A stretch of 64,000 nucleotides of DNA from Chrysomallon squamiferum. Lineage: Eukaryota; Animalia; Mollusca. The stretch spans positions 22,568,001 through 22,632,000 of the forward strand of contig CM022670.1 of NCBI GenBank assembly GCA_012295275.1, read 5' to 3'. Both the position numbers and the translations under genes were made by a program. How positions within the stretch are numbered: position 1 is the stretch's first letter; each line of letters opens with the position of its first letter. Shown piece after piece: positions 1 through 64,000 of the stretch. Under the pieces are notes generated by a model, which searched no databases, was not told the origin of the DNA, and saw only the letters and a list, made by a program, of their open reading frames with translations.

Positions 1-407
1 AATATTGTCGTAGTCTCCAAGTATTCAGAAGGTTTGATTGTATTACCTAGAAGTTGTAGAACAGTAGAATAATTTGAAGGGCCAGGGGTGGGAGGTTGCA
101 AATACAGTTTAAAACGATGTATTAATAATACAGTTATTGAGTTGATAGAATTATATATATCCCACTTTTTGTAATCAGTAATCAGTCCAAAAATCAAAGC
201 ATCTCAAATATTAATTTTTTTCCAGAAATGATATTAAACATAATACGATCTATTACAAATTATGTATGCATCAGTTAACAGTAATAATTTTGTAAGCAAC
301 ATTATTGTAAATTTATACAAAGTTTATATAAAGTAGAAATGATCAATAATATGTATATTTGCAATGTATTTGACCTGAATTTTTTAAAATAATATTTGGA
401 TGTTCAG

Positions 408-2308
408 GAACCCACTATTCACAGTGCAGGAAACAAAACAGTACGAGGCCATGCTACTATTGTCAAACATCTTGCAAGAACAAGCCATCTTGATCATTTA
501 CTAGGTATGTTTATATTTTTATTTATTATTGACTTTTTAATTTATTTATCTTTCAGATTTGCTGTTACATTTTTATTACATCACTATATCATTTAAAAAT
601 TATTTAAAAAATAGAAAGTATAATAGGCACTGAAAAGTGATTATTAACAGTATAATTATAATTATTGATAATGAAACATAACTAGATTTTAGTAAAGTAG
701 TATATGTGAAGAAAATATACGTTTGACTTTGCATGAGGAAATGGGCTTACAAATATTGGATAAAACAATGAAACTGGATACATGTAAACCCATACATCAG
801 TTTAATGTATTTGAGCAATTTTCCAAAGGTAATGTGGCCTGTTTTGAAAAATTGTTTTGTTTTATATAAAATTCCAATATTTATTTTGTTTGTCATCTTT
901 GTTAAGAGGGTTATACCTGACTGTGACATATATTTTAAATAATCCTTATCGTGTGATGTTTGTCATTTTAACTGACATTGCAGGAACCAGTGCTGAAGAA
1001 AGAGCAGCAATAGAGCAATGGATAGAATACAGAATTTGTTTCATTGACCGATGTTCTTCTGATAAAGATGTTTTAGCCATTCTTGAGGTGATGAATGACA
1101 GTTATTAACATTTTGGTCTTCCACATTTTTGTTAATAAAATATATATTTAAGATAAGGGATTTATGTCATTAAAATAATTCTTTCATTTGATTTGCTTTA
1201 AAAAAAAAAAAAAAAAAAAAAGATTTAAATTAACATTTTCACTGGGTTTTTATTCTTTGTGGGGTTTTTTGTGCAAAGAAAAATGTTTATAAGAGTTTAA
1301 ATTTTGTTCAGTATATATTTTCTTTTTCAAAGTTTTCAACAGAAATTTGATTATAAGTAAATGTTTATTTATAACATTTTATTTTATTTTTTCAGGAGCT
1401 GAATGCTTATCTTTCAGACAAAGTGTACTTTGTAAGCAATCGTCTGTCACTTGCAGATATTGTAGTGTTTCATGGCTTACACTGCATTATGGTATGTCTG
1501 TTTTTACACTGCTTTGTTCTCCATTTTAATTACATATTAATGTTTCTTTATTATCTGATTCAGTAAATGAATAAATAAATAAATAAATGTTTAACATTTT
1601 AATGGTATGTAATTTAAGAATTCAGAATGTAAATCAATTGCAACCTATTTTTATGCATTATAAGTAAACAACATTATACATGTACCTTTTATCAGACTGC
1701 AAGTCTTATACTATGTTTAAGTTCTGGAGCTCTTGTAAATTGTAGCCAGTTCCACTACATTATTATGGTACCATAGCATTATTCCTAGTATCCAAGTAAC
1801 AAAGTATGCCTTAACAATTAAAAAATGTTTTGGCATGGTCATAACTTTTTATTAACATAAAAATTGTATATATCATTAGATATTCTTTTGATTATTGTAT
1901 AACTGTTATTTTTCAGAATGATATGTCTCATCAGGAAAAAGAAAAATTTATTCATATATCAAGATGGTTTAGCAATGTAAGCTTCAATTTATGGTAATTT
2001 AAATTCATTTAATGATATATTTACTAAGTTTTATAGCTTTGTTACACAATTGTAAATTGATTTTAGATCCAGGTATTTTGGTGTAATAATTATTTTGCAT
2101 ATTTGATGTATAAATATGACTTTCTTTTGTTAATTTTAAACACTGTATTTGATGATAAATAATTTAAGATTTGTGCAAAATGTGTATAAATATCATATTG
2201 TATTTTTTTTTATTTTTTTTTCAGCTACAACATGACGATAGACTTAGACAGGATCTCAAATATCTAAATTTCCAGAAAACACATCTGTATACAAATTGCC
2301 AACATTGA
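408..2308 (+). CDS. EEF1E1: Eukaryotic translation elongation factor 1 epsilon-1 (AIMP3/p18), 5'-partial; exons 408-504, 984-1087, 1396-1491, 1917-1976, 2225-2308
   Basis: GT-AG exons splice in frame to EPTIHSAGNKTVRGHATIVKHLA..LLGTSAEERAAIEQWIEYR..ELNAYLSDKVYFVSNRLSLADIVVFHGLH..EKEKFIHISRWFSNLQHDDRLRQ..TGA. This is the GST-C-like fold of AIMP3. No start exon was found in the window. Confidence 0.9.
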
Positions 2309-5300
2309 TGGGATAATAAATATATATATACCTATATTTATTTAATTATTTTGTCAATCATTTGTTCAGGGTAATGTTTCTTGTAAGTCTGTTTCTAATA
2401 TTTTTTCATTTGTATTCTTGATAACCATATTAAAAAAAAAAAAACTCCTTCCAGTAAGTTGTAATGAAATAAAAACAAGAAAGATTCAAAGAATACGTGA
2501 TTTATTTTCATTCTTTGGATTTCACACACTGAAGCAATGATGTGCAAGATAACCAGATATTCTTTCTTGACTTAGAATGCACACAGAAATAAAGTAATGC
2601 TGGAATAGTTAATACTAGAAAACCTGATAATAAATAAAAAAGATTTGTTACTTTTAAAATGTTTTATTTTTAAGGTTGTATTATAATGAATCCATTTTCA
2701 GCTTAGTTTGAATATTTTACTATGTAAAACAATATTTTAAATAAAAATTAAAGTTTTAAAAATATTCCATTTAATATTTGTCATTTTTGTACATTGCAAG
2801 TTCTTTGATTTCTTAATAGTATATAATTATTCAATACATTTTCAAAACTAATTTTAGCTAATTTTAGCAGATTTTTTTTTACCTGTTTTGAACTTGTCTA
2901 GTTTTAAAAGAAAAACACATGTTACCTGTGAAAAATTTGAAAAACAACCTACAGAAATGGATGCTGTGAAAGTCTGTTTTTATGATTAACAAAAATTATT
3001 ACTATATCTGTACTAGTTAGATACTGAAAACAGGAGTCAGGAGAGAGTGGGATGTAGATGAATAGTATTCATCTGCAACAGTATACAAGATTAAAATATA
3101 AAACAATCTTAAGCAAAGCAATTTTCAAAGTTATTAGCTACACTGAAAACTGAAAATTTTTGCATATTCATTATTAATTAGTAACAAATTAGATATTCAA
3201 TACAGAATGACATTTTATCCACTGCAAAGAATCTCTCCACATGATGTCGTAGATGAAATTGCTGACAAAGCATATATTAATTTAAAACAATTTATCACTC
3301 CAGAATGAATGGTTTCAAGACATTTCATAAAAACTTGATATAAAAACTTTAGAAAATGGCCCCAAATATCTTTGCTTATTGAGTTACTAGATAAAGATCA
3401 ATTTTAGTGCAACTTAGACCTTTCATTTGTGACCTTTTAAATGTAAACACTTTAACAACAACAACAGTTATTTGCACTTAGCATCTTAATAATGACTTTA
3501 CTGCACATTTTTTGAATTCACTGCAGCTACACATTTGTAACCTGCAACCCAGATACATCTGCATGAGACATTCCTAAAAAATTAACAAGTTATTTATTCT
3601 AAGAGCCCCAAACCTGAATTAAAAGAACGAAATACCAACACCACCTCTGCTACACAAATTTAGTTTCATACTGTCACAGCAGCTATCACATATAACAAAT
3701 ATAAATAAATCCAACATAGGAAAATGGAGAAAATAATCAGAGATTACTGCTTTTGTCAGAATTACTGTTCAAAAAGACGGTTTCCTCCAAAATGTATGAT
3801 TGACTGGACTTTTCATGAGTGAGCAAAAATATGTACATGAAATATTAAGTACACCAGACAAATCCATCACATGGAGATAAAATTATTCTCATAATGTGCA
3901 CATTTATCACAAGCAAAAATCTGCATGCATAGCTTTGTTTATGGCATTATGTTTCCATGAGGGAAAAACCTAGCACTGCACATGAATTCAACATTTAATG
4001 ATTAAGTGAATATTAATGTGTTTAACTGCTTAAAACATTTAAGACACATCAGTTTAATACAGATGTAAAACTTGGAACACATTTTATAAAACGATTACGC
4101 TATTTTCCTACTACAGATTTTATCAGTAACAACCCAAAGCCCTGAATTTAAATGTATAATGATGCACATTCAATAAATAAAATACACTTAACATAAATAA
4201 AATTAACAAAAAAAATAATAAATTCTGTAAAAGGTCATTTTACATGTAAATATAGAAATTTCCTTGAATATTAGCTATTTTTAATGCCACTAAATGGACA
4301 AAATAATTATAAAATCTATAAATTGTAGTTTAAACTTCATACAGATGTTTATTATAAAGGCACTCACATAAGTGCTATAATTTGTCACTGTAAATTCTAG
4401 ACAGAAAAGATGTTTTTACATCATGTACAAAAATGAAACAAACTGACAATTAAATGCAATGATCTGTCACAACATATTCTGTTACAAATATGAAAAGTAA
4501 CAAATATCACAGCTCAAACAAGAATATTTCAGAAGTTCAGCAGGCTTTTAAAATCACAGTGTATATAAACAAGTGACCAATCACAAATTAACTGGTTAAT
4601 AGCTAATTAAAACCTCAAATGATTATACTGCGATTCCTGCTCTATTCCAAGAAAATAAACACTGAAATGTTAAATATTGCAGTAAAAAGTGTCTTACTGT
4701 TCATGTTTATGTATCCAGTAAAACACAGAAACAGCTAAAGTAGTCTTACTTTGCACTGGACTAAACAGCAAGCTTCACATGAAGTTCTCAGAAATGTTAT
4801 CACTGAATTGTTTAAACTAATGAAGTTAGATTCATGCTAGTTTATTAACACTGTTCAAAATCACTAGACACAGCTGAAATATTGTATATTTATAATCAGA
4901 AATCCAAACAGATATTATTCACTTAGAGAAACTGATAATTTAAATGTGTGATACATGATGTTATTAATTGGGGTTATCAAACAAATATATATGGTTAATT
5001 AATCATATTAACCCAAAAGGATTTCATCATCTGAAATGTGAGAAGGCAATCTCTCAGCCAAGGGTTCAAATATTCTTGTAAGTTTCCTGCTATGTCCCAA
5101 AAAGTATATTAGCTGTTTCTTGATTCCTCTTTTCAGTCAAAAAATTATAATAATAATAATTTTAAAAAATAAATACCATGGCTAATTACTGAAAAACAAT
5201 TAAATGTGTATTTTGACAATTCAAAGGAACAGTTTATTTCTATACCTGTATGTACATACGTATAAAAATATCGTTCACAGAAATAATTTTACAACTGTCA

Positions 5301-5433
5301 CAAAAAACAGAAATTTATGAAAGCAAATACAAGCACTGAAATGTAATTCCTAATTTGCCAGTCACATTTTTCATCCTGGGACATAACAGGCAAGAAGTCT
5401 GGCTAGGCCGTCATCACTGTTTTTATTAGCAAA

Positions 5434-16807
<11,374 letters not shown>

Positions 16808-16859
16808 TTTAGAAAAGAAAACAGAAAATAAAAGAAAATATATAACTTTAGGAACAAAT

Positions 16860-16990
16860 ATCGGCGCTCATCTTTGACTTCCACAGGTCCGTTGAGTTTT
16901 TGAAATCAAATACGCATGCGTAATTTAACTAACCTAAGAGTTAAAATTGACATCCGGTTTATGAGCGGGCCTGCTGCAAGGACCATCATT
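16860..16990. promoter_or_regulatory. CpG-containing promoter region of KIF2A, possibly shared with the divergent UGCG
   Basis: Local GC/CpG rise just upstream of the KIF2A ATG. Palindrome TACGCATGCGTA (16911-16922, NRF1-like) and ETS-like ACCGGATGT on the minus strand (16950-16958). Confidence 0.5.
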
Positions 16991-17936
16991 CTGTATTATG
17001 TCAAATTCAAAATACCATTTATTATTGAATAGATAGTGTCAGTACTCCATCTGTCAAATTGTTTTATCCTTATTTTCGCTTAAAAGTTCTGCTCCTTGTT
17101 TACATAAAGCACATATTGCCACATTACTGTTGAACCGGTTTTTAACAGACAGTCACTCCGAAACTCACCAAAAGTGGTTGTCATATACTGATATAGAGAT
17201 AAGACGTAAAAATATCATACAACATATTTTACCAAAGGAACATCAGCATTTCTTTTAAGATGCTCCAGCGTACCAATCATTTAAGCGAAATTCGTTTATT
17301 TGGTTTTAACAGTAATTTTTTACTTAAATTGCTAGGGGTTTTGTAAGAAAAGTATTAATTAGTACAAAAAACAGACAAAAAATAAAAAATAAAAAGAGTA
17401 AAAAAAACCAACAAAACCCAACGTGTATTGATGTTGTGACACTTACAAAAATATTACCACTTGGCCTTAATGCGTAGTAGTAAATTATTATATGATTATC
17501 TTGTAATCCACTGAACTCTATCGCAAATTAAATTCAGGTCAGTTTAAAAATAAATAAATACAAATGTAGACTATCTCCACAGGTACTGAAGGACATTATA
17601 ATAACGTTAGTTAGTTCTTAACTATTCTGTAGTGTATTCTAATGTTTTAGAGAAAGTGAAAAACTCCTGGTGATTTATAAAAAGGGAATTTCAAAAATTA
17701 AAGAATCAGTACAAAAAGTTTATAAAGACTATGTCAATATAGTTCTGTCCAGTAAATATACATCCTTGTTTCTTTATAGATAAACCGATTTCTCGACAGC
17801 ATAATTTTAGCATCAGTCAGTTCTAACCGACGCAGAATAACACACTGAAATTTAGTTTGTTCATGCAAACATAATTTCCTATTTTTTCCGTACTTACGAT
17901 TGCGTTTTAATCCTACGAACAGTAACGTTCTAATTA

Positions 17937-17937
<1 letters not shown>

Positions 17938-17987
<50 letters not shown>
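17938..17987. repeat. (ATT)n microsatellite
   Basis: Direct reading. Confidence 0.95.
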
Positions 17988-17988
<1 letters not shown>

Positions 17989-18965
17989 TGTGGTATCTGA
18001 TTTTTAAATGTTTTTATTATTTATTTATTTATTTTTAGCGGGGTATTCATTATAAATATTTCCAGTGACTTTTCTTTGTTGCAGTTTTAATATTATATGG
18101 CTGTGTAGTAAAATCCTAAAATTAATCGTTCTGATCAAAGGATTACTATATATTAAAAACATCTTTTATCAAAACAACACCAATAATAATAAAGACGAAA
18201 AAAACAACATTATTGGAAATGACAACAATAATGAAAATGATATAATAACAAAAATAGCTACCATAAATACAACAAAATTATAAGCACAACAATATTATTG
18301 TCAACGACGGCGACAAATATATATATATATACATACACACACACACACACAACAGCAACAACAACAACAACAACAGCAGTAATAATAATAATAACAGTTA
18401 TAATAACAGCAATATTAATAACCAAAATTATATTAATAACATCAAAACACAAAAACAAAAACCATAAAAAATGACAATAAAATCACTAATAATAGTAGGC
18501 TAACCCCCTACGATAATAAAATTATAATGAGATAAATAATAACAATAAAGACGACGATGATATCAACAACTTCAGCAAAAATAATAATGAGAATAATAAC
18601 AGCTACAAAGTTTTAAATAATAATAGGATATTTTTATTTATTTATTTATTTGTTTATTTATTTATTTGTATTTGTTATACGAGTATGTATGTATATATGA
18701 AAATGAAACGATCTTCCTCCTTTATATATGTACATACTACATACATACATACATATAGATATATAGATAAATATAGGTAGACATGTTTTGTTTTCAAATT
18801 GTCGTTAATGCTTGTAACCGACACAAAGAAAGTAACCAATGGAAACAGACAGAACCTAGTTTACCCCAAACATTGTTTTATTTTTAACAGGTTTACCGGA
18901 ACTGATATCATTTACCGAAAGGCATTGTGGGACATAGCGGTCAAGAGACGTTGGGAGTGCAGAGG

Positions 18966-21900
18966 ATGGAACTGGTGGATTATACGATATGTGGTTTAGC
19001 TGTTGTAATTTTTGTTAGTTGGAGTATTAACTGGCTTACACATGTAATGGCAATTGTATATGCGTAAGTTAATTATCATATTATTTATTTTTCGATATTT
19101 TTTTTCTAATTTAATTGGAATCAGTTTGTTGATTTTCAGATTGACAGCTCGGAGGTTCTGAGTTCGTAGTGAAGATTCTAATTTCTAGATTACTTTATCT
19201 TAACATTATGATTATGATGATTATGATGATTATGATTATTGTTTTAGTGTTTAAGTAACGTTTTATTTCTTAATCAAATTAGTCTTACTAATGTAAATGA
19301 CTGACGTAAAATATTCGGTTAAGTCACCGCAGAAATTTCGTAGGCGTTTTAAGTAATAAAATGCCAGTATACGCCTTAACTATCTGAGGCATGTAAGTGG
19401 GAAAAAGTAAAATGGGCAAGGCCGACAATCGACATGAAATAACTGGTCAAAATGAGAATATCATGAACTGTTCAAAAATGTTACTAGCAGAGTTAATATA
19501 CTACTGAAGTAGTACCAGTAGGGATATGAAAATAGATGGAATGGAGCTTTTGTGGTTACTCTGGTGATCCGTCAATGTACAGACTTAACAGACTTCTGCT
19601 GTTATGAAAACAAATTAAAAAGGAAAAAAGAAACAGAATAGCAAGAATTTAAAAATATTAGTATAGTTATAAAGTAAAATGTCTATAAGAAACAGTTCTG
19701 AACATTTACACTTCTAGTTTGTAGTTATTGTGCTTAGGATTTGTTCAGTGAATTTTTATGGAAAAGTGAGGTTGCGCTTTTGCAAGGGTAGTTTACAGAA
19801 GAATTTATTATGTTTTTATTTCATGAATTATATTTAAAAAAAATTAAACTTATATAACAGTAATGTTATTTCTTTCGTTCTTTATTTCTTCTTCTGCCTC
19901 AGTCTATCTGTTTTACAGTTAATTCACTAAATGATATACGTTTTTTTAAACTGTATTTGATGTTGAGTTATATGAATTTTTATATTCATCATACAGAATT
20001 AATGATTTCTTAGCAAAATGTTCTGCTAATTTTGATATAGAAACACTGTAAGATACGGTTTGATTTTCCATTATCACAAAGTCAAATACAAGTTCCTTTA
20101 AGTCATTAACTTTGTTGAAAAGTGGGTTTGGAGAAAAAGTATTGAAATTGCCAACAGTTTGTTATTTATTAGAAAACTGTTAGAACATTATCAAATCTAG
20201 AAATAATTCTGCTGTCAGTTGCCTGATATGTGGATTTGATCTGAAGTGAAGTAACAAAAACATGAATTTAGTGTAATAAGATGGTTCTAGATTTGCTGGA
20301 CTGAAAATGTAGCAGTTCTCTCTCTCAAAAAGATACTGTATTAATATACTATTTTTAAAATGTTAAATATCAGTTCTTGATTATTTAAAAAATAAAATAA
20401 TAATAATAATAATAAGTCCTTTGTGCAAACTTTTATTTGTATTTTTTTAACATTGATGCAGAAAACTAAAAGCCTTTGAATGTTAGACAAGACTGATGTT
20501 TTCACATTTCCAATTTATATAAAGAGGGAAGTAAACTGTTGTGATACTGTAATTAATAGAAAAATGTTGTTTTAGAAAATGGAGATTTCACCGTCCAGTC
20601 GCATCACTAGTTCCAGAAGAATTACCTGGTGTTTCCATTATAAAACCACTTCTTGGAGTTGATCCACATTTATTTGGAAATTTAGAAACATTTTTCAACT
20701 TAAAATATCCACAGGTAAGACTCATTTTATTTTGTTCTTGTCTTGTCATTGTTGTTTAAAAAATAAAATTAAAAATGTAATTAAAAAAAAAAAAATGAAT
20801 ATTGGCATACATTAATTTTATTTTTCCTCAACTTCTGGTGTTTTGAGTAGACAGAAGGGATGTTAATAATAAACTGCAGTAAAGAACAGCTTCCAGACAT
20901 GACATGTTAGGGTAATCAGTGCAAATGATATAAGATTGTTTTATCAGTTACCATGGTAGATGGGGAAAACACAGATGCAAGAATTTCTGTAATTCTTGCA
21001 GATTTGGCAGCTTTTATTTTGCTTCCTAAGCCAACTTTCAGCAGAGGCAGTACCAAAATTATTCAGTAAAATTATAATTTATTACTTGTTAACAGTCATT
21101 TTTTTTTTGGGGGGGGACATTTTATTGATATAATATCAAGGTATGTGAAATGTGATAAAATATTTCAGTCTGAATATATTTTACGTTTGTAAAGTATGTT
21201 TATTCAAATAAAGAAAATGAAAGACGTTTTTAAAAGCCCAGCTGAATCACTGATGTTAATTTAAAAAACAAAAAAAAAACCTACCTGAAATAAGAGTGAC
21301 AGTTTTATACCATTTGTTTCCAGCTTTGCAATGTTTAGAATATGGCAAAATAAAATAAAAATTTTAAATTTTGTGCCAAAATTTTGTTTATTTAATACAA
21401 ATAAAAGATCCCTTTATAATCAGTGAGATGAAGTAAAAATACAAAAGTACAATTAATAACTGTTAATTATGAAATATGTTGATCTGTTGAGAAATACTTA
21501 TTTTACTAAAAAATACACAACCAAAAACCAATCTTGGTTATGATAAAGCAAAGGAATCAAATGCTAGTCCACGATTCTAAGGTTTTCTTAGGTGACATTA
21601 TATCAATATTATGTACATATTTTTCTGACTCTGATGATATATACCTGAGAGTTTTGTTGTGTAAAGACAACTTTTTAAAAAGACTAAAAAAATGCTAGAG
21701 GCAAGACCACATACACATGTATATACATCTCATACAGTGTTAAATGACTTGTCCAGTATTATCTGTTTAAATACATTATTTATATGTTGGTATTGTAAGT
21801 AAGTATTATTAACCTGGCCACTATCTATACATGATATCTAATGTATTTATCTGTGAGCACTGTTTACAGTACCCTTTTTTATTCATGTTGGTAGCAACGC

Positions 21901-24252
21901 AATATCAATATATCAGCATTGATGTGTTGTCTGGGCATGTGTTTTTTTTTCAGTTGCATAGTAAACAATATATTAGGTTACAAATGAAACAAAAATATTT
22001 TCAGGTTAACCATAAAAATGTATTCATTTATATTATACATATTTTTTTGGTACCAGTGACATGTAATACAACCATACCACACACACTTACTATTCTTTAA
22101 ATTAAACTGCTTTTCCATTCATAAACCATTATTTAAGTTTAATTCTTTGTTTCCATTCTGATTTATTAATTTTGTGAGTATAAATTTACAGAGCTACAGA
22201 AAAAAAAAAGGGTTTTATTAAAAAAATTACTTATTTTATAATTTAGTTTCCAACGTAGTAAGGTTTATCAGTGTACATAGTTATATAATTAGACATGTGT
22301 ATCATCGCATGACACATGTGGAATGTATTCTCAGCATGATAAACCTGATTATTGTAATCTGAAATACTAGATCACACTGGCATATGGACAATGCATGTAT
22401 ATGAATGAAGTCAAAGTACCAGTTAATTTGTTTTACACGAATACTGTAAGGGAAGATCCAGCAGTGTGTTTAGTGCTGACAGTGACAAAAACAGTTTTTA
22501 AAAACAAATAACTGTATATAAAAATGTTGCCACGCTCATACCAATTTTCAAAAGAACCTTTAAAATATAAAAAAAAAATAACAAGCAGGAGAAAATCAAG
22601 TCACATATTATCCTTTGGTTATTTGTTTCATAAAAAGCAAATGTGCTGAAATTTGTAATAAATTAAGACATACATTTTGTAACTTACTAATGAGAATTAG
22701 GTTAATTTATTTCTATTTTTATGGTGCCATAAATTAAAAATGCTTGAACTTACAAATCAGTAAGTCCTGTCTAATAAGACTGATGTTGGAACATTTCTTA
22801 AATATCTCAATTAACAAATTCTCCATTAATTAAGGTCAGTTCAGAGGTTCAGTTTTAATTACCAGACACCTAAGGGCAAACATTCCAGGAAACTAATTTG
22901 GCTTATTAATTAACTCTTTCAAGACATCTAGGAATAAGAAAAATGCCTGTTGATGCTGCATTAAATCTGAGGAGTTTTCATTTTTACCTCTATGCACTGA
23001 CAGGTTAATGACCTCTAAGGATGTACATATTTGCTTTCTACAGTTTGTTAGTCAATGGTTGTCAGTGATTTTCAATGAGGATGGTAGCATCTACACATGA
23101 TGTTGTAAATTTGTAAACAGGCATTTCATAATGAACTATGGTTTTAAGATTTCTTCAGGCCTATATTCTACATACAGTTTTGAAAAATACAAATTTATGG
23201 GAAGCTCTTGAATATTCTTTCTTTCCTATGCTTTACACATACACACCAACATACAGTGAAATTATTACCAGTGCTTTAAATTTCTGTGCACTATTCATGC
23301 ATGACCATTTACTATTGAAATACTGACATGCAAATATCTGAAAAAGGGGTGCAGGTAAAAAAACAACAACCCACGCTTAGTAACAGCAAACCAACATTGT
23401 GTAATAGAAGTTTGCGTGATAAACAAGTTACATTCAGGTGACTTCAATATGATCACTGGTCTTTTTTCCTTATGGCATTTAGTTTTTCTGGCATCCTGTC
23501 TCATATTTTCAATATGCTTCAATGACCTAATTTTAATTTGTTGGTCACATATGTATGCATCATTCAGACTATGAACTATGTAATGTAGTGAAATGAGTCA
23601 TAGCCCTCTTACCAACAAGTAGTTCAGTAATCATGTATAATCACTGTTATTTGTGACTGCTGTTTAAGCTTCACCATTTGGTCCTTAGTTAACTGAATTG
23701 AAACTATAAGTGAGGATATTTTATTTTTATTTTTATTTCTATTTTTATTTATTTTTTCCTCTTTTTTTTTTTTTTAAAAGAAGTAGAAAAAAGAAAATAA
23801 ATAAATGGTTGCAAATAAAATGTTACGCATCATCATCGTTGTAGAAAAGACGTGCATTTTAGCTGTTTATTTAAATATAAATGTACTCCTGTTTTATTAC
23901 ATTTGAATCTGATACACTAATATTTTGCTAAAAAATAATAATATTAATATCATTTTTCTGTTTAAATAATTCAGTTTATTTCGTTTTTAGTTTGAAACCA
24001 TTTTAATATTTAAATTAAACAAATACAGAGAAAGATGAGTTTAATTTGTAACTTTAGTTTCGATAGTAATTCTTAAAACAGAGTGAATGTTTGCTGTTGT
24101 TAAAAACAGATGATTAAAATACTAAAGGTAGATTCCAATTTGTTCTAAAAACTGAAACATGCCATATACCGTGGTTTTTTGTTATTGCTGCAAAACCAAT
24201 ATAGATAAAAGTAATTAAGTAACTCTAACAGCAAAACATTTAATTCTTATTC

Positions 24253-24290
<38 letters not shown>

Positions 24291-24396
24291 CCCTCTTAAA
24301 TATTTTGATTTATTGATTTAAGAAAAAATATTATAAGCTATTATTATTACATTTAGAGTTTAAACACTTAATACTGATATTATGGATGTGGATATA

Positions 24397-24444
<48 letters not shown>

Positions 24445-24954
24445 TAATATATAAATATATACATACACATATGTAATAATGACAGTATTATGGTTTTCTG
24501 TTTCATAAGCATTAAGCTGCATAGTTAATTACATACAACCATTAAATAATAAAATTGCAATTTGCATGTAATGTGCAGTATAATATACCCATGGGCATTT
24601 TCTAAAAGGTTGGACCTATTAATAAATAGTGACAATGTTTGCATGTCTGAATCATTCTCCACTGGGATGTTGCTTATTGCCAGCCTATATCCACACATGT
24701 TCTGAAGCAGTTACTTTGTATTTATTAAATTATTTAATGAAAAAGGACAAGTGTGTGTGAGTATGCACGCACACACATGTATAAATAATTTCAGTGTTCC
24801 ATACAGATTTATTTTTAAAAATTAATTAATAATTTAGAATAATCAGAAACAGAATTTTAATTAATAAACAATTTAAAGCTGACCACAAGAGAAGCCTTCA
24901 TATTCCATTTCCCATTCTTAGAAAGGATAAAATGAAAATTGGCTTCTTTTCTCT

Positions 24955-25002
<48 letters not shown>

Positions 25003-26530
25003 TACTTGATTACACAAATGTTTGTTCATTGAATGGTTGTCTTAGGTTGAAACTAGATTAAGAAGTGGACTGCTGCAATATTATTCTTTTCAAATAAACT
25101 AACATAAATTATGCATGTTAAATGCAATTTCTTATCACAGAATGTCACCCATTGACATGGAATTTTCTGTGTATGTATATATATATATATATATGCACCT
25201 CTGTGATGTTAAAAATTAAAAAATACAACAGTTTCAAGGACTGTTTTTAAACTGTGAAATAGTGTTGTGCATCTGAATTAAAAATGAAAACTTTGGAAGT
25301 TAAGATGTTGAAAGTTTGAATATTTCTATTAGATTTGCTGTTTGTTAAATTTCTGTTGTTCATTTTGTCAAATCTTAAGCTACAAACTGTTATATTTCAA
25401 AGAATTGTTAATTAACTAATTTTAATATAATTCAAGGTATTTATTTACATTTGTATTTTAAACATTGACTGACATATATTTTAATATATCTGTGTATTTT
25501 GCCATAGTTAAGCATCAAAATGTGTGTTGTTAATTTGAAAAAGAGAAATGGTAATGGGTTATTTTATTGTATATAAATTGCTTTCTGCCTGGAGTCACTT
25601 CCTTCTAAAAATACTACAAAGCATTTCCATATTTGTTTTCTTTTCCTTTTACTTACATATATATTTGTGTGTGTGTGTGTACAGATGTTAGTATGTCTTT
25701 GCCGGTGAAATTTAATGCTGTGTATACAGCTGCTTTTTGATTATTTCCACCTGTTCAACACCTGTGAATTTGTTCTTGACAGTTTCAGTTTAACAGATGT
25801 ATTTAATCAGATTCAAAATTTGAAAAAATAATTGAAAATCAAACGGATAACTAGAACAAATATATTCATCATGAACATAGTTTATATATTTTGATAAATT
25901 TAGCAAGAATTTGACAACAACATGATAACAAAATAATGTGACATATTTATTAAATGTGACTTATTAATATACCTTCAAGTTTTTATTAAAACCAGGATGT
26001 TATTGAGTGCATGTGATTTATAGATGTATGTGTATATAATCAGTTAAGCTTTATCTTTAATATGCTGATATACAATTACGTTTTTTTTTTTTTTTTTTTT
26101 TTTTTTTTGGCACAGACATTAAATTCTTTGGGATATAAATTATAATTTTGTATGCATGACTTTATAATACATGTAAATCTCACAAGCTGATTAAGTTCTT
26201 TTTATTACATAATAATTAAGTGCCAGAGCTTAACTTATTATTTATGTAACTTACAAAATAAATTACATTTTATTCATAACTGTAAGGAAGATAAAGGTCA
26301 ACTATAATTTTTGTTATGCCTGAAATTGTAATTTAAATCCTGAGTCAATTTTTATTTTTTTTTATTTTCAACTGTTTTGTAAGTTGATATCCTTTCAGTC
26401 TGTAGAAAATGTTGATGTAAAAATGTATGATTACAGGCAAAAATACATGGTAGTTATAATCTTATAAAATATAAATACTAATTATTTCACTTTCACTTTC
26501 TCTTTGTAATTATTTACTTCTTGTTTAACT

Positions 26531-26588
<58 letters not shown>

Positions 26589-27939
26589 TATATCTTGACA
26601 ATAATAGGTTTAGTCACTAAATTAGTGTTTGTGTCATTTTTGGGGCACTATTATTATTTTTTTTCTTACCCCTGACAAATATAACCGTAGAAATTGTTTT
26701 TCTGCCTTTCTGACAGTAGCCAATAAGGGTAAAAGTAGTAGATATAGACGTTTAATAATATATTTTCATTAACTGTAGGCCTATATTGATCTGTTTGTAC
26801 AGCCATTCCATAAACGTACTTAATGTTCAGATCTATATAAATGGAGGGTGAATGTTACATTTTAATATGAATATTACAGTTTTGGTCACACATTCAAAAA
26901 CAGAGTATCATTATTATTAACAATATGTCAGCCTGTGTCAAATACAGATCCAGTCAGATGTTTTGTTACATGTTTTAATAATTACTAATATATTAAGCAA
27001 GGATGTGTTTCACTACTACAGACAGAAGAAAGGATCTTTTAAGCCATTTAGTGACTGTAATTTTTAATGAGTTTATTTTTTAAATTTTATTGTTATTATT
27101 ACTAGCAGTTATTTAGGACGTAACAGTTTTATTGAGGCCATTATCTTTTACATCATACTGAAACATTTCAGTAGGTGGAATTAGGTCAACTCTACCTGTT
27201 TCAACTAGGAAGAGCTAATGAATGAGAGCGATGAGTCACACAGTTAGCGGTTTAGCTGCTTTTGTACCAGGAAGGTTTGCTGTGTTCTGAGGCTGAGGTT
27301 CTGTAGCAGTAGTAATGTGATAGTCATTTTAATCAGGGTGTGGTTGTTATTATAATGATGTCCACATTCCTGAAAGTAGTGCAAAATAAACAACTCAACC
27401 CCTTTTATAGTCCTAAATATCATATTATTATTAGTGCTATTATAATTAGTGCTATTATTATTATCATTATCATTATCATGATAATTATTATTATTATTAT
27501 TACTATTATTATTATTATCATCATCATCATCATTATGTTACTACTACTGCAACTGCAACTCCTATGAACAATAATAATAATTAATAGAAAATACTAATGA
27601 CTAGTAGTAGCAGTAGTAGTAGGAAAAATGTTTTTGGAATTTGTTCTTATTTGCAATGGTTTCAGCTGTTGTTGGCTTTTCAAATATAAAACATATTTGC
27701 TTTGGTTTATTATGCACAGTGTGTGTTTGTGTGTGAAGAAAGATTTGAACACAAAAACCTTTTTTAACATACAGACTTTGTTTTTTATTTTTCACAGTAT
27801 GAATTATTATTCTGCATCCAAGAAGAAATGGATGGTGCACTCATGATTGTAAAGAGCTTGATGCAAAAATATCCAAAAATTGATGCCAAATTATTTATAG
27901 GTATGTTCATTCTATTTATTTTGTACAGAATAGTAATTT

Positions 27940-27977
<38 letters not shown>

Positions 27978-30900
27978 GGATCTTTCAAATCTTGCTTAGC
28001 AATTACCTAATATATAACACACCTTGAATATTTTGTATTGATTTTCAGTTTAATATTTTAAATTGTAATTAAACTTCTTTAAAATGTTGCAGGTGGTAGA
28101 AAAGTTGGAATTAATCCAAAAATTAACAACATGATTCTTGGTTATGATGCAGCAAAATATGACTTAATCCTAATTTCAGACAGTGGTTTACGAAGTAAGT
28201 ATCATCGTTTTCAACAAACCAGTCATAACAAAAGTGTTTGTTTGATAGAGGCTTGATATATTTAAAATAAATGTGTTTTATTGTTGCTGTTTATTTGGAG
28301 AAACATTTATTGATTTTGTTAAAGCAAACATACAAGCATACTTAATAAATAGGTACCTGATGTGAATGGACATGCATCACGTATATGTATTTGTGCAGTA
28401 ATTACCACACCCATCTGTAGCATTACATGGTTAATACTCTTATAATATATGTTTTTAATTTTTCCATGAATCTGGACCAAAGCATTCAACAATGTGTTTT
28501 GACTGGTCATGCCTAACTGCATAAGTTCAAAGAAAAATTCTTAGTGAAAAATCTCTAGCCTGCTTTACATTACTTAACAATGTTCTTTTATAATGTGATG
28601 AAAGCGTGCATTCAGCCCTAAGTTTTATTCTTTGATGATTGTGAATATTAATCAGAGATCAAGCAGAGAATGGTTGAGAGGGGGGAACAATTTTACATTG
28701 TAATTTACATGTGGTAATTTTGTCATATTCTACTTAAACTGAAAATATTACTATTTTATGTGGGTTTGTTTATTGTTGTGTTGTTTTGTGTGTTTTTTTT
28801 TTTGTTGTTTTATTATTAAGCAAAAATAATTATACTTAATTTGTATGTTATAATTAAGCTTTTAGAATCTCTCTTTGAGCCATGTACAAAAATTATATCT
28901 AATTTTAAATTTAATTTATGTACATTTAATTTTTTAGTGAAAGAAGACGCTCTTCTAGACATGGTGAACCATTTAACAGAGAAAACTGGTTTGGTTCATC
29001 AAATGCCATACATATGTGATAGAAAAGGCTTTTCTTCTCTTGTAGAACAGGTAATAATAAACAAGTTTATTCATACAGAAGGCAATAAAATATTCATTGA
29101 AACCATTATTGGCTGCATTCTAACTCAATACTGAAGTTCAGCAAATGTTTACAATAGTTATAATAGCTTGAATGAATATATCAGTGGCTTGAGTAAACTT
29201 TTTCTGAACTAAATGTTTGGTCTTGTGAATGTTAAACATATTTCATTGAAAGCCTCAATGTACAGTTTTCATGGAAAATCACTGAAATGTATTTGAACAG
29301 TTTTCTGTTTGTTAGTTTCATCATTAATGACAGAATTAATTATTTAAGAGAAACTTAGGATGAGTCATGGAAATGTGACAGTAATCACGCAATGTTTTCT
29401 TTACAACACTTGTTGAGTTGTTAAATAGCTATCAGTGATTTTTCAATTTTTTTTTTCCTCAAGTACATTCACAGAATGCTGCAACTATTGCCAGACAAAT
29501 AACATTCACCAATTTAAAAAAAAAAATCTATGAGCACTGTATAACAGTAAATTATTAAAATGTAATCAGTTAGTACAAACAAAGACCTTTGATTTACCTT
29601 TGCGAATTTTGAATAAATCCTTTAATACAATGTAAAAAAAAAAAAACAGCAAAAAGCAAAGATAAAATATAATTTTTATTTACAAGTATTGATCTTTCAA
29701 ATGGGGAGCACAATAAACAAATTGTAACACAATTTGACCAAACAACACTGAACAATCAAAAGAATAATTTTGATTATATATAATGACTTACATATTTAAA
29801 ATTTTAAATGCTGAATACATTTAATGACTGACCTTCTTGGTAAAGATGTCGCAAAAATTTTTTTTTTTAAGAAATTTGTGTTTTCAGATGTAGACTTTTT
29901 AATAAAAATATTTATTTTAAGTAAAATAAATTTAAAAAAATAAATTATAATTGTTATTTAAATTGTTCTGAAACTTTCTTGGAAAAACGTATTTTTCTTG
30001 TATATTTCTAATATATACTGACAGAAATATATTTATATTATATTTTTCTGCTCTTAGATATTTTTTGGAACACAGCAGGCCAAGATGTACATTGGAGCTC
30101 AGTGTTTGGGAATAAACTGTACAACAGGTATGTCATGTTTATTCCGGAAAGAAGTTGCTGAAGAGGCTGGTGGGATGAAATATTTTGGTCAGTTTCTTGC
30201 TGAAGACTACATGCTTGCTCAAGCCTTTTTAGATAGGTGAGTACATTTATTAAATTCTGTGGAGTATTTTAACTTTTTTTTTTTTGTGGGGGGGAAGAAA
30301 ATGGAAAAAAAAACCATCTACTAAATATAATTAGAACAATTTAATCATCATTAACTTTTTATAAAATCACATAGAACTTTGAGACATGTCACATCTCTTA
30401 TGTGAAATGAAGATAACTATCTCTGTTTACTATCGTTATCTGATAAAAATTAAAAATACTGAACAGGAATCTTTATCCCTGGTTTTTCTTTCTCCATCTG
30501 TTCAGCTATCAAGTTACAGAAGTCTGTTATAAAGATAAATTTTTAAATTTTGTTATTTCTATGCTGATTTAATAATAATCTGCTTCATAGCCTAACAGCA
30601 ACAATAAAGATAAAGTCTATTACTTGTTTGTTTTTTTCCTCTTTTCTTGTGTATGTTTGTGTGTGTATTATAAAATTAAAATCAACTGAACAAATCATTT
30701 GAATAAGTGTTTTCTGTATAATTATTATTTTTAGATTGTTTATTTTAAAAACTGTTTGAACAATATTATTATGTAATGGTGATGATAAGAAAATTTAGAA
30801 TTTCAGAAAGTTAGTTGAAAACCACTGTCTGTAATTTGTCAGTTTATTTCAGTACAAAATATCTCTTTTTTTCATAACTTAAACTCAAATGAAATCATCC

Positions 30901-31918
30901 TTTCATGAATATGTTTGTATAAATATTATTTTTTTCATCAGTTAAATATTACCTGAAACGTTTAATGAATATTTTTTTGTTCTGAATTCTTACAGGGGAT
31001 GGATTGTACGAATAAGCTCACAGACAGCATCTCAAAATGCAGGAAACTATTCCATAGCAGATTTTCATGCCAGATTAGTCAGGTAAATTGGTAACCGTTT
31101 TGTGTTTCATACATGTTTTTGAGGTATTGCACATTTATAACTTTCTACAGTTTCAATACGTTTCCTAAGTAATTCAGCATCATTGCAATGAAGAATTTAA
31201 TTCAAAACTTGGAACTGACTTAACTAACTTTATAAAAGATTCTGATACAGCTTATTTTATTTAGTCCTTGGTTGAGTTAATTAAATGTTTACGCATGATT
31301 TCATTATGTTTTCAGATGGACAAAGTTGCGCATTGCCACAGTTCCGACAACCATGTTCTTTGAGCCAATATTCCAGTGTATGTTCTTGGGGGCAATCACA
31401 TCTTGGGCAGTGTCTTATCTTTTCGACTGGACAGCACTTGTGTTTTTCCTTATTCATGTGTTGGTTTGGTTTCTTGGAGATTACATTCTCATCAGTGTTG
31501 TGCAGGTATTTTCCCCATTTTTATTAAACTGTGTTGTTATTATTAATCCTGCTGTTACAATAAAAACAATGACATATCCCTGTTAATGTATTTCGTTTTC
31601 TAATGGAAATGGTAATATTAAATACTTGGGAGTTCACTTTTGTGAGAAAATGAATGAATTAATTGCTGTAAATATTAAGATATATTTGTCTTGATGTATG
31701 TTTTTTTTTTTACAAAGAAAGAATTATTTTTGCAGGGCGGTCCTTTACCATGCTCCAAATTTGAATTCTTGGTTGGCTGGCTATTGAACGAAATGACGTA
31801 CTTTTACATTATATGTCAAGCTCATCTGAATCCAGTAGTAGTGTGGAGGTCGAAGAAGTACAGGATAAAATGGGGTGGAATAACTGAAGAGATTACCCCT
31901 CCACCTCCAAAAGAATGA
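18966..31918 (+). CDS. UGCG: Ceramide glucosyltransferase (glucosylceramide synthase, GT21); exons 18966-19063, 20576-20714, 27798-27900, 28093-28194, 28938-29050, 30058-30236, 30996-31082, 31316-31505, 31736-31918
   Basis: In-frame splicing gives an N-terminal TM anchor, [63 protein letters not shown] and a hydrophobic C-terminus ending [15 protein letters not shown]. Confidence 0.95.
24255..24441. repeat. (GT)n and (CA)n microsatellites in opposite orientation
   Basis: (GT)n at about 24255-24289 and (CA)n at about 24406-24441, in UGCG intron 2. Confidence 0.9.
24957..25001. repeat. Poly-T run (about 45 nt)
   Basis: Direct reading. Confidence 0.95.
26537..26586. repeat. (AT)n microsatellite
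   Basis: Direct reading. Confidence 0.95.
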
Positions 31919-34900
31919 AGTCATATAACAAAAACAAGCTGAAACACACCTTTATTACAAACAAAGAAAAAAAGAAAAAAAAAAAAGAGGAAAAAATCAG
32001 AAGATTCATAAGTAATTTATCTACAACACTGATTTCAGGGAGAACAAATTATATGCTGATAAACAGCAATTAAGTTCTAATGAAAATGAAAACCCTGATT
32101 CTCTATTACAATTTTTTTTTATTTTTTTTATTTTTTTGAAAATAGTTTAAAGACAAATGTTGAAAATTAAGAATCTGTAATATACAGCACTTCAATATTT
32201 CAAGTTAATGAGATTATTTATGTTGTCTGTTTAATGTTTTATTAAATTTACAATAAAAATGTCTCTTAAGAGAAGAATAATACTTTTGGAATTAAAAATA
32301 GGAATAAAAGAATTGAATGGAAAGTATTTTTTTTTTTTAAATATTAAAAAAAAAAAAAAAAATTCTGCTTAGTAATTGTTGAATTTAATGTTTATATATA
32401 ATAAAATGAAAAAATTTTTAATACCTAGCACTACTAAAATAATAAGTTTTAAAAATAATAATTAATTAAATAACAAATTATTTCTCTTTTTTTTTTTAAA
32501 TTTTAAATGTATTGAAATTGTGTCTAATTAACTACTTGACAGTGATCAGCTGTTTCGGTGAAAAAAAAATGTATGGCATTTTTTGTTATTACATAGTTAT
32601 TACATATTGATGGTGCTGGTGTACCGTTCAGTTGTGTTGATTTTTTAACTGTTTTTTTTTTTTTTTTTTTTATTACTTTCTGATTCCATTACAAAACATA
32701 TTGGGGAAAAAAGCCAACTTTTGTCAATTGCCACAACTTAAATCTCTTGTTGGGTTTTTGTTTTTCATAGATTTTTCACTTTATGGCATTACTTGAAATT
32801 GTATTGTTCATTATTCTTGTTGCTATTAATATACTTGTTAATTAAAGCAAAGCATGGTAATAGAAATCTTCAATATTTTAATATCTTTCTGTCTGTCTAC
32901 GGTTGTTGCCTGTATTTCAGTGCCATTCATGTTATAATTCATATATGCAATATAATATAATTTGTTTAACTGCACGTTGTGACTGAACAGTACATTTTAT
33001 ATATACAGTGTTTTGTATGTGTGTAACATGTTTTAATAATATCGCAACTGCAGTCTACTGTATCAAAATTATTTTTTCCAAGGTGTTGGTCTGCCTGTCC
33101 AGCTTGTATAATTTCTCTTTTATAATCTGTGCAAATACATTGCCAGTTTTTTTCTTTTATCAGTATGATCTTCTTGCACAAGTTAATGTAATTCATATTT
33201 TAAATGCAAGGTTGAAATTGGTGGTTTTGTGCTTGTCTGCATGTTGTTTTCTGTCATGTTCCCAAGGTCGTGATTGTTTTGTGTTTTTGTTTTTTTGTGG
33301 GTTTTTTAAATACCTAATTCATTTTATCTTTTTAAAAAAAATTATTAAAAAAAATATAATTATTGATGTCACTTCTTCTTAGTTTATTTGGTGAATTCTA
33401 ATTTATTGCTGTTTCAAATTAAACAGAAAGAAGGGTAACAATGATAATAATGTACATATTTTTCTTTGAAGTAATTGGTATTTGATTAGCTGCTGTAACA
33501 TTTTTTGATGAAGTATTAAGTTAATCATTGTCATAAGTAAGCAAGACATTTGTAATGTCAGAAATATTTGTTTTTTTTCCTCTTCAACAAATCAATACTT
33601 TTTCTTATTTTCCATACCATTGTGATCAAGGTCATCAGCAGAATCTCGTACCCTGGGGACAGTTGTCATTGTTGTTGCTTTCCTTTTCCTAGATCTAAAA
33701 TTGATGGGTTTTTTTAAAAAAATAATAATTTCGTGTTTGAACTGATATGAATTGTTTATAATTTTTTTTTTTGTGTGTTTTTTTTTTTTTAGTTCTTTAA
33801 ATTTTTCTAAGAGATCAAAATAATGTTTGTGTGTGTTGAAAAGCAAATTACACATTTCTGAATTTAGTCAAGTTTTTGGGGTGTTTTTTGTTTGTTTGTT
33901 TAATTTTATTTTTTTATTTTATTTTTTTTTTGTTATGCAAGACAGTAATTTTTATAATAATAATATAAATTTGTTCATTTCAGTTTCTTAATTTGATGTA
34001 AAATCCTAGTCGTTAATAATGTAATTTAAATATTTTCTGTCTTCTGTATAAGCAACGTTTTGCACTTTTCTGTCAATGATTGTGTGGTGTTTTTTCACAA
34101 GTGTGAAATCAAAACTAAAACCATATTTACAACACAGGTCAGTAGTGTGATTTTTAAATTCCAGCCAGTGTGACAAATTTATAATTTACTAATACAGATC
34201 TTTTTCTCAAGAATAAATGAATGTAAATACTTACATATTTATTACTTCTTTAGTTCAACAATGTAACTTATTTATTTATTTATCTTTATAATTTTATATG
34301 TATACTAAAAATCATAGATTACAAACGATTGCTAATATTTCATGATATTGTGGTCTGGTATTATCACTAATGTTCAATGGCTGTAGTTACTTTTCATCCA
34401 ATTATTTTTATTTTTTCAGTCGATTTGTTTTGTATGCCTGATTTTAGTGGCATTTGTTGTGATTGTCTTTTTTCAAATAATCTGTATCAATGTTGGACTA
34501 ACAGTATTTATTTTAAATGAAATAAGAATTATTACTAACTCCATTGTCATCAAATTTCCAAGAAATGCAAGGCAATAGTAATCATTTTTAATTTTACATG
34601 TTCATAATAAACAAAATAGTTGTGTTTTTTTTTTTTTTTAAATACATATAAAAAAAGAAGTAACTGAAGCTTGTCATATTATGAATATTGTATAAAGCCC
34701 ATTTGCAATATGAATGAAAAAAAAAAAAAAATCAGGGAAAGTAATTTTAATTCTAAATTTGGTTGAACTTGTCTGATTTTGGACCTGAAACTGGAATTAT
34801 TTTTTGAAAAGTAAAGTGTACATTTAAAAAAAAGTTTTCTTGAGATAATACTTGTAAATGTTTTAGGTTTTTGTATTAATATTGTGATTTGTATAATGTA

Positions 34901-36992
34901 ATCATATATACCAAAGTTGAGTGACCAATGATTTGTTACACTGCTTCATCACATGAAATAAACAATTGTGGAAAAGCAGTATACTTTAAAAAGAATAATG
35001 TACCACATTTTTTTTTTTTTTTTTTTTTTTACACCTTGTATTTTCCTATAGCAAGCTTTTTACTGGAGTTAATACATTTCTGTTGCCATATGTTGGATAT
35101 TGATAATTCTTTGACTGTTGAAACCTTTATAATAATTGTCAATTCTTCAAGGAATTTTTTTTTTTAAATTTGATTTTAGCTTTGTCCAACGACACACCAA
35201 TTTTTTTTGTAATAATTGTGTAACTGTTATTATAAATTAGAACAAATACAAAATCATTTAAAATATAATGACTTTAAAAATAATAAAGAGGAAATGTATT
35301 TATCCTTGATATCCATCGATAAGTTTTTGATTTAAATACATATGAATAAGTTAGCTGACAAATATCCATAATGTATAATGAAGAAGTAATTTTATTTAGG
35401 TAAATTATAGAAAAAAAAAGATAATAAAGAAAAAAAATCATATGCAAAAAAAAAAAATAATAATGTATGAACACAGAAATTTTGCCAATGTTTTGACTTG
35501 ATTAGACTGAACTTGTAACTTGGCCTCGTTTTTCCCCCGAGCATTGCTGTATGATGACTCTTACTAGAGTTTGATTAGTAAATGCTGGTAGATATGGTTA
35601 CTGGGTAACCAAGTCCCCTGCAGTACCTGAGAGCTTGGACTTCTTTTTGTTAAATAAAAATACAGAGATGGGGCCAGTGATTTATTTATAATTTAAATAA
35701 ATGTAAATAGAAAAGTTTGAAATTGAGAAATCCATTTTTCTGTAACAAAAATCTGTTTTAACTGGCACATTCAGTATTTTGTGAACAAAAAGTTGTTTTC
35801 GAGTTCCGGACTGCAGCATCAATACTTGGTCAAGTTTACGAAGGATCAGAACCACACTGATCCTGATGACGTCCATCTCGTCAAAACTATGGTGAGCTCC
35901 AGTTATGACAAATATTCCTTGTTGTGAGTGTGATAAAATATTTAAAACAATTATGTACTTCATTCTTGGTCAGCAACATATTTTCCAAAAAATGCTGACA
36001 CCAATAAACCGATTCTTGATTTTTCAACTGGTTGTTTGTTTTTTTTTGTTCTTCGTTTAAAATCAGATAAGGCCAATGCGTCAAAGCTAACAGCATATTA
36101 TGGTAAATATACACATAAACAAGCAACTTACACAATTTATTTGCAGTTTTGCAAATTTTAATTGAAATCGTAATGTAAAATTATATATTTATATATAAAT
36201 ATTTACTTACATCTGTAAAGATAAATTCTGAGAAACCAGACATATTGTGAAACTATTTTTTTCTAAAAAATAATTATATTAAAATTACAAATATTGGGAC
36301 CTTATCTGATTACATTTTAAAATTAAGGAAAAATATATATCAAAATTCATGTAGATGTCCTATTAGTTCTAAAGAAAATTGGTGGTTTTTCCAAATTAAT
36401 ATCTAGTACAAAGTCTTTAATGTGAAGGTTTACATAGTAATTGATTATTAATTTCTTTTAAAAATATGATGGAAAAAATGAATCCCAAAATGAAAACTTC
36501 ATTTAAGTCTCCAAGTTAAAACAGAATAAGAATAATACAGCCTCTCAACCTTTTATTTCCAACAAGTTAATTTTATACAAAACTGATGAGAAGTTAATGC
36601 TGTTCAAACTTTTCATCAAAATTATTTCCACATACAGTCTTTGTAGTAAATGCCTGTCCTTACCAGCTGTATCTAAAACTAAAGATAATTTCCTTTTATG
36701 AGAAACCATTTGATACATGTATCAGTTTATCACCTAAAGTCATATTCACTGCCTAAAAATAGATGTTCAAGGAATTAGTTTTTCATTTCAATTTTCTGAA
36801 ACTGAAATAATACATTTGTTTTGAAAAATAATAATGGACACCAGAGAGTATTATATTTTCAATATTACAAACATGTTCTTTAGGTTTTGCTTTGTATCCT
36901 ACACATAATGTCCTTCTGTAACAAAATTTGTAACATATTGATGATATATACAGATGAAGATGATCATTTGATGAACCCAACATGCATTCACA

Positions 36993-39900
36993 CTATCCTT
37001 CCATCTCTTCATCTTCCTCTTCTACTTCCTGGTCTGTGTCAGCTGAAAATACACACAAATTCAAGTGAAACAAAACTATCAAAGCAGGGATCAAATATGG
37101 TTTAAAGCTGGTTTTAAGTTCTAAAAGGTTTTTGAAAAAATTTGATTTTTAATTGAAATGTAGTAAATTTAAATTTTGTCTCACTCTAATAATTACTTCC
37201 AATCAAGTTTTGTCTTTTGTTATTTTAATTACAGTTGTTTACAACTTAAATATTCCTTCTAAAATAAACATTTTAACACGAGATTCATAAGCATGCTAAT
37301 ATGTATCAAATTTATTTTTATTCTAATAAAATCATTCTAAATTAATAGTAATAGTAATATGAATGGAGATGTATTTCATGTTTACAATATTACTGCATCC
37401 AAGATGCAATAACTCTGACTGACTTCATGATTCTGATATTAATAAACCAAATGAGCCAAAATTTTCTTAAAACAAACAACAATTAATATTTGTTTAAGTA
37501 ATTTAATATGATACCTTTTGCTTTCTTTGCTGTTGCAGCATTTCCAGGAACTTGTCCTGTCTTCAACATCATATTTAATCTTTCTACTTCTTCCAATGTC
37601 TTGGCGTTAGCTATTGCTTTCTAGAAAATAAACCATAAATTTATTAATAAACTGTAATGTTTAGATAAATAAAACAACACAGCAAAAATTAAATAGATTT
37701 GATAGTATGTGGGTCCTAAATTAATATTCAGAAATATTTAATAGTGACATAAGTGAAAAACAAAAATTATTTAAATAACAAATACACTTCAAACAGCGAC
37801 TCCATATCTCAACTTCAGTATTTAATTTGTAATTAATTAAAAGAAAATTGTCTAAATGAAAGATTAAAACTGCCTGATTAAATCTGATGCATATTGTAAG
37901 TTATATATTTTTTTTTTTTTCTGATGTTTTTTTCTTCTTAATATATTACCTTGATAGATTCGATGTCCTCTCTCGAAGGGCCTGTGGGTGTTGCTGCCGG
38001 TCGTTTCACAGGTAAGTTTTCTCCTGGGACAAATGTTTTACTCTTCTTCCCAATATCCTGAGCCAGCTGTTGTCCTTTCTTTCCCTTGAATGTCTTCGCG
38101 GCTGCCTCTCGCTCCTAACCAGAAACAGTTTTAAAAATAACATTAATCAACAAAAAAATAAACAGAAATACTAATAAAAACTTAGTTTATCAAACTGAAT
38201 TTATTTAACATGAAAGTATAATTTAAAAACAACTCTTTTAATTTGACAAAATTTATTTATTTTTGTTTTTCATTTGAATTAATTTTATTTACTTTTTCAA
38301 CACACAGGATGAAAGGGATCAGGTATACTCTGTGCTTACAGGATTTTGTAGATGATTATAGCAAGTTGTTTATACTAAAAGTATATGATATTACAAACCT
38401 TCTGTTTTATTCGCTGGAAATCTAACACCCTGAGGAATGGACATTTGTGAATAACATAGAGCCTATAGTGTTTTTTAGCTGTTACTGGATTACGCAGCAA
38501 ACTGTAGAAAACAAAAATATCCAGTATGTTTTCATAAAACATTAAATCAAACATTCTAGCTAGCCACAAAAATGCAAAATTGATACCTGAAAATGTTTAG
38601 AAAATTATCTCTGATGTATCATTTGAACAAGCTGAAGATCCAAATATATATATTAAATTCTCTAATATGTATCAGAACAAATTAGAATCAGTTTCTTTAA
38701 TAATACCAACTATATAGACATTTATAATAACAAAAATTTAACAGCAATGGAAAATTACAAAGGTCTCCAACTTCCCAGTAATTATTAAAAAGAGTAACAT
38801 TTAAACATTTTTTCACAGTAACACAATTTTATCAATAGGATCCATTTAAAAATACTACTTTTGTTTCTGTTTCTCTGTTAAAATAATATAATCAATGTGA
38901 ACTGTACCTTAAGTGACGAAGTGACTGAATGCTTCCCAAAGGATCCAAATCTCCAAGTTCCTGCATACCATTGTTTGTCAAAATCAGAGTCTCTAAATTA
39001 GGCAGAGTTTCTTCTATGGAATCACCAATACGCCTGAAATACATATATATATATATATATATATATACAAAATTAAGATTATAATTCAGGAATGAAAATT
39101 TTAACATATAATTATAAAAATCATTATGATTTCACATGCTTTATGTTATTAAGGTATCAAAAGGATTTTTTGCTAAATGTTTAATATATATATAAGAAAA
39201 TGTGTGTTTGTGTGTTTGCAATAATTTCTGACAACAGATACTGCTTGAGAGTACGATGTTGAAAATGACCATTAGGTTGGCAAATTCCACATCATCTAGT
39301 GTTAATCAGCTTCTAGAAACTAGCATAATTTAATTCTATTTATAAGATTTTATACAATTTTTCTTAATTTTTATCTAAGGTTTATCACATTATACATTAA
39401 TAGTAATAGAATTAAAAACAATAAAAAAAACTTTAACAAGTAATGACAATGCTTACACTATTCTGTTATTGTTGAAAAGTAATGATTTTAACCTCTTCAG
39501 AAGAGGAAAACCATCTAATTTCCTTACATCATTATCTGAAAAGTCAATTGTGTCAAACTGATCCTGTAAAATGAAAATCACAATTAGTAATATAAGTCTA
39601 TGTGTGTGTGTGTGTGTTAAAATATTTTGTGACAAGAATGTAATAACAGAATATTATGAAATGAAATATGCACATCAAAAACATTTGTCACTGTACTTAA
39701 CTTACAAATGTCTCCATTTATTTTTCCATGATCCTTAAAATATATACATTTAATTTGCTAGTGCAAAACATAAAGAATGAAATCATTTGGTATTAATATT
39801 ATTTTAAAATTTTAAGATTGTAATTTTTGCCAAAATAACAAAAAATATTTATTATTTTTAACATTAAAGTAATCTAACAACAAACTAACCTTGTAACTTG

Positions 39901-40206
39901 GAAACAATAAAATTAATTTTTAAGAAATGTTAAATATTAAATTTATCAGGTTTTGTGAAATTTTAAGAAATAAAATAACAACAACCCCAAAGCCCCAAAT
40001 AATAGCAGAAAAATGTAAATACTCACTAAAGTTGCACCAACATTTTCAATTACAGGTATTCTGTAGCCTGAAAAAACAACATTTTTAATTATTATTAAAC
40101 TTTTTAGTAAAACTTATTTTGCTGTATCAACAGAGACAGATAACAGATCATTATATTATCTTAACCCAAGTTTCACAATTCAAACATTCATGCATGAATA
40201 TGAAAA

Positions 40207-40244
<38 letters not shown>

Positions 40245-40915
40245 TTAATACTTTACTGTTTATACTTTCTTGATTTTGTATTTAATACTTTACAGTCAAG
40301 ATAAACAACAAGTAATTATTTTTATTTGAATTCCTGCAGGTTTGAAGCCAAGTGCCATTAACAATCACTAGTGTTTGGTTTATAACCAGAAAGTTGATAC
40401 ATTAGTATGATTAGATATTGTGACTGATTTTAAAATAACAACAATCACAATGATTGAATGACTTGATTAAATTAACGTAAATAAACATTATTTATTAATT
40501 ATGTATCTGTTTATTGAATCTTCAGTCTCAAAAGTGATTTGACAATAAAATTCAAATTTTTAACTGTATTGAACAAAAGTACATTATTTTTAAACAGTCA
40601 TTCCATTTCTCGTTCTGACATCTATCAGTAATATATTTACAACTATTAACAAGATAAAGTTACAATAACCATTTTTCTTATATAAGTTCGTTTACTAAAT
40701 TACTGCTACTGCTTTAAATACCCAAAGTCCAAGTAAAAGGCAAGTTGCACGTTAAAATACTAGACGTATTCAATATATTTATCAAAACAGTGGAACAAAA
40801 TATTGGTGTTTTGGGTTTATCTTTTATTTTTACCTCTCAAATCAAGTTCACGGTCACGAACTGGATTCGTATATTGAGCACATTGTTCAATTAATTCTGC
40901 AGTAAGACGAACCAT
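36993..40915 (-). CDS. SNRPA1: U2 snRNP protein A' (LRR); exons 40915-40834, 40067-40027, 39563-39457, 39033-38908, 38501-38399, 38114-37950, 37620-37515, 37042-36993
   Basis: MVRLTAELIEQCAQYTNPVRDRELDLRGYRIPVIENVGATLDQFDTIDFSDNDVRKLDGFPLLKRLKSLLFNNNRI..LRNPVTAKKHYRLYVIHK..RVLDFQRIKQKER..AIANAKTLEEVERLNMMLKTGQVPG; all introns are GT-AG. Confidence 0.97.
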
Positions 40916-42099
40916 TTTATTTTCAGTGCGTATTTTGCAAGTATCTGAAATAAAACTAGCGAACAATTCCAGCCGGTGTGAAAACAGCGACTATAACTGA
41001 AGCGAACTGTTTATCGTTCGTCAGGTCTTCCAAACAAAGTATTTCCAGTTTGAATGTCTAAATTCAACTTCGAGGTTACTAATTCCGTTCATTCTATAAA
41101 GAAAACAGATACATTTTCAAATTATAAATAAAATTTTAAAAACTTTAAAAAAAATATATATATAATATTCTGTTAATTTATTAATATTCAGTACAAATCG
41201 ACACTATCAAAATTATATCTATCACATTTATTTCTTGCATTAAATTTATTGACTTACTGAAGTTTAATATTTTTTATTATTATCAGTTAATTCTTTATTA
41301 TTATTTTTTATGTTTTATATTATTAATTTAAATTCAAGATGGTCTTCTTTCCCCCACTGATGGAGCGGCGTGGCTTGGTTATCTGCGCCGGGGACTCGAA
41401 AGCGAATATAATTCAGGCGCCCCAACTTAAGTTACCCTGAAATGTTTTACTACACATATATGTTTTGTTACTTATTATTCTTGGGAAAAAAACAACAACA
41501 CTTATCCCTTTTCCCACTCTATATAAAATGCTACATAACATTGATACTGATGACAAGTAACACCAACAGTAACAGGATAGCAGAGATCCAATTTTAACAA
41601 AAATCAGCTTTTATTCATTTACTTTTCACATTATATGCCCTGTATGTGGTTGTTTTTAGCATTCATCCATAATTTAACATTTTTACAAAAATCCTTATGA
41701 TTTTATATGGTCCAAACCAAAACAGAGAATCGAGTTGAGAACTGCATAGACATTGTGTCACGAAAATTGGTTTACGATCAGTGGTGTATTGACCATAAAC
41801 AAGATGGATTGGTTATTAATTCACATTGTTTTAGTTTGTTTCTGATCACTTCTTATTAGTATAATACAAAATAACGCTAAAATAATACTAATACTATTAG
41901 TAATAGGTTAAAATAAAAGTAAAACAAACAACAACAACACCACTACCAATAGTAAATACTGTTTTAGAGTTATCTCCATTGACTTGTTCCGTTAACTAAC
42001 TGATAACTTTTTCCAAAAACATTTTCGCTGAAATTATTCGCAAGCTTCACCCATGCTTAGGTTAGTACTATGAGCTGCAAACACAAACGAAACTGGTTA

Positions 42100-42400
42100 A
42101 CTCGCAATATGGACAAAATGAACAAAACTGAACTTGATTATTGCAAAGATCATACAAGAAGCTTGGGTTTCAAGATTCCCACCAAAAACTGAAGACTAGA
42201 ACTATACATAATAAAGTCAATGACCGAATAATTTCCGTTAATACAAAATGCTAAACAATTCCACTAACAGACACATCACACACGAAAACCACGCTTAGAA
42301 TCATTAGAATGGTATTTCTATTCTACAGTGAAACGCTAAAGCTCTTCACACTTCAAGAAATGGAGATGAATTGAATACTTCTTAGGTACCACAAGTGTGT
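42100..42400 (+). mobile_element. Heavily decayed non-LTR retrotransposon (RTE-like) fragment
   Basis: Broken frames give LGFKI..KTE, ISVNTK and LFYSETL, in the order expected for the end of an RTE-clade reverse transcriptase and its downstream region. Many stops and frameshifts. Confidence 0.35.
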
Positions 42401-43781
42401 AACACAAGAAACACGATTAGGATCGATTAGTAATTATTCAAAAGTGTTATATATTATTACGGATGAGATTTCTAAAAATAATAAATGTTTTATAGTATTT
42501 ATAACAGTATATGCCCAAAAATGTTTCATTTGTAGTTAATAAATAAATAAATGTAATAAGTACAGTTACAAAGACGAATACATAGGTGAGTGTTTGAATA
42601 AATTGTATAATATAAATTGATTACCTCAATAATTAATACGTAAGATAAATACTCGTGCATACGCTACATATAGAAAATAACGAAAGAAAGAAAAAAGAAA
42701 AAGAAGCAAGAAAAACAAATGTTTACATACAAAAAATAACTCGTGCTTTAAAATGAATTATCCAGGGGAGAGTTCACAAACTATTTGTATTAATATAATT
42801 TTAAATTACCTGACCGCATCTGTCCACAGTGATAAAAATTAAAAGTCTCTTGTTTTCTTGATCAAAATTTAGATGTGTGGCTAAACCAAAACTTACCAGC
42901 CCTAAAACAAATATTTACCTCGAATATATCTGTGCGAAAATTATATTAGTGTTAATTAGTGTTAATTCATAACGAAAAAATGTAAGACGATCGTTACACT
43001 ATAACAATTTCTGTTACAATCATTTCGTGTATACATACATTTAATTATCATTATAATTAACCTTTTTATCTCAGTTGTGCCTTTTATTTATATTTTTTAT
43101 TTATTTTATTCGTAAAATGATTACACATAATACAAAATGAAGGATGCATTTTTTGGTTGTTGGTTTGGGATTTGTTTTGTTTTTTTCTAAAGGAGGAAAT
43201 ATCGCTAGAAGAAGAGAAACGTCAAATAGCGGAATATTGAATTAACCATTTGATGCTATATAGTATACTGTTGTCGTGATCTTTATTTGTTTTGGTTATG
43301 GTACAAACTGACATTGCTTCCTTTTATTTAAGAATTGATTAAGTTAGAAAATTAAGTCATTTAAATAAATACTCGACATTTAACTTCATGTGAATGATAA
43401 AAAAAAAAAAAACATGTTTAAACTTGTCTATGTATCATTCATTCATTCATTGTATGACGTTGTTTGATTCTGTCGGAGTAAACTTAATCATTAATGTTTA
43501 TAAAATTATAAATGTAATGTTTGTTATATCGTTATAATTCTTATATATTAATGTCACTAACTTAAAATATATAATGATGTGTATGTATCATTGTATGTAT
43601 GTGTGTGTGTAATTACGCACATATGTACAGACACGGACACATAATGATAATTGCTAAATGTCATACAAGTAGGTAATATCATAAATATGCTGTCTTTTAT
43701 AGACCCAATATTTATATTGTTATATTTATGTTAATTTTTAATATATATGTTAATCTTTTCAGAAGCAGTTTGTGAAAGAGG

Positions 43782-46700
43782 ATGCAGAATAGTAATGATA
43801 GTGATATAGGTCAGTATCTTTACTTGTAGCTGCGTGTAATTTAAATTTTATTTAGTTTATGTACTTTGACAGTTGCCATGTTATTAGATACAATTTGTAT
43901 GCCTTTGTTTTTTTAATTTTATTTTGTTGTTATTTATTTTAAAAAGAAAAGAAATACATATATATATATTCAGTAAAATAAAAACTTTGTTGACAAAGAA
44001 TAGGATATATGTTTGTTCAGAATGTTCAGTGGAGGAGTAAAGAAGAAATAAGTACCTGTTAAAAATGAAGAAAAAAGACTAATCACAAAATGTAATCATT
44101 ATTGTTCATTGTTTTTAGCAAAGAGATGTAAATCAGAGTCTGATACGTTTGTTTATTTTAAGTTTAATCGTCCACAGTTTACAAACAAATAAAATGTAGG
44201 TGAAAATTTATTACATATTTCTTTTTAGAGTCTGTTGTTACTCCTATTGAAACATCTGTTTATGAGCGTCATGGACAGATTTTGGAATCAGACAGTTTAT
44301 CAGATGCATATTCACATGAAAGGATGGATAGAAATTACAACAGCCATCTCACCAGACACAAGTCTAGGCATCTTCATCAACTTGATTCCTACAGTGGTAA
44401 GTATCATTTGATAATCTAACAGTAGTGGTCATTTGGATACATATTTAATAAAAAAAAATTCCATTTTTATACAAAGTTATATTTTAGATTTTCTTTAGAT
44501 TTTAACCAGAAATCTGTCTAGTAAATTTTTATGTTAACTGAAACAATATGGATATTTTTTCCTACTGTTATCCTGAAACTGAAACTGTGCTTCTTTTTAA
44601 AATGTTATCTGTTTATGGGGAGGGTTCAATTGTTTTATATCAGTATTTTTTTTTTTCTTTCTTTTCTTTTCTTTTTTTTTTTTTTAATTTTTTTTTTTTC
44701 CCCCAGTTACATAATTTAAATAAACAGGTTTAAATCATCTGTCTTAATATAGTTCTGATTTTATGACAATTTATGACACTTCTCACATTATTTAAAATAA
44801 TAATGATTATTTTTCTATGAATAATTGTCAATAATACAGCATTTTCCTGCTTATAGCTAATAACCCAAACATTTAAACTCTCACCTTATTTCAGAAATAC
44901 AAAATCTGACACAAGATGACATGCAGGAAATTTACCAGGAGCTACAAGCAATTAGTCAAAAACTTAAAGTAAGTGTCAGACATATTTCTTCACCAAACTC
45001 ATTCATTACTCATACTGTCAAATTTTGCTATTTCATGCCTGTCATTTATGTTTGTTTATAAACAAAATATCTAAATAAATTAAAATACCGTTCCCAGTAT
45101 TGTTAGCTTCTGTAAGATAAATAGATGATTTGCTTGTCAACGAGTGTCAGTTGTTGACATTTCTGGTGACAGTCATTGTCGTATGAATGTTTGTTATGAC
45201 TGCTATTTTAAACTCCTTGATCTTTGTCATTATTTTTGTTAGGAAGAGAATCGTTTGCTTCATGAAAGAGAGTTGAAGGTGAAGGAGAGAGAGCGCATGA
45301 TCAGCATCACCCGTTCCAACATCCAGACAATCACAGATCATGAAGTCAAAAACAAATGGCAAAAACTTGAACAGGTGAAAAATGATATATAAAACATGGA
45401 GAAATCAATGACTAGAAAGTTGTTTTATATTGTTATATTGTTAACAAGAGAATTGATTTTAACTGATATAAGACCTTGTGCTGAAATAGATAAAATGGCT
45501 AAAACATTTTATAAAAGTTTGTAAAAAGCCCATGTAGCTATAATATCTGATATCATTTCCTTAATTTTCAGTATTCTTTAATCTTTGAATTACTGTTTGT
45601 GTTTAATAAACCTTGATAACAGATTCAGAGTTAATTCTGCCAGTATTTGACTACTTTATCAGAAACTATACTTCTTTCCTGATAAAATTTATTTATGTTT
45701 TGTCTTTGTAACTTAAACTTTTCATTCTGAAAAAAGTATAATAAAAGTTTCCTCAACATTATTATTACATTTAAAACATAATAATCATTGATAGAGTATT
45801 TTGCAGTTGACAATTTTCAAACATTTGGCTATTTATTATATAATTCTAATAAACAAAATAAGTTTGGTCATGGTTTATGAACATTATTTATGATTTAATT
45901 TAATTTTATTATCTAATTGTTTTTTTTATATATTTTTTTATACAGAAACATCAAGAAGAAATTTTAAGATTAGAGCAAGCACTCAAAGAAAAGGCTAAAG
46001 AAAATAAAAGACTGAAAGAAAATTTTGAAACACTAAAACAGGCTAATGATAGCTGTAAGAAAGAAGTAAGCAAACTCTTTACTGTTTTTGAAATTTAACT
46101 GAAATTTAAATTAAAAATACAAAAAAAAACCTACATATTATTACTACTGGCATTATTTTTATTCATGTTTACATACTGCTCAGTTGTAATTAAATTTTTT
46201 ATTTCTGAAATGACTGGGTAACTGAATAAATATTCCATTTTTAGACAACTTTTGAAAATAAATTTTAATATATGAAGACATTTATTGAGTAAGCGAATGA
46301 CATTATTTTTACAGCTTGAAGAGTTGTATGCACAATACTCAAAACTGGAAAAACATGCCACTGGAGTGCAGAATAGATTTAAAAATTTACAGGTAACTCT
46401 GACAGAATAATAATTTTTTGTACATTGTGTTTTTGATGAATGGTCTAAACTGCTGTTTTCCTAAATTCTGATCAATATGATTGAGTTGTTTGTTGTTTAA
46501 GCAAGGGCTGCAAATCAACAGATTCAGCATGTTCACAAAAACAAGAATTGTCATATTTAGAAGGTTAAATTCAATTTAAAACTCTGTAGCTGTGATACAT
46601 GGATTTTGTTGTTTGTCTTTTAGTCCATTAGAAAATTTGTATATAAAATGTTAAAACAGGAACTTTATATTTACATTTATCTTCTAATTATCTGCATTTT

Positions 46701-49597
46701 TCCTAGACTTTTATGTTTGATTTTTGTTTTATTATTTTATTACTTTTATTGCTTTTACTATTATTATTATTACTTTTAAATTTTTTTTAAATGTAATCAT
46801 GAAAAGTTGAGTTTTTTAATAATTAACTGTTACTGTTTCAGAGAAAATATGAGTATGATATAAGGCAACGTGAAGTCAACATATTTGAATCATCACTTGA
46901 AGCCAAATCAAGTAAACTTCAAAAAGACATTGCTGAAAAACCAAAATGTCGATCATCTTCAAAGGTATTGGTTTTTTGGGTTTTTTTTTTTTTTTTCAAT
47001 TTAAAAATTAATGTCAGCTGACATTTTACATAATTTTGAATATATCAAACAGAAAACCTTTTTTTTTTTCTCTCTTTTTTTGCTTTGCTTTGCAGTTTCT
47101 TAAAATGTGTAACAATAAATTAAATATCCAGAATTATAGATTTTATTTATTAGATTACTATGGTTTGTTTTTAGGTGTGTTGTTTATTAGTTTTTTAGGT
47201 TTTTTTTTTTTATATTTATAACTACTATATTATATTAGTTCCCTATTTTCTGTATTTTAATTCAGATTTTGTTTTTAGAGTCAGGGTTCAGTGTTGGAGA
47301 CATTAGCTGTCCTGTTAGACTGGGTCTGTGATGCTCATCTTCGACAGATAGTTACAGATCAACCAACAAAGCCTTTGGAGAAGTACTCATCCTCTGATTA
47401 CATACAGGAAAAAATACTGAGGGTAATAGTTTGAAAGTAATAATATGAAGTTTTATTATTATTATTATTTTGATTTTTATATTTTTACATAAAACAGCTT
47501 GAAATATTAGCTTATGTTATTGCCAAAACATAGAATATTTTAACAAACTGATACGTAAAGCTGGTATGCTAAAATCCATTATTTTGAAGACATTATTTGG
47601 TAAGTGTCTATATTTTCAGGCTCTGCCATCACTGGTGAACATCATAAAAGAAATTCCTGCTGGGAATACGAAACTTTCTTTGCCTTGTCTTCAGTTTATC
47701 TACTGGTCTCTGATAAACATAGAACAGGGCCAAGCCATACATGTGAGAAATTTTTAACCTGGTTTAATCTTGTTTACAGTGTTTATCTTAGTTCTTTTTG
47801 TGTTCTGTGTCATCTTTCTCTCTCTTTTGCAGACATTGAAACACACATTAAAATTCAACTGCACACAATACCAATCAAATTTAATTTTTCTTAATACAAC
47901 ATGCAATAATTATTCTTAATTTATAAACAGATACTTTTATTGCAGATAAATTTGGACCTTTTCCTCATATGTTTTGTATTCTACATTGTTAGTAATTTTA
48001 CACATTTTCACCTTAATATATATATATATATATCCAAATTATTCTGATTATTTTTCATCATGGTTTATATATTTGAAACTGTCCTGACTTGAAAAAATGT
48101 TACAACTTCAAAAAAAAAATTTGAATCTTCTGTTTCAGAAGACAAGTTTGTCATCAACCCTGAGAAGACTTGGTGAAGATGTGTTTCGAGTGAAGTCTGT
48201 ACTCACAGTGGACTTTGAGAAAGATGACACTCAGATTTCAAAGACAGACAGACAAAGAGATGGAATGTTTTTCAGAAGTTCCAATCTCCACGTACGCTTG
48301 TTGTCATCATTTGTTATTTTAAAGACTTTGTCTCAGGGTTAGTTTTGTTATTATTGTTTGCATGAACAAATATAATTTAATTTTGTTTTTAAAGTTTTAT
48401 TTTCTTTCAAAGTTTAATAATAATAGATGTTTATGATGATATGTTATGCATATCTTTACTGAGTTATCAAATATTTACATGTATTTTGTGAACTTTCAGT
48501 TTCTTTGTCTTTTTATAATGGACTGATGGTTTACTTTTTAACTTCTTAACTGCAAGTTGCATTAACAAGAAATGAATTTCCCATCCACAGGACTGAAGTG
48601 TTTTAATCTGTATTTCTGGTTTTCAGCTGATCTATTGGCCCAAGTGTTTGATGTTTTAAAAGCTGATATTAAGAGTGACGTTGCAAAGGAAATATTTCTT
48701 TTCTACCAAGCAACATCTGTAATCAGTAACTACCTGAAACCTGTCAACAAGGTATTAATATTAATACAAGTAACACTGGTTATAGTAAATGAATTAAGAT
48801 ATTTATATATTTAATTTAATTTAATTTTATAAATATTTTCAAAATCTACTTTCAATCTTTTTTTTTATCATTTCATTAAAAAGAGCAATATGATTTATAT
48901 ATTACTTGTTTAGTTTATTATATTTAAATGAGTTTTGGTATCTCTATTTTTTCTTTGCAGGCATTCATGGCGCCAGCTGTTGATATCTTACTGCAGATGG
49001 CAGGAGATTCACCTTTCATGCAGGGATTCTTAGAGAGCTGCAGCAATGAAAAATGGTTCCGTACGATTGCTATGGTTTTGCGTACTCCAATGTCTGATAC
49101 CAAAATTTTTGAAAGACTGAGTGTTATTCTCCAGAAGCTTTCAAAAATCAAGTATGTAATATTTAAAATATTTTCTATAGATGAAAAATTTGGGTATTTG
49201 ATGTATGCTGTCAATTATGCATAATTATATGTAACCTTACTAAAATTAAAATTTTATATTATAATTGTTTTCTTTCTGTTTGGTTCACATCACATTTTTC
49301 TTTTGGCATTGCAAACATTAATCAGTAATTTCAATATCCAATATTTTCCTTTCTTTTCCTTAATTATTTAAGTTACATATTAGTAAAACATTCATAATAT
49401 AACATTCTGTTTAATTTGCTTAACAAATATTTTATTTTACTTTTTTCATTTTCAGAACAAACAAAAAATACTTTGAGGTCTACACAATTGTCAGTATTAT
49501 GCAAGAAATGTTGCTTCATTCTGGGAAAGAGATGCCTTTCCTGTCACTAAATTTGAAGTCCATCATTTTCAACCTTAACAGTCTGGAGAAATCTTAA
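43782..49597 (+). CDS. CCDC138: Coiled-coil domain-containing protein 138-like; exons 43782-43809, 44229-44396, 44895-44968, 45243-45374, 45946-46065, 46315-46392, 46842-46964, 47279-47422, 47620-47742, 48139-48337, 48627-48751, 48961-49151, 49456-49597
   Basis: Thirteen GT-AG exons splice in frame. Coiled coil (IYQELQAISQKL, KENKRLKENFETLKQAND) followed by LLDWVCD, CLQFIYWSL, STLRRLGEDVF, FFRSSNLHVRLLSSFVILKT, AVDILLQM, FLESCSNEKWFR, ERLSVILQKLSKIK, FLSLNLKSIIFNL. An in-frame TGA lies upstream of ATG 43782, and an acceptor at 43762 implies a non-coding first exon. Confidence 0.85.
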
Positions 49598-50894
49598 TAC
49601 TGTGACTGTTAAGGATAAATTATTATTTTTAAAAAAACTATCCAGTATTACTGTCTTTTCCTAATGTTTCAACAGGTCTTTTGTAGGTAATAACTGTTAG
49701 TAAGCAAAAAGGGTATTTCATAGCAGCCATTTCATTATACAGTTCATATCATTATTGATGATTCACAGTGTTTGAATTTTTAATTTTTTACCTTAAATGA
49801 ATGGGTTGATGTTTTGTCTGAATAATTAATAAGAGAAAAGAAACACCACTGTACTGATTAGACACAGCTTTTAGTTAGATATGTTATATCTAATACATAC
49901 TTACGTAAGTTTGAAATTAAAATTCAAATTGATACATAATCAATTAATTTCCAAGCAAGGGTACAAAATATTAAACTAGCATTTTTATCTTTACAATATT
50001 GATGCATTAGTCTATCATTGTACCCTTAATGTATTTGGTTGTTTTGGCTGTAATTATAAGTATGTAATAATGATTTTTAATGTAGAATATATTACATATG
50101 TATAGAGCATGTTGAATTATTTAATTCACAAAACTACAACAGTGTTTAAAAATGTGATTCCAAAAAGATGTTGAATTTTGGACAACAATTTACCAAAAAT
50201 AATGCAAGACTGTTTTAAATCTAAAAAAGATCAAAACAAATTTCATCTAATGATGATGTCTTATTTTAAGTAACAATTGTATATCATTATAGTAAGTAGT
50301 ATAGTGCAAGACAGATTTCAGTCATTCAAATGCTGGTACATTTTTTTAATGGAATAAAATACTGCTGTAACATTTTGTATTTGTTTCATATTGTATATTG
50401 AATAAATTATGACATTTTTTAAAGTAGTGTGTTGTTTTTAGATGGATCCATATACATACATATATAGAAGCATACATGAATCTATATATATGCATGCATA
50501 TATTCAAAAAATAGAAAGGGAGAGAACACATAGAGAGATGGACTAATATACCACTGACATAAGTCAGCTGCATGCAATAATATTAGAATCATAGTAAACT
50601 TTATATTAGACTAATATGCAATTCTTTATTCCCTTTAATCTTATAAATTCACTACATTGATAGAAATAAGTAAACACTGAAATAAATACAGTTGAAAAAT
50701 AACCATATGATTTTAGTTTTAGTTCTTATTTATACTTTTATGTTCTGTTTTGAAAACAATTATACATACATTCCTATAGCATTGGAAGCCATCGAATTTT
50801 GCGCCTCCTAACCCGTGGAAATTAGCCCTCCTCAATAAACCTTCCACTAGTGAACCTGAGAATTTTACGCCCGGGGCAACCACCTTATACATTC

Positions 50895-50953
<59 letters not shown>

Positions 50954-52542
50954 TACATACGAGTGTTAGTAATAGATTTGTACGTAATGAACAAAAACAC
51001 TATGTAATGATATAACGGAAGGATAAATAAAGATGTAGGAGATAAGGAAATGATGTATTACACATAGAAACACCCATAAACAGCCCAAAACGTATATGAA
51101 CACACATGCCAGGTCCGTAGGACTGATTTTAAAACTTAATGTTGTATGCGTATTATTGTGAGGAAACACCTTACAATTTCTCCACTGGCAGCATGAAATC
51201 TTGCCTATAGAAGAGACATAATAATATACCACATTCTCTGCGACAGACACGCCCGCTGACCTGTCAGAAAGCGTGCCCGTCGCAGACGTGCTTCACAACA
51301 GCTTGCTCTGATTAGCACGTTAATTTTTTTCCTATCCTATCCTAAACCACATTCTTCGACACATCACTCACTGGACGGGACAGAGAAATACCAGACAAGA
51401 GTATTCAGTTCTACGCGACAATGTGTAACTGCTATAATAATTGTGATTAATGAACAATTTTGTTTTGTTTTTTGTTGTTGTTGTTTTTTTTTTATTAAAG
51501 AATGTATAAATAAGTTAAATCTGCGATAACATAAACATGAAGTGAACAAAAAGGAATTTAAATTTTGTTCAAGATCTTTAAAAAAGACAAAAAAATAATA
51601 AGAAGAAGAAAAGAAAGAAAGAAAAAAGAAGAAGGGGAATGTTTAATAAGGTCTCCTGATACGGGTGACTGATGTTCAGTGACACCGGTATGGTATAAGC
51701 TGAGCGACAAAAGGTTAAAAAGTGACAAATCCTAACCTAACATTCATGGACTTTATTTCTTGTCATTCACTTTTTGGGAAAAATTACACGATAGATATTT
51801 GTTTTGAAGTCATTGATATATCAGCGAATCATTTCGTGATTTTATGTTGTTTTGCGAAAGGGAAGGGGATACTTCTTTACAGACTGATGTAACATTTTTA
51901 TTTATAAAGTTGCTGAAACTCAGGTGGTTGTTGATGGTGAGACGTTTCAAAATGCAACTGCTGTTAGAATGAATGAAAACTTTATTTTGAACTGCATATC
52001 AGTTTTTCCTGAAACGAAGCAAATATGTGCCTCATGATATTGCCATCGATTAAATGTGCGTTTGGCAATGTACAAGTACCAAGACGTATACAACAGTTTG
52101 CTAATATCAACGTATCAATTTAAAAGGATTTTCGACAATGCTGTGTCCAGCTGATTACTTCTAACTTTTTGGAAGATAAATAGTAATAAATTAAAAACAA
52201 AATTAAAAAAATAAAAAAAATAAAATGAATAGTGACTGTAATGACACATAAGAGATTCAAAATAATAAATTAAAAACCAACTATATAACGTTGTTAGTGC
52301 ATTACATAAAATACATATGTCAATGGCCCGTTTAGGTTCATTTTGTCAAAATAATGACATACAGCGGCGACTTGTCTGTCACCCTAAAAGTCATACGAAC
52401 AGATTACACTAAGCGTACTTAAGTTAATATACCCTCCAGGATAACCTGGTGGCAAAATAGTACTAAAACCAAATTTCAAAGAAAATATTTTCTTCCAAGA
52501 ATAGATTTAGGGTGTACCCACTTATAGCTAAGATGAAATATT

Positions 52543-52544
<2 letters not shown>

Positions 52545-52579
<35 letters not shown>

Positions 52580-52590
52580 TTCTTATTTTA

Positions 52591-52647
<57 letters not shown>
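52545..52647. repeat. Poly-T plus (ATT)n microsatellite
   Basis: Direct reading; source of the spurious poly-F/poly-Y ORF. Confidence 0.95.
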
Positions 52648-53215
52648 TTAACGGATCAGAAAGTTCCTTACAAGAAGAAAACGTAGTTATTTAATTTGTG
52701 TTATGCTTATTGCTTATGAATAATTTTATAACAATAGAGCCCTTCTCACAAATATTTTAGTGGGAATGTACACACCGAGGAAAATAACTGAACCTGCGTC
52801 CCTTTGTTAGAAGAGGAAAATATATCAAATAATTATTAAATCTTTACACATAAACCAAGAAAATGGCTGGAATTTATGACTTAGTTATAAAAAAGATTCT
52901 GCACGTGGCGACTGAAACAAACAAGCGAGTGATTTATCATTTTCCTATGAGTTTTTTGTTATAGGGTGGGTTTTAACTTTGAAACGGTGATTTAATTTGA
53001 CATATGTAATTCCAAATGACATGCTAAATTTTGCTTTGTAATCCATAATTATGTTTCAAAAATAACTCTGTCATCTGTCACTATTTGTTGTTGTTTTTTT
53101 GACGTGTGCAACAGTTCATAATTATAATGACAGTTAATTCATTATCATTGTTTCTTCATGTCCCTAAGCTAGATCGAAATAAAATGACAGCGATGAGATT
53201 TATTAGAAATTAAAA

Positions 53216-53281
53216 TATAAATAGCGTTAGATAACCGTTTAACAACGCTCTACCTGTTGTCACTTTCGAAAAAATATACAG
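53216..53281 (+). promoter_or_regulatory. TATA box and short non-coding first exon of the small peptide gene
   Basis: TATAAATA at 53216-53223, followed about 60 nt later by a perfect donor CAG|GTAAGT (exon end 53281). A matching polypyrimidine acceptor ends at 53924. Confidence 0.65.
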
Positions 53282-53751
53282 GTAAGTAATTTAGATATAT
53301 TTCTTTTGTTTTTCGATTATTATTATTATTATTTTTATTTTTTTTTTTTTTTTTTTTTTTTTTTGTGTCTTTCTTTCTCTATTTATTTATTTATTTATAT
53401 AGATTTTTTTTTTTATTAATATCATATATTCACAAACATCAATTATCTGACAAAAAAATATCCTGCCAAATCTCATGTTTTTTAAAAGTAAATTTGTTCG
53501 TTAATATAATAGTCTCAGATAATATCAAAAATGTTTGTAAACGCTTACGATATGGAATACGTATCATTTTGTTTTTTAAAGAAATACACTGATACCTTAA
53601 GAAAACGCGCAGAGGGTCGTAACTTTCCCACAATTCATTAAATAATGACTAGTGTTTTATTCTGTTATTATCATTATTATTATTTTAACATACAAAATAT
53701 ATTATCATTATTTTATTATCAATAAAATGATTATTACTGTTGTTGTTGTTG

Positions 53752-53788
<37 letters not shown>

Positions 53789-53937
53789 TAAGAATGAAAC
53801 TCTAACCAAGCTGAATATTTTGTCTGGTGGAGCAGTTTCGCCTTTTTCAAAAGCCTTTTCCTACACAGACAGTTAATATCATAAACTGCTGCAGGTTAAT
53901 CTTTTTCTTTCTCTATTTCTTTAGTTTGGGAACCACC

Positions 53938-54084
53938 ATGTTGAAACTGCTGCTGGCAGTGCTGCTTCTTCTGGCATTAATTGAAGTCTGTGTGTCACAC
54001 TGGCCATTTTTTCCAATTGTACCTTCTCCTTTCGTGTTTCCATTTAACCCATGGGTCTATGAAGAACTTTACGATTATGGTGGG

Positions 54085-54138
<54 letters not shown>

Positions 54139-54469
54139 CATCAGTGTTGTTGTTGTTGTGGTTTTTGATAATGATATTATTGTTGTTAAACACTTGTGCA
54201 AATGTTTTGGTTATTTATTACATTTAATATGTTTTCAGTGGTATTGGTTTATATTGACAAACTTAAAAGTGTACCATCTGTTTTATCATTTGTTGTTTGC
54301 TACTACAATTATTTTACTGCTTTTAAATTTTTTTTATCACTTTACGATTTTATTGTTGTTGTTATATTCGTGTGTGTTTATTTATTTATTTATTTATTGT
54401 TGTTGCTTAATATATTTATTGTAATAAAACTATTTCTATTAAAAAAATAATTTGTTATAAAATTTTATT

Positions 54470-54544
<75 letters not shown>

Positions 54545-54604
54545 ACGTTTAATATTTATCTATTATTTTATTTATTTTATTTCACAGGAAGGCGCGGGGT
54601 ATAA
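53938..54604 (+). CDS. Orphan 52-aa secreted peptide precursor (signal peptide + 27-aa peptide + GRR); coding exons 53938-54079 and 54588-54604
   Basis: ACCACC-ATG Kozak context. MLKLLLAVLLLLALIEVCVS-HWPFFPIVPSPFVFPFNPWVYEELYDY-GRR-GV*. Donor G|GTGGGT at 54079/54080, acceptor TTTCACAG| at 54587, AATAAA at 54695-54700 with a downstream T/GT-rich tract. Confidence 0.75.
54471..54543. repeat. (AAT)n(ATT)n inverted microsatellite
   Basis: Spacerless palindrome centred at 54502/54503. Confidence 0.9.
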
Positions 54605-54846
54605 AGACAATGGTCGGCAGACTGATACAGTGAGCGTACTAATACTATATAGCTGATAATTATCCTATGTCATGGCTAACGGTGTTGATGGTGCAATAAA
54701 GAAGTTGTAACTATTTTTTTGTGTTATATTTATTAATTAAATACTACAAATTTAATAAGAAGGCCTTTACAGAATTTCAGAAATTGTGGTACCGACTTCA
54801 CTGTATGTGTGTAATAGTCTAACTTATTTTTGATCAAAATATGTGC

Positions 54847-54903
54847 GTGTGTGTGTGTGTGTGTGTTCTTGTGTGTGTGTCTTTATGTATGTGTGTGTGT
54901 GTG

Positions 54904-54953
<50 letters not shown>
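54847..54953. repeat. (GT)n(GA)n compound microsatellite
   Basis: Direct reading. Confidence 0.95.
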
Positions 54954-54955
<2 letters not shown>

Positions 54956-55199
54956 TTCTAAATAATGGGGTGGGGGAGAGAATGTTCCGAAATAATTATG
55001 AGACTAGAATAAACTGATAGAAAAATGCTAAAATTGTTTTTCAACAGGAAAACCGTTGATTTCTACAAAATAATTTTATACCATCAGTAATTATAATACA
55101 GTTTAATAGCATATTCACTAAACGTTATCTTTAAAAATATTTTTAATTTTATATAGAATTTGATAATTTCTATAAGCTTTCTTGCTATTCGATCAATAT

Positions 55200-55450
55200 C
55201 TATCAGTAGCTAATCCACCTAACCTCTATACTCTGACTGACCCAACGCCTTTTCCTTTTAACAATCTTTTCAACTGCATAATCATACTTTTCTGTGCTGT
55301 CATTCAAGGTAAATCAACATCTGACTTTCCGCTGCCTGATTATCTTAGTTTTAGCTGTATCGATGTACAACGACGATTTTCTTGTATTAAGTATATTTCC
55401 TTGAATAACAAGTTACCGTCTTAAGATATCAGCTTTATCCTGCCAAGGTA
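55200..55450 (-). mobile_element. Decayed chromodomain-bearing integrase fragment (Polinton/Maverick- or chromovirus-like)
   Basis: Minus strand 55289-55206 reads KYDYAVEKIVKRKRRWVSQSIEVRWISY*, and an alternative frame gives GQSEY in the middle. This fits the Y-x-VEKI..G..EY.V.W..Y chromodomain pattern. Stops flank it and there is no gene context. Confidence 0.4.
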
Positions 55451-55670
55451 ACAATGATTCGATTCAACAAAGCATCGGGCCTATAGACCTGAGCTGGATA
55501 AAGCTTATATTTTAGGACAGTAACCAGTTACTTTATTATTATTATTATTTTTTATCTAGAAATCCTAAATAATACAAAATTAATGCAGTTAAGTGTTCTA
55601 ATTTTCAGTGACTGAAAATGTAGAAATGTATCTAGTTACAATATATACGAACAGTGACTGCAAGAAATAC

Positions 55671-55672
<2 letters not shown>

Positions 55673-55730
<58 letters not shown>
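55673..55730. repeat. (CA)n microsatellite
   Basis: Direct reading. Confidence 0.95.
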
Positions 55731-55732
<2 letters not shown>

Positions 55733-56151
55733 TTCACAGATATATATAAATACACACACATACACTTGACACGTACTGTCAAAGACAATTTAAAATGATT
55801 TTAGTAAATAAATAAATAGCATTACTCCTGGTAACTTTTGAATATTTTACAGTACTATAACAATAATAAAAGAATAGATCTCGGATCTCAGTGGCTAAAC
55901 TTCAACAACAACTAAAATAAATATAAACAATTAGTTACAGTTTCAGATCTCATTAGTTTTGTTTTCATTCTGGTTTCATTATTTTAACTTTTTATTATTA
56001 GTTTATTAATATACTCAAAAAGAGTTAAGGAAGGCTTTTTTTTTTTTTTTTCCACGGACGGACCTTGTGTATGCGCCTGAATAATAATAACAACAACAAC
56101 AACAACAATAAAATTTTATTATTATAGAAAAAACGGCGGGGAAAAAGTAAA

Positions 56152-56192
<41 letters not shown>

Positions 56193-56511
56193 GTTATTGT
56201 TATTTTCACCCCAGTTGTGGTCAAACGCCTATACCTTATATAGAGGGGCATATCTATGGAGAGTAGCTCCAGAAACTGCGCTTCAGTCCAAACATCTGAC
56301 ACCCAACTTTTCACACGAAACTACTATAGAAATTCCTTAATGATTCTGCATCTGAATTAGCAAATTAATCTTGCTTTAATGAATAAAATAATTATACAAA
56401 CGATTTCCTTCAGTTTTGGGTTGTTTTTTGTTCGTTCGTGTTTTCTGTTATTGTTTGTAATTCTGGGCTTAATTCAAAGTGAAAAAATATAAAATACAAA
56501 ATAATAATAAC

Positions 56512-56550
<39 letters not shown>

Positions 56551-56893
56551 CAATAAATACAATAATAATAATTATTTATTTAATATGTTTAGATCTATGT
56601 GTTTTCTTTATTACCTCTACCTTTTATTTCAAAGTGTCTCTGGCTTTAATGAAACGAAATGTTGAATTCCTCACGCGCGCGCATATGCACACACACACTA
56701 CTAAACTTTGAGCAAAACACATATTTTGTCACATCAAACTGGATAAAAAAAAAAAAAAAAAAAAAAATAGTCATTTGAATTCCACAGAACAAAATTCTTC
56801 TGTAAAAATTAGTATGAATACAATAATACTCCTCAGGTCAAGCAAGCTGTCATAAATATGGCTTCATGTTTAAGAAAAACATAGCCAAAAAAA

Positions 56894-56957
<64 letters not shown>

Positions 56958-57655
56958 AAAATAAATAAATAAAAAATAAAAATTCAAGGACAGATAAACA
57001 AATGTTGGAATCAGATTCCTAAGTTAGTTATGAGTCTAGCTGAATACATCATGCAAATATTCATTTATAATTTTATAAATATATCAGTATTTTATTTTAA
57101 AGACTTGAATATTTTTGTTAGTTTCTTCTTTTTCTTCTTCGTCTTTATATTATTTGTTTCTGGCTGAGAGACAGTTTGGTTGAATACGATGCAGTTTTAC
57201 TCATGCGTATGTCTTGTTAATAATTAGGTCCATATAATATTAATAAAAGAAAATAATCGTTAATAATACCATTTATAATAAAAAGAAAGCATAAAAACAA
57301 CGCTAAATGTAAAACATCAGCAAATTTATGACCTAATCCGGCACAACAACAATAACAACAATAATAATAAACCATTTAATACATACGTGTGTGTGCGCGC
57401 ATGTGTGTATGTCTCTGTGTGTCTCTGTGTGTGTGTGTGTTTGTGTAATAATATGACTGAAATAAATTCACTGAGAATAACATTTCCAATGTACATCAAA
57501 AATGTATTTAGTGTTCAAGAATATAATACAGTATTATAACATCTTGGTAGCAAAGAGGTTACAACAACAACATTAATTTACTAAGAAACAAATAAATAAT
57601 TATAATAATAATAAAAAATAAATGAATAAATAAAAGAACAACAAAAAACTTCTTT

Positions 57656-57701
<46 letters not shown>

Positions 57702-57794
57702 TACAAACACACAATGAAACAAAATGAAGAAATAAAAATAATAAAATGTGACACTTATAAGCAGTTCTTTTCTGAAGTACTGATTATTGATAGG

Positions 57795-57834
57795 TCCGGA
57801 AATTCTCACCGGAAGTTAGGTGAAACACGTGTTT
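57795..57834 (+). promoter_or_regulatory. RIOK1 proximal promoter: tandem ETS sites and E-box
   Basis: TCCGGAAA (57795-57802), ACCGGAAGT (57808-57816) and the palindrome AAACACGTGTTT (57823-57834), 45-85 nt upstream of the ATG. Confidence 0.6.
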
Positions 57835-57877
57835 TATTACGAAAACGATATACTCAATTGTGGGCTTTTTCTCCAAA

Positions 57878-58143
57878 ATGGAAGAAATAGAAGCTGGTCA
57901 GTTTGACGATGTTGAAGAGTAAGATATCTAAATAGTGTAGTATTTTTTTTTTAGGTTTTTTAGGTTTTTAAATATGTTTACCAAGATCAAACTTGTTTGG
58001 TTTAATCGACAAAATTTCTGAATTGGAATTATTCAATTAGAATCGTAACTTTCAATTAAAATTTATTATCAAATAAATGAAGAAATATGATATTAATTTT
58101 ATTATGAGTCTAAAACTACAACAAGAGCAGTAATTTATTAACA

Positions 58144-58181
<38 letters not shown>

Positions 58182-61100
58182 TTTTAAAAAATGTTTTAAA
58201 AATGATATAAATTATAATCATAATGCATTAATGGACACGACATAAAGTTTATGGAATTCCATCTTGATAGATCGGAACTTCAAAATGAAGGGGAAAAAAA
58301 AATTCATTCAAAGAGAATAATAATAAATATTTGTAGACAAATAAATTAATTTTAGTAGATCACATGGATTGGAGAAAAATGTGACACGTCACATCAAATG
58401 TTTGCCAAATTCAAAAATTGTGCAATGAAGTTTTAATTATTGAACTTATTCCTTAATGTGAAATCATCTTACTATATTTCAGTTTTTCAAAATAGGACAG
58501 TATTTATTTATAACTGCTTTGCAAATATCACTTGTGCCAATAATCTAAAATCAGTTCTATATTATTATTACTATTAGCCATTAGGGGAAGAGTGAAGTTG
58601 ATAATGTAATAACAAATACAAAAAGAAAAATTACACATTTTTTCAAACCAAATTAAAATATTCTTAAAGGTTACAGAATTACATAAAATTTTCATTACAA
58701 AATTATTGGCTCCCATTGTTATACTTACACCATAATAATTATTGACAACAATTTGAACAAATATCATTTTTTTATATGTTTAATTTTGTTTTTCTTGCAG
58801 AGCACATCTGTCTGATAAAACATCATCACTGTTCATCAGTGAAAGCTCAGAAAGAAGTGAGTAGCTAGCTCATAGTCATAGAAGTATTTCTCATTTATAA
58901 CAAATAAGTATGGTTGTTGTGAAACAGCATTTACATTAAAAAGACAGTTAACAAAGTGACATGGAATTAATCTGCCCATTTAATTTGTTTAATATTAAAT
59001 GCTGTAACAACATTTTTTGGTAAATGCATATTTTCTCCATCTCTGATATAATATAAATATATATGTTGCTTTTTTTTCAGTATGAAATTCCTTTTTAAGA
59101 AAAATGTAATATAATAAAATATAAAAACAAATTACAGAATATATGTTTTATAATAATGTTTATATTTAGACTGCAACTCATATGAAGAGGACAGTGATTA
59201 TGATGATGACTATGATGATGCTGATTATGACTGGGAAGATGGAATTGGTGATTTAACAAAGAAATACCAAGCTTCTGTTGCAAATAATAAACAGGTGCAA
59301 TAAAAAGTAATCTGATAAACTTTTTTTTAATGTATTTTTTGTACAAATAATAAAAAAAAAATATTCACTTCATTGAAAATATATTACCTTAGAGTTGGAG
59401 CATTTTCTATTGTTTTTTATTTGTTTATCACAATATTTAGAAGTAATTCTGAGGTTCCTTGAAAATAGATCCAATAGCAGTAATAGAAAAATGAGACAAA
59501 AGTTCAGGTCAGGTTAGTTAAAATTTTCACTTATGACAAAACAAGTTGAATTAAATTTTAAATGTACCTTTGTAAATTTGTAAGAATTCTTAGTACTGTA
59601 TTTATTTTCTATTTTTCAAAAGATGTAAATATGATATTTTTTATTATTCAGCCCAATTCAAGACAGCCTAATCAGCAGGAAAAGAAAAATATTTCCAAGT
59701 TTCAGCCTCCAGAGAAATCTTTAAATAAATATGTTCAGAAAATTAATGTTGGTAAGTACAATTTTTATTTTAAAAAAAGTGAGAAAATATTCACTTAATC
59801 ATTTTTGTTGATATATTAGTTTTCTTTAGTACATTTTTCTCTTTGCTATACAGAAGAATTTAAAACACACATGTTGTTTGTATAATTCACTCTTTGATTT
59901 AAGTTGATGGCATAACTATTTAGTTTCCACATTATTTTAATTATTTTGATAGTTATATTTAAACTATTTTTCAGAAAAGTATAATGGCCCAGACTTTTCC
60001 AGCTTTGCCTTATCGTCTCTTTCTCAGACTGGGAGAAAAATGCATGCAGACAGGTTTGATTTTTATATCTGGAATGAAAGTTAGTCACCTGTATGCTGAA
60101 CTGCAGTTTTTTGGCATTCACCAAAAAAAAACCCAATAATAATAATAAAAAAAAATTAAATTAATAAATTCACTATTTTTATAACAAAATACATATTTGA
60201 TTTTACTCAGTTTATAATAAGATGAGTGCAGAATGACTTGTGATCTTCCTTATAAAAAGTGAGTGATGTTTTTTGATTAGTTACCGAGGCAAGGATAAAG
60301 CAGACAGAGCTACAGCAGAACAGGTGATGGATCCTCGCACACGGATGATTGTCTTCAAGATGCTGAGTCATGGCATCATCACAGAGATTAACGGCTGCAT
60401 CAGCACGGGAAAGGAAGCCAATGTCTACCATGCCACCGTCAAAGACAATTCTGACAGAGCTGTCAAGGTAAACATTCCATTAGTTGCTGTTTTACACAAT
60501 ATAGATAATATTCCAATGTTTTGGGGTTTGAATGGTTTTTTAAATGTTGCTAGTGCCAGTAATAATAAAATACCAAAAACAAACAATATTTGAAATGATT
60601 CAGTCATTGTTTATATATGTATCTACATAATAGTTGTTTTTTGTGATCTAAAATAAAAACTTTGTTTTTTTAACAGATCTATAAAACATCCATACTGGTC
60701 TTCAAGGATAGGGACAAGTATGTGACAGGAGAATTCAGGTATACATGATTCTTTCATCACTGTTTTAAAAATTAAAATGACCAGATCCAGCACAGTTTCT
60801 ATGAATAATACTAGTTTATTTATTTATTTATTTTTTTAATTTTGAAAATTTGTGACTATACATATATATAAAATGGATATTCTGATATATAGTTGAAATG
60901 ACATTTTAACATCAACAACAGTATTTCGATTTTACTTTCTTTTTAAATTATAAATCATAATAATATGCACACTGGTATGTCAGAAATCTGACATTCACTT
61001 CTTCTGACATATATAGATGTTTGTAGGAAGTACAGAGTGCTAGAGAAAACACAACTGGTGTCTCAGGGCCAACTTTCTTGAGAAAGAATTTCTGGCAGTA

Positions 61101-63163
61101 TAAACACCAAACATTTGCTACCTACATATTTCAGCTGATAAATATAAAAATGATTTTATTAAATTGTGGACAGTTTTGATACATCATTTTTTGTACATTA
61201 TTTATTTTTATTTTATTTGTTGGGCTGATACAGATTCAGACACGGCTACTGTAAACATAATCCAAGAAAAATGGTGAGAACATGGGCAGAAAAGGAAATG
61301 AGAAACCTGATCCGGTAATTATATTGACCCATATAAATATTTAAATTTTATATAAGTGAACAGAATTTACTTAATGTTGTGCCAAAAAAGAAATACTTAA
61401 TCTTTTCTCATTTTTCATTAGATGTTGCTAAGAAACATGTTCATTTAATATCAGTTGATTCCATCCTCTTCCTCAGTTTCATTGTTGTCAGTGTACACGC
61501 TTTATACCATTTTACCTTCAAAAATGTTATGTTGCTCATCATTTAATTAACATACCATTTAATAACTAATATATATTTTTAGCTGGGATGTCATTAAATA
61601 TTCATTTATTCATACTTAACATCTTTTAGATAATAATTTTTTTATTTTGTTTTTGCATATTTCATTAGAATTCATCAGGCTGGTATAAAATGCCCAGAAC
61701 CCATTATACTTCGCAGTCATGTTCTGGTAATGGGGTTCATTGGAACCAATGGCTGGTACGTTACTTACAATTTCTGACTGATTGTATTATTTTTAAAAAT
61801 CTGATAATTTGAAGAAATAGAATTAAATTTTTAATTAGAAGATATTTTTATCATTTATTTGAAGAAACATTTCCTTATTAGGAGACTGAAAAGCATAAAT
61901 ATTTGTATTATAATTGTAAATTAGATTTAATGCTATGAGCCATGTGATGATTTATTCAATCCAACACTAACTGGTCAGTGATCAGGTTGAAGAACAAAAT
62001 ATTCTGATGGCTTAAAAATGTCTCTATATATTTCAAACTGCTCTTTCAAAAAAATTTACTCATTTATTGAGATTTTTATCAGGCATAATGTTTATAAAAA
62101 AAAAAGAAAAAAAAAAGATGCACTGAATAAATATTAGTTGTCTTAGTTCATTTTTCAGAAAATGTAAAGAACAAAAACAAAATTATGATTTCTCATAATT
62201 TCAGGCCAGCTCCTCTTCTGAAAGATGTAACACTTACAGAATCAAAAGCAAGAGAACTTTATCTAGAATGTATTCACATTATGAGATCTTTATACCATGA
62301 ATGTCATCTTATACACGCAGATCTCAGTGAATTCAACTTGCTGTAAGTAACACATGTGAAATAGTCATGGACATCACAGTGACCTGTGCCATACAAAGAT
62401 TATAACAAACTGTGAATTTAATGCAGCCTGGGAAAAAAGCAATCACTCACTACAGAATGTTTAATGATAATAATCATTGGATGTGCAATATGGAGTAAAA
62501 TATAGGTTATAAGAAAGTTGTATGGCCAACTGATGTTAATAAAAATTTGGCATAAATTTAAACTGAATTTTATACTGATTGTATGGTCATATTATTTAAA
62601 CAAAAAAGTTTGCAAAGTAGTTTTATTTTTTCCCTCAGGTTTCATGAAGGTCATCTGTGTGTGATTGATGTATCACAGTCAGTTGAGCATGATCATCCAC
62701 ATGCCTTGGAATTTCTGAGGAAAGACTGTACAAATATAACAGGTGAGTCACTTCAGATTTATTTATTAATAATAATACTTCCATGTATATCTGATTATGT
62801 GTTTCAAATTCATTTGAATTTACCAAATATGCAAGAGCATCAGAATTGCACTAAATATATGAATTTCAAAAAAAAAAACTCCCTGCAGATGTAGCTATTT
62901 TGCTAATATCTTTAAATGTGAATTATCAAAGTTTGACTGAATTTCAGTTTATTTGTATATTTATTATTGAAAAATTACATTTATTTACAGAATATTTCAG
63001 AAAGAATCAAGTGTCAACTATGACAGTTAAGGAACTGTTTGGCTTCATTACTGATTTGGCAATTACAGCAGATAACATTGATGAGTATCTTGACAAAGCT
63101 ATGCAGATTTCAGCAAGTCGAACTTACAAAGATGTTTCTCAGCAGGAGAAGATAGATGAAGAG
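57878..63163 (+). CDS. RIOK1: Serine/threonine-protein kinase RIO1, 3'-partial; exons 57878-57918, 58801-58856, 59170-59294, 59652-59751, 59975-60053, 60281-60467, 60677-60738, 61234-61314, 61669-61755, 62205-62342, 62639-62742, 62991-63163
   Basis: GQFDD N-terminus, [114 protein letters not shown]. The window ends on an acceptor-like TTTTCAG. Confidence 0.97.
60967..61116 (+). ncRNA. Box H/ACA scaRNA predicted to guide pseudouridylation of U1 snRNA U6 (functional equivalent of human U109/SCARNA18 and Drosophila scaRNA:PsiU1-6), RIOK1 intron 7
   Basis: H box AGAGAA 61042-61047. 3' hairpin: lower stem TGGTGT/ACACCA, pocket CTCAGG (61062-61067) and AGTATAA (61097-61103), upper stem GCCA/TGGC, apical CTTTC-TTGA-GAAAG containing TGAG (CAB-like). 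ACA at 61111-61113 lies 14 nt below the pocket top. The pocket pairs with U1 AUACU-(U6 A7)-CCUGG. The 5' boundary is approximate. Confidence 0.8.
61937..62013 (+). ncRNA. Box C/D snoRNA copy 1 (28S rRNA guide, SNORD69-equivalent site), RIOK1 intron 9
   Basis: Terminal stem GAGCCA/TGGCTT; box C GTGATGA 61944-61950; guide CAATCCAACA 61957-61966; D' CTAA; internal stem; C' TTGAAGA; box D CTGA 62004-62007. Confidence 0.88.
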
Positions 63164-63183
63164 GTAAATTAAAGTTAATTCAT

Positions 63184-63260
63184 GGAGTCAGGTGATGATT
63201 TACAATCCAACACTGACTGGTTGAAATCAGGTTGAAGAAAAACAAGTTTCTGATGACTCC
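63184..63260 (+). ncRNA. Box C/D snoRNA copy 2 (same guide), RIOK1 intron 12
   Basis: Perfect terminal stem GGAGTCA/TGACTCC; box C GTGATGA 63192-63198; guide ACAATCCAACA 63202-63212; D' CTGA; C' TTGAAGA; box D CTGA 63250-63253. Confidence 0.9.
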
Positions 63261-63820
63261 TCAGTTTTTAAATGTTTAAAAATTAAACAGTGTTTGTTTT
63301 TGTGGGTTTTTAATATTAGAAAATTATGGCAACTAGATATCTATATTAAGTTGGAAACTAAACTGATTTGGGTGGTATTGAAAAAAATCTGGTTGTTTTA
63401 GATAACAAACTGAAAGTATACTTGATAGTAATACTGTGAGATTGTTCTTTAAGTTCAAACTGTTCTTCATTGTGTCAGCATCAGTCTTTCCAGAAAAGAA
63501 ATTTGTTAGATCTGTTTCAGCCTAGTTAGAAGTCAACATTTGCTACAGGTTATTATCATTTATCTTTAAAGTTTAAACTCAGTACACAAACACATACACA
63601 CAAAACAAATCATTTCAAATTTCTGTAGATTCTTGTATCTTCAAGAAAATTAAAATCTATCTCTTATTCACTCAGTATATGTGTATTGAATTATCCAATC
63701 AATATTTTACACAATCAGTTTATTATATATTAAAGTTAGTTAATTTAATCTATCACTAAAGTCATTAATTATTATTCAAATATATCTGTTAAAAACATGC
63801 ACTTCGAATAAGCCATTACA

Positions 63821-63900
63821 ATTCAAATGATGAAATATGCAATCCAACACTTACTTTGTGAAAGAATGCAGAATTAAACTATTTCTGATTATGTTTGAAT
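63821..63900 (+). ncRNA. Box C/D snoRNA copy 3 (same guide, more diverged), RIOK1 intron 12
   Basis: Stem ATTCAAA/TTTGAAT; box C ATGATGA 63827-63833; guide CAATCCAACA 63840-63849; D'-like CTTA; box D CTGA 63885-63888. Confidence 0.75.
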
Positions 63901-64000
63901 GCATGTGCAATAAATAAAATGTGTACCAACTTTTGACCAGTATGTACAGATTTTCTGTTTATAAATAGCATCCAATCAGTGTTATAGCTTCTGTTTTCAG

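What the first reader, a model, noticed from the sequence alone, without database searches (positions are those of the whole stretch)
53216..54720. Hidden orphan gene for a secreted, probably C-amidated 27-aa Pro/aromatic peptide
Seen: a complete, coherent gene in an otherwise repeat-filled gap between CCDC138 and RIOK1. It has a TATA box, a non-coding exon with CAG|GTAAGT, ACCACC-ATG, a second intron, a stop and AATAAA. Splicing gives MLKLLLAVLLLLALIEVCVS|HWPFFPIVPSPFVFPFNPWVYEELYDY|GRR|GV. The GRR appears only after splicing; the ORF track reads into a microsatellite instead. Established: Gly followed by a dibasic pair is the prohormone convertase / carboxypeptidase E / PAM amidation signal, and Tyr next to acidic residues (EELYDY) is a tyrosylprotein sulfotransferase context. 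Inference: the mature product is HWPFFPIVPSPFVFPFNPWVYEELYDY-NH2, bipartite (hydrophobic Pro/Phe/Trp half, acidic Tyr half) and Cys-free. It matches no neuropeptide or antimicrobial family I recognise. It could be a new hormone or pheromone, a defence peptide, or a shell/mucus matrix peptide.
Basis: partly seen in the sequence, partly recalled or inferred. Interest (0 to 1): 0.85.

Follow-up and report, generated by a model that had tools for sequence, protein, structure and literature searches.

The report
Vent-snail orphan amidated acidic peptide gene
A small spliced gene with no detected relatives, in what is likely a deep-sea vent snail, is predicted to make a secreted, amidated, acidic 27-residue peptide that likely binds targets where the animal meets microbes.

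Summary
The gene is real. All named signals sit at the stated coordinates. One RNA contig joins 54079 to 54588, which gives the Gly-Arg-Arg-Gly-Val-stop frame. Exon 1 and intron 1 were not covered by RNA. The neighbouring RIOK1 is closest to that of Gigantopelta aegis, so the host is likely a peltospirid vent snail. No homologue was found in 1.84 billion cluster representatives, Pfam, PDB or the papers searched. The predicted mature 27-mer has pI about 4.1, no Lys, Arg or Cys, 22% Pro and 37% aromatics. Variants from two other runs change only its Pro/Phe half; that rests mostly on one low-depth contig. The exon layout and amidation signal match mussel myticalins, but charge, propeptide and taxon fail that family. 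CCK, NPF, proline-rich AMP and FITZAP membership also fail. Best reading (0.35): a lineage-restricted host-defence or microbe-control peptide that binds a cationic target through an acidic, possibly sulfated tail. Rivals: hormone (0.25), anionic granule partner (0.15), hard-part matrix peptide (0.15). Amidation, sulfation, tissue and function are untested.

The parts
53216..53221 (+). TATA box (predicted)
   Evidence: the only TATAAA in the window followed by a consensus donor 45-110 nt downstream; no RNA cover
53246..53281 (+). Exon 1, non-coding (start approximate, predicted)
   Evidence: CAG|GTAAGT donor, no ATG inside; not covered by RNA
53282..53924 (+). Intron 1, 643 nt (predicted), with poly-T and TTA microsatellites
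   Evidence: junction untested
53925..54079 (+). Exon 2: 13 nt 5'UTR, ATG, signal peptide, mature peptide, first base of the Gly48 codon
   Evidence: RNA contig of X1 covers 53940-54080; translation P0001
53938..53997 (+). Signal peptide, residues 1-20 (predicted cleavage after Cys-Val-Ser)
   Evidence: hydropathy up to 3.6 over residues 4-12; no variant in X1 or X9
53998..54051 (+). Pro/Phe-rich hydrophobic half of the predicted mature peptide (residues 21-38); holds all coding variants seen
   Evidence: F25I, V28M, S30A and one silent change in X1; V28M in X9; extended in the AlphaFold model, low confidence
54052..54078 (+). Acidic Tyr tail (residues 39-47), candidate sulfation cluster Y41/Y45/Y47
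   Evidence: no variant in X1 or X9; helix at residues 38-46 in the AlphaFold model, mean pLDDT 61
54080..54587 (+). Intron 2, 508 nt, phase 1 (inside the Gly48 codon)
   Evidence: spliced out in the X1 RNA contig; GT..AG
54588..54720 (+). Exon 3: rest of Gly48, Arg-Arg-Gly-Val, stop at 54602-54604, 3'UTR, AATAAA at 54695 (3' end approximate)
   Evidence: RNA loose end matches 54589-54618 and reaches about 54655; stop

Best explanation
This is a transcribed, spliced orphan gene, likely of a peltospirid vent snail, whose 52-aa product is predicted to be secreted and cut at Gly-Arg-Arg into an amidated, acidic 27-mer that likely acts as a host-defence or microbe-control peptide by binding a cationic target. 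Shown: the gene, the intron-2 junction and the reading frame. Inferred from established processing chemistry: signal cleavage after Ser20, convertase and carboxypeptidase trimming, PAM amidation of Tyr47 (about 0.75) and sulfation of one or more tail tyrosines (about 0.45). Proposed mechanism, untested: the invariant acidic Tyr tail docks on a basic surface patch, as sulfotyrosine clusters do. The extended Pro/Phe arm, which varies between haplotypes, fits a hydrophobic cleft and sets specificity; a microbial serine protease or surface protein is one candidate target. It would not kill by cationic membrane attack.
For: The exon layout equals that of myticalin defence-peptide genes: three exons, a 5'UTR-only first exon, ATG at the start of exon 2, phase-1 intron 2 and a Gly-dibasic amidation signal (PMC5577615; PMC12294457). 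All 5 coding differences in X1 and both in X9 fall in the mature N-half and none in the signal or tail. Against the RIOK1 control: 5 of 141 vs 6 of 999 nt (p=0.007), 3 of 47 vs 3 of 333 residues (p=0.027), and X1 vs X9 directly 3 of 141 vs 1 of 811 nt (p=0.011). No homologue was found, which suits a fast-evolving effector. 6 of the 8 residues V40-Y47 are acidic or aromatic, the composition given for hirudin-like sulfotyrosine motifs (PMC9372746). Aplysia CCK1 is sulfated on a Y-D-Y context (PMC13485628).
Against: The peptide is anionic (pI 4.1, charge about -3, no Lys or Arg), unlike myticalins and proline-rich AMPs. No paralogue lies in the 64 kb window, whereas myticalins are a multigene family. 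The variation signal is weak: counted as events it gives p=0.06-0.09, and three of the five X1 letters rest on one contig of depth 2.7. The V28M change shared by X1 and X9 may be a window-private letter, as seen at three RIOK1 sites. No NF-kB-, AP-1- or C/EBP-like consensus site lies in 586 bp upstream, though fewer than one of each was expected. The same exon layout could occur in other secreted-peptide genes. There are no data on tissue, induction or activity.
Confidence: 0.35

Rival explanations
1. A lineage-specific neuropeptide, hormone or pheromone: the amidated, sulfated C-terminal tail is the receptor-binding end and the N-half is a tolerant extension.
For: One peptide per precursor with GRR. 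The C-terminal nine residues are invariant in X1 and X9. The amidated aromatic end and Y-D-Y context recall the Aplysia CCK1 chemistry. Profile searches cannot detect families that share only a short C-terminal motif.
Against: No RFamide or DFamide, and no RF/RY end or phase-2 Arg intron of NPY/NPF. No homologue in other molluscs, whereas neuropeptides are usually conserved across the phylum (recalled). The N-half is very hydrophobic and variable.
Confidence: 0.25
2. An anionic partner peptide like abalone FITZAP/sp6, which packs against a cationic, hydrophobic protein in secretory granules (sperm or defence) and releases it in seawater.
For: FITZAP is a gastropod secreted, disordered, 3-4 kDa anionic peptide cut by furin and carboxypeptidase B. 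It binds through hydrophobic plus acidic segments and evolves fast (PMC6952181). This peptide is 3.4 kDa, anionic and bipartite. By eye, 2 of the 4 FITZAP constructs whose ends were shown end in an acidic stretch plus Gly.
Against: No N-terminal poly-Asp, the order of the halves is reversed, and the basic site lies in the last exon rather than the first coding exon. Net charge is about -3 against -8 to -10. One peltospirid is reported as probably fertilising internally (PMC13768707). No alignment to FITZAP was computed.
Confidence: 0.15
3. A shell, periostracum, sclerite or mucus matrix peptide that self-assembles through the Pro/Phe half and binds mineral, metal or chitin-associated protein through the acidic Tyr tail.
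For: Bipartite hydrophobic/acidic composition. Many peltospirid shell proteins are uncharacterised and carry signal peptides (PMC11871041). An MRE-like core lies about 110 bp upstream of the TATA box (0.19 expected, 12 motifs tested).
Against: A search for papers holding all six terms on amidated low-molecular-weight mollusc shell-matrix peptides returned 0. The peptide is very short and single-copy in the window. No RNA run holding most of the mRNA was returned, but that search is weak.
Confidence: 0.15
4. A young or non-functional spliced ORF whose signal and GRR motifs are incidental.
For: No homologue, one low-depth RNA contig, and a non-consensus donor (GTGGGT).
Against: Signal peptide, start context, phase-matched GRR and stop coincide. 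It is the only such ORF in the window. Exon GC equals that of RIOK1 exons. The frame is intact in three haplotypes.
Confidence: 0.06

Closest known systems
Myticalins and modiocalins (mussel linear AMPs; PMC5577615, PMC12294457)
   Same: Three exons, 5'UTR-only exon 1, ATG at the start of exon 2, phase-1 intron 2; Cys-free, Pro-rich mature peptide of similar length (23-42 aa); Gly-dibasic amidation signal; variation in the mature region.
   Different: Anionic (pI 4.1, no Arg) against pI above 11 and over 10% Arg; 2-residue tail against a 35-75 aa anionic propeptide; dibasic site in exon 3; gastropod; no sequence similarity found.
Abalone FITZAP/sp6 (PMC6952181)
   Same: Gastropod, secreted, 3-4 kDa, anionic, hydrophobic plus acidic segments, cut at a basic site and trimmed by a carboxypeptidase, fast-evolving.
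   Different: No N-terminal poly-Asp, reversed order of halves, Pro/aromatic-rich, basic site in the last exon; tissue unknown.
Molluscan CCK/sulfakinin (PMC13485628)
   Same: Tyr-Asp-Tyr context near an amidated aromatic C-terminus.
   Different: Lacks the defining RFamide/DFamide; amidation would fall on the second Tyr itself.
Hirudin-like sulfotyrosine motifs (hirudin, madanin, tsetse thrombin inhibitor; PMC9372746)
   Same: Eight-residue acidic/aromatic stretch with clustered Tyr in a small secreted invertebrate peptide.
   Different: No known target and no homology; sulfation untested; the host is not known as a blood feeder (recalled).
NPY/NPF (PMC7314547)
   Same: Predicted extended Pro-rich N-half followed by a short helix and a Tyr-amide, with an intron close to the amidation site.
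   Different: No Arg before the terminal residue; the intron is phase 1 in the Gly codon, not phase 2 in the Arg codon; only 27 aa.

Membership tests
Myticalin | Second intron in phase 1 after the signal- and mature-coding exon | tested here: met
   junction inside the Gly48 codon seen in RNA; definition
Myticalin | Exon 1 is 5'UTR only | tested here: inconclusive
   signals present, no RNA cover
Myticalin | Mature peptide pI above 11 and over 10% Arg | tested here: not met
   pI 4.13, 0 Lys/Arg
Myticalin | Anionic C-terminal extension of 35-75 aa, dibasic site in exon 2 | tested here: not met
   two residues follow Arg-Arg, which lies in exon 3
Myticalin | Restricted to Mytiloida | tested here: not met
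   the neighbouring RIOK1 is closest to the gastropod Gigantopelta aegis
Myticalin | Hypervariable mature region with conserved signal peptide | tested here: inconclusive
   three haplotypes only; p from 0.007 to 0.09 by way of counting
Myticalin | Multigene family | not testable with these tools
   no genome held; no paralogue in the window
Proline-rich AMP (criteria quoted in PMC11678341) | Pro at least 25% and net charge at least +1 | tested here: not met
   Pro 22%, charge about -3
Proline-rich AMP (criteria quoted in PMC11678341) | Antimicrobial activity; DnaK or ribosome target | not testable with these tools
   needs bench assay
CCK/sulfakinin | C-terminal RFamide or DFamide | tested here: not met
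   predicted end is Asp-Tyr-amide
CCK/sulfakinin | Sulfated Tyr | not testable with these tools
   Y-D-Y context present; the modification needs mass spectrometry
NPY/NPF | C-terminal RF or RY dipeptide, with a phase-2 intron in the Arg codon | tested here: not met
   no Arg in the mature peptide; phase-1 intron in the Gly codon
FITZAP/sp6 | N-terminal poly-Asp region and furin site in the first coding exon | tested here: not met
FITZAP/sp6 | Sperm acrosome localisation and lysin/sp18 binding | not testable with these tools
   tissue of the runs unknown
Hirudin-like sulfotyrosine motif | Eight contiguous residues, mostly acidic or aromatic, with clustered Tyr | tested here: met
   6 of 8 residues in V40-Y47; composition only
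Hirudin-like sulfotyrosine motif | Binds a serine-protease exosite | not testable with these tools
   no target known

The most novel reading that the evidence does not exclude
Founding member of a family of anionic, sulfated and amidated two-part effector peptides in vent snails: a fixed sulfotyrosine tail grips a basic exosite while a fast-evolving Pro-Phe arm blocks a microbial protease or surface protein, giving the host a non-lytic way to police symbionts and epibionts.
Probability: 0.15. Interest if true: 0.75.

Novelty: new variant of a known kind. Interest (0 to 1): 0.45.

Why it matters
The precursor grammar is ordinary, but the mature peptide fits no family tested, and the 52-aa ORF exists only after splicing, so ORF-based gene callers would miss it. 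None of the 11 symbiosis or snail papers listed with Gigantopelta mentions antimicrobial peptides except one general snail review, so host peptides that manage microbes in these vent snails look undescribed in the library searched. A 27-mer can be synthesised, so its role can be tested directly. If it proves to be a hormone, it would be a new molluscan peptide family.

Tried and rejected
Homologue searches that found nothing: word-seeded search at 25-83 aa, 1 candidate, none at E<=1; at 84-2000 aa, 68 candidates, none at E<=10; phmmer over 1.84 billion representatives, 0 at E<=0.001; Pfam 0; PDB 0; ESM Atlas best score 0.77, a lead only and not used; a second Atlas search on the mature part did not complete; JGI metagenomes, 595 pattern matches, 0 confirmed, and 0 exact matches to a 28-nt pattern; Rfam 0 in the window; earlier scan findings 0. 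Short peptides are hard to find by such searches, so remote relatives are not excluded. Text searches for peptide motifs: 0 papers, 0 in supplements of PMC11871041 and PMC7142155 (file 13 not searched). The sheet headings listed for PMC11871041 show no sequence columns (7 sheets not listed, two PDFs unreadable), so those blanks carry little weight. RNA runs X10 and X11 hold spliced host RIOK1 but no contig on exon 2; contigs cannot show absence or level, so this is not used. X9 depth on exon 2 (33.6) is about half that on RIOK1 (60-64); the tool warns that depth is no copy number, so this is not used. Amphipathic helix or PPII periodicity was not above shuffles (p=0.17-0.64). The AlphaFold model was too weak (pLDDT 61, pTM 0.19) for a fold search. 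The bacterial promoter scan is irrelevant to an animal gene. The residue test assumed no RIOK1 amino-acid changes; the same call showed three, and the test was redone. The unspliced Tyr-Gly-Gly-Phe reading was rejected because RNA shows the spliced form. A cyclic-peptide precursor reading (recalled from fungal and plant examples) was dropped because the signal peptide and GRR point to ordinary secretory processing. The species was not pinned down: window GC is 27% against 34.5% and 37.5% reported for Chrysomallon squamiferum and G. aegis.

Full report
Observation. Exon 2 translates as MLKLLLAVLLLLALIEVCVSHWPFFPIVPSPFVFPFNPWVYEELYDY (P0001). Intron 2 splits the next codon after its first base; exon 3 completes Gly and adds Arg-Arg-Gly-Val-stop. 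TATAAA and AATAAA alone mean little at 27% GC (242 and 429 copies), but TATAAA followed by a consensus donor occurs once in the window. A crude scan for signal-peptide ORFs on both strands returns this ORF alone. Exon-2 CDS GC (0.415) matches RIOK1 exons (0.40) and stands above its introns (0.22, 0.16).

RNA evidence. The run search listed 11 runs, and I laid the four labelled organism A. On exon 2, 1 of 3 RNA runs gave a contig: X1, 208 nt, depth 2.7, aligned 53940-54080 with a 67-nt loose end whose 30 shown letters equal window 54589-54618. This is the predicted intron-2 junction, so the GRR frame is the one transcribed. It is one contig from one run, and a retrocopy was not excluded. X9 runs through both exon borders unspliced. 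Exon 1, intron 1 and the poly(A) site were not covered. As a control, all three RNA runs hold spliced RIOK1 with few differences from the window (about 6 of 999 coding nt in X1; 22 of 3359 genomic nt in X9), so organism A is likely the window's species.

Host. Pfam confirms CCDC138 upstream and RIO1 downstream. Among 58 of the 120 listed RIOK1 relatives, Gigantopelta aegis scores best by a clear margin (687 bits against 596 for Haliotis rubra) but is not identical. The host is therefore likely a neomphaline, peltospirid vent snail. Window GC (27%) is below the genome values reported for Chrysomallon squamiferum (34.5%) and G. aegis (37.5%) (PMC7736800), so the species is left open.

Anatomy. 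Residues 1-20 look like a signal peptide, with Lys3, a Leu-rich core (hydropathy up to 3.6) and Cys/Ser at -3/-1 (rule recalled, SignalP not available). The predicted mature peptide, residues 21-47, has 27 aa, 3.43 kDa, pI 4.1, charge about -3, 22% Pro, 37% aromatics and no Cys, Lys or Arg. Pro-Phe occurs three times in the N-half. A single-sequence AlphaFold model shows an extended N-half and a helix over residues 38-46, at low confidence (pLDDT 61). No amphipathic periodicity beats shuffles. Gly followed by a dibasic pair is the convertase, carboxypeptidase and PAM signal, described for myticalins in PMC5577615. The tail fits a sulfotyrosine-cluster composition, with 6 of 8 residues acidic or aromatic (PMC9372746), and Aplysia CCK1 is sulfated in a Y-D-Y context (PMC13485628). 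Neither modification was tested.

Variation. X1 differs from the window at 5 of 141 coding nt, all within 54010-54025 (F25I, V28M, S30A, one silent). X9 shares V28M only. The signal peptide, acidic tail and the 30 exon-3 letters shown are invariant. Against RIOK1 the excess is p=0.007 by nucleotide, p=0.027 by residue (3 of 47 vs 3 of 333) and p=0.011 for X1 vs X9 directly, but only p=0.06-0.09 when adjacent changes count as one event. Three X1 letters rest on one contig under depth 5. V28M may be a window-private letter, since the window also differs from the covering runs at three RIOK1 codons. For the baseline I left out 12 nt past a RIOK1 exon end in X1, where the piece showed four differences, and one further RIOK1 difference has no listed position. 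This is a hint, not proof, of a variable arm on a fixed tail.

Homologues. None was found in word-seeded searches at two length ranges, phmmer over 1.84 billion representatives, Pfam, PDB, JGI metagenomes, the window itself, paper full text or earlier scan notes. The ESM Atlas gave only scores of 0.77 and below. No whole genome was held, so paralogues and orthologues in related snails remain untested. Searches with 47 residues would miss families that share only a short motif.

How it most likely works. Shown: transcription, intron-2 splicing and the frame. Inferred: secretion (about 0.9), amidation (about 0.75) and sulfation (about 0.45). The charge excludes a cationic, membrane-attacking antimicrobial. 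The two-part design suggests a binder: the acidic Tyr tail docks on a basic patch and the Pro/Phe arm fills a hydrophobic cleft. Pro-Phe is a preferred site of chymotrypsin- and subtilisin-type proteases (recalled), which makes a microbial protease one testable target. The myticalin-like layout, the lack of relatives and the placement of variants tip the balance to defence or microbe control (0.35). A hormone or pheromone (0.25), a FITZAP-like anionic granule partner (0.15), a hard-part or mucus matrix peptide (0.15) and a non-functional ORF (0.06) remain open. Tissue expression would separate most of these.

Comparison with known families. It is built like a myticalin but fails membership on charge, Arg content, propeptide, exon position of the dibasic site and taxon. 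It fails the proline-rich AMP criteria, CCK/sulfakinin (no RF/DFamide), NPY/NPF (no Arg, wrong intron phase) and FITZAP (no N-terminal poly-Asp). FITZAP remains the closest gastropod example of a small anionic bipartite peptide cut at a basic site; its sequences were compared by eye only.

Papers and what I saw. PMC5577615: parts 1-2 of 9 and passages. PMC11871041: outline, part 1 of 3 of Results, supplement list and supplement search. PMC6952181: passages and passages of supplement 8. PMC7142155: passages and supplement search (12 of 13 files). PMC12294457, PMC13485628, PMC7314547, PMC11678341, PMC9372746, PMC7736800 and PMC13768707: passages only. All others: search listings and abstract starts. 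Published gene models and proteomes of peltospirids that I could not see may already hold this ORF as an unnamed novel gene.

Verdict. A real, spliced orphan prepropeptide gene with ordinary processing signals and a mature peptide that fits no family tested: a new variant of a known kind. Orphan secreted peptides are common in molluscs (recalled) and the function is untested, so interest is moderate (0.45). It would reach about 0.75 if it proves to be a sulfated, non-lytic microbe-control peptide of vent snails.

Noticed in passing
window 60370, 60439, 60448 (RIOK1): The window differs from the covering runs at three non-synonymous sites (all four runs at 60370, three of four at the others). 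At 60370 the runs carry Arg, as Gigantopelta does, while the window has His. These may be window-private alleles or assembly errors.
   Followed up: partly
window 53100-53110: A CRE half-site (TGACGT) overlaps a metal-response-element core on the minus strand about 110 bp upstream of the TATA box; 0.1 and 0.19 expected, 12 motifs tested, so weak.
   Followed up: partly
window 50800-52200: A GC- and CpG-richer stretch in the gap. A broken reading frame at 51888-52190 has no Pfam hit; it may be a decayed mobile element or a regulatory region.
   Followed up: partly
window 54605-54700: The peptide gene's 3'UTR is GC-rich (0.40) against 0.27 for the CCDC138 3' region; it could be a remnant of a longer coding propeptide.
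   Followed up: no
window 53795-54086: X9 differs from the window at 9 of 292 nt plus one insertion, against 22 of 3359 in RIOK1, so the locus may be unusually divergent between haplotypes. The changes keep the ATG, the -3 A and the acceptor AG.
   Followed up: partly
window 57878-59170: RIOK1 appears to start at 57878 with a short first coding exon; RNA loose ends show another exon near 58830-58870.
   Followed up: no
P0004: The Gigantopelta aegis RIOK1 record is 962 aa and carries PF04882 as well as RIO1, probably a fused gene model.
   Followed up: no
window 1-41000: Pfam hits show a kinesin motor gene (weak hit, minus strand), a glycosyltransferase family 21 gene and an LRR_9 gene. By recall these are KIF2-like, UGCG and SNRPA1.
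   Followed up: no
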